A model generated the notes under the pieces. That model made no database searches. It was given only the letters and a program-made list of their open reading frames with translations, and was not told where the DNA came from. Below are positions 1 through 64,000 of a DNA stretch of 64,000 nt, one piece after another. Position numbers and translations under genes: made by a program. The DNA is from Lytechinus pictus (taxonomy: Eukaryota), in the NCBI RefSeq assembly GCF_037042905.1, contig NC_087246.1:47616001-47680000 (forward strand). Reading direction: 5' to 3'. How positions within the stretch are numbered: the first letter of the stretch is position 1; every line of letters starts with the position of its first letter.

Positions 1-217
1 TCTTTGAGGTTGTCCAAATGGGTATTGCATCGTCCCTTCAGAGACTGTACTCTCTTTCTCGCCAGATTAGAAACCCTGCTTCATTGACTCGAATGACATT
101 AATGATATATAATCAATTACCTACCCTAACAACTTTTAGTCAACGCGTTTTCCCTCTTCATTTCTAAAGATACATAAGCTTACCCCCTCCCCCCATTCCT
201 GTATGTATTACTCGTTC

Positions 218-731
218 TTAAAGGTCAAGTCCATCCCACAAAAATAGTGATTTGAATAAATAGAGAAAAATCAAACTAGCATAATGCTGAAAATTTCATC
301 AAAATCGGATGTAAAATAAGAAAGTTATGACATTTTAAAGTTTCACTTATTTTTCACAAAACAGTTACAACGCAGTGACAAAATATTTCATTTTTAGCAG
401 ATTTGACAATAAGGGTCAACTTGAATGAACCATAGTGTATTTAAACAATGCTTATTCCATATGTCCTGGGAGGAATTTATCGTTGTTTCACTTGACAATG
501 AGGAGAAAATTAGAATATTTCATACAATGAAATACAAAAGAAATAGTGAGTGGATGACGTCATGAGTCTCCTCATTTGCATACCGACCAAGATGTGCATA
601 TAACTGTTTTGTGAAATCAAGCGAAACTATCATATTTTACATCCGATTTTGATGAAATGTTCAGTGTTATGCTCGTTAGATTTTTCTTTTTATTCAAATC
701 AACTTTTTGTTGGGGTGGAATTGTCTTTTAA
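218..731. mobile_element. Non-autonomous TIR element with TTAA flanks (Kolobok/piggyBac-like)
   Basis: ttaa-aggtcaagtcca...tggaattgtct-ttaa, with imperfect TIRs of about 100 bp containing aaatttcatcaaaatcggatgtaaaata. Related copy at 30266-30700. Confidence 0.8.
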
Positions 732-1366
732 TATACAAGCATCGGACCAATCGGCACAGAGGTAAATTATGGTTAAATTAACTTTGTGTATAAAAATGAG
801 TATTTACTGGATTATGCTAATGTTTCAACAAGTTCTTCTGCTTGGACTGATATTATTTTGATAGGGCCTACATAATGTAAATGATACCCAGACTTTGATG
901 GAATTAAACGGAAAACAATCAGTCTGTCGGTCTTGAAAAGCTAATTACATGTAGTCTGTCATCATCATCATCAGCAGCATCATCATCATCATCATTCGAC
1001 AGACGAGGCGTCGCAATGTGGTTGATCTTTATCTGGACTGCAAGCCATAAGCCACATGGTTCAATATTGCTCTGTATTATGGACCTATAGGTAATTATGA
1101 CACATCAGACCACAGGAGGTACGTGACTGTGTACAACTTAGAGCTGTAAATGACATGAGATGAATCTGCCTGGTTTCCGTTGACCCTCCTTTGTTTTAAG
1201 CCGCCGACAAGCCTTTATTGTTAATCAACCAATATCATTATAATAGTTTATAATTCATGAAGGTTGGAGCTCCTAAATCACCGAATTACATTATATCAAC
1301 TGTTTGCTATCCCTTGTCATGATTTCTCACCAATTGGCAAATGTATATTACATTCGACAAGCCGAA

Positions 1367-1409
<43 letters not shown>

Positions 1410-1501
1410 AAAACGCGTCTATTAGAAACATACACTTTTATGTTTCTAATATAAAACAAATACCAGAATAATATGGTAGAAGAAAAACAACTTTGAACCT
1501 T

Positions 1502-1718
1502 TACACACTTAAAATGTTGGGCAACATACTGTCCACTCTGTTGTGTAATTTATGTTGGTAAATATATTCCGGGCAATTATTATCCAATTGAGCCAATTTA
1601 TTATACCCAGTTTTTATTACACAATTTGGGCAGATTTCAACCAATAGTTGTGTGGACAGAATGTTGCCCAGGATTGATATAAAGTTGGGCATTTATGCCC
1701 AACTCTTTTAAGAGTGTA
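1502..1718. mobile_element. TA-flanked MITE (tacac.cttaaaa termini)
   Basis: tacacacttaaaa...ttttaagagtgta with internal gggcaacatactgtccac repeats. Inverted copy at 60656-60887. Confidence 0.8.
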
Positions 1719-2253
1719 TAACATGCCTATCAAGTGACTATTTATTTTACCATCTATGGCATTAGACTGGGGGAAATACAATCATGCTGACAAAAATATT
1801 TCATATACTTCATTACGGCTGATGAAGAAAAATGATAAAACACTTTATAAAAATATACATAATTATGTTCTAGCTATAACTAAAGTCGTAGTTCTTAAGT
1901 TGGCATCTGTTCCTCAAAAGTTTTGAAGGGGATGCACGATTAATATTTGAATCAAGGGGAAGTTCACCCTCACGAAAAGCTGTTGTAAAGTTCCGGGGAA
2001 AAAATTAAAAAACATTGGTTAAGGTTTGGGGAAAATCCATCGAAGATTAAGAAAGTTATCAGAATTTTAAGTTTTTGATTTGTGACGCCATTTACGAGCA
2101 TGCTGCCCCGTAGGTTGTGTCATATAAAATGCATAAATTTCAATTTTTATGTTTCGTGATGGCCAAAATATTTTTTCTTTCAAAAGCGGTATGAAATGAT
2201 TTGTCTAATGATATACTGAGGATACAATTTAAAAAAATTTAGGTCTAAAATCT

Positions 2254-2865
2254 AAATTTTCTTCCTCTAGCACTTCGCGCTCGCATCAATTGTTTAGTTA
2301 CATACTTATCCCATTTATTAATACAAAAAGTGCTTAGAATGACCATTTTTTAGGTCGGAATGTCAAAAAAATTTGCTCGCGCTTCGCGCTCCCATTATTG
2401 AAATATATACCGTCTTCGTGGGTAACTGTAAGCAGTCCTTAACAGGTCCCTTTTTGATAATGCTAGAACAGTTAATATAAATTTCTGCTCGCGCTTGGCG
2501 TTCGCAGTAATCATCTAGTTACATACGAATCTTGTTCAGGATCATACATAACATTCCCCAGAATATTAAATTTTCAGGACAAAATACATGAAAGTAAAAA
2601 AAAAAATCGCTCATGCTTCGCACTCGCACTTTTTATAAGGCTTTTATGAGATTATTTCATGTATATGTTGTTTTATAAGAATAAAACTAAGAAGTGACTG
2701 ATCGGGGAAAATATAGGTGAAGATAATTTCGGGCTCCGGTCCCCTATTGGCGAAAGTCGGATCCGCCCTTGTGACACATACACACACACCGGAAAAAATG
2801 GTGCCCCCCTGAAAAAGCAAGGACCTCCCAGTGCCCCCCAGGAAAAAATCCTAGCTACGCCACTG
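2254..2865. mobile_element. hAT-like repeat fragments with periodic GCTCGCGCTTCGCGCTCGCA motif
   Basis: Motif recurs at about 2266, 2376, 2487 and 2609 (110-120 bp spacing). Ends ggatccgcccttg (2772) and ctagctacgccactg (2865). Confidence 0.55.
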
Positions 2866-5055
2866 ATTGAAACAAGTCTATTCTTCACTTTCCCAATAAT
2901 ATAATTATATAGGAACGATTCAACTTATTTGAAACAAACTTTATGCATTATTAGGGGCCTTAAACTCCATTTGTTATCTGTAAGACCGGGGCAATTTGTA
3001 GCCATTTTAGTGATATAAAAACGTTAACACTTTGTATGTTACACTTTCATTCCACATATTTTCTCCTCCTTGTCCCTTTTATACGTTTCTCCTTTTCTGT
3101 CTTTCTTTCTTTGTTCCCATCTTTCTTAGTTCCAGTGGATTTAGACAGTTGATTTCGCGTGGCAATGCATTACCCGAGGTCAATTTCATCTCTGATGTCG
3201 GCTTCCTTTGTCATCATATCGCGTTGTATGTAGGCAAAGAGAGCATCATCCACCCCACGTCGGAGAGCAAGTGGATAACCGCTCTGTGACCGCATTGCAG
3301 AGTACCCGTGTCATCTTCTTGGAAATTGGGCAGATGGATACGGTGGTTTGTGGTGGAGAGGGGTATTCACACCCGGAACTCGAAAACATGGTTCACATTT
3401 TTTTATTGATATCAAAATTAAAGTTTAAAAAGTTCTCACGTTCTTCATTGAAAATCAATGCCGAACAATGATGTATGCATTATTTACATTTTGTATCATT
3501 TCCTAAGATGTTGCGAAACTTATTTTTCTATATGTGACTACTGACCAGCCAGGATATGCCATTTCTAGCTCAGTAAAAATCTAAATAATCATTTATTGTT
3601 GGTTTTGGGGTGGCTTGTCCCATATCAGCGGTTCGAAAAATTAAAAAATGGCTTTCAATCTAAACAGTTCTTATGATGGTGAGCAACATTTGGACTACTT
3701 TTCTTTTCTTTTTCAACATTTTTTCTAATGGAACAAAGTTACAAAATCTACTTTTAATGCAGACATAATACAATCGCTTCGGAACAGGGGTGGGCCGGGC
3801 CACCAGTTTTCAGGGGGCGGCCAAACTGCCCACCCAATTTACAAGTTGTGGCAAGATTTAAAAAAGTGCAAAGAAAAAAATACCATGCCGTTGCCCCTTG
3901 CTTTGAATTTATCATTTAATTAATGATGTTGGGAACTTTCAACATAAATTGCCCTTCAGTTATCAACAGTATATTCATAGCAATAATCGTTTGCATGGAT
4001 TGATGACGTAAAACCCCTCATCATCTTGCTGAATACATGCCAAGGACGCAGTTCATTCACCGGCTAGACACAGGCCTCAAGAACATAAAATTGCTCGATG
4101 AAACCTCGATATATCGTCACCAGATAGAGACTGTGAATCTCAACGGTCATCCCAAAATATCTCTTTCCAAATAAATGACACCGTCACGGGAGTCTACCTC
4201 CGCTCGTTCTAAAAGACGGATCATGGTATTGTTTTTTACGGCCAGACTGCAGTGTGATAATCGGAAGTAGCGCACAAAGTTAGATCAATCGTGGCGTCAT
4301 CATCTGTTCCAGATATGTAGGTCCCTCACTTAACCTCCACTATGACCGGCAACGACGTATGTAGAGATGTTGAAAGATTGGGGAAATTGATTTGTATTAA
4401 ACTGCATTATGGCTGATTTCCTGCGGTTACAATAGGGAATCAGGTGCTCGATCCTTCCTAGAACTCTTTTGGAGAAGATGACAGAAGTTTATACCAGATG
4501 TATTACCCTTTGTTAACAAACTATGACTTGTCTTCTCTGAAAATGGCTTAAGACTGACCTACTATCTGGAACTTGAGATCAAACAGAAGCGGATTCTGGA
4601 TTACCGAAATGAGAGAGTCCATGTGGTCGGGAGAAAAAAAATGATTTTTTTCGACAAAATATTGTAAATCAACCATTGGAATTGGGACAGGAGGCTTCAT
4701 GCCAGAATAATTCAGTTATTAAGTTTTCTGTCCCTGGCGTTCCAATGGTTGATATTTCTTATTTTGTATTGTTTATACTGAAATGTATTTTTGTATTATT
4801 TGCCGAATAAATAATAATAATAAATAATGATAATAATAACAGTAAAGGAATTTTTGGGAGGGATATTCCCATAATACAAGAAGTTTGCGTGAATGTCGCA
4901 AAAGAAAGTGACGAGCTAAAAAAAGAGAAAAAAAAAACGAATTGAGCTAACGAGGCCCAGTGCATTCTTTTCATGGTAAATACACAAATGGCTGATCAAG
5001 AAAAGCCCCCGATTGCATTATCAATTACAAAACATTGCTGAATACTTTAAACACA

Positions 5056-5250
5056 TTCAAGGTGGAAAACCAATGGCTAACTTGAAACATGTCTTAAGGT
5101 TAAATTCTGCACTTAAAATTTTCAAGGTGGAAACCAATGCCTTACTTGAAATATTTTAAAAGGTTGAATTCTGCACTTAAAATTTTCAAGGTGAAAAGCA
5201 ATGCCTAACTTGAAACATTTTTAAAGGTTGAATTCTGCACTTAAAAATGT
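5056..5250. repeat. Tandem repeat, 3 x 64-65 bp
   Basis: tcaaggtg..aatg...acttgaaa...aaggtt.aattctgcacttaaaa at 5057, 5122 and 5186. Confidence 0.9.
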
Positions 5251-7021
5251 AAAACGAAAGTTAAACATTACTAACATTATGGGGGTCATAGCTTGCGCTG
5301 TGCCTCGAACCATGTGGACAGTCACCCTATTCAAATTCTTGTAAGCATTCTGCTATACATCAGCACATGGCCGTGATCAAAAGAGGTGTAAACATGGTAA
5401 ATGGTTCGACTACTGTCTGTGGCGGACATAGGTCTTAATCCTATGCCAAGATATAAAACATATTCTGCACATTTTTTGTTGTTAGTGTTACAAAATTGAT
5501 ACTGTATTAAAATTTCGCTTCACTTACTTTCTCGGAAAGCTAAATACACAATTCATGCAATAAAACGACAAACGTCTTACGCACTTTCCTCTCACACCTT
5601 ATGTATATTGGGCCCAGGCCCCCGAAGCTCCGCCATTTTGTCGGAGACATTTGGGCAAATCCTAAGCCCCATTTGCATATACATGAATAATTCATCAGTT
5701 CGCTGCTCCACACATCCCAATAGACTCTTTATATGACGAAGCAGAAAGTGGAGATCAGCGTCACGCATGCGCATTGAGCGAGGTCAACTTTGCGTTAATT
5801 ATTCATGACATTTAATATATTCATCACGTGATTAATCTACTTCTTACTACTATTGACCAATCAGCGTTCTTCACTACAATGAGTCATCATGCATGCATCG
5901 TTTTTCAATCCGTGCACAGAATGCAGTTTACACTAGCACCGCAGCCTGACACTTTTCTTAATCTTGTTTAACCTGGAGATGGGGGGGTGAATCAGCCTGT
6001 TTTTATCTTCTTTTTAACATCGGTGTAAATGAAAGGGGAAGATATTTACGAACTAGTTTATTTCACAATAACAATACGCCAATATAAATAATAACAATGT
6101 ATTTCAGTTTGAACGTTTCACTTACTGGTTTTGTAATTTGGTTCTTTCATTTAAAAAAAATATGACCTTTCTCTGCTGTTCTCCAGATCAGAATCACTAG
6201 AGGCATGTTTCACATCGCAGTGTAATCGTTAGTAATGATATAGTAAAAACAAATTCTGAATCCAAAATTTCTTTAGAAAATAGGATTGGATTTAATTAGA
6301 ACCTATTTATTTTCTGTAATTAATAGTGTGTTTTTTACGCTAAGCCTTTCCAATTATTGATAATGATCATTTAATTTTTTTTTTGCAGGGGGGGGGGGTA
6401 ATCTAATTTCTTTGTGTTCACTCTTTTTAAGAGCACAGATAAGTGACATGTCATTACCAAACTTCATCAGTTTCAGGCAGGGCGGATCTAGGATTTTTCC
6501 AAAGGGGGGTACATTTTCCCAAGGAAAAATTTGACAAGCAAAAAAAAAGGGGGGTCTTCACTTTCAGAAGGGGGACACACTTTACATTACAATTTTTAAT
6601 TGAGCCTGTCAAATTGGGGGGGGGGGCGCACTGATCGGCTTTGCCCCCCCCCCCCCCCCACACACACTCTGATTGGCCTAATCTTTGTCTTTAAAAGTCA
6701 TCTCTATTCATCTTATTCCTCTTCCCCACTCTTTATAAATTGTTTCTCCCTCATTTATCCCCGCCTCCTCTCAAAATAAATAAAGAATAAAATGGCCCTT
6801 TATGGTTTCTCCTTGTGGGTAAATTGTCAATTGGCTCTGTCCACTCTCTTGTGCACCCTATGCCCCTTCACATTATTATTATAATACATTATCTATTCTT
6901 TTAATCTCTCTTCAGCTCTCTCTTTGCCATATCGCACTCTCATTATTAAACCACACACACAACTCTTTCTTTTATATTTTCCACCTCTCAGCTCTTCTCG
7001 CAATTCATTAAAAAAAGAAAA

Positions 7022-7254
7022 TACACTGGGTGATTCCAACTTTGGCGTTGGTGTTCGTAGCACAATTTAGTTCTTCCTTCCTCCAAAACCTAATGTGAGT
7101 TTACAAAAATAATCCAAATCACATTAATAGCTCAACATCAAGTGAGATGAATCTATGAATCAATTTGATTGTAATTTTGGTGCTGTGATGATGATGTAAA
7201 ACTTGTAAGACGCCACACCAAAAGTTCAACAGCAAACTTGAAATCACCCATGTA
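7022..7254. mobile_element. MITE, TA-flanked
   Basis: tacactgggtgattccaa ... ttgaaatcacccatgta inverted termini. Confidence 0.6.
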
Positions 7255-7310
7255 TCTTTCTCATTTAAAAAAAAATATATATTTAGAAATTCTCTATCAC
7301 ATCTACATAA

Positions 7311-7525
7311 CAGCCATGGATCAAAAATTCTTTAAGGGGGGGGGGGTCTTTTGCCCTCCACCTTAAAGGTCCTGGTTCTCAAAAGGATTGTTTTCTATTT
7401 TATTTTCAAATTTATTCATTTTTTTTTAAATATCTTTATATATTATTTGTTATGTTTTTTAATGGGGGTGATTTTTACAGAGAAAACCTGCAACTACCAC
7501 CCCCTCCAACCTTGATCCATGGCTG
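7311..7525. mobile_element. hAT-like MITE
   Basis: TIR cagccatggatcaa / ttgatccatggctg. Confidence 0.7.
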
Positions 7526-9893
7526 CAAAATGTAGGTCTCATTACTCTTAAATTTATGCTGCTTGTTCACTATTGCTCGTCCATTAATTCTACTAGTACT
7601 TCCAGTGTCTCCTCAAATAACTTGATTCACCTAAACTCTCAGCTAAAAAGAATTATAGAAGACTTGTTAATTCAGTGACAATTACAAAATTATTATTTCA
7701 ATTCATTTTATTCCAAATACATTAATCAGGTAACAATTATTTTCCTCTTGAGTTTAAAGATCAAATTTTGATCAGAGCTCGTTCCCATCTGCTTAAGATG
7801 AAATGGTGTAAAAGAGACTACTGTCCTGACAAACACAGATGCAATGTCACATGACCCCCCCCCCCCCCCCCCGAATTCATTGATCATTATTTTTGTTAAA
7901 AATTCTTCATTGCCAAAATTGTTACAAAATTTCATGTACATATTGTATTGCTAAATTTTCCTTCTATTTTCTTCATTCCTGTTATGTCATTGTAATAAAT
8001 TTATTATTCTAAGTATTATCATATTAACATTATCATTATCTACATCCATAATTGTAAAAACTACTGCTACAATCAGCAAGTATAATTACCCCTAAAATAA
8101 CCCTATTCCTCTTAAATTGTTAATGGGTTTTGTTTGGTCAGTAGTGTGGGGGGGGGGAAGCGGTTACAACACTTTATTGTAAATACATGCAGTAATTCAG
8201 TTTGATATAGGATGTTTGGCATATTGTCAATGCATTATTCCCTAATTCTTCCTCCAGAAAATTATTATTGGAATTAAAAAGCAAACCCTTAATTTGGTCT
8301 TGTATTTCTTGAGTCTCTAAAACAGAGGATGTGAAGCAGAGTCATGTTCCATATCTGTTGAAAAAAAAACTGACAGAAATGTTAGCAATTCAATCAAGCC
8401 ATCATAAAAAATAAAAAAAATAAAAAAATATGTATAAAAGTTTAATGAAACCACAAGCCGAATGAGTCACCTTTACAAAATCTGGTGTGGATTGAAGAAT
8501 TCATGAGTGGGTAGGAAGCAAATAAGTTGATTACATATGATTTTCCACTTGCTTAGCCTAGTATATTCTGATTTTCTTATTTAATTTTGACAAGCTAGAT
8601 CTACCGGTAGGTGATATTAATTGTCCCCTGAAAACATGACAGGTGAAAATTAAAATGGAGCCTGTCAATACGACTCCAGCCTAGTCTCTGAGCTGATTTT
8701 ATTTTCATTTAGTCAATACAACTTAGATCTTGGTCTACCATGTGAGCCCCCCCCCCCAAAAAAAAAAAGGACACCTCACAAAACCCCAATTTAAGGTAAA
8801 AATATGTCATGAACACATAATAATTATATACCACTAGAAAGAGTATATTCTCCCAAATAATTTGATACCATATTCATATTTAGATAGTCAGTATGTATTC
8901 TTTGCAGAGATGTAGATTTTGATTTGCACCGAAATAAGGCATGGCTAAAATTAATGACTCCAGATGCCAATGATGTCAAAATCTATGAGTTAGCAAAATT
9001 TCAAAGAAATTTATTGTGTATTGACACTAAAAAGAGTTTACTATACAATTATCTTGTAAATTATTGAACATGTGGGTATTGAAATTTGAAATGGATTTTA
9101 ATATAACCCTTTTAGGACAATGAAATCATTAACATCTGGACTCATTTTTGGATAAAGTAATTTGGTCTGTAAATACATGAAGTCATTCAGTATGATAGAT
9201 AGGATGATTATTGTTTTTTTTTTACCTTTTTGAATCAGGAGGGTCCTGCAGCTTAATTCGGTCTTGTAATCCTCGAGTCTCTAAAAGAGGATGTGAAGCA
9301 GCATCATGTTCTATGTCTGTCGAATAGAACAATACACACAGACAGAAATGTCAGCAATACAAGCTATTGTAAAAAAAAAAAAAAAACACCACATAACACT
9401 TGGACTATAGCGTATATATCTAGATCTAATCATAGACTCTGACGTACATAGATCTGGAACTAAATGTAAGTAGATCTAGATCTACATCAAAAGTAGATTT
9501 AAATTTCAGTTTTGTTAAACCTACCATTCTGCGAAATTTCAATGTTATTTAATCATACAAGTGTTAGATCTAAACTAAAGCTGTCTTGACCCAGGGTTTT
9601 TAAAATGGTTTCATGACATTTGCTCTGACGACAAATGCCCCGATGGAAAATCTACACGTTAGGCCAAACAAAAGCTAACCTCCAATAAATAAATCCTTAA
9701 CTTCGACCCTGACTCAGTGACTGAAATAATACTAGGCTTAGCGCTAGGCCTATATAGATTATACAGGAGGTCGCTTTGTTGTAGGCCTAAGTTTAGTCTA
9801 GGGCTAGGTCTATAAACCTAAGCTAGAGAATAGATAGGATAAGAGGTAGAAAAGTTTTCTTTTAGCTTTAGCCAAGACCTGTAGGCCTATTAT

Positions 9894-9934
9894 TAACCCA
9901 GGGAACTCCCGCCCGCGCGGAGCTCCCTGGGTTA
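9894..9934. mobile_element. 41-bp hairpin insertion with 9-bp TSD
   Basis: taacccaggga...tccctgggtta flanked by GCCTATTAT (9885-9893 and 9935-9943). Confidence 0.8.
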
Positions 9935-10192
9935 GCCTATTATTAACTTTCAAGTTTAGAAAAAAAAAAAAAATGAAAAGAACTAGAAATAAGTTTGGAC
10001 TTTGGCTTTAGGAAATGAAACATCTTTATAAAATTAAAAAATCAAGGACTAGGCTCCGGTCCTATTGATATGTGAATTCAAAGAAGGGAACGGCCTTAAT
10101 GGAGTGAATGTCTTTCTATACAGTCAATATGGATGCGCGATAGATCCCAGACAACGTCTAGCCTAATATAGGGACTATATCTAGTTCTTTCC

Positions 10193-10246
10193 TAACCCAG
10201 GGGTTGTTGTTGTTGTTCGGCCCGCGGGCCGGAGCCCCGTGGGTTA
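10193..10246. mobile_element. 54-bp insertion with 9-bp TSD, same termini as 9894-9934
   Basis: taaccca...tgggtta flanked by GTTCTTTCC (10184-10192 and 10247-10255). Confidence 0.8.
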
Positions 10247-10568
10247 GTTCTTTCCATGCCTGCCGAGATCTCGGTAGGCGTCGAAATTTCAGAGAAACTC
10301 TCGCCCATAAGTCTGGCGTGATAATTAATACGAGGTCTCAAATGGTAGCAGATGGAGATTTACATGTAATCTAGCCTACATTTTTAGCTCACGACGATGG
10401 AAATAGTTTTGAGTTTTCGCAAGTCGTTTGCTTCCTAATTGTTCACTTTTTATAAACACAAATTAATTCATGTTGTACCCAGACTTCTCAAGATCCCATA
10501 TAACATTAGATCTTTTGATTTATTTTTGTACATGAATTGAAATTCAGCGTTAATCTGACAGTACTCAC

Positions 10569-10900
10569 CGAAAATCTTTCAAGGATATAACCTTCTTCTG
10601 TGCGGGTGACGTCACCTATCAGTCCTTAATTAAGCAGAAGTGACGAAAGGGGTCAAATTATGACGTACGAATATCAATAGAAAAATACATTATTCATGAG
10701 GTAATGTCCAATCAAATCACAGTATCTTGCGAGTACGCGAAGAAAAAATAAATGATTCATTAGCAATATGCAAATGGGTGCTTAGGATTCGGTTCAAATG
10801 TCTCCCAGGAGGTGTGGCCGAAAGTGGTAAAAAATACGCTTATCACCATGGAGCTTCTATGGAGTATCTGTACGTTATATGCAAATGTTATTTAAATGAG
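10569..10900 (-). promoter_or_regulatory. Putative inward-facing promoter and first exon in the 5.3-kb element
   Basis: Octamers ATGCAAAT (about 10768 and 10879), CCAAT (10709), palindromic CRE ggTGACGTCAcc (about 10605-10616), then donor cg|GTGAGTAC at 10568. Confidence 0.45.
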
Positions 10901-11400
10901 GCTTTTCCGCGGGTGCTACCTTTCCGTCTATACGTATTTATTTGTCTATGATTGGGCCCACGCACGCACACACACGCGCGCGCGCGCACCCTCACCCACA
11001 CACATGCATTCACTTATTCACTTATAAAAAAGAATCACACTAAGAATTATGGGTATAAATTTGAACCCCGGGGGCTGGTATAATGGCAGCACCCCAAGAT
11101 GGCTCATCTGTGCACCTTTAAGGGTGCAGTATAGCTATATTATGTATGAGAAATGTACCGCACGGTCAGTTTGTGTTCGCCTTATTTCCTTGACACAGTG
11201 TGAAAATGAGCATTTCTGCGAGCCTTATAAAAATGGACAGTGCTTACTCAAGTAACATTCTGTCATAAATGTTTACTTTCATTAAGATAGAGGAGACCCA
11301 AACCCAATAATATAATGTGAAAAAAATATCCCTATGAGGTATATTTTTCAGTTCCAAGGACTTTTTCAAAGAGTAAACTTTTTATTGATACGCACTGTCT

Positions 11401-13682
11401 AGCCCCTTTTACACCTTCACGGATCATCCCGGATTGTCAATCCGGGATCATCCGTGTACAGTCCGGGACTACCGTGTACACACCGGCTACTCATCTTGCG
11501 CCATCCTTGATGTACCGGCATATCCGGGAGAAAAATTGAACAAGTCAAATTTTTCATCCTGGAGTACACGGACGGATAATCATCTGTGTTTATCCTTATC
11601 CGTGTAGCTGCCGAATGCATCCGGGAGGTCCTTGTTAATGCCGGTGTCATAGCCGAATTGGTCCAGGCATTCGAATACTAGCAGAACTAATCGGCGGCTC
11701 TTTTACACGCCGATTCGTTCTGGATTTTGTAGGGTGGTGCAATCTTCATAGCCGATTTGTTCTGACCAGGCGATTTGTTCTGATCCGCCATTAACACCCC
11801 TATATCAAAATGTGATATTCGAATCAACCATTTTCAACCAATAATTTGCTCCTTCAAATCAACCACACCCACAGAACAGACACAGCTGCCGATTTGAAAA
11901 TCTTGTAACGGGAATTTACGAAATATTTTAACAAGTACTCTTTAATTCCTGCTTCCAAGTGATTAAACAATGGAGGACAGCTGTGTGGAGCCAAGCCCTA
12001 TTCAAAGTGCTCCCTTTGTGCGCCTGTGCTATTGGGGGAAGCGATATGAATTTCAACTTTGATATAATTATCCAACAGGGCTGGCTTGTACGTCTATAGG
12101 TCTTCATTACTCATGCAATAAATGGGATGAGATTGGCGATTGGGGCGATGGGGGTGTGCTCATCAAAACCCCAAAAGTAGAAATAAGAATAAATATTTTG
12201 AATAAATAAATAAATGAATAAAAATATAAAGAAATTAAAAGACCTGATTAAGCCCAACAATTTGTGGTGCTAAAAGCACAGGGAACTGTCATTGACANNN
12301 NNNNNNNNNNNNNNNNNNNNNNNNNNNNNNNNNNNNNNNNNNNNNNNNNNNNNNNNNNNNNNNNNNNNNNNNNNNNNNNNNNNNNNNNNNNNNNNNNNNN
12401 NNNNNNNNNNNNNNNNNNNNNNNNNNNNGGAAAGGGTCTTTTACCTCCTTGGGAGAATAATACGAATACGTTTCAGATAATTATAGCAATACTAGAAAAA
12501 AACAAGAATAATGAAAAAAGTGCATCTTATTCAGCCCCCTAAAATAATGATATAATAGTAGCCTAATAATAACAATATAAATAATAGTGATATTAATAGG
12601 GCCTACATGTAGTAGTAATGATGACAATACTAATAATGATAGTAATAGTAATAATGATAATGACATTAATGATAACAATAATAATGATAATAATAATAAT
12701 ATTCAGTACTTTGCACCCCGGGAGCCCGACCTGATATTGGCTCAACCGTGACACGTGCGAAAAAAAAATCATTCTTGTACGAGGCTGAATACCTAATTTC
12801 TAAAACATTATAAAATGAATAATGTAATTCATAAGTTCTATGATAATATTGAAATTACATAAAATAAATTACACCAAGATATATTTTAACACATTTATCA
12901 AAGTAAATAATTATACTATTACCTTCGAAAATTTTGACAAATGTGGAACCAAACGGCTGCTCTCCTTTCGTATCGGCCAAAATTTAAGCCAGTTATTTGG
13001 ATCTGGCAGGCCCGATCGACTAACCGTTTTGGTACTGGCGGGACTAATCAGCTAGCCGTTTTGGGTCATCGACCCCCGGTTCCATTCGGCGACCCCACCG
13101 GCTATTTCCGGGTCGAATATTGTCCATTGTTTACGTACATGAATAATAGTCTGTTTTCATGGTCATGTTTGAGTACGCTACAGACGTTGCAAAAAGGGAA
13201 AGAAACTTCAATCTTGGCCAATGTTCTAGAGATATCCCAATAGAGACCGTAAGCAACCATGAAGGTCCGTGAAAGGACCCACTACATCCGTGTATTCCGT
13301 GCTGACTCCCGGTAGCTTATCAAGTAGAACCCTAATGCTATCTTTTCTATCCTTGTAGGAACAGCACTTTTCAGTACATTTCCATGTAAATACCCAGTTA
13401 AATCCGTATTCACTCCGGCAATGGTAGAAAAAATATCAACTTGGAACCCGGATCAACACGGACTTAGATCCGTGTTGCATCCTTGAAGGTGTACAAGGGA
13501 CTTAGTGCTACCTTTTCTATCCTTGTAGAAACAGCACTTTTCAGTACATTTCCATGTAAATACCCAGTTAAATCCGTCTTCACTCCGGCAATGGTAGAAA
13601 AAATATCAACTTGGAACCCGGATCACCACGGACTTAGATCCGTGATGATCCTGGTTGCATCCTTGAAGGTGTAAAAGGGGCT
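11401..13682. mobile_element. PIF/Harbinger-like non-autonomous element with nested insertions and duplicated right end
   Basis: 19-bp TIR agccccttttacaccttca / tgaaggtgtaaaaggggct. 170-bp tandem duplication at 13336-13505 and 13506-13682. Confidence 0.75.
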
Positions 13683-13838
13683 TTAATATCAAACGTTGTC
13701 GTATGAATTATTGCTTGCCATGCACCATCACATATAGGAACCTGAATACAATGGCATTCATGTTACACCTGGGACATAATTATGCCTAATATATTCAATC
13801 TGATGAGCTTGTAGTGAACTTGTTATAAGAAATTATTG

Positions 13839-14292
13839 ATTTATTTATTTATTTATTTATCTACTCATTCATTTCCGTTTTATTTCAGCAGGGTAGCCCT
13901 TTCAGTTACAAAACTGCTCTACCAAGGGGCCCTGTACAATAAAAAGCAAATACATATAAATAACAATTTTCACAAAAAAACTTAAAACTATATACACAAC
14001 TACAAATATTTACTCAAGTAAAATCACATTAAACTAAAATTAATAAAATGAAATCACATACAAGCAGAGTATTTATATTAAATTCAAATTGAATCGAAAA
14101 TAACACAAGTATAATATTTACATTAAATCAAAATTAAAACAGCTTTTTAAAATTCGGAGTTAAGAGTTAAAATTCTAGATTGTTTCTTTAATATGGGAAA
14201 AGATGTTACAGTTTGCATATTCTGGGGTAAACTGTTCCATAGGTTTGAACCATAAAAATGCAAAGATTTCTTGTAATACTCTGTTCGAGGTG
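13839..14292 (-). mobile_element. L2/CR1-group LINE 3' fragment
   Basis: Minus translation PRTEYYKKSLHFYGSNLWNSLPQNMQ. 3' stem cagggcccc...gctaccctg followed by (AAAT)n tail. Confidence 0.8.
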
Positions 14293-15684
14293 CTTTTGTT
14301 ACTATTTTGTTACTATAACATAATGTTTTTATGAAAGGGGCCCTTATATTGTTACCAACCTTTTAGATATTAACCCGTTGATTTATCTCATGAAAATATA
14401 AAAAGTAATAGCATAACTCACCCCCAACTTTCTTACTATCTCTCCCTTATTTTGAGCAGATGAATTTAATGTGGATTGTTGTATATTTATTATCCTTTAT
14501 ATCCATTACCATCATCTTTATTACTCTGGCACCGTCGACGTTTAACAGTTTTTTCCATGATTTGTTATTTTGTACAATAATAAATATTGAAAGATTTAAA
14601 TCTGTCATGATGGTGCGCTACTGATCTGCGAATATTTTACACAGTGCGCAATGGTTACACAATGACTGAAAGGTGGTTAATTGTCAATAGTTTTATTTCT
14701 TTTTATTTCAGCCTTTATCGATTTTCAAGATTCATAGAAATAACAGCAATCAATAAACAAAATTACCGTAATTACAAACAAGCGAAAATGAACTGATATC
14801 AGTTTTTATTTTTTATCTATCTATTCTGGTCTGCAGTTTAACTGCAAGTCCGGTACCTAAGAGTCCTGGGAGAGTTGGTTCACTGTCATTTCTAGGTGAA
14901 CACCATGCTCGACAATGCATTTTCGAGGAAGGACCCTTAACATCTTGCTTTTATCGCAGAGCACCCTTTTATTAACAAATAGTTTATCACAGTTTTCTCC
15001 ACCCTACTTCATGTGTCAAGTATTCTATTTTTATGATAGGGGGAAATATTATACAAATAATGCGTGCAGCCGAGTGCGTTAGTGGAAATGCAGAGCACGC
15101 GATGTTTCTTTATCGGTGCCGCACTGTGCACGAGCCGCTGGCGGCGAGAGCCCAGTGTGCACCATCTGAAGAAACCGAGCTTTTTCTGCATTTACTTTTA
15201 CACACGACAGAGCAAGTGCATTATTTTGTTTTATAAAATAGCAACACAGAAACAATTTCTTGAAAAGTTTCAGTACAGTTTTGTTGGACTTCTCCAGGGA
15301 CTTCTACCGCACTGGTTTGCTTGAGCGTGCAATGTCAATTTTCGTTGCGCACATTTTGCACTGCCGTGCAGTGCACCAAAAAGTTGGATGTCATGTGACG
15401 CGTATTGGCCAATCGCGATGCTTGAAATAATACATCTATTTTATAAATTTCCAATGAATAAGCACACGCATATTGGATGGCTCAGAATGGAATATCAGAG
15501 TTTTGGGCAAATATTCCACGAATCGCAGACGAGTGGAATATTGGCCCTAACGAGTGGAATATTTCTGGTGTTCCATGAAAATAAGCCATCCAATATAATC
15601 ATTATAATCTATCCAATCCCACCCCCCCCCCAAAAAAAAAAGAGGGAGAAATTCGGTTGAACAAGTCTTATCACTTTTCACATT

Positions 15685-15827
15685 TACCGTGTTTACACTT
15701 GATCGGCTTTTGGTTCTGAACCAAAAGCCGATGCAGAATCGGCTTTCGGTTTATCTTGCACTGCTGTTACAGCTCGCGGTTCAGAACCGCCAGCCGATGC
15801 AAAAGCCGATTAAGTGTAAACACGGTA
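15685..15827. mobile_element. Palindromic MITE
   Basis: TIR taccgtgtttacactt.atcggctttt / aaaagccgattaagtgtaaacacggta. Confidence 0.85.
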
Positions 15828-16586
15828 TTATATCATCACTTCATTAGGATAAATTTTGTCGTTGACATGCGACTTACGTGTAATTCATTATGACGTCAGT
15901 GAGTGCAGCGTGCTCTGTGCTGCGCATCGCATTGCTTTCATTGTTGTACGCGTTGTATATTTCACGCATTCTTGAATACTGTTGACTACGGTCTCATATT
16001 CAATGGCAAATTTTGTAAAGGAGCCTATGGAATATTTGTCGGATTTCGGTCCTTTTTAGGGATACGTTCTGATACTCCACGGACAATTATTGATGCAGAC
16101 CAAAATACGCATTTTTAATGCATTGCTAAAACGCTCTATAGTGTTTTCCCATTTTGCATATAAAGATCGCCAACTGATTTTGCATAAATTTTGGAGAAAA
16201 TGACATGGGCTTCATGTTTAGAGAAATGAAATGAAGGCCTCCCCCTCTTAAAAAAAATCAGCAAACTTTTCTCAGTGGATGAAGGCATGACCATACGAGG
16301 GGAAATTATAAATTGTTATATTGCGAGATGGACACTGAATGAACAAAATTTACTGGAATATGAAAATAATGATTTCAGAATAGCAACAACAAATCTGTTT
16401 CAAAACTTTATCTGACACTATCGTACAGTTAAATAGCACCCTCTGTCGTTCTTATTGAGATAAAGTTATCTTTAATGGCATGTTATCTTCATGAGATTAT
16501 GACTTAGGATTGACTAGCAAAATTAATCAACATGATCAACATGACAATTTCTTAAAGAAGACACAAATAAACTATGGGCGTCTCTC

Positions 16587-16618
<32 letters not shown>

Positions 16619-17067
16619 AGTTATACTCTTTCACGCCGTGTAGTTTCACTGGTAACCGGTTTATTTATTGTCTAGCATTGTTTAGCATCGCCCGATGGGG
16701 GGGGGGGTGATTTCGTAAACTTTTTCCATCAACTGCTCAAAGAGTTAAATAACTGTTTTTCGTTAGTTTTTTGTTTGTTTATTTGTTTGTTTGTTTGAAG
16801 GAGAGTCCTATAAAGACAAGAGTAAAGGAACATGTGAGATTAGGAATTCACAAATAAATAGTACGAGCGCAAATCGCGAGCTGAATTTTAAGGTTTTTTT
16901 TTTTACATGTATCTGATATTTAGACCTGAAAACGGAATATTTCAGGGACCTTTTTTGTATACATACATAATATATACATCGCTTCTCAAATATTTGCAAT
17001 CCTGTAACACATAAACGTTAAAAAAAATTGAAATTATCCTAGAGCTTCGTTGTCACCTTTCAAGATG

Positions 17068-17267
17068 ATAATAATAATAATAGTAATAATAAAGGTATAT
17101 TTACCCAGGGTAGCCACTTCAGTTCCGAAAACTGTTCTCCCAGCGGGCCCTGCTATTATAACCCGGCTAAGCTAGACTTCCTATTCGGTGCACACAGCTT
17201 TTTGAGGAATTATTTCCTGCCGGTACTCATTTACCTCACCTGGGTCCGAGTGCAGCACACTGTGGAT
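17068..17267 (-). mobile_element. 5'-truncated SINE with L2-like tail
   Basis: Core gtgctgcactcggacccaggtgaggtaaatgagtaccggc. Tail cagggcccgctgggagaacagttttcggaactgaagtggctaccctggg followed by (TTA)n. Confidence 0.75.
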
Positions 17268-18623
17268 GATCTTTCGTTTATACAACTAAGTACCAAGACT
17301 CCCTCGTAAAGAAGGCATCCGGCTCGGATGGGACTGCCCTACTTTTTGGTCAGAAGACACGAATAGATAAATACCAATTATCTCAATATTTACTTAAGAA
17401 TTAAGAGGATCAGATTCGTAGACTATACGATATAGAAAATAATCAAGCAAGGGGAAAGTCCCACCTAGATCACCACTGTCTTCTTCAGCAATAACTTCTT
17501 TGGCAACCCTATTATGAACTGCCATGTAAATATCCAATTTATATAAATGACTGTGACAAAATAGAACAGTATATTAATATCAGAGACATAATGTCTGGGT
17601 ATAAAGTAGGCATAATCCGTGATATTGCTATTCGCAGTTTAAACGTTTGAACTTTTAACATATAATAATTTCATGATTCTGTCTTTGTAAACCAGACTGC
17701 GTTAATATTATTCTTGATATCTAAATGTTTTTTAACCCTCCCTCTCTCACACTTCCCTTTCTCTCTGTCTCTCTCTCCCTCTATATATATATATCCCTCT
17801 CTCTCTCATCCACATCCCCCTCCCCCCCCCCCTCTTTCTATCACACTCTCTCTCTCTTTCTCTCCATCCCTCTCTCCGTCTCTTATCCCTTTATATCCTT
17901 TACATTCATGTGTTAAATTCTTTCAATACACAATTATTATACAATAATTATTAACATCAATAATGCGTCTTTATTTTTCCGAAACAGAAGTCTAAAAAAT
18001 TTCGGCATTACAAAAATGAATTACAAAACATACGAAAATGTGACATTTTGCTTTATAATTATGTGTGATCATCCATGCATGGCGTAATGATTGACTTATC
18101 AAATCTTTACACAGAAGTTAGTGAGGGAATAGCAAACCTTGCCATATTATTTTTGCCCAAAATCATTTTCTGACTTAACAAATATGACTAGAACTACATG
18201 TCAATTGTATAAATCTGAATACTAATCTAATCATTTTAATTATTTTGTTTTAGATTGAAAGTGCCGTAACAAGGCCCACCAGAGATGATTTTTTTTTCAA
18301 GTATAAAATGGTTTAGAGATTAACTTAAAGGGGGGACTTGAAATCATAGAACATTAAACTCGTGAGAATGGCGCCCTTGACGAGCACAGCCCGAAAAAAT
18401 ATTACATGTATTTTGCTTTTTCTTCCGCTTTCTCCTCCAGCAGCTAGTTCTGACTTGCTTGATATAGCTGAAGGTATACTAGGATGACTGCATATAGTCT
18501 CAGGCAATATGCTATTTACATGATCAATATATCATTAAGCAAAATAACCAGCACATTTGTACGTTGGGGAGATGCAGCGCACTCGAGGTTATTTACAATA
18601 ATGCAACAGGCGGGTGTTTCAAA

Positions 18624-19058
18624 AAAGAAGCTTTCGAACAACTTTTTTCGGTACAAATTCCTATACTGCCCACCCAATAATGCACATTTTTGAATTTGTG
18701 ATGTTAGTGGCGATACAGGCATCTCGGGTATTCACATTGTTACGCATACAGGGGGCCGTTTCATAAAGCTGTTCGTAAGTTAAGAGCGACTTTAAGATCG
18801 ACTGGTGATCCTTTCTTATGGTAAATGATATTCACCATTAATGTTCATTAGTTGTTATTTAGCGCGTAAGAAAGGTTCACCAGTCGTTCTTAAAGTCGCT
18901 CTTAACTTACGAACAGCTTTATGAAACGACCCCCTGTAGGCGTAACAATGTCAATACCCGAGATGCCTGTATCGCCACTAACATCACAAATTCAAAAATG
19001 TGCATTATTGGGTGGGCAGTAGGAATTTGTACCGAAAAGGTTGTTCGAATGCTTCTTT
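18624..19058. repeat. 435-bp palindrome: 125-bp inverted arms around the MITE
   Basis: 18624-18751 is the near-perfect reverse complement of 18934-19058. Confidence 0.9.
18752..18933. mobile_element. Palindromic MITE (gggg.cgtttcataaagctg termini)
   Basis: About 65-bp TIR cgtttcataaagctgttcgtaagttaagagcgactttaaga and its reverse complement. Confidence 0.85.
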
Positions 19059-19102
19059 GCTATTTTCTTAGGATCGCTCTGGTGAAGAAATCACACCAGC
19101 TA

Positions 19103-19236
19103 GGGGCACGTTTCGTGAAAGGACTTGTCAGACGTTTTATGCGACAACAACAGTTACCATTGTAATGTTGCTTCTCAACTTCTCAGCCAATCGAATTCAA
19201 GGAAAGTTGTAACAAAATGTTGATGAAATGCTCCCC
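19103..19236. mobile_element. MITE (cgtttcatgaaaggacttgtc family)
   Basis: Homologous to 22089-22245; termini gggg.cgtttc / gatgaaa.gctcccc. Confidence 0.75.
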
Positions 19237-20014
19237 TGCTTTTTAATATCACAGGCGTGTGGCCATAACGGCATAGCCAGGATTTAATTTTGGAGGGGGC
19301 GGTAAGTGAGCGCGAAGCGTGCCAAAAAAATTGACTTGCTGTGATAAAAAAACACTTGTTTTGGGAAGAAAATTTGAGCGCCCATAATGGATAAAAGATT
19401 GAGGAATTTGAAATAATTCCTCTTCCCGCGCAAAGCACGAAAGCTAAAACGTTTTATAAATATTGAGAACAGAAGTGGTTGAAAATACCTTCCTTGTCAG
19501 ATCAGACTTGATAGCAAAAACTTTTGCCACATTAAATTTCTTTCAATCGCAAAACAGAGTAGAAGACGGGTATGTAGGGAGAAAATATATTGAACAATTC
19601 ACTATTATCATTATTTCATTCCTTGTATTTAGATTCACTTATTTGACTATACATTTATGATTACTTTGTAAACTTTGTTTGTATCAGTCTCCCGACTGCT
19701 TTAAAGAGGAATCTCTTTGCAATAAACTGAAATGAATCTGAATCTGAAAAATATTCTTCTCCGCGAATGACGTTGAAGTTCTGAAATATCGAAATTTCTC
19801 TGAAACCTTAACCTGCTCTAGTTTCTATATTTCTTAGACAATATAGCTCGATTACGAAGAAAAATAGCTAAAAATGTAAAAGGGATGATGCAAGTTAGAA
19901 GATTGATTTTTCATTTTCCATGCACGCCAAGGATATAAACATCTTTCATTTATTTTGGAAGAAAAACAAATGTATAATTTCTTTCATGATTATTGAGCGC
20001 TTCCTTTTGTATGA

Positions 20015-20612
20015 TTAAAGGAATGCTCCGGGTTGAAGATATTATCAATAATTAGAGTAGGATTAACAAAGCAAAATTCTGAAAATTTGATCAAAATCGG
20101 AAAACAAATAACGAAGTTACTGAATTTTAAAGATTTGCATTATTCCGGTGAAACATTTATAGGAATATCTTCATCAATATTCATTAAGTGGGCTGATGAT
20201 GCCATATCCCCACTTGTTCTTTTGTACTTTATTATATGAAATTAGGTTTATTCGAAAAATTCTACCTAGAACTAAAACAATTGGTTTGACAACTGAGTAA
20301 ATGCATTAGTCGTGTATTGCTGCAACTTATTCCATCATAATGGAGACACATTATATTACACATGTATGAAAAAACGAAACAATCATGATTCCATGTAATA
20401 ACATAAGAAAAAGGAAAGTGGGGCTGTGAGATCATCGGTTCAGCTAATGAATATTCATGGCGACGTGCATTTCACAAAATATTGCTAAAGTTTAAAATTC
20501 AATAACTTCGCTATTTGTTATCCGATTTTGATGAAATTTTAAGCATTTTGCTCTGTGAAATTTACTCCATTTATTTAGATATAAATATCTTCAGCCCGGA
20601 GCATCCCTTTAC
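20015..20612. mobile_element. TTAA-type long-TIR element
   Basis: ttaaaggaatgctccggg.tgaagatat ... atatcttcagcccggagcatcccttta. Shares the aaatttcatcaaaatcgg subterminal motif with 218-731. Confidence 0.8.
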
Positions 20613-22088
20613 GAAACTTCTGTGATGTTCAAAATTTCAAATAAATTGCGCAAAACAAGACAGGAGATTGATTTGCAGCGCAGGGCTATGGAAACGATTT
20701 TTTTTACTGGGGGTGCTGATGTAAATTTGAGAAGCAAGAAAAAAGGGATTCACTATAAATGAAGGGTATTTTGCTCCATGCACAGAAATTTGACAAGCCA
20801 AAAAAAAAGACGAGTTTCACTTAAAAAATGAAGGTCATTTCGCTTACAATTCTTCATTTTTAAACACCTACCAGAATTACTGGGGGTGCTGCCTATGGAA
20901 AATAATACACGCATGCAGCACCCCAAAGGAAAATATCCCCATAGCCGGGAAGGGGAAAACTTAGTAGAAAAAAATTGGGAATAAAAGGGGAAAGGCAATT
21001 TCAATATTTTTCCCGCACGGAGCGCGCAATCAAAATTTGTATGAAAAGAGAAAAAAAGTTTCGTTTAGGTAATTATATTTTGACGAATATAAAAAAAGAA
21101 AACAATAAAGCTTTACCGTTCTTCCGTTTTCTCTCTTCGCTTTTACTTTTTCTCCTTTTACCCCTTCTTTTTTTTGGGCGGCGGCTGCACACCTGGTGGC
21201 GAATCAAACTCCTAGCCATAGCCATTTCTTTGGAAGAACGAATTCAGATGGCGATTACGCAATATGGTTAGAGCACGGCTGGAAGATGTGTAGAAATAAG
21301 GAAGAACACGTGACTTGCACTCATTATTCTAGAACCAGACTTGAAAAATTCTCTAAATTTATAAATTAGTTTCCGTATCAATTCTGTCCTTTTCTCGATT
21401 ACTCTGCAAAAATATTCATGTTTCCTCCAGCAGAACTTAGCTATTATGAAATAAACAATTACAATTATAATTGGATAGGGGGCGTTTTATAATACTTTCC
21501 CATTTCGCCACATCAACTGACAAGGAAAATGTTGTCTTTATTATAATAATTGTGATAAAATACTTAGCCAAGATTTGCATAGCATTTGTCTAACATTTTA
21601 AGAAATCCCAAGTCTAACCTCAGTACTTAATCCAGTGTATTATGCTTCTTTTATTTCATACATTGGGAAATATTCGTCTTTTTAATTGAAAAACGATTTC
21701 AGGGTAAATATCAAACTTGATTTTATACAACTATAGATATGGAGCTCCATATTATGTTTGACAATTTTTGATTATGCAACTAGTGTGTTTATGTGTGCGA
21801 GTGAGAGAGTGAAAAAGCGATGCGTGTGACAAAATGTACAAATGCACGCAAGGGTGCGGTGAGGGTGTGGGCGGGATGTAAGTGTGGGTGTGTGTCAGGG
21901 TGTGTTATATACCATATTTTGTATGCATTGTACCCATTTGTGATATGTTAGACTGTTTAGAGGAAGATCTTTTTGAAATGATTTATATTGAAATAATGTA
22001 TTTATTATTTTCTCTATATATTCGCCGATTGTGCAGCAGCGAAGCTGATTTTAGCAGAAGCGAGATTATTTTTCCCACCTCAGTTTTG

Positions 22089-22245
22089 GTGGGCGTTTCA
22101 TGAAAGGACTTGTCGGACGTTTTATCCGACAAGTCCCATTTATCCGACAGTTACCATAGTAACAGTGCTTCTCAGCCAATCAGAATCAAGGAAAGATGTC
22201 AGATCTGACAACTTGTCGGACAAAAATGTTGATGAAACACTCCCC
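22089..22245. mobile_element. MITE nested in foldback left arm
   Basis: gggcgtttcatgaaa...gatgaaacactcccc; absent from the mirror arm. Confidence 0.8.
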
Positions 22246-22384
22246 AGTAAGCCAATATGAATATTTATAACTTGCGTCTTCGGAATAAGAGCTCTTTACA
22301 AAATTGTGGTCGTTCGCGCAGTGTTGCCATGAATGAATCCGCACCTTGAAATTGCCGGTAGGCCTACCCTTAAATTGGCCTTAA

Positions 22385-23559
22385 AGCCCCTTTCACAATT
22401 GACGTACGACCTGTTTACGACCGCCTGCAACAGATTTTTCTTGTTGTTGCACGATCGATCTCTTGGTGTCTTGCGAGCACTCGCAGTGGTTGTAGACGAA
22501 CGCACGAATTTGAGGTGGTCGGAGGTGGTCGTGACTGGTCGCATCTGAATCTGAACATGTTCAAAATCCAAACGCGATCAAATACGATTGGTTTACTCGC
22601 ATCAGGTCGTACCATCGGTCGGGCGATCATCGTGTGAGTGTTGTTCAACGTTGTACGACTTGGTGCGAGAGGTGACACAACTACGTATAGTCGCATTTAG
22701 TCGACTGGAGGTCGTACAACACTTGCACATGCGCTAGATACCTACAGAGACCAGTCTTGCGACTGGTTGCGATAATATAAGACTGTTGCAAGACCGATCG
22801 AAATTACGGCTTACAACATTCCACTACCGTTGCATTCGCATGTATGCGACCGTACAGCCCCTTTCACAATTGACATCCGACCAGTTTACGACCGCCTGCA
22901 ACAGTTTTTTTCTGCTGTTGCACGATCGATCTCTTGGTGACTTGCGAGCACTCGCAGTCGTTGTAGACGGTCGCACGAACTCGAGGTGGTCGTGACTGGT
23001 CACATCTGAACTTTGAACATGTTCAAAATCCGAACGCGATCAAATACGACCGATTCACTCGCATCAGCTCGTATCCGGGGTCGTACCATCGGTCGGGCGA
23101 TCATCGTGGGAGTGTTGTTCAACGTTGCACGACTTGGTGCGAGAGGTGGCACAACTAAGTAGTCGCATTTACTCGACTGGAGGTCGTACAACACTTGCAC
23201 ATGTGCTAGCGACCTACATGTACAGAGACCTGTCTTGCGACTGGGTGCGATAATATGATGTGCCATAAGACTGTTGCAAGACCGATCGCAACGGCTTACA
23301 ACATTGCACTACCGTTGTGTGCGACCGTTCCCCTCGCAATCCCTCGTGCAACACTCGCATGTGATCGCACGAGCACAATAGGATCATAATCGACTTACTC
23401 GTGCAACGGGTTTTACTGGTTGTTTTTGTTGTACGACAGCTGTTGCAACTGTGAAAGCCTATGTGCGATATTATGAGATGACTGGCGATTGATGCCTGTT
23501 GCAGCCTGTCGCACGACCAAAAGGTCGCAAGTGGTCGTACGTCAATTGTGAAAGGGGCT
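22385..23559. mobile_element. PIF/Harbinger-like MITE with about 470-bp internal duplication of the left end
   Basis: TIR agcccctttcacaattgacgtacgacc / ggtcgtacgtcaattgtgaaaggggct with TWA flanks. The left end repeats at about 22856. Confidence 0.85.
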
Positions 23560-23562
23560 TTA

Positions 23563-25094
23563 AGGTGACCGCACACCTTACGATTGGTCTGCGACTCAAG
23601 TTGGGAATAAAGCGTAGTAGAATTTGATGCTAATATTGAGACTTGAAATATCTTTCTGTGTAATGTTCTAAATCATCGTACGAATACATATGTACAAATC
23701 TGTGACTATGCTATCATCCTTCTTACAATAAAAGCAAATTTAATATCTAGTCGTAATGACGTCATAGCAGTCGTACGATTGGCTACGATTTGAAACTAAT
23801 TTGGCCTGTACTCTAAAATAAAGGCTTGCAATCTTACAAAACGGTTATATTATACGAAAGACCATTAGTGCCACGGAGAAAAAAAAACACTATTTCTACT
23901 AATCTGTTATAACAGATTACGGTATTTCTTCTAATCTGTTTAAACAGATTATAATCTGTTATAACAGATTACGGTATTTCTACTAATCTGTTATAACAGA
24001 TTACGGTATTTCTACTAATCTGTTATAACAGATTACAGTATTTCTACTAATCTGTTTAAACAGATTATAATCTGTTATAACAGATTACGGTATTTCTACT
24101 AATCTGTTATAACAGATTACGGTATTTCTACTAATCTGTTTAAACAGATTATAATCTGTTATAACAGATTACGGTATTTCTACTAATCTGTTATAACAGA
24201 TTACGGTATTTCTACTAATCTGTTATAACAGATTACAGTATTTCTACTAATCTGTTTAAACAGATTATAATCTGTTATAACAGATTACGGTATTTATACT
24301 AATCTGTTTAAACAGATTATAATCTGTTATAACAGATTACGGTATTTCTACTAATCTGTTATAACAGATTACGGTATTTCTACTAATCTGTTTAAACAGA
24401 TTATAATCTGTTATAACAGATTACGGTATTTCTACTAATCTGTTATAACAGATTACGGTATTTCTACTAATCTGTTATAACAGATTATAATCTGTTTAAA
24501 CAGATTAGTAGAATTACCGTAATCTGTTATAACAGATTAGTAGAAATACCGTAATCTGTTATAACAGATTATAATCTGTTTAAACAGATTAGTAGAAATA
24601 CCGTAATCTGTTATAACAGATTAGTAGAAATACCGTAATCTGTTATAACAGATTATAATCTGTTTAAACAGATTAGTAGAAATACCGTAATCTGTTATAA
24701 CAGATTAGTAGAAATACCGTAATCTGTTATAACAGATTATAATCTGTTTAAACAGATTAGTAGAAATACCGTAATCTGTTATAACAGATTATAATCTGTT
24801 TAAACAGATTAGTAGAAATACCGTAATCTGTTATAACAGATTAGTAGAAATAGTGTTTTTTTTTTCTCCGTGGCACTAATGGTCTTTCGTAGTAATCTGT
24901 TATAACAGATTAGTAGAAATAGTGTTTTTTTTTCTCCGTGGCACTAATGGTCTTTCGTAATATTAGTATTCTTTCAATTAATTTTAACCTCAAATAAAAT
25001 GATATGTTCCATTCACATTTTCAGAAAATGAGCAAAATGCGATTTGTTCAAAAATCGGATCGCGAACAGTCGTAAGGTGCATGTGCGGTGGCCT
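23563..25094. mobile_element. PIF/Harbinger-like MITE
   Basis: aggtgaccgcacaccttacga / tcgtaaggtgcatgtgcggtggcct with TTA on both sides. Confidence 0.75.
23853..24959. mobile_element. Foldback element built from a palindromic minisatellite, 6-bp TSD
   Basis: TIR tacgaaagaccattagtgccacggagaaaaaaaaa. ATATTA at 23847-23852 and 24960-24965. Units aatctgttataacagatt / aatctgtttaaacagatt with spacer acggtatttctact. Orientation flips at about 24487. Confidence 0.9.
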
Positions 25095-25731
25095 TTAGGC
25101 TTGGATCTATATCTAGATCCAATTCTTAAACACTTATCAAATTGCCATTAATGACAGGAAAAATGCTAGGCTTGGCTATGGCTAGCCTAGGCTAGCGCAT
25201 TAACTTTATCTCATATCTGGACCTGTCTATATGCCTGCGGCTGACTAATGCCATGGTCAACTTAGAATTGGCTAATTCCGAACTTTACGTTTACTTACGT
25301 TGGACCAATGAGCTCGGTCGCCTTGGTTTAATAGGTCTAGTCCGTATATAGAACTAGATCTAGTAACACAATTGCCGATTTGGAGCACGGGAAATTAAAA
25401 TTTAATAATTGGTAAAGAAAATGCAGATCGATCTATTATATTTTGTAGATCAAGACTGAATCAAGATCGAGAGTTTACTCTGCGATTGCAATAGTCTAGA
25501 GTGCAGAGCCGTGCGTTAAACATAGACAGTTCACGTGCATGTTCTGCTCACTGTGCCTGAAGTTAAAATACGTTTCATGCTGATACAGCGTAGATCAGAG
25601 TCTATCAAGGTCTAGAGACTAGAATAGATCTAAGATAAATTCGTTTAGATCTAGGACTAGTTCTGTATACGGACTAAGGCTACTTAGCTAATTGGTCTAA
25701 CCTAATTAAACGTAAAGTTCGGAATTAACCA

Positions 25732-26008
25732 GGTGGGTGTTTCATAAAGGTGATCGTAAAGTAACGCACAACTGGAACATGATCTTAGGTCCTAACTCAA
25801 TTATTTAGGGATATATCACTTGGCATGATAAAGGGTTACAAGTCGTGCGTAAAGTTAAGGGGCTTTCACAATTGCTCGTGCGATCGTTTGCGATCATTTG
25901 GTCACAATATATGTTGCACAGAATCGCAACGGTTGTAAGCAGTCGTAGCACCAATTGTGAAAGGGGCTTAGTAATTCGTATCTTACGACCAGCTTTATGA
26001 AACACCAA
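25732..26008. mobile_element. MITE containing a 111-bp Harbinger-like mini element (25858-25968)
   Basis: ggtgtttcataaag / ctttatgaaacacc; inner ctttcacaattg / caattgtgaaaggggct. Confidence 0.75.
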
Positions 26009-26399
26009 CTGGTTTGAAGTTAACCATGGCATTGCCATTTTTAGTCGGCATTATATTGATTTGAGATAAAGTTAATGCGCTAGCCTAAGCTAGCCCTATA
26101 GCCTTACATTTTGTCTTGTCATTAATGACAGTTTGATAAGTGTTTAAGAATTGGATCTAGATATAGATCTAATTAAGGCCTATGTAACTAATGTAAGGGT
26201 ACCGGTAATTTGAGGATGTTGATTCATTCGTGGCAACGTGATCGTGAACGCTAACGACGACCACTGACAATTAATTTGGTAAATTTTTTACGCGCATGCG
26301 TACTCCTATTCCGAAGACGCGGGTCATGAATATTCATATTGGCTTCCAGAACTGCGCTGGGGAAAATAATTTCGCTACCCGGAAGATGTAATTCCGAGT

Positions 26400-27030
26400 G
26401 TTGTACTCAAGGCCTCCGAGTTGACACGCAAGCAAGCTCTTCAGGAGAGAAATCGTCAAAACACTAATTGGGTACCACTCGTGATGACGCACCCCCCCCC
26501 CCCGGACGGCCAAACTCACCTCCAACGTCTTGAGCAATAGACCCGAAGAGAGTATTCAATGAAGAACCCAATTTGCCTACAAAAAGGACAAGAGTTTGAG
26601 GGACCAACTCGTTCATCCCAGAATGAAACCACTTACATGCAATCAACTTCAGTCAGGAACAACATCTTGCAGGAGACGGAGGTGCAACACCTGCGGCGAC
26701 CTGCCGTTATGTTTCTGATACCACTCTGTTACGAATGGTACTTGGCATATCAGGGATAAATTCACCTGTCCCTCTAGCAACATAATAATTGCCATTGTCT
26801 GCTGTCACTGCAACTTAATCTACATTGGGGAAACCAAAGAGCTACCGAGCATCTTAAGCTCAATTAGGCTCAACACACAATATCTTTCTGTGGCCCGCCA
26901 CTTTAATTTGCCAAGACGCAGCGTAGATGATTTTAAGATTTGCTGAATTCTATCTTGCAAAGGAGACGATGAGAGAAGCTCTTGGAAGAGAAGATTATCC
27001 ATCGCCTTGGATATCTCTATGCTCCACTCC
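26400..27030 (+). pseudogene. Penelope-like retroelement relic: Cys linker and GIY-YIG endonuclease
   Basis: Frameshifted translation WVPLVMTHP...AYKKDKSLRDQLVHPR...CRRRRCNTC...FTCPSSNIIIAIVCCHCNLIYIGETK...VARHFN...EKIIHRLG. Confidence 0.85.
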
Positions 27031-28243
27031 TTCCCTATGACGAAGATAATTCTTTTTTATTTGTCTCTCTTTTTCCCCTTATCCATCACTATCTTTCTCT
27101 TTCCTACCACTCTATTTGTCTGTCCTAACACTCTCTTTCTTTTTCTCCCTCTCCCCTTTCTCATTTTCTCTTTCTCTCTCTCTCTCCTAATGTCTTCTTC
27201 CCTTTCCCCTTTTATGGCGTATCCCCTTCGTCATCACCTTTTTTGCGCTTTTGCTCTCTACATGTATAGGGGTATTCACACCGGCAGTGAATCATTAGTC
27301 TGCTGGGCAAACCCTTCACTCGAGTAAAGGGTGTGAATTGCAGCCTACTCATGTCTCATGCCTTGTGTATACTGAAGGCCCTCTCGCTCAGGCAAGTTGT
27401 GTATGTGCTAGTCTTTGCGTGGAGGCACACTTGTTGATCAAAGTTCCAATGAGGGTCTGTGCCCTGCAGACTAGTGAATCATCGCGATTATTCATGCGGG
27501 TTTTCCTGAATGAGAACAGAAAAACCCGCACAAAACTCCGCAATAAACATGATGAAGACTGGACGAAACGTCTCGAGTCATCTTGCGGTTTTTCTATCAT
27601 CATGAGTAAATTACTCGCGTTGATACAAACGCATTGATCCGAAACTCCGCGATGATTTATTCAAATTTTGCGCGTTGCCAATAGGCGAAGCAAGCTGGGT
27701 GCGGGTAAATTAATCCATTGCACAAGCGGACTCGTGTCCAAAAGACCACGATTTTTTTTACGGGTCCAGAAAGAGAGAATGGCCCTTATTTTGGATACGC
27801 GCATCTTTATGATGCATTATTTTGACGCAGGCTGATAAATTTGTCATAACTTGACAAAGCCATAAGGGCGAAAATTCGTTTTAAAAAATAATTGTCCACG
27901 GAGTTTTAATACTTTTCTTTGTTTATTGAACCTATAAACATATATCGAGAAAAATAATTGGTAGAATTTGTGTCATTATATAATACACAATCGATGAATC
28001 GAAAATAAATTTTGTACAACCCTTTTGGCAAAAAGCCCTTTATTTCGGCACCAAAACGCGTCACATACATCAGTGAATAAGCGAGTACAATAAATCATTA
28101 TTCAGTTCAGCATATAAAACATGGACAAGATTATATTCTTTGCAAAAATCTTTATTATTCCTTTAAAGTCTATTTCTAAACTTTCATCTGACGTTACAAT
28201 TCACATGATTACAAATAAAACGAAATGAAATTCATAATATATA

Positions 28244-29059
28244 CAGTGCGTCCCACAAAAAACGAAACCGAGATTTATCGATGATTTATCACAACTTAAT
28301 CACAAATACAATAGACAAATGACCTACCATTGCAAAGCTTAGAATCTCCTCTTTCATCTGAAATTAGATTATTTTTCCTTCACGCATGAGTGAGCAAAAA
28401 TAATTTGAAGAGGGGATACCAAAAAGTCATTTGGCGGGCTGTATCAGGGTTTCAAAAAGAAAACCACATTTTAAAAAAGTTCAATATCTGCTCTTTAATT
28501 TGATACCTCAATTACAGAAAATAGTCGAGGAATAACAAAGTTCTGGTTATTTGAAATAAGGCTTGAATTTCAATAATTTCATAAAATTAAGAGGTTCTAC
28601 AGGCTAGCGTTCAAACTCACTTGACACTCCGTTTTCTTGACGATCAGCCATGCATTAAGTCTTATGTTAACCATGCGATAGCTTCTGTGGGAAACTGGTG
28701 AAAACACGTTTATTTAATGAAATTATGGAAATACAAGCATTGTTTCGAGGAAACATAACTTTTTTACTACTTGACCATTTTTTGTGATTAAGGTATCAAA
28801 CAAAAGAGCAGATATTGAACTTTTTAGGCATCTGATTTTCTTTTTTAAATTCAGATACCCCCCGCCAAATGAGTTTTTGGTATCCTTTCTTTAATTTGTT
28901 TGTGCTCATTCATGCGTGAATAAGGAATAATCTAAGTGATATCAGATGAAAGAGGAGATTCTAAGCTTTACATTGGTAGGTCATTTGTCTATTGTATTTG
29001 TGATTAAGTTATGATAAATCTTCGCTTAATCTCGGTTTCGTTTTTTATGGGACGCACTG
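28244..29059. mobile_element. Tc1/mariner-type MITE with very long TIRs, TA TSD
   Basis: ta-cagtgcgtccca.aaaaaacgaaaccgagatt ... aatctcggtttcgttttttatgggacgcactg-ta; arms over 300 bp. Confidence 0.9.
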
Positions 29060-29324
29060 TATACACTATGCCTAGGCTTACAGTCACTGCCACATAGTTC
29101 TTTATTCATTTACCAGACCTTGCAATGTCCATACCAAGACATAAAACAGATAAAAAGAGAACTAAATAGTAAACAATAAAAGGCCTATACAACTCTTTGC
29201 ATAATGATCGGTGGTATATAAACCAATATTTATGATGATGGTGAAACAAAAAAAAATTGTGTTTTTGTCAGGACTTCACAATATCCTTTTTGTTTTCACT
29301 CTCTTCTGCTTTAACATAAGTGTA

Positions 29325-29826
29325 TACAAATAGCGAATAGGCATGAGTGCGATATTTCGCATGAGGTGAAAGAAAGATGCTCTATTCAACGAGGCGTTAG
29401 CGAGGCGTTAGCCGAGTTGAATAGAGTGTTACTTTCTTCCACCGAATGCGAAATTTTGCACCATTGCACGAATAAGAATATTCGCTATTTGTGTTGTACA
29501 GCGCCTCGGAGTTTAGCGAAAATATGAAAGAAATCAAGAGTTTTTCACTGCACGGTAATCTATGAAAAGGGAGCAAATATATTGAAAGCGAAAAGAAAAA
29601 TCCCACAGTACAAGCGCACACTGGCTTCATGCGCAATACTGCCCGAGGTCATGTGCGCGTATTTTTACTGAGCGCAATGAATAGAATCGTGTTGTGACGT
29701 CACCTCCTAAAGCCGTGCAACGGTACATTTTGGATGGTACGTCGTGTGTGCAACGGTACGGTACAAATGTTTGACAATCTGTCTCCCATTTGCTCGCGTA
29801 CAACAAGCTACGTAGGCGTTGTACAA
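29325..29826. mobile_element. Hairpin-headed repeat (possibly Crypton-like non-autonomous)
   Basis: Hairpin 29325-29491, acaaatagcgaata...ctctattcaac-gaggcgttagccga-gttgaatagag...tattcgctatttgt. Similar design at 15470-15597. Confidence 0.5.
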
Positions 29827-30265
29827 TTGTCATTATTATTATTGATATTGCCATTTTTACTTTAAATGCGTATTCGATTGCACAACGCCTTCCTCAATTT
29901 ACGAAATGATATACTCAGGTGTGTCATCACACCACTGCTTGCGTCACTAGGCACAGCTGCAATCCTCCGATGTAATTATACTTTAAGCTAGGTGTTCTTT
30001 CTCTAAAACCCCATGTCATTCTGACAGCTCAACAAAGCTCCCCACGTTTACTACGCTAATCTGATTTTGAACTATTTCCCAGATTCAAACCAGTTGCTCG
30101 TTATTGTAAGTGAAAAGGTTTTTGTGTATTGTTTGAGATATGAATTACTTACAATATTATACTATTGGATTTTTTTACAGCTTCTTGCTAGGGGATGTAT
30201 ATCAGTGATGGAAGGGTTTAATATTCCATTCCCGGTCTGGTGCTTACAACTACTCCTACGATATC

Positions 30266-30700
30266 AGGACAAGTCCACCTCAACAAAAAAGTTGATTTGA
30301 ATAAAAAGATGGAAATCCAACAAGCATAACACTGAAAATTTCAAAATCGGATGTAAAATAAGAAAGTTATGACATTTTTAAGCTTCGCTTAATTTCACAA
30401 AACGGTTATATTCACACCCTGGTTGGTATGCAAATGAGGGGACTACACTCACTATTTATATTGCATTTTATTATATGAAATATGAAATATTCCCATTTTC
30501 CCCTTTTGTCCTGTGAAACAAAGTTGTATTCCTCCGTGAACATGTGGCATTTGAATTGTTTTAACATTTTCTGGTTCAGTCAAGTTGTTGTAACTCTTTC
30601 ATTTTACATCCGATTTTGATGAAATTTTCAGCGTTATGCTTGTTTGAGTTTTCTCTATTGATTAGCCTCAACATTTTTATGGGGTGGACTTGACCTTTAA
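30266..30700. mobile_element. TTAA-type element, same family as 218-731
   Basis: aggacaagtccacc...ggtggacttgacctttaa with shared subterminal blocks. Confidence 0.8.
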
Positions 30701-32378
30701 ACAACGAGGAAATAATAATTTATTAAAAGGACATATTTTGAGAAATATTGATTCAACATTCAACGAATACCAATGCATATATAAGCTTCTTGTATTATAG
30801 CTTAATTTACTACTGAATAATCTAAGTTGGCTAAATTACATTTTGATATTTCAAACCTTTTTCTCACTTTTTGATCAGATTTTAAAGATCCTTTCAGTAT
30901 TTGACGGTAATGCATTGATTAGACATTCCGTCTTGTTACTGCAGTATATCCATAAATTACTTATTACTACGAAATACATAATCATTCTAATTTCGTTGTT
31001 AGTTTCCAATACTAGTAGATATAAAATATAGTAAAGATAGAAATAGTTCCATTGATAGACATTCTAGTTGGATTTTCTCGAATGATTATTTTCCCGTCAA
31101 TCTGGAAATGGAAGGAAATAAACAGTTATCTCCACGTTCAATTTAAAATAGTCTTTATTGTCTCCTTTTACTGTTTTTTTTTCATAATGCAGATTTTTCC
31201 CGGACTCTATCGGCTCTGTCTGAAGCCATTAAATTTTTTTTCGAATAATACTCATTTGAATATGGGAATTTTATTTTGTCTATAATCTATTGTACTAAAA
31301 TACATGTACTTCTATTTTATCCCATATCCAATGTGGCAAGCAATCCTGTGAATATAAAAACATAATTCATTCTTGATTAATCTAATCTAACAATTCTAAA
31401 TAAAGAATATGATTCTTATGTCAAGTACAAGTAAATAAATAATAACTAATACGACAGGGGAAAAGATACCATTTCTATCTTTCAATTGGTCACAAGATGT
31501 TGGCCTAAATTGTAAGATCAAATCTAAACAGCGGAATTTCATCGAAAAGGGACGTTTCTGATATGAGGTCCAACTAAATAATCATAAAATAAATGTTGTT
31601 CAATAGCAGGCAAGTAGTTCGTAATAAATGTGTTTTAATCCGAAACCAAATCTGATACTGAATATGCCAGTTACAAAATAAGTTTAATGGTTAAAACACA
31701 TAAATCACCCTGAAAATCGTCAAGGGTCATTTGTGAGATAAGCCAAGACTACAAAAAGAGAACACAACCATAAATGGCAGATAATTGAATGCATAATGAA
31801 CTCGATATGTACATTACATAAAAATGCAGATGACGATATTCTGACATCAGTATTGTGATTCCCACGGGAGGAAGTGCAGTAAAAGAGTCTGGTAGAATAC
31901 AATTCATGTGTCAATGAGCATGGGATAAGAACTTGTATGTCGGATTATTTCGTCATTTTAATTGGTAAGATCACAATCATCATTTTCCATCTTGTCGATA
32001 GAAGCAATGCCTAACTTTCTTCCACGTGGAATCCTACATGATTAATTGTAAGTATTGAGTAGGTCGTGATTGCTTTGATATGAAGCGAGACTCTGTCAAA
32101 TCTTTAATGATGGACTTAATTTGTTCTTGATTACAATTCAATTGTGAACTCTTTGGACAATCACTAATATCAATGTTTATTCTCATTTGGCACTAGCGAA
32201 ATTTATGATATCCCTTTTTATTGTTTATGTGTTCGAAGCTTTTTGGAATAATCAGGTAATTATTTTATACAGAGAATCCAAAAATACCAACAAAACTGTT
32301 TAAAAAACCTTAGAGTAAAGAGATTACAAGGTTTTCACAAATTTATACAAGAGCGAGTGCCATTTCATTCCAGGTATA

Positions 32379-32575
32379 TCATACTGAATATGAATGACTT
32401 AATGAAGACGTTTTTTCTAGGATGCTCATTAATCTTGATTCCGAGCGCCCTATTTTACTGGCGCTGTGGAATCTGCTGCGTACATCGACTTCGTGTAGGA
32501 GAGGAATGCCGATATCACCTGGAACTCGTCGACCGAATCGTGGAGGATGGCCCAATGGTCGTGATGGCCTTCGAT
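32379..32575 (-). CDS. Putative neuropeptide precursor, last coding exon (RFamide: ...RRPSRPLGHPPRF-G-RR)
   Basis: Strong acceptor ttttcgtattctttatcatacAG (32576-32577), phase 1 compatible with exon 1. Encodes (N)RRPSRPLGHPPRFGRRVPGDIGIPLLHEV...SYSV*. AATAAA on the minus strand at about 32217-32222 and 32176-32181. Confidence 0.75.
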
Positions 32576-33602
32576 CTGTATGATAAAGAATACGAAAATG
32601 GAACACATTTGATAATTTGGTAAGTAAGACTTTCACACCCTAAACTAAAGACCGATTTACGGGATATGAGCGTATAGGCTTCGCTTAATGCATATAAATA
32701 CATAAATAAATATGTATCATGTTTATCATGTGTAAAAAAGAGGCTGGGCTATACAGGGGCATGGGCGACACCCCCTTCCTTCACTCTCCCTGGTGATTCA
32801 AGAGGAGACTAAGATGAATGCCACGGTTATTCAATTAAAAAATATAATGATGTTACTTTTTGGTCATCTTGCACCAAGATGTTTGATCATGTACGTCAAT
32901 TTCTTTTAGAAATAACCCCGGAGACATCTTAAAGGCCTAACGCTAAACGGGTATTTCTGTACAATAAGCCAGTTCGTAGTTCCTTTCTGCGCATGATCAA
33001 AAGATTCTACGCATGATCAGAGGAAGGTCATTTGTACTAAAGTGACATGGTGGTTTAAACTCTAATGAGATAAGCACCAACTTTGATGTCTTGATCATTC
33101 ATATATTATTTTGAATTGTGGTTTTCATTTACATCCACCGAAAAACAACAATGCGTCCACGAACGACTGGTATTTCACAGTTTGCTAAGTACATTGTGCA
33201 ACATGCTATGATATGCATTCAAAGTAGGAATGCAACAAATAGGCCTACTTTCATAAAGTGATCATTGGTGTGCTATTCTAATCACCCGGTCTATTCAATT
33301 TTTTCATCCTGCTATGTAAGGCAAGCTTACGTATATTTTGCTTTGAAATCTGCCTATCATAATGAAAGAAATGAAAGGTAATTTGACCAAAATTGTCCAT
33401 GAAGTAACTATGAACTGGTCTATGCCTTTAAGGTATAGTGACAGTGCATGAGGCACATTAAGAGAGGCGAAATGATGACTATATTTGTTTTGAATATCAG
33501 ATTGATGTGCAATTTTAATCTGAGATATGTCAACATTAACAAATCCACTCGAAGGCGACGCTCTGATCAGGGATAGGTTGGTCTTTTGGAATAAAGTCAC
33601 TC

Positions 33603-33900
33603 TTGACGAGGACCTTACGCTCCTCATCGTCCAATCTCTTACAAATTCCAGTTGCTAAGAAATCATGCGGGGAACGGGCCTTTGATCATGCAGGGCCTAA
33701 CCTGTGGAATTCTCTTCCACAGAGTTTGAAAACTCAGACTTCAGCGACCTCCTTCAAGGGCAACCTGAAAGCATACCTGTTTAAGAGTGCTTTTTGATAG
33801 ACATTGACTTATTGTTCAGACATTTATTATATGTTAATAGCTTTTGTTGTTGTTCTGCGCTGAATCGCCTCGAGCATCTAATCAAGATGGAAAGTGCGCT
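33603..33900 (+). mobile_element. L2 LINE 3' fragment (intronic)
   Basis: RTLRSSSSNLLQIP...GERAFDHAGPNLWNSLPQSLKTQTSATSFKGNLKAYLF*, a typical L2 ORF2 C-terminus, then a short UTR and a masked tail. Confidence 0.85.
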
Positions 33901-34986
33901 NNNNNNNNNNNNNNNNNNNNNNNNNNNNNNNNNNNNNNNNNNNNNNNNNNNNNNNNNNNNNNNNNNNNNNNNNNNNNNNNNNNNNNNNNNNNNNNNNNNN
34001 NNNNNNNNNNNNNNNNNNNNNNNNNNNNNNNNNNNNNNNNNNNNNNNNNNNNNNNNAGCTGACTGGTTGTTACAAATCCAGATGGTGCGAGGAAAGAAAA
34101 GGTAATTGTAATCAAAGCTGTTGATACTGCGTACTGGAGGTACAATTAAGAGATACAGTAGGTCTGAATACATCGGCAAGAGTCCCCGAGACTTATCTTG
34201 TCTTGGCCAGTGTACAATGAAGATGTCCTTAGTCATAGCGACCAATCAAAACTACGCGAATCAATTCTACGCCACCCTTTGCTGACGATAGAGTGAAAAG
34301 TGATTATCCAAAGACCCGGTTATACTGTGCTTGAAGCATTGTTTATGATTCAAAGTTTCAGATCGAAGATGTACATATTTATTATCCGAGAATGCATCGG
34401 AGTTCGCGTGCAGGGTCCCGTCAACTGTTGCAGACGTAATTTAAGGAAGCTCGTTCCAAGTTGTATGCATGTACTTCTTGCCCGATTAAATAAAGTAGCC
34501 CTCTTTTCCTGCACAGGTAAATGGCAGTCAATGGCAACCTACGTGGCATATGTCTTCTGGCTATCGACGACATGGATAGGATTGACTGATTGTTGAACTT
34601 GCCGATGAATGTGATGCATGTTAGATAATTTTCGCCGATCCACTTTAGCTCTAAAGATGGAGCAAAATCCAATTTAAAAAATTGCAGTTTATGAAAATCA
34701 AGCGGAATGCGGCAAGTTTAGGATTTCCCCCAGATTGAAAAAGCAATAGAGTTGTCAAACATTCCAGGAAAGATGCAGGCGTATGTGTAGCTCATTGTTT
34801 AATCTTAACCTTGTCAATGACTTTCCACGGCTAACTACATGGCACGTTAGAGATTTAGAATAAAAACATAGAATGGGTTTTGCTGGTATAAAAATGTTTA
34901 ATACTCACAATGACAGAGGTAAAAATGAAACATGTCGTTACGTGTAAACTATATTGTTTAGAGATGTAACATAACTGATTTCTTAC

Positions 34987-35170
34987 TTGTGGTAGTACTT
35001 GACTGACTCCTTTTCAGGCTACCAACTTTGCAAAGGTTATTGGTGTAAAAAGGTATGTAGTTTCGCCAACAGAGATGGTGGTTGCCTTGGCAACGCGTTG
35101 GAGGAAGTACACTAGCAACAACCATCACACACAGGCTCAATGTAAGGGCGGTGCGTTGTGAAAAATTCAT
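34987..35170 (-). CDS. Putative neuropeptide precursor, coding exon 1 (signal peptide + pGlu/2-Cys peptide + KR)
   Basis: Acceptor ttttttttgttcaatttccAG directly before ATG at 35170. Encodes MNFSQRTALTLSLCVMVVASVLPPTRC|QGNHHLCWRNYIPFYTNNLCKVGSL-KR-SQSSTTT. Ends in phase 1 at donor acaa|GTAAGA (34986). Confidence 0.75.
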
Positions 35171-35635
35171 CTGGAAATTGAACAAAAAAAAGGTATTATG
35201 GTTAGAACCTAATGAGAAAACACAACATGGTTTGTTTGCTGCTTTGGGGGTCGAAGGTAATAATACTAAAATCAACATTATGAATATGTACTATATAATC
35301 AAGGAGTGAATATCACAGTGATGGTCAAATTGTATGTGAATGTTAAAAATTAGATATAAAACCTGTTAATTATCTTATTATAAGTCGTGGCAAAGCGTAA
35401 AAGCATGCTGTATGAAATACTAATAACTTAAGTAAAACTTGGAGGAAAAATTTGGTACAATGCTAAAATGAAGGATGAAAATTAATTCGCAGTTGAAATT
35501 TAAGCTAGATTTAAGCTAAAGTAAAAATGAAGATTAAGGTGGTATTAGGTAATGAAAAATTAAGATGAGAAAAAGAACGTTGGAAGATAATCATTGATAA
35601 AGCAAGGCTTTAATCAATCGAAAGGGAAGATAAGT

Positions 35636-35797
35636 CCTGGGCTCCGTAACAAAGGTTCGCGATGAATTGCAAGTATGAAATACCCGCACTGATTGGTTCC
35701 CAGTCAGTATTTTAAACAGAGAGCGCGTGCAACGACGATCTGATTGGTCATTGGTATTTAGCGATTGATTGCAAACATTCGTGTTACGGAACCCAGG
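35636..35797. mobile_element. MITE (gggctccgtaac termini)
   Basis: cctgggctccgtaac / gttacggaacccagg. Inverted copy at 52095-52253. Confidence 0.8.
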
Positions 35798-36819
35798 TAA
35801 TATCCATCCAATGAAGTCATTATTAAGCGATTCTGACTAGTGATTCTAACTGTCTAAGAGAGAAATGTTCAAACTGTTCAAGTTCAAGCCTTTGGACGTA
35901 CTTTCCATTATCATTAAATCTTTCAAGTATAATGTAAATCTATCTTTTAAAATGCTTTAGGAAATCAATTGATTTGTTGTCGACAATTTATCCACCTTCT
36001 TAGTGTACAAGATTAAGGTGCACAGACAATACATGTAAGTACTTTACTTTGGTAATAACATAAGCGTGCATCGACAGCAAAGATTCCAAAATCCTTTCTT
36101 TATTTTGCGGCATTATTCGGGTCTGTTTGAAGTAAATTAATGCTTTTCTATTTAACATGTGTGACGTTCTTTTTCATTGCTTTACGTCGACACGAACCTT
36201 TAAAAACGAACGGTATAAACTTGAACACTTAATTATCTCCTTGACAGTGCTTCTTTGGAATAGGCTAAAAGTAGGTTAATATTCATCTAGCATGAGATTG
36301 ATATTCTCCACATCAAGTTGAAAGGTACATTCTTTTATTTATTAACAAATCTATTTCAATACTACACGCAACCCTCGAAGTTTGGGAATGTAGATCGGGT
36401 TACCCAGTAAATAAAAGATCAGTTGCTCCCATTTTATTTATTCTTAGATTCTGGTCTTAGGCCTATGGGATTCTTTCCAAAGAAGTGACTTAAAGTTGCT
36501 CACACGAGGAAATTATTATAAAACAGAAAATATCTTCAATTTCATTCCAATCATACGAGAGACTTCACATGCTTAATGGATATCTTAGTATTCAATAATA
36601 AATCAATAAAGAAGAAGAAGAAGAACTGTTGCTTTTAATAGATGTGTTATTTCAGCTTGCATAAATCCTCAAGTATTCAAATATTATAACCCAAATCCAT
36701 ATGAATATGTAATAGTATATTTGCACAGTCTACCTTTCACAGGTTTTAATAGGTATTAAGTACCATAATGATTATTGGTTTTGGATTTGTTTTTTTCTCC
36801 GTTCAATTCGAATGCGAAT

Positions 36820-39090
36820 TCAAGTTTATTTATTTATCCTAAAAAGAATCAATAAGAAAATAGAACGAAGTTAACAATTATACATTTCATATCATTTTAG
36901 TTCTATTTCCAACATTTACATTTTTATGTCCAATAATACAGATATGTAAGCGATGAAAGGAAAGCAAATTTCTACGTACAAAAATTATATATAGCTACAA
37001 TTATCACATTAGCAGGTTGGAGATGGAGGAGACTGCTAAAAGCAGGAGCTTGTAGGGTGCAGCCTCCAAATAAAATTATTCTTGTAAAAAGTATATAGAC
37101 AAAAAATACCCCACAAAATTACAACTTGGGCATAAAACCAGGTAAAAGTAGAAATTTGGAAAATAAAGATTAAAATAGAAATAGAAAATGATAAAGAGAG
37201 AGATGTAAAGGCCTCTTGCCCCCGGCACTCACAACGGATCCCGTTGATCAACAGGAATTTACAGGGAAACGAAGGGAATGCATATAGATAAGGGTATCCA
37301 TGTTAATTTAAAAAAAAGTATAAGAGTTAAATCAATTAGTGATTATTTTTGAAAAACTTTTTTATTTAATTTTAAAAGAGTTTAAGCTTGCGGATTCTTT
37401 GATGTTATTAATAGTGCCCCAGAGCCTATAGGGCCTTCGAAAGTAAATATTGATTTTGCAAGGATGGTCCAGGGTAGTGGTAAATGAAATTCATCAGATT
37501 GACCCGTGGGATATTAGTGAAACAACTTTGTTTTTTATAAAACTAATATTGCGCGAAATTTTACGACAAATAGATTCAATAAGTGTTTTCCAAGATAATT
37601 TGTTGTCTATTATGAGACCTACAAATGTTGCAACAACTTCAGTATCAATTTTATCCAATTTGATATTGAATGGTAAATGTTCTAAAGAATTGCTAAAAGC
37701 ATACAATTTTTTTTTTGGGGGGGGGGGGTTGTACATTAATTGACAATTTGTTAGCCCTTATCCATTGTGCCAACCTATCCAGTTCAATGTTCAATACATT
37801 CACCAAAATATCAGGAGGATGAGAATAAAGTACATTTGAATCGTCTGTGAAAAAAGGATAAAAGATAATATTTTAGAAGAGTTCTGGATGTCATTTATAT
37901 AGACTATAAATAAAAGTGTGCCCAGTAGGCTTGCTTGGGTAACACCCTAATTACATTTTGTAGAGAAGAATTTCTGCTCATTTACGCTTACACATAATTA
38001 TTTGTTACGATTTGTGAGGTAGTTTCTAAACCACACCAAGGCCATCCACGAATTCCGTAATTCTCAAGTTTATATAGAAGTATTTTATGATTTATAGTGT
38101 CAAAGGCCTTGAAGAGGTCTAGAAAAACACACCTATGTATGTTCACAATTGTGAAAAGCTTTTGCGATAGTTTTCAACAAATGAGAGAGAAAAGCGTGAG
38201 ATGTATGTTTTTGGCGAAATCCAAACTGAAAATCAGAAATATTTATTCAAGATATTTGATAATGTTGTATAGATCACCCTTTCCATAACTTTAGATAAAG
38301 TAGGTAATAAAGATATTGGTCTATAGTTACAAACATTATTCTATTCGCCTTTTTTGTGCACTGGTCTTATCTTGGATATTTTCATATTGTCTGGCACTAC
38401 ATCATTTCTTAAAGAAAGATTAAATGTGTACAGTAATAAGTTTTCAACCCCCAAAAAAGGATTCCTTACCAGAAAAAATTTTGACAAGCCAAAAAAAAAA
38501 AAAAAAAAAAAAGGCCTTCAGGTTCAAAAGAGGGGGTACACATCTGTCCCCTGTATCAATTGTGACTCGTCAGGGGGGCAGTCTGCCCCCCCCCCCCCCA
38601 TAGGTACGCTAGTGGCCCACAGCTCTTTATTTTTTTAAGTTGTTCATTGTATCTATTATTACATTCCTATGTACTGGCACTAGAAATAGAGATTTCGGGT
38701 TTGGTTGGTGAATAAGTCAGTACATTTTTTGTGTGTGAACGGTATATTTCGGCAAGATTTTTCTTATTTGTAAAAGGTCTTGGTTAAAAATATCAGCTAT
38801 ACGGAAAGAGTCATAAATTCGACATTTATCATGTTTTATTGATATTGTTCTTGAAACGAATTAATTAGTTTTTAAGTATTTCCGTTTTTCACTACGTAAT
38901 AATTTGGTGAGAGTATTTGTATTTATTATTTATATGCGATGAGACTTCTCTGAACTTCCCTGATTAATTTTATCTGCATTGTATAGATTGTTTTTGCGAT
39001 TTATTGATCGTAATATTGATTTCGATATCCAAGGAATTTTTGGACTTTTTTTAGCAGGTGTTTTTGCATTTATTTATGATTTCAATATAT
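36820..39090 (-). pseudogene. Degenerate L2/CR1-group LINE ORF2 (reverse transcriptase) and 3' UTR
   Basis: Minus fragments PWISKSILRSINRKN; [28 protein letters not shown]; GVTQASLLGTLLFIVYIND; TDDS; WIRANKLSINV; FVGLIIDNKLSWK. Interrupted by a hAT-like MITE at about 38440-38614. Confidence 0.9.
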
Positions 39091-40801
39091 GAATCACGGT
39101 AATCATAACGAATCGAAACAAATACAAAAATAAATGATAGAATTAGAAATAGTGACAATAACATAATAGAAGAATAATTTACATAGATATACATGTAAGC
39201 AATAACAAATAATCAAAATACAGTGGCAAGCTATCGTAAGTAAAATGCTTGAGAGAAGAGCAGCCAGGGAAAGAGAGCTGCATGAAAACCATTATAGAGA
39301 AAAATTCACGGGTCAATAAAAAGTGATGTCACATAATTATTAAAAATGTTAAGAAAAAAGGGGGAAAGGGTAAGTGAAGTGAGTGAGTGTGGGTGCACGT
39401 GCATGTGAGAGTTTTACAAATATTTTGATACAAGATACCTCTTTTATAATTATTAGATCTACTATGTGTCTATCTAAGTGAGTAGTCAATATCTTCATCA
39501 ACATTATTATATGCTGTATTTGTATCTTGCAAACTAAACACATCAGACCATTCAGCGTCTTCAAGATCACATTTTAACCTCTCTAAATTATTTGGTTTTA
39601 CTCTTCAGATTTTTTTTTTTTGCGGCGGAGTTGAGGCGGGGTATCTCTTTTTGCTAACTTAAACGAGGTTCTTGAAAATATCGGGAAACGGTCTGAGATA
39701 TTAGATTATGAAGTATTCCCGACCGGGTATGATAAAGATAACAAAATGGGAAGTGTTCACAAAACACTGAATATGTCTTGTAAGATAGATATATGTCTCG
39801 TGCATGAGTGTTTGGGGGATAACTGACACCAATGTTCTCTGAGAGGGATTTTGTTTAGTTTACCTCTCTTCATGCCAGTTTTATTTTTATTGAAAAATTT
39901 TGTAGATTATGATCTTAGTAGATTATTAGAATGGCGTAGTGTGAATGAGAGGAAATTAATCTACAGACACTATCAAAGGAATACTTTTTTGCAAAGCCTG
40001 TATTGCTGGCAATAAAGAGAAAATTGATTATTTCGACTGCACAGATTGCATACAATTGCATATAAAGACGTGCCTCTGGCATGCTAAGGGGGAATAAAAG
40101 GCGTAAAGTTTCATTAAAATAACTGGAACAAAATTCAGAAAGAAAATCATGGTGTATATTACCGTTGTCATCATGTACTCCCTCCATATCATTATCATAT
40201 TTGTCATATGATTCATCATAAAAATAATATAATGTTCGACCGTAAATTATTGGGGGATGATAACACAGCCACCTCCCCCCCCCCCCGCCTCAAATATAGG
40301 GGGATACATTCCCCCCCCCCCCCTCCTTGATCCACACCTATGATCTTATGCAGATTTGAACAACACTTCGAAGAGTCACCAAACCGCCTTCTGTTTATTT
40401 TGCATTCTCAGAAAAATAGTCCAATTCATGGAGTTAAGGACAATGCCAAATAGTGGGCATAATGAACACAATCTTAGATTTAAAAAAAAAATAGGCAGTG
40501 CAGTAAATGTTTACAAGTAAGTGCCACCACCGTTCGCCTCCCAGCAGACCTACAATGTCCCATCTAGATCCAATATACAGCACGAGTATGTGCGTGAAGG
40601 CGTGTGCGTGCGTGAGAGTGTGGGTGTGGGGTGAAAGGGCGAAAGTGTGTGGGTGATTGTGTGAATTGGTGTATGATCGAAAGTGTGTGTGGCCGGATAT
40701 ATATATGTGCGTGTGTGTGTATGTGTGGGTCAGCGAGACAAGAGACTGTGCGTAAAAAAAATTATTTACTTTGCCATCGTCTCATTATGTACACCTCATA
40801 G

Positions 40802-42096
40802 TTTTTGTCTCACCTGCATAGCAGAGTGAGACTATAGGCGCCGCTTTTCCGACGGCGGCGGCGACGGCGACGGCGGCGGCGGCGTCAACACCAAATCTTA
40901 ACCTGAGGTTAAGTTTTTGAAATGACAGCATAACTTAGAAAGTATATGGACCTAGTTCATGAAACTTGGCCATAAGGTTAATCAAGTATTACTGAACATC
41001 CTGCCTGAGTTTCATGTCACATGACCAAGGTCAAAGGTCATTTAGGGTCAATGAACTTAGACCATGTTGGGGGAATCAACATCAAAATCTTAACCTAAGG
41101 TTAAGTTTTTGAAATGTCATCATAACTTAGAAAATATATGGACCTAGTTCATGAAACTTATACATAAGGTTAATCAAGTATCACTGAACATCCTGCATGA
41201 GTTTCACATCACATGACCAAGGTCAAAGGTCATTTAGGGTCAATGAACTTTGGCCGAATTGGGGGTATCTGTTGAATTACCATCATAACTTTGAAAGTTT
41301 ATGGATCTGATTCATGAAACTTGGACATAATAGTAATCAAGTATTACTGAACATCCTGTGCAAGTTTCAGGTCATCTGATCAAGGTCAAAGGTCATTTAG
41401 GGTCAATGAACTTTGGCCAAATTGGGGTATTTGTTGAATTACAGCCATAAATTTGAAAGTGTGTTGGTCTAGTTCATAAAACTTGGACATAATAGTAATC
41501 AAGTATCACTGAACATCCTGCATGAGTTTCACATCACATGACCAAGGTCAAAGGTCATTTAGGGTCAATGAACTTTGGCCGAATTGGGGGTATCTGTTGA
41601 ATTACCATCATAACTTTGAAAGTTTATGGATCTGATTCATGAAACTTGGACATAATAGTAATCAAGTATTACTGAACATCCTGTGCAAGTTTCAGGTCAT
41701 CTGATCAAGGTCAAAGGTCATTTAGGGTCAATGAACTTTGGCCAAATTGGGGTATTTGTTGAATTACAGCCATAAATTTGAAAGTGTGTTGGTCTAGTTC
41801 ATAAAACTTGGACATAATAGTAATCAAGTATCACTGAACATCCTGTGCGAGTTTCAGGTCACATGATCAAGGTCAAAGGTCATGTAAGGTCAAAGAACTT
41901 TGGCCACGTTGGGGGTATTTGTTGAATTGCCATCATATCTCTATAAGTGTATTGGTCTAGTTCATAAAACGTGGAAATAAGAGTAACCAAGTATCACTGA
42001 ACATCTTGTGCGAGTTATAGTAGTTTTCAAAATCAGCACTGCTGCTATATTGAATCGCGTGATGCAGGTGAGACGGCCAGAGGCATTCCACTTGTT
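40802..42096 (+). mobile_element. Helentron/DINE-1-like non-autonomous element with central 162/163-bp satellite
   Basis: Starts in a T-run. Subterminal inverted repeat gtctcacctgcat (40807) / atgcaggtgagac (42062). (GGC)n microsatellite near the 5' end, six central repeats, end cttgt|t, no TSD. Confidence 0.8.
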
Positions 42097-45000
42097 ATGA
42101 CAAAGTGCCAGATTTGAGGTGCTCTAAGTTTGTTTCGGGTTGCTGTTTTTTTTTAACAAATAATTTAATTTATTTTCATATTTTTTGCTAAGTGACTTTA
42201 AATCAATTTAGTAAAATCATCTTCAAATCATTGTATAGAATTATTGGTGGTAGTTTGAAACGAGTATGAAATAAGTTGAAACTATGGTGTTTAGTGCCGA
42301 GTTCACTTTTCACAGAGGCTACGGATTGTTATCTATCACATAAACTAAATCATTAGAATCTAGCCCCTCCCCACCAATAGATTCGCACCATTTTGGCAGC
42401 TCCCATGCAGTAGAATTTTGTAAATTGTTTCATTTTGTCTTTAAATGACCACTGATCGAAAAGGACTCCCTTTGGGATCGTTAGCTATTTTGCACAAGAG
42501 TTTCCACGTAAGACTCAGTAATAGCATAACAGTTTCTGACTGTATTCTTCAGTTCAAGAATACAATTTCACATTCATTTTTGTGGTTTTGTATCCATGAA
42601 TTTGAATTTGCGGCTGTTATCGCATAATCTAGATGGAGGCAAGGAGATGGCATTCATCTAGCGAAATCATGTAACCATCCTGATTTGTAAATGCGAGCCC
42701 CTGGAATAGAGGAAGGGGTTAAGGGGTAAGTTAAACAAAAAAAAATTGTCAATGCGAATCCCCTTTTCTTAATTATAAATTCCCTGCCCTCATCACTATC
42801 AGTGAAAAAATATTGTTTCAAGGGACAAGCGTAGCAGTTCATAATACACCATTTATTTCAGATAAGACTGAATTTAAAATTTGCAATTACAACGATTCTA
42901 CACCCTTAAGAGATCTCTTCCATATTAAAAAGAAATTGCATTAATATAATATTCATCTATTTCTGGAAGGGGACTAACATAAGAATTTTACAGTGTTAAT
43001 ATCAAAATTGTTCTGATTGATCATGCAGTTACTAAAACTGTAGTTATTTTTCTAACTTGATTTCTTTTTCTTCGGTGATTTATCTAAAGCCTGGTAAATA
43101 TGGAGGTTGGTAACAATAATTGATATTATTAAAGAGAAATGTAAAGAAAATAACCCCCTCCCCTCGTTTTTCCCCAATATAAACTTAAAAAATAGAATAA
43201 CATCGAAAGTGACTATGGAAATATGTATCAACCAAATTAGGTTTTCAGTATATTATGTTTGATTTTTAAGCATTCACAAACTACAGCCTTTTATCATAAT
43301 TCAGCTCCCGATATTGTTCAAAATATTGATAATAATTTGAGAACAACTGGTTGTGGGGAAATGCCTAACATATACCATCGTAATTATTTAGTTTTCGTGG
43401 AAATGCTCATCAATATTGCCTGTATAAATATCCTTGAAAATTTACCACATGAAAATCATATTTCATTCATTTCTGGGCGAGGGGATTTTACGTGACGTTG
43501 GATAAAAAAAACCCTTAAAATATTTTATATAAGTATGTGTAAAATAAAGAGAACTTAAACGGAAAGAATGATAAATTCAATTGATATTGAAGGCGAAAAG
43601 GGACCTTTCTAGCAAACAGTGTCAAACTTCCATCTAGTGAATTAAATTACTTTCTGCTAAAGTCCGTTCGATAAGTGATTTTCTTTGATGAGTACACTAC
43701 CCTTGGCTAGAAGGAAAGGTCGCAGACACAAACACATATTATTACAGGGAAACAAAGGTTGCAAGCCTGCAGTAAAAAAAAATGTAAGAAGAACATATAT
43801 TCATTTTACGACTTACAAAACAAGAGGTATTAAGGAATATTTTCATTGTAATTGTTTGCTTATTATTTTGATGCAGTAGAGTCTGATATTACGGGTATAC
43901 ATAACGAGCTTTCCGGGGTTGAAACTTCATTTATTTCAGAAAATACTCGTGAGCCCCTTCTCCCCTTCCATTAAAAAGCTATTTGTTCCATGTGCAGATG
44001 TGCATGTCACAGAAAACACCTGAACCAGTTGTTGATCAGATGAAAGGCAAACCAAAACCCAGATTGTGGATCAAGTAGGTGGCTCTCATCATTTTCATTC
44101 GGATACTTGAGGCCACTTTGAGATCCACGACTGCCATGGCTATATTATGTTGGTCTTTCCGGCGGTGTTTTGTTCAGTAAACCTATCGGGTTGTAAACTG
44201 TGGTTACAAGTCATGTGGGTTGATAGTGCTTAACGGAAAAGCATCAGGTGAATGGTTCAAGGAAGGTAACGCCATATGAGACTGGTTTGAGAGAAGAGGA
44301 CAAATTATGTTTTCATGCAATCGAATTTGTCTTCATGTTATACGAAACGGACCCTGCCTAGTAGTAGCACTACACACTAAGAAATAAATGTTAATGTTTG
44401 CACCCTATAAAGCATTGACAGCACCATGTAGAGTGTAATATTGCACCTTAATTGGAAAAAGGTGCATTTGTGCACCTTTTGGTTGTTATTTTGTACTGAG
44501 TGTGGGCAGGGAGGGGAAGAATGTACCTTTCTGTATTGATGTAAAAATATAAATGACGTATAGGGGTATGTGTATATGTTTATTGCCTACATGTGAGGTA
44601 TTTNNNNNNNNNNNNNNNNNNNNNNNNNNNNNNNNNNNNNNNNNNNNNNNNNNNNNNNNNNNNNNNNNNNNNNNNNNNNNNNNNNNNNNNNNNNNNNNNN
44701 NNNNNNNNNNNNNNNNNNNNNNNNNNNNNNNNNNNNNNNNNNNNNNNNNNNNNNNNNNNNNNNNTTTTACATGCAGCTTAAGGTACGTTGTCGTAAGAGG
44801 TGTATTATTGTTATCTCGGTCATGTCGGTAGAGAAGAGAGATTGTGCGAGAGGAAAATAGACAGAAAGACAGAGAAAGCGTACTTGTTTTGCTTTTGTAT
44901 ACGTCCCAGGGAAAATAAGTCAATTTATATTTTTTATTTAGAGATTATTCAAGACCTATTTCATTTCTTTCATGCAATTCATGGCAGCAAAGGTAAGAAT

Positions 45001-45129
45001 AGATGAGGAAGTAAAATACATAATGGATATGTAATAATACTCTGTGCACCATGCTATTTTAAACTTCTTAACCAAACAGCCTCTTACGTAGAAATGATGG
45101 CGCAGAGAGTAAATAGTCCTAATGTAGAG

Positions 45130-45630
45130 TGTGTAGTTGCAGTAGTNNNNNNNNNNNNNNNNNNNNNNNNNNNNNNNNNNNNNNNNNNNNNNNNNNNNNN
45201 NNNNNNNNNNNNNNNNNNNNNNNNNNNNNNNNNNNNNNNNNNNNNNNNNNNNNNNNNNNNNNNNNNNNNNNNNNNNNNNNNNNNNNNNNNNNNNNNNNNN
45301 NNNNNNNNNNNNNNNNNNNNNNNNNNNNNNNNNNNNNNNNNNNNNNNNNNNNNNNNNNNNNNNNNNNNNNNNNNNNNNNNNNNNNNNNNNNNNNNNNNNN
45401 NNNNNNNNNNNNNNNGTAGCAGTATAAGTAGTAGTAGTAGTAGTAGAAGTAGTAGTAGTATAGTAGTAGTATAGTANNNNNNNNNNNNNNNNNNNNNNNN
45501 NNNNNNNNNNNNNNNNNNNNNNNNNNNNNNNNNNNNNNNNNNNNNNNNNNNNNNNNNNNNNNNNNNNNNNNNNNNNNNNNNNNNNNNNNNNNNNNNNNNN
45601 NNNNNNNNNNNNNNNNNNNNNNNNTAGTAG
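45130..45630. repeat. (GTA)n microsatellite, mostly masked as N
   Basis: gtagtagta sequence flanks and separates the two N runs. Confidence 0.8.
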
Positions 45631-46334
45631 CAATATTAGTAATATTTATGTTGGAGCGGAAGTAAGCAGAGTGCGTTTAAACGGCTAACCCACTATAATA
45701 ATATCTCTTCTCGGGGCTCTTAGACACAACGTGGATGCATCAAAGAAAATCTCGAGACACCGCATTCAGAAACCCTTGAAATGAAAGAAGCTTCGTATAC
45801 ACCCACCAGAATGAGCAAAACAAAGTCCAGTGGCTATTATGTTACATTGAGGTAATAACCATAATTATCGAAAACATTGTCAATACTCAGAAGTATGAAA
45901 GTGTCATGGCTTTGAGAATCCCTGTGGGAATTATTTGAAGATACAATTTTCACATTTCTTTTTTTTTCATGTAATCATTCTTAGCTTACAGACGATCTTG
46001 TTGGCGATGGCAAATTCAAAAGAACTGTCTGCACGCATTTTACTTTACTTTTAACTACGTGAAGCATGTACTATTTTTCACCCGACCAACACCGTCGTGA
46101 CAGGTAAAATGATTGCAATTATATGCCCATATACAGCATTAACTAGCGAGATTGGAAAATTGTCGCTGGCATGATAGGTCTGGTTTCAAATCAGTGTCTT
46201 CGTGTTTTTTGGACAAGAGAAACATGGCCCTTTGAAGCGGGGGTGCTTGGAGGTGATGGAGCAACCAATAGATTCACCTGAGGATGCTACGTGTGTTATT
46301 CTCCACAGGTAGCACCCCCGGATTTTTTTGGCTT

Positions 46335-46463
46335 CAGTGGTGGATCTAGCTTTTTGTTAAGAATGGCTTTGACAAATTAGTTTGACACAATACCGATGAG
46401 CTGCGAAGTAATGCCGTTTTACCTCCCCCCCCCCCCCCCCCCCCCCCCGTAGATCCGCCACTG
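46335..46463. mobile_element. hAT-like MITE
   Basis: cagtggtggatcta / tagatccgccactg. Confidence 0.7.
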
Positions 46464-49400
46464 ATCTGCTTGCGCAACCCTCGTAAACAAGGAAGGGGTG
46501 TTGGAATTTTATCCCACGCTACTCTTTTATAATTATTTTAAGGGAGCACGAGGTGGGGTATTAAACTCCTAACCCCCCCCCCCCCTAGATCCACTACTAT
46601 GTTTGTCTTTTTTTTTCCTGGACCAGAATCACCTACATTTTGTAGCGAAACCTTTTTTTTATTATTATTATTATTTATTTATTTTTTTTTGCTAGTCAAA
46701 TTTAAACCAGCACCCCTGTTAAAAATCATTCGCGGCCTTGAAGAGGAGCAGTGCTGCTTCCGTGCTGATCCAGATATACTCCGCATTCATTTATAGTTAT
46801 ACTAGAGGAAGTGTGTCCTTTTCTCCGATTGAGATTCACAGCTTGATAGTTTAAAAGAGGTACATGAAATATCTTCAATTTTACTTTCGGATGGTTACTT
46901 TATAGCAAATCTACGGTCCATCTTTTTAAACACACGGTCTTGTAAATATACATTGAATTACGAAGCCCACATAACGCGAGACCTAAATAATGTTTTCAAT
47001 TTAAAAAGAAGAAAACATTTCATAGTTTTTATTCATATCTTCATTAAAAAGGGAGCTGTACTTTTGGGCCATAATATTGTATTATTTTCTATATCTTGAT
47101 GTTGAAAGCCAGAAGATAATTTTTGTTCAAAATATGAAACCGCTTGATTACATCATAGAGTAAATATACGTAACTTTGAATACATCTAAGTTCTGTTTTT
47201 GTACCATTGCCAATATTCAATTTCAAATCTTGATCCGATAGATCAACAACCTCAGTTCCGTCCATTCGCTCTGGACACAGAATGTCAACAGATTGAACAC
47301 ATGGACTGTTGTTGCACCACTTTTGTCAATAAGCTAAAAACGGGTTCTAATAATAGGATGATCGTTAAGGTGTATTTTTGTGAATCCTATTACTGAGTTT
47401 CCACGCTTGCACCGTTTTGGGGGATGAATGCTGTATCCGATGACAGAATGGATTTCTGGTCACTCGTAAGTGGGGCATTTGGGTCATTCATCCTTTCACT
47501 TTCGTCACATCTGACAACACCATTATGTTTTCGTGTCTCACTCAGAGAGGGCCGAAAGACGCGGGTTTTTTTTTTACTCTGAACAAGATATCTAGAGAAA
47601 TATTTAGAAATGTATTGTACTGGCCGTTTCCCATCTCAATTTTTGTTCAAGTGCCGTCATTCAAACAATGGGCTGCGCACCCGTGGACAGGGGCCACAGC
47701 ACCCACGCACCGAAATACCCTTTTGATCATATTGATCAATGGTACTAAAAGTTCCCCTTTTGATAGTAAAATATTTTTTGTATAAATACCCTTTTTATTT
47801 ACATGTTTAGTATTTACCCTTTCACCTAGTATTAAACGTCCCTTTAATTCTTATAAAACGATTACCCTTCTAATTCCCGCAAATTGTCTTATTTTACAAC
47901 GGTGCAATTCTCTTTCTAGTAATGTGCCCTTTTATCTCTAAGAACGATGATATCCATTATTTTAATCTTCTGTAGATGTGTACATGTTGGTACAGAGAAC
48001 AGACAGAAACTTGCTTTGATTTCTACGTATAAGCGATTTCGACAGGAATCATTGTGCCAAATCATAGTAGTTTGTTCACTGTCAAACTTCTGGAAGTTTT
48101 TTTATGCCTCGCACTAGTATTGATTACTTACTGAAGTTAAACGAGTGACATCATTCAGATTTGGAATCAGCACCCTGGAATTGACAAGAAACCATCAAAA
48201 ATATTGTATATACATGTATTAAAAAACAAGGTTATGCCTCCTCTAGCCTGGACTATTATATGTCTTGATAGAGGAGGAAAAATGACTTAAAAGTATAAGT
48301 TCACGTCAGCACTGACATATCTTTGAACTTTCAGTTTCAAAAGCGGGTCTGGCTATAGTCTCATGGTGCGTAGTGAGAGATAGTCTAGTGGAAATTTTTG
48401 TTTGTGTGTGAGGGGGCGGAGCGTTATCTCCTATTGGCTTAAGTTTTATTCGAATAAATCATTTTAAACTGAAATCAGTTGAACTTCTCTGTTTTATTAT
48501 TTTCTTGAATGTCAATCAACTACAATAATATTGGGTGATTTCAACTCCATCCAGTCCCATAAAATTTGAATAATAAGACAGTTTCTCCAATTATACGCAG
48601 GGATTAGTCTCATATTTATTCTCATAAATATAATAAAGTAAAGGTAAGAAAATATATAATTTAAAGATTCAAATAAAGAAATGACATTTACTTTCATGAA
48701 TAATTTTTTTTTTTTTTAATGAGGTCGAGATAATCTGGTAATGATCGGATATCGGAATTCCCGAGAACCAAGGGATGTAACGTCTCTCATTTGTCCAAGG
48801 TGCGCAAAAAAATAATGTCTTAGAGTGGTTAAGATTGCCGTGCGAGCACAAGATGAAAAGGTTCATTATTAAGATCAATACAGATTATGATATACACGTT
48901 TATGTGTTACCTCTTTATAATGTCCACCTCATCATTTAATCTATAGTTTACTCGGAAATTTTTTAGCAGATACTGGTCTAAGTTGTTGTTTTTTGTTTAA
49001 AAATGAAAAATCTTTAAGACTTATTTGTGTGTTATCGAAAATGTATTTTCTGTTTCCGCCCATGCATCATTTATAAGCAGTAATGTAAATTGAAATGCAT
49101 AGGACCAAAGACAGTGTCTTGCGGTAAGCCCCATGACTTTCCTGCTAAAGGATGTGGTTTTTATTTTCTTGGGGTGTCAATCGCTTGGGAGAAGGTGACG
49201 CCACGAAAATGATATTTATGGTGTGTTCTAATAACATAAATCTGCAAAATAAGGGGGAAATGTGATCGCGTGAACGTTGTCTGGGTTTATCATTAAGTGA
49301 ATAAATTAAAGACGATTATTGATTATTGTTGTCTTTATATATTGTCTTTATATTATTGTTGTCTTTATATAATTTTGTGTTTCGCTTCTAGATTTTTTCA

Positions 49401-50328
49401 TAAAGTATCAGAATAATGATTAATGTACACAAAATATGGGATGTTTATGGAATAAATATGTCGACCCTGTATTACCAATCCAAAATATTACATGCAGTAA
49501 TAAAATCACAGTCGCATAGTCATGAGTGATTCGTATGAAATAAAAATGTGTGGGTTTTACATATTTTTCTTTATAATGAATAATATTCTTTATAAGATTC
49601 TTATTTTTTGATGACGAAGAAAAAACCCAAAGTTTTTACAAGTCTGATTATTATAGATAAAAAAAATATTCAATAGGTTTTTTTTAGCCTAGACTGATCA
49701 AATCAATAAGTTGCATTAATAAGTATGATCATTTTGATTGGAGAGTGAAAATCTAACACAAAACCTTAGTGGGCTATTGATTTCATTGTTTTCTTCAAAT
49801 TTCCTATTCATGAGAAATCTGAAAAGGGCATATTTTAATTACAGCTCTAATAGCCTGCGATATCAAGGATTAAAGAATATCTAAATGATCCTCCTGTACT
49901 CGCGGTATTGCTTGGTTAATCCAGACTTACCGTTGGCAGGGTAGAATACTATCTAGGCATGATTATGTGACATATATTCTTTAAGGTGCATGGGAATAAA
50001 CAGAAAGTCTGTTCACAACGTAGGCCATATTCACTAGCTCTCGACCTAAAGTCTATAACCCCTATCTTAATGATTAAAATGTAGGTATAAACACACGCGC
50101 ACATATAGTCTAATTTGATATTCGGGGACTCACTTAATATCTTTAATCGCCGAAGCGGGACTTATGTTTGCGAGCCCATACGCTTAAAAAAATGTAAACA
50201 CTTGCCCGGCTCATTGTTTGGACATAAGTGAGTATAGACCGATAACCGGGAATGCTTCCATGTATCTACCCTACACACACAACTTAAGTTCTATAGGGAA
50301 GTTAGTGAACTGTTTACCAATCATGAGT

Positions 50329-50571
50329 TACACAGCAAAAAATGCGGTGTTAACCGGTGTACATAGAGGACCACACCAGTTATTCTACACCGGTGTTAAA
50401 TTGACAGTGTTAGTTTAGCACCTATAGGTGTTATTGCACCACCTTTGGTTGTTACATGTACACTCTTTGGTGTTATATTCAATATCTAGGGTGTAATTTT
50501 AACACCAGGGGGTGTGGTCCTCTATTAACACCCACTGGTGTCAGTTTTAACACCACAGTTTTTACAGTGTA
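50329..50571. mobile_element. TA-flanked MITE
   Basis: tacacagcaaaaa...tttttacagtgta; internal inverted repeat tagaggaccacacc / ggtgtggtcctcta. Confidence 0.8.
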
Positions 50572-50682
50572 CCTTTATTAAAGGATTGTAATGAGATGAG
50601 GATGGATTGCTATGGATATCTGGAATAGGACGCCTCTGGTTGCACCACGTCCCCGGTTGAAACAAAAATGAGAAAAAGTCTC

Positions 50683-52326
50683 CTGTGCTCCGTAACACAA
50701 AAACTTGCAATTAATCAGTAATTTGAAATATCGGCCTGGTTCCAGCGCAGTCTACTGAGCAAAATGTGCATGCAACGATGATCTAAATCCAAAAGATCTG
50801 GGGCCCGTTGCAGAAAGAGTTGCAATCAATCGCAACTCTAAAAATCATGCGCAACTTGATTTTCAACAGATCAAAAGCGCGCATTTCGGACTTGCGATTG
50901 ATTTTTTGATTTGCGTTTAAACGCAACTCTTTCTGCAACGGACCCCAGGTCCCTAATCACACTCCTGTCCAGAGTGAGACGAGGGACCTGTCGTTTTGGA
51001 GTGGGGTTTACACTTTTTTTAGAGTGCATTACAGTTCTTTCTGGAGTGAAATTGTCCTTAAAAAAATATATATATATTGAAAATATGCTTTTTCACTCCA
51101 GAAGGAACTGTAATGCACTCTCAAGAAATGTAAATCCCACTCCAACCAAGATGACTGCGGGTCCCTCGTCTCACTCTTAAGGCGGTGCTGCACCATCCCG
51201 AGTTTGCTCAATCTCGAGATTTTAGCCCGATCAGCCCTCTTCGCGATTAATCTCGAGATTCAAGAAACCCCGTCTGCACCATCCCACGAGGAGCTATATC
51301 TGCTCGAGCGAGGCAACAAGCCCGATATTCCGGGCATGCGCACTTTCGGATCTTGGAGTTTCAACGGCCCGCGCTTTTGAATAACTTCCCGCGATATGCA
51401 AGCAATGAACTCCTTTCACTAGTACTTTCGCCGAATTCAACCGGTGTTATGCAACAATCCTTTCAGCTCAGCGAGTGAAGAAGTGATATATTCTTCGTGA
51501 AATATGATGGCGGAGTAGGAGGCAACGACAGAGAGAGAGAGAGAGGGAGGAGGAAAGAAATGCTATTTGCTCACATTTTGCGAAGGAATAAGACAACACT
51601 GCTGTCAGTGTTGTTATTGAATATGACCATCGTCGATGCGATGAGCGCCTCCCCCTTCGGTCTGGTCTCTCCCGGGGTCTCTCCCAAAATCCATTCATTG
51701 GTGGGGACACCATCGTTGCTTATGAACGCTATTCGCATGTATAAAGTTGACTTTCGCACGTGTTTATGTTTTGACCAAGGCGGAAGTGGAACGCGAATTG
51801 CATTATGGACTGACGTCATGAATAAATTACCCCGAGTCCAATCTCGAGTGCGTCTGCACCGACGAATTAGCGGGATAATTCGTAAAATAGCGCGCTATTT
51901 TGCAAATAAACCCGAGTTGACTTGGGATTGCAATCTCGAGATTAATCCTACGAACTAGCGCGATAATTGCGTCTGCACCGCCAACTATCTCGAGATTTTT
52001 CAGATCGGGATAATTTGCCGGATCAGAAATAGCGCGCTAATTTGAAACTTCGGGATGGTGCAGACGGCCCTACTGAGGAGTGTGATTAGGACCAGGGCTC
52101 CGAAACACAAAGCTTTGCAATCAATCGCTAAATACCAATGACCAATCAAGATCGTCGCTGCACGCGCACTCTGTTTAAAATACTGACCGGGAACCAATCA
52201 GCGCGGTTCTTTCATACTTGCAATTCATCGCAAACCTTTGTGTTACGGAGCCCAAGTTCTTTGCATTTACAGTGCAGGCCGTTTAATTTAGCTATTAATC
52301 GCTAACCTTTGTGTTACGGGGCCCAG
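50683..52326. mobile_element. Nested MITE stack
   Basis: Outer ctccgtaacacaaa / tttgtgttacggggcccag. Contains MITEs 50798-50948, 50948-52093 (cctaatcacactcc / ggagtgtgattagg) and 52095-52253. Confidence 0.7.
51181..52070. mobile_element. PIF/Harbinger-like MITE inserted in the right TIR of 50948-52093
   Basis: ctgcaccatcccga / tcgggatggtgcag; repeated aatctcgagatt palindromes and cgtctgcacc. Confidence 0.8.
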
Positions 52327-53052
52327 AAGTAGATGAATAAAAACTCACACACACACCCACCCTCATGCACACATACACACACACTCTCACCTGAGCCTCG
52401 GCGACGTATATAGACACACTGCCAAATTCTCGTCATTGAGAAGACTACCAATGATTACCCAACTTATTGGTATCAGTTGACACAACCAACTGATAAATAT
52501 TACTATTTCAAATGTTGAAATCTCAATTTTTAGATTTTACTCTAACAAACAATTCAGATGTTATAGGCTTACAGGAGAGACTAATGTCACTAGGCTGGAT
52601 ACAATATTAATATCACTTTAAATTTTGAACCAGTTCACGGTGATTCTGATAAAATTCGGCATTGAACCCTATGAAATTAAGAAGCATTATTTTTTTCATT
52701 TATATCATCTTAAGACTTAATTAATAAGTGTTAGCAAAAAAGAGAAGGAATTAAATCGTCATATGAATATATAAATAATTTTGATATGAACGATAGAGCT
52801 GATATGGAATAAGAAGTTTATAAATCTGAGTTAGTTTCTTCTCGGCTTTGAAGAGACTACAATAAATTCCCTGAAATTGATTAGGCATAGTTTGAAGCTG
52901 CCGAACTTGATTAGTATGGAATTTATGCGTTGTGACTTTGAATCATATTTAAAAGCTTCAAATTATATCGAGTCTCAAAATTCCCGATATTCTCATTTAG
53001 ATTATGTATCTCATATATAAGTCTGCTGCTAAGAAATTAAGAAATTAGAACC

Positions 53053-53338
53053 TACACTGTTAAAAAAAACGTGATTTTACAGGGAAAAAAGAAGATTTTG
53101 CAGAAATCAATAACAGAATCATTGTTTAAATTCATAAAACAGGAATTTTTCTGCAATTTAACTGAACAGGTCTGTATAAAAAGGGGAAAAGGGTGTTTTA
53201 TTTAAGAAAAATTTTAAGATTCCATACACCAAATACCAATTTCCTGTAAGATTACGCAATCTGGTAAGATTACAGGTGTTCTCGAGACTCTGCGGCAGGA
53301 ACTTCTTTCATTTTAAGGATAAATTTTCTAACAGTGTA
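53053..53338. mobile_element. TA-flanked MITE
   Basis: tacactgtta.aaaa / ttttctaacagtgta. Confidence 0.75.
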
Positions 53339-56300
53339 CAAGTTCTTCATTTTGTGACATCGTGTTTTAATCTTGGAATTATACGTCTAAACATTTGACA
53401 GATCGTATCAGGACGTCTCCCTCACAGGAAAAATCACCCCCTGCAAAAACGAAATCACCGGACAACTCTCCCGGTGGACAGCTCCAGGACATCTCCATGT
53501 GAGGACAACTGCTCGGGAGCACAATTACCCCCTCCCATAAGTGACTAGAAGACAAAGTATTTTTATGATCATGCCCAACACGTTGAGCAATCGTAGAGTT
53601 TATTTTCTCTCTCAAACTTTTTTTTTAAACATCCCTCCCGGAAGAGAACAGATCCATAGAAAACATGCTGAAGGCCAAATAGTTGCTGCTCGTTAACCTA
53701 AACTATATTTGCTTCTTTATAATCAAAGTATCCATTCATGAAACTACTTATTTTTTAGTATTTTGTTTTGGGATTTTTTTTCTGTGGATGGGAGTGGAAA
53801 TTTGGCAGCTTCAGGTACACTCCCATTAGTCCCATCACAACCGAATCTGATCGTCAGAATACAGAGGGAAAATAAAATTCAGAAGGAGCGTAAGGGAAAC
53901 AGTATTAGAGGTTGTCTTATAGACCTATATCTAGTCATTGTCTTCACGAAATGGAAGATGTGTCACAATTAAGCTTAGAAAAAAAAAGTTACTTTGCTCA
54001 ATCAGCAACCATGTTATTGTCAATTTTTCCATTAAAGAAATGCCCAATTCTTAGACAAGAACTTACGTATATCAAAACATCTATTTTTTTGTGAAAGGGT
54101 AAACGGTCTCGATTGCCAATATTTGTCCCCTATCCGACTGACCACTAATGATTTTTTTTTAATCGGATATCTCTTACGGAATGCAATTAATTGTCCAACA
54201 TGTTCAGTATATAATTATTTAGCGTCCACAGGAGAGAGATACTAGTTTCATTCATACGTAAATATTAAGTACCTCGATCAAGATTTATCTAAGAGATAAA
54301 CAGACAGGGAGCAGTTGTTAGAGGTTGTCTTAATTCACTGGTGAATGATGGAAACATTCATTTTTTATATAAAACACACAAAAATACAATATTCACGGGG
54401 AGTGTGCGCCTTTAGTTATAACTGCGGACATTGTATAAAACTAACTGTGAGATGCTGATGATGGATATAATATGAGAGTGGAGATGTTATTGAAAGAAAC
54501 GAAAATGGCCTTGAGAGAACTACAGGTAAAAAAAAGAATTATGCTGATGTTGGATAGAATCGGTGATCATGGAAATAAAAATTGTATTAAACCTTGTAAT
54601 TAGGGGCTATCAGAACCGCTGACACCAACTAAAAATGATAAAAAGAATTGGACAAGATGGAAATAATAAAATTTAAAAATATAAGAAGGGATCTTCTGGT
54701 ATAGCCAGGATAGCAAAAACCAACGCGGGTATCGATAGATTTCAATCGTTCCAAATATTGATGCAGATTTTCACACGTACAATTCGATTAATTTAACCAA
54801 ATATAACTAAACTGAATGGAAACATAACACCATCTTAGGTAACATGAGGAGATCTGTAAACAAGGAATGTTGGAAATGAAAGTGATAAAAAAACGAAAGA
54901 TGAAAAAGAATGACATCGCTATCTGAAATTGAGATTTTTCACTTTCTAATACCATGATAATATTCGTTGATATTTTGGTATACTTTGAGACTGTTCATAA
55001 TGTTTGTTTCATAGTTAAGAATCAAAATATCTCTCTTTCTTTTATTGATGTAGAGGCTTTATGTATTCATAATATAGCGCCTTCTGTTTGCCGCACCATC
55101 ATTGATACCCGATTGCGCTAGCACATTATTTATTATTTTTTCTTCTGATTTGGAAAGAAAATTTCAAAAAGAACACTTCCTTATTAGTCACAAATTCGAT
55201 CGAGATTTGATATCATTCTATTTTATTTCCCCTGTCAAACAACGAGAGCATATACAAGTGTAATCATTTTTTTCAGCATAACATAGTGAATGTCAAAATA
55301 TGATTATACTTGAAAATTTCTGTCTTTTAATAATTGAAACATGTGGCAGAATATATAAATATATATATATCTCTCTCTCTGCATAATACATTTTGATATG
55401 TAGGACACCGCCATCTGGAGCTTGGAGCTTGAAATTGCTGGAGGCCTCGAAAGGAAAGGGGAAAAACATACAATAATAACAATAACACTGTAATAAAAGA
55501 GACTTATCTTTTATTGCACAAATAAGAGGAATAGAACAAAAGAAAAGTGGATAGGGAAATGAAAATTCAACTGAAATAGTTATACTAATAATGTTGAAAA
55601 AAATAAAAGTGCGAGAGTGCAAGTGCGGGGTGGATTGTGTTATCGGTTGGTATATGATACACATAAAGATGTTAGGTATTATAAGCTTAACAGTGCATTT
55701 TTTATTCAGAGTAACTTTCAATGAATAAACTGTTGTGCATAATTTAATGCAATGTAATGTGGTAAAATATTCCATAAATCTGCACCTAATGTCTAATTGA
55801 TCTGTGTGTTATTATTCGTTTTGGATTTGTTAAATGAAATTTTATAGTTTCGTGTTGGATAAGAGTGGGTGGTGTTGTTGAGTGTAAACATATTTTGAAA
55901 GGAAGATATCTGTTGATCATTAATCACAAAATGTAGTTGCCTTTTTGCGATAGGATTTTACCACATTATAAATCAATCACATTTATATTACCGCAGGCTA
56001 AGAGCCGTCAGTCTATTTAGGATATTCATATTTATGACATTCCTCTAAGGTGCTTAAACATAATTGTGATTTGAACATGGTGAAAAAAAGTGAAATAAAA
56101 GTGATGTTATAAGGAGAGGAGATATTCACATCAGTAAAAATTGTAATTCGCTGACAATATCAATGAAATCCTTAGTTTGATTGGTTCAGAGAGGCTGTTT
56201 TTATGGTAACCAGCAGTGATGATAAACGGCTCTGACGCCACTATGAGTTACGCCTAAAAATGAATTAAAAAAAAATTAGTGCATGATGCAACAGAATCTA

Positions 56301-56687
56301 TGCAAACCGTGGGCTGGGCCATAAGAAATACTACTAAGTTTCCTCCCCTTTAAATATTATTTCAAATATCAGGAACTAGCAGCCATATCGATTCACTTTA
56401 TAGTACAGATTTTGTTTAGGGGGGTCATTATACGAATCGGTCATCGCAGAATTCATTCAACATTAATTAGCGGACGTGGTGGACAAGTGTGGGCAGAGTA
56501 TAATTATCATTTCATTGACAACTGCGTGCTCAAAAAGACAATGAAATAGTCGCTCTTATGAATAATATATGTGAATTGATAAAGTATTTATCCAATCGTT
56601 AAAACAAATGAAATGGCCCAAGTTATGAACAATGGTGAACATAATCAAGATAAAGGTATCGGTATTTTTTTACGTAATAATAATAAT

Positions 56688-56688
56688 A

Positions 56689-56753
<65 letters not shown>
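56688..56753. repeat. (GAT)n microsatellite
   Basis: About 21 perfect units; source of the poly-His ORF. Confidence 0.95.
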
Positions 56754-56767
56754 AATGTTGTTGATAA

Positions 56768-56995
56768 TACACTCTAAAAAAATGAGTTAAATATATTAAC
56801 CCAATATTGGGTAGAAAGGGAATATGCCTCTTTACTGTGTACCTTTCCCCGATATTGGGCAAAATGCATGTGTTAGGGGTAAATTTCAGCACAACATTGC
56901 GTTAAATTTACAGAGTATTTGGTATCGTTTTACCAAGACCAAACATGCATGTCCCCATTTTACCCAGTATTGGATAAACTCTGTTTTAGAGTGTA
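56768..56995. mobile_element. TA-flanked MITE inserted in a trinucleotide tract
   Basis: tacactctaaaa / ttttagagtgta; ccc(a/g)atattggg palindromes. Confidence 0.8.
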
Positions 56996-57077
56996 ATAAT
57001 AATGATATTTTTAACATTATTATTATCATTATTGTTAAAGAGTAATACTGATTCATGATGCGCCGATCCATTCAATG

Positions 57078-57286
57078 GCGCTCTAAATATATTATTACCG
57101 GCTTTATAAATGTCTGAAGCACATTCAATGAATAATCATGTCGGCTACCCGTTCGCCTCACTTGGGTTGAATGCAGCAAAATAAGGTTAAATTTCTTACT
57201 GAAGAAATTCGATCCATAGCTGGGATTTGAACCCGTGACACCCTGTTTAAAAGGCAAGAGTCAGAACCACAATACCACAAAGCTCC
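57078..57286 (-). mobile_element. tRNA-derived SINE
   Basis: A box TGGTATTGTGG, B box GGTTCAAATCC, then core gctgcattcaacccaagtgaggcgaacgggtagccg related to 17068-17267. Confidence 0.8.
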
Positions 57287-57322
57287 ACAATTAACAATTA
57301 TTAATATAAAGTAACTACACTC

Positions 57323-57925
57323 TTAAAGGGGAATCCAGCCTTGGCCATTAAATGTTGTGTTGGGAAGGAGAAAAATAAATTAAACAGAGTGGTGAAAGTT
57401 TGAAAGAAATCGGACAAGCAATAAGAAAGTTATAGCTGCTTTAAAATTTAGATCACTAATACTATGTAGTTTTCAAATTGGCAACTGGGTAAGTAAATCA
57501 TGACAAGGGGCAAGGACAACTTTCCCTTAGGCCATGTACTTTATTATCAGGGATTTGTGGTTTTCTCCTAAGTACCCATTCCCCTGGGGCAGTAATCTAA
57601 ATATAACCCAGGTAGTATATTGTTTTATGTCCTCATGAAAGAAAAATATAATTTGAAATAAAACTTTTGGAAAAAATTTCATTTTAGCCATAATATGTAT
57701 TGGAGTACATGGAAGAGTGGTCCTTGCCTTACAGCACTATTACATCCAATATGTGGCCAATTTGAAGTCTACATGGGTATAGTGATTACCAATATTTACA
57801 ACTTTTAAAAATTCATAACTTTCTTGTTGTTTGTCCAATATTGTTCAAACTTTCACCTATCAACTTATCTGATTTTTCTTTTTCTTATAAAAACAAGTTT
57901 TTATTTGGGTTGGATTCCCCTTTAA
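57323..57925. mobile_element. TTAA-flanked TIR element (Kolobok/piggyBac-like)
   Basis: ttaaaggggaatcca / tggattcccctttaa with subterminal ggtgaaagtttgaa / ttcaaactttcacc. Confidence 0.85.
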
Positions 57926-58182
57926 TTTGAAAAAATATGTTTCAGGCGGTTTATCGATAGATCAGGTGCAAATATACATAGCAAGCCTCGGACAGAGGAT
58001 CGTAATCAGCTGAGTGCCCGACAAGAAGTAAGTAATATCTTAAGAGGTATATTTGGTTGACAACTTGACTCACAAATGTTAACGTACTTTGAATATATTG
58101 TAGAAGGTCTTCGAGAAATACATATACATATATTTAAGTCGTGGGTAATTTCGTAAATGGGTAGGCCAATGAACATCGCATC

Positions 58183-58427
58183 CATGGTCATACGCAGCAG
58201 GGGGACGGGGCAGAAAACTTACATTCTTTATTGAAAATTTTCATAAACTTCACTTAAAGTATGCACAAAATCCTTTAATTTCGCTTTACAAAATGCAAAA
58301 GTGCCCAAATGACAAGCTCGGTTGCTTCGCTCGGTTGCTTCGCTCCCTCGCTTTTTGAGTTTTTTCAAGGTTTTCGCGTCCTGCCCCCCCCCCCCCCCAG
58401 CTAAAAAAAAATGTGCGTACGGCCATG
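58183..58427. mobile_element. hAT-type MITE with perfect 8-bp TSD
   Basis: catggtcatacgca / tgcgtacggccatg; ATCGCATC at 58175-58182 and 58428-58435. Confidence 0.9.
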
Positions 58428-59014
58428 ATCGCATCACTTTTTCTTACGGTAAAATAGAAAAGCACGTATTCGTCAACGGCGCAAGCCCGCCTTCCCTCCC
58501 CCCCCCCCCCACACACACACAAACACAGACATCCACTCAATTTAGCTTACGCAGAACATATCGAATGGTCTTATGTTTAAGTTGAAAAAGTATCAAAAGT
58601 TTTTTTTTTATGACAGAAATAAAACTTCATTTTTTTATCTTTAATTTATCAACTTCAGGGACTGTATTATGTACAAGAAAACGGTATAATATTTTATGAA
58701 TTTTATTAATTAAGTAACAAAGGTGAATAACTCTGAAGTTATAAGGCTGCATAACAATGTCACTTTTTTAAGTCCCAAGCCTAGTATCAGGACTTTGATT
58801 CCATTCTATGGAAACGAATTCCAGATTGTTCACATGTGGGCCTTGTAAAAGGTGCTTTCAAATATACGAAACAATTGTTTACTCTAAATTTCAGTGCTTC
58901 GTTTGTTGCCAAAGTTTCTAGAAATACATTTTCATTGGCACATGTGCAAAATTCCGATGGCTAATGCGTCATCCAGTGAGCACATAATATTCGAAAATTA
59001 TGAAAATGAGAAAA

Positions 59015-59185
59015 TGACCAGGTATGATTTGAACCATTCCAGTTCTAGTCCTGTAATACCAAAATACTCTAACTTCTTTCTAAGGAGGTTATGTGGAATG
59101 ATGTTGAACGCTTTCCGTAAATCCAAGAAAGCGGCACCAACCAATTTGACCTAAAGCCACACTGGCGTTCACTCATAAGGTCTCA
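59015..59185 (-). pseudogene. LINE reverse transcriptase fragment
   Basis: ERQCGFRS then LVGAAFLDLRKAFNIIPHNLLRKKLEYFGITGLELEWFKSYL. Confidence 0.8.
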
Positions 59186-60655
59186 GGTTTTTTTTTTAGG
59201 TAAGTAACTAATTGTAAGTGAACAGCCCTTTAAAGAAAAAAAAATAGCAAACTCAGATAATAGGGATATTGAACGAAAGTTACATTTCCCCTAGGTATGG
59301 GTACAATTTTGGCAAGTTTAAACTCGCAAGGTTTACCTGTACTTTACCTGTACGTATTGAACAATTAAAAATACGTTGGAAATGCAAAGTTTCCACAGTT
59401 TGAAGTAGGGAAATATCTTGATCGGTCACTACGCTCCCTCGCAACTTACATTCATTTTGGGGAGGTATTTATTTACTGATATACGAGTCATATTCATACA
59501 TTTCCGCGAATAGTCCTTGAAAATATTTCGACTGGTCAATGATTCAAAAATTTCAGCTCACCCTTCGGGCTCGCATTACCTATTACATGTTCTCGGAGAT
59601 ATGTTCACGTTTATAAAAAAATAAAAATAAAAAAGGGGGGTACATGTTTTCCTTTAAAGGTAAATATATATCATACATTTATGCTTGAAGTATACCTTTT
59701 AAGACTATTGAATAACAAATTTCGAATCGCGCATCGCGCTCGCAATACAAATTTCATGTATATTGAAATGATGTCCTGTTTATGTTTCATGCTCACGAAT
59801 AAAAAAAAATCATACAAGGACTAATAAAGTAATAAATATATTAGGCTGGCGCTTCGTGCTCGCATAATTCATATAGAGACAAATAATGTTCATGAATTTG
59901 AAAGGCCTTCCCACTTTTCAATTCCTTTCGATTGTCCTGGAAAAGCCCCAAATAAATTCAAATGCGATGTCTATTTTGGACGCTAATTATTTGGATATTA
60001 TTGTACAATATTCGTGATCACTACTCCATTTGCTGCCAACTGTGGGTTTTTAATTATATTGGTAATATCAATTCCGAACTATTAGAATTGGTATGAAAAC
60101 ACACTAAAACTAATTAACAATGTAAACGTTCTACTTCAACTGTCCATTTTACATTTAATTTCCTTTTTATTGGATATCTATTGCCTTTGTTATGTTATGT
60201 ATTAGAAGCCTGTCAACAGTTCCGAAAAAGGTATAAAGAAATGTGTGTCACCAATCACATCCCATCTCGTTTCACCACTGTCCTCTTGAAGACTAAACAT
60301 GCTAAAGCTCATCTTCGAGGTAGAAAATGCAAAAATGCACATATTTTTTGCCCTAAAAATTGTTGAAAAGTCCATCTGCACACACAGTCACAGTCATATG
60401 CGAAATTATTTTCAGATTGCCACATTAAATCACAATCTGCACCCTTTTTAAAAGGTATACTACTCCCTTAATCATTTACTTCTTCTTTCCACCGCAGTAT
60501 TGTACCATCATCGAGACGATTATGCCAGTGTTAAAAGGGCGCGAACCTTCTGCACAGTACGGTCACATCGGCGAAGAAACTGCAGACCGCCAGAAGCTAT
60601 TACGTTTGATCAATTACAGACCATCGGTTGGATTCGTTGGTGCGACTGTATCATT

Positions 60656-60887
60656 TACATTCTTAAAATGGTTGGGCAAAAATTACCCAACTTTTAACCA
60701 ACCCTGGGCAACATACTGTCCACACAAGTATTGGGTAAATTCTGTCCAAAGTTGGTATTATAAAAACTAATAATTAGGTAATAAATTTGCTCGATTGGAT
60801 AATCATTGCCTAGAATATATACATTTTTTTCCAACATACATTACCCAACACAGTGGACAGTATGTTGCCCAACATTTTAAGTGTGTA
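60656..60887. mobile_element. TA-flanked MITE, inverted copy of 1502-1718
   Basis: tacattcttaaaa / ttttaagtgtgta with shared internal repeats. Confidence 0.8.
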
Positions 60888-61039
60888 TCGTGTTTTTTTT
60901 TTCAGGTAATGTTTCTGCTGAAGTAACTCCCGTAGGATCTCGATCGCGCAGTTTTCCGCCGCATTAATACCATGCAGTCGGGTTCAACCAATTAAAAAGG
61001 AAACATTTTACGTCTGAGTAAATTAGTCATAGTGACTGG

Positions 61040-61145
61040 CCTTACAGACGACAGAAGTTACTCGCATGCCTTTTTGGTTAAAGTGGAGATTATGGAGATG
61101 GGGATTCGAACTCACAACCTTACAATCACGAGTCCAATGTTCTAA
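61040..61145 (-). mobile_element. tRNA-derived SINE fragment
   Basis: tagaacattggactcgtgattgtaaggttgtGAGTTCGAATCCcc (B box). Confidence 0.5.
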
Positions 61146-64000
61146 GGGAAACGGCCCGTATGCTTGACAGGATCTAATAATTCACTTTCAAAGATTATTA
61201 TCATTCATAATTTCATTCATAATTTTTGATAAGTACTGTTCTTAATTAGTATCGATAGCTTTTAATCATGTTAATTTGGTTTGGAAAATAATGTGGCAAA
61301 CATTTTTTTTTTGTTTCAGCGCAGCTATTATCCAGAAGGCTGCCAGCAAGGAAAGCTTCATCTCTGTCTAGATCACTAAGTTTTTTTTGACAATAATGTA
61401 GAAATTAATTCCCAAACTAAATTTCGTTTGCCCAGAAAGAACTAGGATAGAGTTGGCTTATCAGAAATAGTAACCAATATTTCGAGTGACTTGTGTTGAG
61501 TTTGAACCATTCTATGAATTAAACCACTATACATTGTAATATTTTTCCTCATTTTCAATAATTTCTTCAGATGATATGTTTGTATAAACACCATTAATAC
61601 TTCTCACAATATACGGCCTACCATACAAGCTCAAAAAACTCAAATTGTCAAAAAAGTGTCAAAATTACAATTAATACTTTTCACAATATTACATTGCTAA
61701 TTGCTATACAATCTTGATTAAACGACACAAAGCTCAAAAACGTAAATGATAAAAAAAAGGACTTTGTGAGTGATAGGAGCTTATACCAAAACTACATTTT
61801 CCCCTCTTATTTGAGCAAAACTATTGTTCAATTTCTACAAACATTATCTATATAATACAGGCTGCAACAATTACTCACCTTAAAAGAGAGCCGACGGATA
61901 TCACTTTTGACGATCTGCTAATTGTTATGGTGCTATCGTGTCGCATTGGAGAACGGAGTGTCAAGAGTCATTGAAATAAGAAGAACGTTCGGTGCAATAT
62001 AGCGTTACGGCCGGGGTATTGGAGCATACTACTTTATATCTCCCTCTTTCTCACCGACCAATTCGATCTTTACTATAACCTGAAGTGGAGTTTTTTCTTA
62101 ATATATGCTGACGTATAGCGCTTGAAATCCACCAAGACGCGCTCATCGTCAAACTTGTCTGTGTATGATTAGCATATAGGAAACACCAAGAGAAATGTAC
62201 GTCATTCCAATCAGAAAAGTTTGGAAGCAGGCTATATTTTTAGATTTTCTAGTAGGACGGTCGATGTCATTATCTAAAACTATTAGGGTGCACTTTCAAC
62301 GATCTCATCTAATCGCATGATTTTAAAAGGGAATTATATAAATTAGTTCCGAAATTATAGATTTTGAAAGATGTGTGATGAATTTCAGATTTATATGAAG
62401 TGACGAAAGTGCAAAAAAGTGCTACCGTCACTAAAATTGTGATTTTACCTCATGATGAGGATGTATATGTTGGTCACTCAAACGAATAGAGAAGTGCCTC
62501 AACCTCGATTTTTATTATGACTTTAAAAAAAACTATTAATTCCATTCGATTTTCAATTCACGACGCTAGAAATATTTACTGCTATGCTTTCAAAAAAAGT
62601 TTACAGTTGCAAACTGAAAAAATATTCAATCATTCATTCTTATCTGTATTACTAAAAAAGGACAAGAAATCCGAACATTACAATATCTTGAAATTGAAAA
62701 GGGAACTTTTTTCTCCAGATTACTTTGACAGATGCATACCGGTGTTAATAAGATTTCAGTAAAGCAATTACTAGTCGGGAAAAAAGACATGGACCCGCAA
62801 AGAAAAAACACTACTCCCGCTAATAGATCAACTAAGATTATAATAGCCTACATTATTGTCCAGCTATCACGATAAAGCAGGTGAAAAAAAAGTTGACGAA
62901 GCTTGGGATAATCCCGGTCTTTCATGAAGTGATGCTTGACGAAATCATGTTTAACAGAAATATTACTAGTGTATGTGTTGACGATGATAATGGAATTATT
63001 GAGCAACTTGAAGGAAATTTTGTCTTGAGTGCCCATGACCTATCTAATTTATCAAGTGCACTTCGCAATATTGGTGCTCTTTTATCATTATCATTATCAT
63101 TATTTCCATGTATTCTTATTGTGCTACTTCGAATTTGAAAGTTTTGTTTTTAATTTCATCATTTCATAGCAAGCAATTATTGTTAACCAAATCTTATGAA
63201 TAAACGTGTCGTCTTTGTGCTCATTCGTTTAAAAAAAAAAAAAAAAAAAAAACGTCCCCAAAAAGAAAAAAAAAGAAGAGAAAAAGAGAGGAGAAAAGGA
63301 AAAGCGAAGGGAAGAAAGGGAAAAGGGTAGCTTTGTGGGTTTTTTCTTTTTATTTTATCTTTTTCTCAAAAGAGAAACTCCTTCACTCTTGCTCTAAATT
63401 TATATTTTTGCTTCCGCGCTGCGCGCGGTTAAATGACAATATTGCAGTTCTCCATTGTTTCCCCCACCCTTTCTCTAACCCTGTTTTTCCACCTCAGCTA
63501 TATGTGTTTCTTGCCAGTTAAAGTTCAAATGTATACATTAGGGCATGGAATTAGAGTAAGGTTAGGCCGAAATATGAAGTTATCTTTTTTCTTATTTATC
63601 GCGCAACTTCTGGTCGGGTCGGCTCCGGGCGGGTAAAATCTTTATATCAATTTCTGCCGTCACCTCCATATAGGCAAATTCTCCCGCTTTTCATCTAATT
63701 TCTAAACAACCATAATTTTGGGGCAAACAGGTTCCTAATTTAAAAAGAGGAAGGTATAAATTTCGTGTCGTATTAAATAAAAAAAAGTACAATATTTTTT
63801 TATCAAATTCTATTCAACTTCATGTCATTTCCCTGCACATTCATCATCTGTTTTGCGCCCTCAGATTGAAATTTTGAATGACAAATAAGTTTCTTTATCA
63901 TTCAAAATGATGCGCTTCAGGATAAGTCAAAGAAATTAGGCATCCTTTTTTATATAATTTCAATAAATCACAGAAGTTTCAACTTTTTGCGCACTATTTT

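Follow-up and report, generated by a model that had tools for sequence, protein, structure and literature searches.

A spliced sea-urchin gene, absent from the annotation, predicted to encode an orphan amidated RFamide precursor

A real, spliced and expressed sea-urchin gene that is absent from the annotation lies on the minus strand of the window analyzed here (64,000 nt of the Lytechinus pictus genome). Its likely product is the precursor of an amidated RFamide, an orphan neuropeptide or hormone rather than a PrRP/sNPF orthologue. Joining 35170-34987 (exon A, 184 nt) to 32575-32379 (exon B, 197 nt) yields 126 codons plus a stop (381 nt); the join, its GT-AG borders, its phase 1 and the 126-residue ORF had been claimed in the original prediction, and our translation is identical to the string given there. 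The donor reads CAA/GTAAGA, and at the acceptor a pyrimidine tract precedes CAG/AT; the intron splits the codon for Asn62 after its first base (A/AT). Features of the locus are listed in Table 1.

Table 1. Features of the locus (positions within the 64,000-nt window).
Feature	Position	Strand	Basis
3' splice acceptor (T-rich tract + CAG) adjoining the start codon	35171..35200	-	sequence; X6 and X1 contig alignments stop at 35172
Codons 1-27: ATG and predicted signal peptide (R6 in n-region, hydrophobic core residues 7-21, c-region PPTRC)	35090..35170	-	translation
25-residue N-terminal segment QGNHHLCWRNYIPFYTNNLCKVGSL	35015..35089	-	translation
Lys-Arg dibasic cleavage site, codons 53-54	35009..35014	-	translation
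Beginning of predicted RFamide peptide, 7 1/3 codons closing coding exon 1 (SQSSTTT + first base of Asn)	34987..35008	-	sequence; junction in RNA contigs
Phase-1 intron GT..AG, nominally 2411 nt	32576..34986	-	joint in contigs; zero depth on unique parts
Remainder of predicted peptide, (N)RRPSRPLGHPPRF	32535..32575	-	translation
Gly-Arg-Arg, amidation donor and dibasic site, codons 76-78	32526..32534	-	translation
48-residue C-terminal tail and stop (32381-32379)	32379..32525	-	translation
3' UTR	32013..32378	-	AATAAA at 32222-32217 and 32181-32176

One check proposed for this hidden gene model was a search for reads across the 34987/32575 junction, and the exact junction is present in assembled contigs of two sequencing runs: X6 and X7 each supply a single such contig (1391 nt at depth 12.7 and 483 nt at depth 7.9, respectively). 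Both runs are from a closely related organism (organism B), while X1 is from the window's own organism; all three are presumed to be RNA, the label being a guess. X1 contigs terminate at these exon borders as well. The exons are covered, and in X1, X6 and X7 the unique parts of the intron have a depth of zero. The joint skips 2411 nt, bounded by CT..AC on the plus strand and thus by GT..AG on the minus strand. A high-copy interspersed repeat occupies approximately 32960-33425 within the intron (copies of the repeat were found), and an assembly gap (33901-34056) is wholly intronic and therefore leaves the reading frame unaffected; since in RNA one exon continues straight into the other, the gap makes only the length of the intron uncertain. 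A 154-residue ORF and others that run across the gap were rejected as artefacts of N being read as X.

Expression is limited to few samples. The gene is present in four runs of one study and in 1 of 3 runs of another, while none of the sampled words occurs in 14 other runs of organism B. Raw reads of an additional RNA-seq run (X10, 1.9 Gb) contain zero exon reads, a null result that reflects restricted expression or low depth and is no proof of silence.

The original prediction described a two-exon gene. This holds for the coding part, but the strong acceptor immediately before the ATG, together with 88 extra 5' nt on the X6 contig that have no placement within 35173-37900, points to one or more additional exons, non-coding and located 5' of the two coding exons. 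The 126 codons are counted from the ATG of exon A, and there may be a further in-frame start within the 88-nt 5' part. Downstream, the transcript follows the genome without interruption between 32575 and 32013, and the C-terminal coding part has no further intron. Poly(A) signals had been placed 160-200 nt past the stop, and AATAAA is indeed found 157 and 198 nt beyond it. Coverage by X7 stops near 32163; the X6 contig extends about 535 nt past 32013, and the 3' UTR can reach well past both signals.

The elements anticipated for a secreted precursor (a hydrophobic, putative signal sequence, Lys-Arg and Gly-Arg-Arg) all appear in the translation. The N-terminus has an n/h/c layout with a Kyte-Doolittle 9-mer maximum of 2.89 and small residues at -3/-1 before Gln28, from which signal-peptide cleavage is predicted after Cys27 (-3/-1 rule). 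The following segment, QGNHHLCWRNYIPFYTNNLCKVGSL, begins with Gln and contains two Cys 12 residues apart; the Cys pair could form a disulphide and the Gln a pyroglutamate. A 21-residue stretch ending in PRF is then bracketed by KR (53-54) and G-RR (76-78), which is the general layout of precursors of amidated peptides, and the 48-residue tail has no dibasic sites.

Standard prohormone biochemistry suggests how the product of this single-copy gene (at least one non-coding 5' exon and two coding exons) would mature. After removal of the signal peptide from the 126-residue prepropeptide, most likely behind Cys27, prohormone convertases would cut at Lys53-Arg54 and Arg77-Arg78, a carboxypeptidase would trim the basic residues, and peptidylglycine alpha-amidating monooxygenase would convert Gly76 to the amide. 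These steps would yield SQSSTTTNRRPSRPLGHPPRF-NH2, a 21-residue peptide with a monoisotopic mass of 2377.25 Da. Both internal basic sites of the peptide (RR, and the R after PS, Arg67) have Pro next, so cleavage at either would be disfavoured. The 11-residue amide named as an alternative in the original prediction would have a mass of 1258.70 Da. A second predicted product is the 25-residue two-Cys segment (2957.39 Da with pyroGlu and disulphide), which is equally conserved and may also be bioactive. The amidated RFamide would most likely act on a G-protein-coupled receptor, as a neuropeptide or hormone.

Comparison with organism B gave 5 synonymous and 5 replacement changes in the coding sequence, corresponding to a pN/pS of about 0.32 (based on 10 of 11 differences, with one exon 1 difference left out). 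Residues 28-90 carry 3 synonymous and 0 replacement changes; within them, the two-Cys segment has three synonymous and zero replacement differences, and the exon B part of the peptide is identical. The tail carries three replacement changes (V91I, F97I and T117A) and is changing faster than the rest of the precursor. The 3' UTR is 5.7% divergent, with indels, compared to about 2.9% for the coding sequence. The divergence between the two organisms (pS about 0.055) is close to the level of within-species polymorphism in sea urchins. No orthologue was seen beyond this one close relative, and conservation of PRF-GRR refers to the organism B comparison only.

We consider it very improbable that the locus is a spliced non-coding RNA, or an untranslated ORF with precursor-like features that arose by chance. 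Very many windows were screened, so a chance RFG-basic-basic motif beside a hydrophobic ORF start is to be expected somewhere, and the low depth (about 8-13) and the lack of a homologue among 1.8 billion representatives would also fit such a locus. The ORF, however, is 126 codons long against a mean of 60 in shuffled transcripts, and ORFs of at least 126 codons occur in only 0.7% of Markov-shuffled transcripts of the same composition (P about 0.007). Its start lies 3 nt inside the exon and opens a putative signal sequence of classic n/h/c type, residues 28-90 show synonymous changes only, and the sites for cleavage and amidation are placed precisely around the RF end. The motif RFG[KR][KR] occurs once across the six frames of the window.

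Searches for relatives agree with the original prediction that the precursor is not a described sequence. A protein word-index search with each coding exon within its open frame (proteins of 47-192 residues qualifying) returned no candidate; none of the stored proteins has three 5-residue words in common with one or the other exon. Neither coding exon matched a Pfam family, the top score in the ESM Atlas was 0.79 with no family, and a full-text literature search by peptide fragments and amide names recovered no similar echinoderm sequence. Searching for the accession of the described sea-urchin PrRP-like protein brought up unrelated papers only. When 1.84 billion representatives were searched exhaustively with exon 2 in HMMER, there was one match (P0001), which was rejected as spurious because this 827-residue sequence is a translated tandem repeat whose score comes from seven weak repeated stretches. 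In its own genome the gene is single copy and has no paralogue; the best non-self match to exon 1 (E = 0.026) lies over the hydrophobic part.

The predicted 21-mer, a Pro- and Arg-rich sequence, is strongly cationic, with a pI of 12 and a charge of +3.5. These properties would also suit a secreted non-neuronal peptide, for example an amidated one with an antimicrobial or immune function in coelomocytes. Antimicrobial peptide precursors also undergo amidation and dibasic processing, and sample-restricted expression is consistent with such a role. Yet the Pfam, ESM Atlas and HMMER searches revealed no likeness to known antimicrobial families, the gene is single copy while immune peptide genes often form families, and the peptide is unchanged between the two organisms as the tail varies, whereas immune effectors usually change fast. 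A non-neuronal role of this kind is quite unlikely.

Resemblance to PrRP/sNPF-type precursors, also raised in the original prediction, consists of the phase of the intron, the length of the peptide and its RF-GRR end, and does not support family membership (RF vs. RY, a spacer, an Asn vs. a Gly codon, and negligible identity to the starfish peptide ArPrRP). As in PrRP-type precursors, a single long amidated peptide ending in Arg-Phe or Arg-Tyr is followed by a basic site and a C-terminal tail, and the stretch coding for the peptide is split by a phase-1 intron while the C-terminal part is intronless. Human PrRP ends in RPVGRF-GRR. The 21 residues and RF-G-RR end of the predicted peptide are within the 20-31 residues and RF/RY-amide ends of PrRP-type peptides (vertebrate PrRPs have 20-31 residues and echinoderm PrRP-like peptides 22-25; PMC7314547). 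The likeness goes no further, since the described urchin peptide (S. purpuratus PrRP-like, XP_001176371.1; eLife 2020, PMC7314547) is an RYamide directly after the signal peptide, with a phase-1 intron in a Gly codon at the peptide centre; here an RFamide is predicted, and the intron is in an Asn codon at peptide residue 8. Our gene differs from the described one in end, position and intron codon, and identity of the two was rejected on the basis of the published description. Generally, echinoderm and chordate PrRP precursors have the peptide directly after the signal peptide (PMC7314547), unlike the present one, where a 25-residue two-Cys segment and KR intervene.

The gene could alternatively be a second, divergent echinoid PrRP/sNPF-type gene, a paralogue of the RYamide gene, with its RFamide acting on the sNPF/PrRP-type receptor; we regard this as unlikely. 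Its single 21-residue RF-amide peptide, near the vertebrate length range, does have a phase-1 intron in its N-terminal third and a C-terminal coding part without intron, both of which define PrRP-type genes, and there is a precedent in the two PrRP-like genes of Saccoglossus; the RF-GRR of the human precursor and the PRF-NH2 end of ArPrRP are likewise shared. Aligned from the C-terminus, though, ArPrRP and the 21-mer match at 5 of 21 positions, 3 of which are that PRF end, and equivalents of the residues conserved among echinoderm PrRPs (Lys5, Gln17 and Arg19 in AmPrRP numbering) are missing. The peptide is not signal-adjacent, and sequence searches give no link to any protein. Intron phase alone is weak evidence, as phase-1 introns also occur in kisspeptin-type precursor genes.

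An orphan RFamide precursor, the reading that we prefer, bears on receptors as well as on annotation. Catalogues of echinoderm neuropeptides serve the reconstruction of how bilaterian peptide signalling evolved, and several sea-urchin RFamide-family receptors are still without ligands; QRFP-type receptors, for instance, were reported in S. purpuratus with no known ligand (PMC4062910), and no later claim of a ligand for them was found in the literature searched. Nor does the echinoderm neuropeptide literature searched describe a sea-urchin peptide with an RFamide end. The precursor was missed by annotation and by all sequence searches, and it now provides a concrete synthetic peptide for those receptors; that small spliced peptide genes are still hidden even in a chromosome-level assembly is a further implication. 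The predicted peptide, which matches no described neuropeptide, could be the ligand of an orphan receptor. Tentatively, and with considerable doubt, the 21-mer RFamide, or the looped 48-residue peptide in full, may be the endogenous ligand of a ligand-less urchin receptor (QRFP-type or of the expanded kisspeptin type), or else a second ligand of the sNPF/PrRP-type receptor. If so, a new RFamide signalling system would be added to echinoderms.

Three other known systems share parts of the layout. The first peptide of the kisspeptin-type precursor KPP1 carries a pair of Cys near its N-terminus and ends in an amidated aromatic residue, and the same arrangement would result here if KR53-54 were left uncut, giving a 48-residue looped RFamide. 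KPP1 also has two coding exons and a phase-1 intron. In echinoderm KPP1, however, that intron separates the signal-peptide exon from one exon with all peptides (BMC Biol 2022, PMC9400282), whereas here the first coding exon also carries the Cys segment, KR and 7 peptide residues, and the intron is inside the peptide. Both KPP1 and KPP2 are already known from sea urchins, and no sequence match was found.

QRFP-type peptides (26RFa/43RFa) are also long RFamides ending in RF-G-R-R. Chordate QRFP occupies the extreme C-terminal end of the precursor and terminates in F-x-F-R-F; here the peptide is central, with 48 residues after G-RR, and ends in H-P-P-R-F. Of the conserved positions in the amphioxus QRFP-like peptides (Leu4, Ala8, Lys18 and Gly20; PMC4062910), the 21-mer shares only the Gly six residues from the end.

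Finally, luqin-type precursors are comparable in being short and in combining one amidated Arg-aromatic peptide with a Cys pair elsewhere. In echinoderm luqin precursors, the single amidated peptide follows the signal peptide and ends in RWamide, and the Cys pair is in the C-terminal tail, whereas the Cys pair described here is N-terminal to the peptide.

Joined, the two minus-strand coding exons yield 381 nt, i.e., 126 codons and a TGA stop, and their translation is identical to the string proposed in the original prediction of a hidden RFamide precursor. The intron is in phase 1, splitting an Asn codon behind its first base. Three transcript contig sets, X1 from the window's own organism and X6 and X7 from a close relative (organism B), were aligned to 32000-37900 together with a raw RNA-seq run (X10). 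The predicted splice junction is present in X6 and X7: the joint 32575->34987, which reads CT..AC on the plus strand and thus GT..AG on the minus, occurs in one X6 contig (1391 nt, depth 12.7) and one X7 contig (483 nt, depth 7.9). All three contig sets cover the exons but leave unique parts of the intron (32591-32787 and 33970-34954) bare, so they behave as transcriptomes, their 'RNA' label being a guess. X1 matches the window sequence at every covered site where X6 and X7 differ from it, and its contigs end at exon edges, 35172 and 32579 (the latter with one mismatch and 13 loose letters, as expected from the end of exon 1 at that point); the same spliced RNA is therefore most likely made in Lytechinus pictus. 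As the assembly gap lies inside the intron, it has no effect on the reading frame; it leaves just the intron length uncertain, and the exon pairing is settled by RNA. ORFs crossing this gap, in which N is translated as X, were discarded as artefacts. The 64-kb window contains no obvious coding exons besides those of the precursor.

Features of the precursor gene, its predicted product and the surrounding window
Feature	Position	Strand	Remarks
Coding exon 1	35170-34987	minus	184 nt; ATG at start, CAA|GTAAGA at end
Intron	32576-34986	minus	nominally 2411 nt; contains unread stretch 33901-34056
Coding exon 2	32575-32379	minus	197 nt; preceded by pyrimidine tract + CAG
Predicted signal peptide	residues 1-27		short n-region with Arg6; hydrophobic core 7-21; then PPTRC, small residues at -3 and -1
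Cys segment	residues 28-52		QGNHHLCWRNYIPFYTNNLCKVGSL; Gln at N-terminus, two Cys separated by 12 residues
Dibasic site	residues 53-54		Lys-Arg
Predicted RFamide 21-mer	residues 55-75		SQSSTTTNRRPSRPLGHPPRF
Amidation and cleavage site	residues 76-78		Gly-Arg-Arg
Tail	residues 79-126		48 residues, without dibasic pair
Intronic interspersed repeat	32960-33425		~460 bp; wider repeat-covered zone 32788-33969
Upstream repeated element	35546-35939		23-nt inverted repeat 35629-35651 / 35782-35804
Further assembly gaps	12298-12428, 44604-44764, 45147-45415, 45477-45624		
Microsatellite	56623-56892	minus	~24 His codons, then Tyr codons

The proposal of a two-exon gene holds for the coding exons but not for the exon total. 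Bases 89-274 of the X6 contig align to 35172-34987 and bases 275-856 to 32575-32013, while 88 nt of its 5' end fall outside 35173-37900. A strong acceptor (T-rich tract, CAG|ATG) adjoins the start codon, which together with the unplaced 5' bases indicates at least one upstream non-coding exon and thus at least three exons overall. At the 3' end, the anticipated polyadenylation signals (AATAAA) lie 157 and 198 nt downstream of the stop. X7 coverage (window 32163-32282) stops ~13 nt beyond the second, whereas the X6 contig reads through and continues ~535 nt past 32013 (3' UTR of at least 900 nt); the difference may reflect alternative polyadenylation, and the proximal signals mark at most one of several ends.

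In established prohormone biochemistry, a Gly just ahead of a dibasic site marks a peptide for C-terminal amidation, in which a convertase cuts at dibasic sites, a carboxypeptidase trims the basic residues and PAM amidates the C-terminal Gly. In the candidate precursor these steps would act on the dibasic sites either side of the 21-mer and on the Gly that follows it; the motif RFG[KR][KR] occurs once across the six frames of the window. The hydrophobic core reaches a Kyte-Doolittle maximum of 2.89, and the predicted signal-peptide cut after Cys27 would leave an even number of cysteines, with a cut after Ser20 as a possible alternative. Pro after a basic site disfavors convertase cleavage and directly follows both internal basic sites (Arg63-Arg64 and Arg67), so the predicted product is most likely the uncut 21-mer amide (2377.25 Da), with the 11-mer PSRPLGHPPRF-NH2 (1258.70 Da) as the alternative. 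The Pro/Arg-rich composition of the 21-mer and its pI of 12 would also suit a secreted peptide with a non-neuronal role, which we consider unlikely; on the best reading the gene probably encodes the precursor of an amidated RFamide that serves as a neuropeptide or hormone.

Could the ORF have arisen by chance in a non-coding transcript? Its length, a signal sequence that begins right where the exon does, and the excess of synonymous changes between organisms make this unlikely. In Markov shuffles of a transcript of the same composition, the longest ORF averages 60 codons and an ORF of at least 126 codons appears in 0.7%. Between organism B (X6 and X7 contigs) and the window, 11 coding sites differ. 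The 10 listed comprise five synonymous differences (Pro24, Asn30, Tyr38, Gly50, Thr117) and five replacements (signal peptide: C14G and A19V; tail: V91I, F97I and T117A), with pN/pS ~0.32 over the whole coding sequence. Residues 28-90, which run from the Cys segment through KR, the predicted RFamide peptide and G-RR into the tail as far as its 12th residue, carry three synonymous and zero replacement changes. The 3' UTR diverges by 5.7% plus 23 gapped letters, compared with ~2.9% in the coding sequence. Such a pattern would be expected for a translated precursor in which the peptides matter and the tail does not, although the test is weak because the numbers are small and the organisms very close (pS ~0.055).

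All four listed runs of study P3 (organism B) contain partial exon 2 and 3' UTR sequence, as does one run out of three in study P1 (the window's organism); none of the sampled words is present in fourteen other runs of organism B, and X10 (1.9 Gb) has zero exon reads. Such patchiness would be expected if expression were confined to particular cell types, tissues or stages.

As the original prediction had supposed, the sequence does not correspond to a described one in protein, family or full-text searches. Word-index protein searches turned up no candidate for either exon, each queried within its open frame; Pfam has no family for the product, the ESM Atlas has no match above 0.79, and none of the papers searched in full text contains fragments of the peptide. 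Neither exon has a second copy in the genome (811.7 Mb in 368 contigs). The 126-residue protein is absent from a collection of 15 billion proteins; the gene is thus unannotated in this genome and, within the searches made, in all others, and we are highly confident that it is both real and hidden. An exhaustive HMMER search of 1.84 billion representatives with exon 2 returned nothing but P0001, which was rejected as a homolog. This 827-residue 'protein' is a translated tandem repeat of ~70 residues that reaches E = 3e-9 against the 64-residue query purely by summing seven weak stretches, a trap for short queries.

The suggested resemblance to PrRP/sNPF-type precursors extends to a single long R[FY]-amide peptide and a phase-1 intron within the peptide-coding sequence with none further downstream, but fails for peptide position, features of the urchin ortholog and conserved residues. 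Echinoderm and chordate PrRP peptides directly follow the signal peptide (PMC7314547), whereas here 25 residues and KR intervene. The S. purpuratus PrRP-like peptide (XP_001176371.1) has an RYamide end and an intron that splits a Gly codon mid-peptide (PMC7314547), in contrast to the RFamide end and the Asn split at peptide residue 8 of our gene. The peptide lacks the residues that echinoderm PrRPs are reported to share, and identity to the starfish peptide ArPrRP is 5/21, three of these being the PRF end. The gene is therefore not the known PrRP-like ortholog, and membership in the PrRP/sNPF type is not supported and appears unlikely; it is at most a divergent PrRP paralog (Saccoglossus has two PrRP-like genes). 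Echinoderm kisspeptin-type KPP1 genes share a phase-1 intron, but theirs separates an exon for the signal peptide from one for the peptides (PMC9400282) rather than lying inside the peptide. Genes of the KPP1 type are already known in sea urchins. Chordate QRFP forms the very last part of its precursor and has an F-x-F-R-F end, neither of which is true of the peptide described here. The appeal of the QRFP type is that QRFP-type receptors of S. purpuratus have been reported with no ligand known for them (PMC4062910); a search of the available literature gave no later claim. NPFF/GnIH-type receptors are reported absent from S. purpuratus (PMC4062910). From these comparisons we file the gene as an orphan RFamide precursor; its value is a defined peptide for testing on orphan echinoderm receptors.

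Elsewhere in the window, the three gaps near 44.6-45.6 kb are set in simple sequence of low GC content (0.27) with Thr/Tyr/Ser codon runs when translated, and the minus-strand microsatellite is accompanied by no other sign of a gene. The intronic repeat has 1856 candidates in the genome at first look; the best 39 other copies by score are spread over many chromosomes and are 94-95% identical. Its depth is 10^3-10^4 in transcript contigs and ~1000x on both strands in raw RNA reads, and the copies resemble a SINE/MITE-like family that is young and transcribed. The second repeated element, upstream of the ATG exon, is also deeply covered by contigs; in 48 raw RNA reads, position 35688 is joined to 35771 on opposite strands, its inverted repeat is 83% complementary, and the element is of a hairpin-forming or foldback type.

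What the first reader, a model, noticed from the sequence alone, without database searches (positions are those of the whole stretch)
35009..35089. Second product of the same precursor: pGlu-capped disulfide-loop peptide
Seen: QGNHHLCWRNYIPFYTNNLCKVGSL lies between the predicted signal cleavage site and KR, with C-x12-C spacing. Inference: a cyclic, pyroglutamate-protected 25-mer released together with the RFamide. The layout (HLC...LC..KR followed by a phase-1 intron) resembles an insulin/relaxin B chain, which is normally C-x11-C. I found no CC-x3-C-x8-C A chain downstream, so a chimeric or independent origin is possible.
Basis: partly seen in the sequence, partly recalled or inferred. Interest (0 to 1): 0.75.

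Follow-up and report, generated by a model that had tools for sequence, protein, structure and literature searches.

The report
Cysteine-loop propeptide of urchin RFamide precursor
A small, unannotated but transcribed sea-urchin gene encodes, between its signal peptide and an RFamide peptide, a conserved 25-residue segment with two cysteines. It probably forms a disulfide-stapled hairpin and is cut off as a second secreted peptide, and it is not an insulin/relaxin B chain.

Summary
On the minus strand, 35089-35015 encodes QGNHHLCWRNYIPFYTNNLCKVGSL (C-x12-C), followed by KR at 35014-35009.

An RNA-run contig joins 34987 directly to 32575. This confirms the predicted phase-1 GT..AG intron and a 126-aa open reading frame: signal peptide, 25-mer, KR, 21-mer-Gly-RR, then a 48-aa tail.

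In a second organism label (probably a congener), the 25-mer plus KR carries three synonymous and no amino-acid changes among the displayed differences. The signal peptide and C-terminal tail carry five amino-acid changes.

A single-sequence AlphaFold model gives a beta-hairpin in which the two cysteines face each other.

There is no cysteine downstream, no Pfam hit (insulin, MCH and somatostatin included), no PDB hit and no homologue among 1.84 billion proteins. The gene is single copy.

So the insulin/relaxin B-chain idea is rejected. The idea of a cyclic peptide released together with the RFamide remains plausible, but it is not shown. Cleavage, pGlu, the disulfide and any activity are inferred. 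Conservation is shown in only one close relative.

The scan also noted the whole precursor on this window (s1-329180).

The parts
35171..35172 (-). AG of the splice acceptor (ttccag|ATG) in front of the first coding exon. The mRNA has at least one further 5' non-coding exon, which I did not locate.
   Evidence: X11 contig 8 has 88 nt upstream of window position 35172 that do not lie on 35173-35400; a polypyrimidine tract and CAG stand directly before the ATG.
35090..35170 (-). Predicted signal peptide, residues 1-27 (MNFSQR, then a 16-residue hydrophobic core, then PPTRC).
   Evidence: Rule-based reading only, because no signal-peptide predictor was available. In organism A, C14G and A19V fall here. 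A19V makes the alternative VVA|S cleavage site unlikely to be conserved.
35015..35089 (-). The 25-residue Cys-loop segment QGNHHLCWRNYIPFYTNNLCKVGSL (Cys7 and Cys20, C-x12-C). This is the subject of the finding.
   Evidence: Three synonymous and no non-synonymous displayed differences in organism A. Predicted beta-hairpin, strands 3-12 and 15-24, turn at Pro13-Phe14, mean pLDDT 74.
35009..35014 (-). Lys-Arg dibasic site, the predicted prohormone-convertase cleavage site.
   Evidence: Unchanged in organism A. Cleavage itself is inferred.
34987..35008 (-). First part of the RFamide peptide (SQSSTTT plus the first base of the Asn codon). End of the first coding exon.
   Evidence: The exon end at 34987 is fixed by the RNA contig.
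32576..34986 (-). Phase-1 intron (GTAAGA...ATACAG), 2411 bp. It holds two high-copy repeat blocks and a masked N run at 33901-34056.
   Evidence: the joint 34987|32575 in X11 contig 8, no RNA-contig depth on unique intron bins, and very high depth on 32949-33483 and 33591-33911; the N run.
32526..32575 (-). Rest of the 21-mer (N)RRPSRPLGHPPRF, then the Gly amidation donor (32534-32532) and Arg-Arg (32531-32526).
   Evidence: No displayed difference in organism A.
32379..32525 (-). C-terminal 48-residue tail without Cys, then the stop codon (32381-32379). The 3' UTR continues below 32200.
   Evidence: V91I, F97I and T117A in organism A. X11 contig 8 runs on to 32200 and beyond.

Best explanation
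The stretch encodes the N-terminal pro-region of a previously unannotated, single-copy, expressed sea-urchin gene for a small secretory precursor of 126 aa. The proposed sequence of events is as follows. The signal peptide is removed after Cys27. In the ER, Cys34 and Cys47 close a 14-membered ring that staples a beta-hairpin with a Pro-Phe turn. In secretory granules a prohormone convertase cuts after Lys53-Arg54, and carboxypeptidase removes KR. The new N-terminal Gln cyclises to pyroglutamate. The result is a 25-residue, aromatic-rich cyclic peptide (expected monoisotopic mass 2957.385 Da), stored and secreted together with the 21-residue amidated peptide ...RPLGHPPRF-NH2 from the same precursor. 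Shown here: the gene, the splice, transcription, the reading frame, and amino-acid conservation with synonymous change in one related organism. Inferred: the signal cleavage site, KR cleavage, the disulfide, pGlu and co-release. I cannot decide whether the loop peptide acts on a receptor of its own or serves mainly as a folding or granule-sorting hairpin. I rate a receptor-acting peptide at about one in three.
For: Real gene: an RNA-run contig joins 34987 to 32575. RNA-type runs of two organism labels cover the exons but not the unique parts of the intron. The ORF is intact at 126 aa with canonical splice sites. Selection: against organism A, the loop plus KR (27 codons) has 3 synonymous and 0 non-synonymous differences. 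The signal peptide has 1 and 2, and the C-terminal tail 1 and 3. With the intron divergence (19 substitutions in 206 nt) about 6 amino-acid changes would be expected in the loop plus KR (Poisson P(0) about 0.003). With the gene-wide synonymous rate the figures are about 3.6 and P about 0.03. Structure: the AlphaFold2 single-sequence model gives strands 3-12 and 15-24, so Cys7 and Cys20 are cross-strand partners. Processing logic, from established knowledge of prohormone processing: KR followed by Ser is a favoured site. RR followed by Pro inside the 21-mer is a poor one. Gly-Arg-Arg is a standard amidation signal. The pGlu cap and amidation of the starfish peptide ArPrRP were shown by mass spectrometry (PMC7314547). 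There is an even number of Cys after signal removal and none elsewhere in the proprotein.
Against: No peptide-level data exist. No signal-peptide predictor could be run, and cleavage after Gly29 would remove the pGlu. Conservation is known only for one close relative, and compared with the gene's own average amino-acid rate the loop is not significantly slower (about 1.1 changes expected). The X11 contig has 7 differences on the first coding exon, of which only 6 were displayed, so one more change of unknown place cannot be excluded. No homologue was found anywhere, so the gene may be young and lineage-restricted. The hairpin model comes from a single sequence, with pLDDT 74. One RNA-seq run read as raw reads had no read on the exons.
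Confidence: 0.55

Rival explanations
1. The loop is chiefly a folding or granule-sorting hairpin, with no receptor of its own. It would work like the N-terminal disulfide-bonded hairpin of pro-opiomelanocortin or the disulfide loop of chromogranins, which direct prohormones into regulated secretory granules. The loop peptide would then be a by-product. This overlaps with the best explanation on chemistry and differs only on function.
For: It lies directly behind the signal peptide. It is a single disulfide and a predicted hairpin. It is not amidated, and it carries no recognisable hormone motif or family match. The comparison with POMC and chromogranin rests on my own knowledge and was not tested.
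Against: Most echinoderm precursors described in the papers read need no such loop. The loop is aromatic-rich and would be pGlu-capped, as stable bioactive peptides often are. It is fully conserved while the tail changes.
Confidence: 0.3
2. KR is not cut, or only partly cut. The main product is then a 48-residue peptide with an N-terminal disulfide loop and a C-terminal RFamide, like the long kisspeptin-type peptides of echinoderms that carry an N-terminal Cys pair.
For: Echinoderm KP1-type peptides combine an N-terminal Cys pair with an amidated C-terminus in a single peptide (PMC4772807; AjKiss1a). Long and short forms are common among RFamide peptides. The whole stretch of residues 28-78 is unchanged in organism A.
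Against: KR-Ser is a strong consensus site (established processing rules). The Cys spacing is 12 here against 4 in AjKiss1a. No kisspeptin-type LPF or NxxSxxLxF motif is present.
Confidence: 0.12
3. The segment is a relic or chimera of an insulin/relaxin B chain.
For: Only a loose look-alike: HLC...LC, a dibasic site and a phase-1 intron further on.
Against: The spacing is C-x12-C instead of C-x11-C (motif as stated in PMC4772807). There is no Gly after the first Cys, and a Pro sits at the centre of the would-be helix. The model is a hairpin rather than a helix. There is no A chain and no Cys in residues 55-126. No Pfam hit at E<=10, and no similar exon elsewhere in the genome.
Confidence: 0.02
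4. The loop peptide is a host-defence (antimicrobial) beta-hairpin, not a neuropeptide.
For: Single-disulfide beta-hairpins are a common antimicrobial design (my own knowledge). The model is a hairpin.
Against: There are only two basic residues and no amphipathic cationic face. It shares its precursor with an amidated RF peptide flanked by classical neuroendocrine processing sites.
Confidence: 0.04

Closest known systems
Echinoderm kisspeptin-type precursor KPP1 (ArKPP, SpKPP, AjKPP)
   Same: A small precursor whose first product behind the signal peptide carries a pair of Cys thought to form a disulfide, followed by a second Cys-free amidated peptide. It has two coding exons separated by a phase-1 intron.
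   Different: In KPP1 the Cys pair and the amidated C-terminus sit in the same peptide, with a spacing of 4. Both peptides end in LPF-NH2-like motifs, and the intron lies between the signal peptide and the peptides. Here the loop peptide is not amidated, the spacing is 12, the second peptide ends in PPRF-NH2, and the intron lies inside the second peptide.
Echinoderm/chordate PrRP-type (sNPF/PrRP) precursor genes
   Same: A single RF/RY-amide peptide of about 20-25 residues. A phase-1 intron interrupts the N-terminal or central part of that peptide. [quoted passage not shown] The C-terminus is PRF-NH2, as in ArPrRP.
   Different: PrRP-type peptides lie directly behind the signal peptide, whereas here the 25-residue Cys loop plus KR stands between them. 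The described S. purpuratus PrRP-type peptide ends in RYamide, and its intron splits a Gly codon. Here it is RFamide and an Asn codon, so this is not that orthologue.
Cyclic neuropeptides with one disulfide (somatostatin/allatostatin-C, MCH, urotensin II)
   Same: One intramolecular disulfide closes an aromatic-rich loop. The peptide is released at a dibasic site.
   Different: Those peptides lie at the C-terminal end of their precursors and have shorter rings and conserved motifs. MCH, for example, has Met/Ile after the first Cys and a basic residue before the second. None of this is present here, and Pfam gives no hit.
N-terminal disulfide hairpin of POMC and disulfide loop of chromogranins (granule-sorting domains)
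   Same: A disulfide-bonded loop directly behind the signal peptide of a prohormone.
   Different: No sequence similarity. POMC has two disulfides. The comparison comes from my own knowledge and was not tested here.
Insulin/relaxin B chain
   Same: An HLC...LC pattern, a dibasic site and a phase-1 intron downstream.
   Different: Spacing of 12 instead of 11, no A chain, no helix-compatible core, no profile match.

Membership tests
Insulin/relaxin/IGF superfamily (B chain) | B-chain motif C-x11-C | tested here: not met
   12 residues lie between the two Cys. The motif is as stated in PMC4772807.
Insulin/relaxin/IGF superfamily (B chain) | A chain with CC-x3-C-x8-C in the same precursor | tested here: not met
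   No Cys in residues 55-126. The stop codon lies in the second coding exon, and the RNA contig continues as 3' UTR.
Insulin/relaxin/IGF superfamily (B chain) | Sequence-profile match (Pfam Insulin family) | tested here: not met
   hmmscan against Pfam-A at E<=10 returned no family for any of the three pieces.
Insulin/relaxin/IGF superfamily (B chain) | Central alpha-helix between the two B-chain Cys | tested here: not met
   Pro13 lies at the centre. The AlphaFold2 model is a beta-hairpin (single sequence, moderate confidence).
Melanin-concentrating hormone type | Peptide at the C-terminal end of the precursor; Met/Ile after the first Cys; basic residue before the second Cys | tested here: not met
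   The loop is N-terminal. Trp follows Cys1, and Asn-Leu precede Cys2. Criteria from PMC4772807.
Somatostatin/allatostatin-C type | [quoted passage not shown] | tested here: not met
   The loop lies directly behind the signal peptide. Criterion from PMC5627052. No Pfam hit.
Echinoderm kisspeptin-type KP1 | N-terminal Cys pair and an amidated kisspeptin-like C-terminus (NxxSxxLxF-NH2 or LPF-NH2) in one peptide | tested here: not met
   The loop peptide ends ...VGSL before KR, with no Gly. A KR site separates it from the amidated part, and no LPF motif is present.
PrRP/sNPF-type precursor (for the gene as a whole) | Phase-1 intron inside the N-terminal or central part of the RF/RY-amide peptide, and no intron in the C-terminal part | tested here: met
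   The intron lies between base 1 and base 2 of the Asn8 codon of the 21-mer. It is confirmed by the RNA contig, and the rest of the coding sequence is in one exon. Criterion from PMC7314547.
PrRP/sNPF-type precursor (for the gene as a whole) | [quoted passage not shown] | tested here: not met
   The 25-residue loop plus KR lies between them. Criterion.
PrRP/sNPF-type precursor (for the gene as a whole) | Orthology to the described sea-urchin PrRP-type gene (RYamide, intron in a Gly codon) | tested here: not met
   Here it is RFamide and an Asn codon, against the description in bioRxiv 10.1101/712687. The S. purpuratus sequence itself could not be fetched.
PrRP/sNPF-type precursor (for the gene as a whole) | Activation of the sNPF/PrRP-type receptor | not testable with these tools
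   Needs a receptor assay.

The most novel reading that the evidence does not exclude
The gene is a so far undescribed echinoid dual-hormone precursor. Its pGlu-capped, disulfide-stapled 25-mer would found a new cyclic neuropeptide family with its own receptor. Its PPRF-amide partner would be a ligand for one of the ambulacrarian receptors that still lack a known ligand; QRFP-type and neuromedin-U/CAPA-type receptors are named as such in PMC4062910 and PMC5627052.
Probability: 0.15. Interest if true: 0.7.

Novelty: new member of a known kind. Interest (0 to 1): 0.45.

Why it matters
Sea urchins are a reference group for reconstructing how neuropeptide signalling evolved, and several of their receptors still have no known ligand. 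This is an expressed, spliced, selectively constrained precursor that genome annotation missed. No protein database holds a relative of it. It adds a candidate RFamide and a candidate cyclic peptide to that short list, and both are small enough to synthesise and test on receptors. For the specific claim examined here, the main result is a correction. The loop is real and conserved, but it is a stand-alone hairpin and not an insulin-like chain. Its release and function remain to be shown.

Tried and rejected
1. Word-indexed protein searches with each coding exon, using the ORF plus region option so that proteins of about 50-185 aa were eligible: no candidate.

2. Exhaustive phmmer of the exon-1 product against 1.84 billion representatives: one hit at E 7e-4, confined to query residues 9-29 of the signal peptide. 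I rejected it as a compositional match.

3. Pfam at E<=10, PDB sequences at E<=10, ESM Atlas (best 0.77, chance level) and Foldseek against PDB with the hairpin model (best E 8.7): nothing usable.

4. Own genome: only the locus itself. The weak hits (E 0.03-7) have no matching Cys pattern in a comparable context and were rejected.

5. JGI metagenome contigs: no relative.

6. Literature: full-text search for six sequence fragments, for the S. purpuratus PrRP accession and for sea-urchin neuropeptide surveys gave no paper showing this sequence. The supplements of the crinoid paper hold no PrRP sequences.

7. Arnp21 of the starfish has the same layout (signal peptide, about 22-mer, dibasic site, about 20-mer, dibasic site). 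However, both of its peptides are amidated and no Cys pair is reported, so I did not equate the two.

8. Tandem paralogues: a six-frame scan of the window for RF/RY/RW-Gly-basic and LPF-Gly-basic motifs found only this exon and short chance ORFs.

9. Not done: looking up the spliced 126-aa protein in assemblies. It has no contiguous reference in the window, and I did not type it.

Full report
What is there. The window is AT-rich animal DNA. Earlier notes of this scan name the genome as the sea urchin Lytechinus pictus. I did not verify the species name myself. On the minus strand an exon starts with ATG at 35170, directly behind a polypyrimidine tract and CAG.

It encodes the following, in order:
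- MNFSQRTALTLSLCVMVVASVLPPTRC
- QGNHHLCWRNYIPFYTNNLCKVGSL (35089-35015)
- KR (35014-35009)
- SQSSTTT plus one base, up to a GTAAGA donor at 34986

The second coding exon starts at 32575 behind ATACAG. It encodes (N)RRPSRPLGHPPRF-G-RR and a 48-residue Cys-free tail, up to a stop at 32381-32379. The finding's coordinates (35009-35089) are exactly the 25-mer plus KR. The Cys spacing is 12.

Is the gene real? Yes. I laid four public runs on 32200-35400. A 1391-nt contig from the RNA-type run X11 lies on 35172-34987 and continues, base for base, at 32575-32200. That is the predicted phase-1 intron. The same contig has 88 nt upstream that do not lie on 35173-35400, so there is at least one more 5' non-coding exon.

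The two RNA-type runs (X11, organism label A; X8, organism label B) cover the exons but not the unique parts of the intron. The DNA run X1 does cover those parts. X8 is almost identical to the window (1 difference in 152 nt), so label B is probably the window's own species.

Two unrelated samples of label A share the same set of differences from the window: 3-7% in non-coding DNA, with indels. So A is most likely a congener. That is my inference, because the labels are coded. One RNA-seq run read as raw reads (X21) had no read on the exons, which fits restricted expression.

The gene is single copy in its genome. It is absent from the protein collections searched, so it is evidently unannotated.

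Selection. I mapped the displayed differences of organism A onto the reading frame:
- Signal peptide: C14G, A19V and a silent change in Pro24.
- Loop peptide: three silent changes (Asn30, Tyr38, Gly50).
- RFamide peptide with its Gly-Arg-Arg: nothing.
- C-terminal tail: V91I, F97I and T117A.

By Nei-Gojobori counting, the loop plus KR has 3 synonymous and 0 non-synonymous changes over 65 non-synonymous sites. The tail has 1 and 3. With the neighbouring intron's divergence (19 substitutions in 206 nt) about six amino-acid changes would be expected in the loop plus KR, giving P(0) about 0.003. With the gene-wide synonymous rate the expectation is 3.6 and P about 0.03.

There are three caveats. 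First, this is one close relative only. Second, measured against the gene's own mean amino-acid rate the loop is not significantly slower. Third, the X11 contig has seven differences on this exon, of which six were displayed, so one change of unknown position remains possible.

Shape and processing. After removal of a 27-residue signal peptide the proprotein has exactly two Cys. The site T-R-C|Q fits the -3/-1 rule and lies five residues after the hydrophobic core. The alternative VVA|S is lost in organism A through A19V.

A single-sequence AlphaFold2 model of residues 28-61 gives two strands (3-12 and 15-24) around a Pro13-Phe14 turn, with mean pLDDT 74. In that register residue i pairs with residue 27-i, so Cys7 and Cys20 are cross-strand partners. 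A disulfide-stapled hairpin is therefore the natural reading.

From established processing rules, KR followed by Ser is a favoured convertase site. The RR inside the 21-mer is followed by Pro and is unlikely to be cut. Gly-Arg-Arg is a standard amidation signal. An N-terminal Gln exposed by signal cleavage commonly cyclises; in the starfish peptide ArPrRP this was shown by mass spectrometry (PMC7314547). All of these steps are inferences for this gene.

What it is not.
- The spacing is 12, not 11 (motif as given in PMC4772807).
- There is no Gly after the first Cys.
- A Pro sits in the middle of the would-be helix, and the model is a hairpin.
- There is no A chain and no further Cys.
- Pfam gives no hit at E<=10.

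MCH-type and somatostatin-type peptides lie at the C-terminal end of their precursors and have their own motifs. Neither condition is met here. Echinoderm kisspeptin-type KP1 peptides do have an N-terminal Cys pair. But that pair has a spacing of 4 and sits in the same peptide as an LPF-amide end.

PDB sequences, the ESM Atlas, Foldseek and metagenome contigs gave nothing.

The gene as a whole. The 21-mer's C-terminal PRF-amide, its length, and above all the phase-1 intron inside its N-terminal half recall PrRP/sNPF-type genes (PMC7314547). So does the lack of an intron further on.

Two features differ. In PrRP-type precursors the peptide lies adjacent to the signal peptide. Also, the described S. 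purpuratus PrRP-type peptide ends in RYamide, with the intron in a Gly codon (bioRxiv 10.1101/712687). Here it is RFamide and an Asn codon.

So this is not that orthologue. It may be a diverged paralogue or an unrelated RFamide gene. Reviews state that ambulacrarians have QRFP-type, neuromedin-U/CAPA-type and other receptors whose ligands are unknown (PMC4062910; PMC5627052). This makes any new amidated peptide of interest, but nothing here links this one to a receptor.

Function of the loop. There are two readings I cannot separate. In the first, it is a second bioactive peptide. In favour: it is aromatic-rich, capped, cyclic and fully conserved, while the tail drifts. In the second, it is a folding or granule-sorting hairpin, like the N-terminal disulfide loops of POMC and the chromogranins (my own knowledge, untested), and is released as a by-product.

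A third reading is that KR is left uncut, giving a 48-residue looped RFamide analogous to the long echinoderm kisspeptins. This is less likely. A defence-peptide reading is unlikely, because the peptide has only two basic residues.

Verdict. The gene is a new, orphan member of a familiar kind, a small multi-product neuropeptide-type precursor. Its depth of conservation and its products remain to be established. The scan also recorded the precursor as a whole on this window (s1-329180).

Noticed in passing
window 32949-33483 and 33591-33911: Two blocks inside the intron have enormous depth in every run laid, RNA and DNA, with many internal joints and loose ends. They are high-copy interspersed repeats. 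They probably account for most of the 'share of words' that brought the runs in.
   Followed up: no
window 33901-34056: A masked or gap N run inside the intron. I left it as it is. It does not touch any exon.
   Followed up: no
window above 35172 (minus-strand upstream), position unknown: The mRNA contig carries 88 nt of 5' sequence that is not in 35173-35400. So the gene has an additional non-coding first exon and a promoter further upstream, which I could not place.
   Followed up: partly
window 32526-32575 and 34987-35008: The partner peptide SQSSTTTNRRPSRPLGHPPRF-NH2 is split by a phase-1 intron, as PrRP-type peptides are. It differs from the described S. purpuratus PrRP-type peptide (RYamide, intron in a Gly codon). 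It may be a paralogue or a new RFamide type.
   Followed up: partly
window 13047-13130, minus strand: A short open stretch reads ...IRPGNSRWGRR..., that is RW-Gly-Arg-Arg, the ending of echinoderm luqin-type peptides. It is 28 codons between stops in GC-rich, repeat-like DNA, with no signal peptide seen. It is probably chance.
   Followed up: partly
window 32382-32525: The C-terminal tail holds an RSRF motif that is not followed by Gly, and its Phe is Ile in organism A (F97I). It is therefore not a second RFamide.
   Followed up: yes
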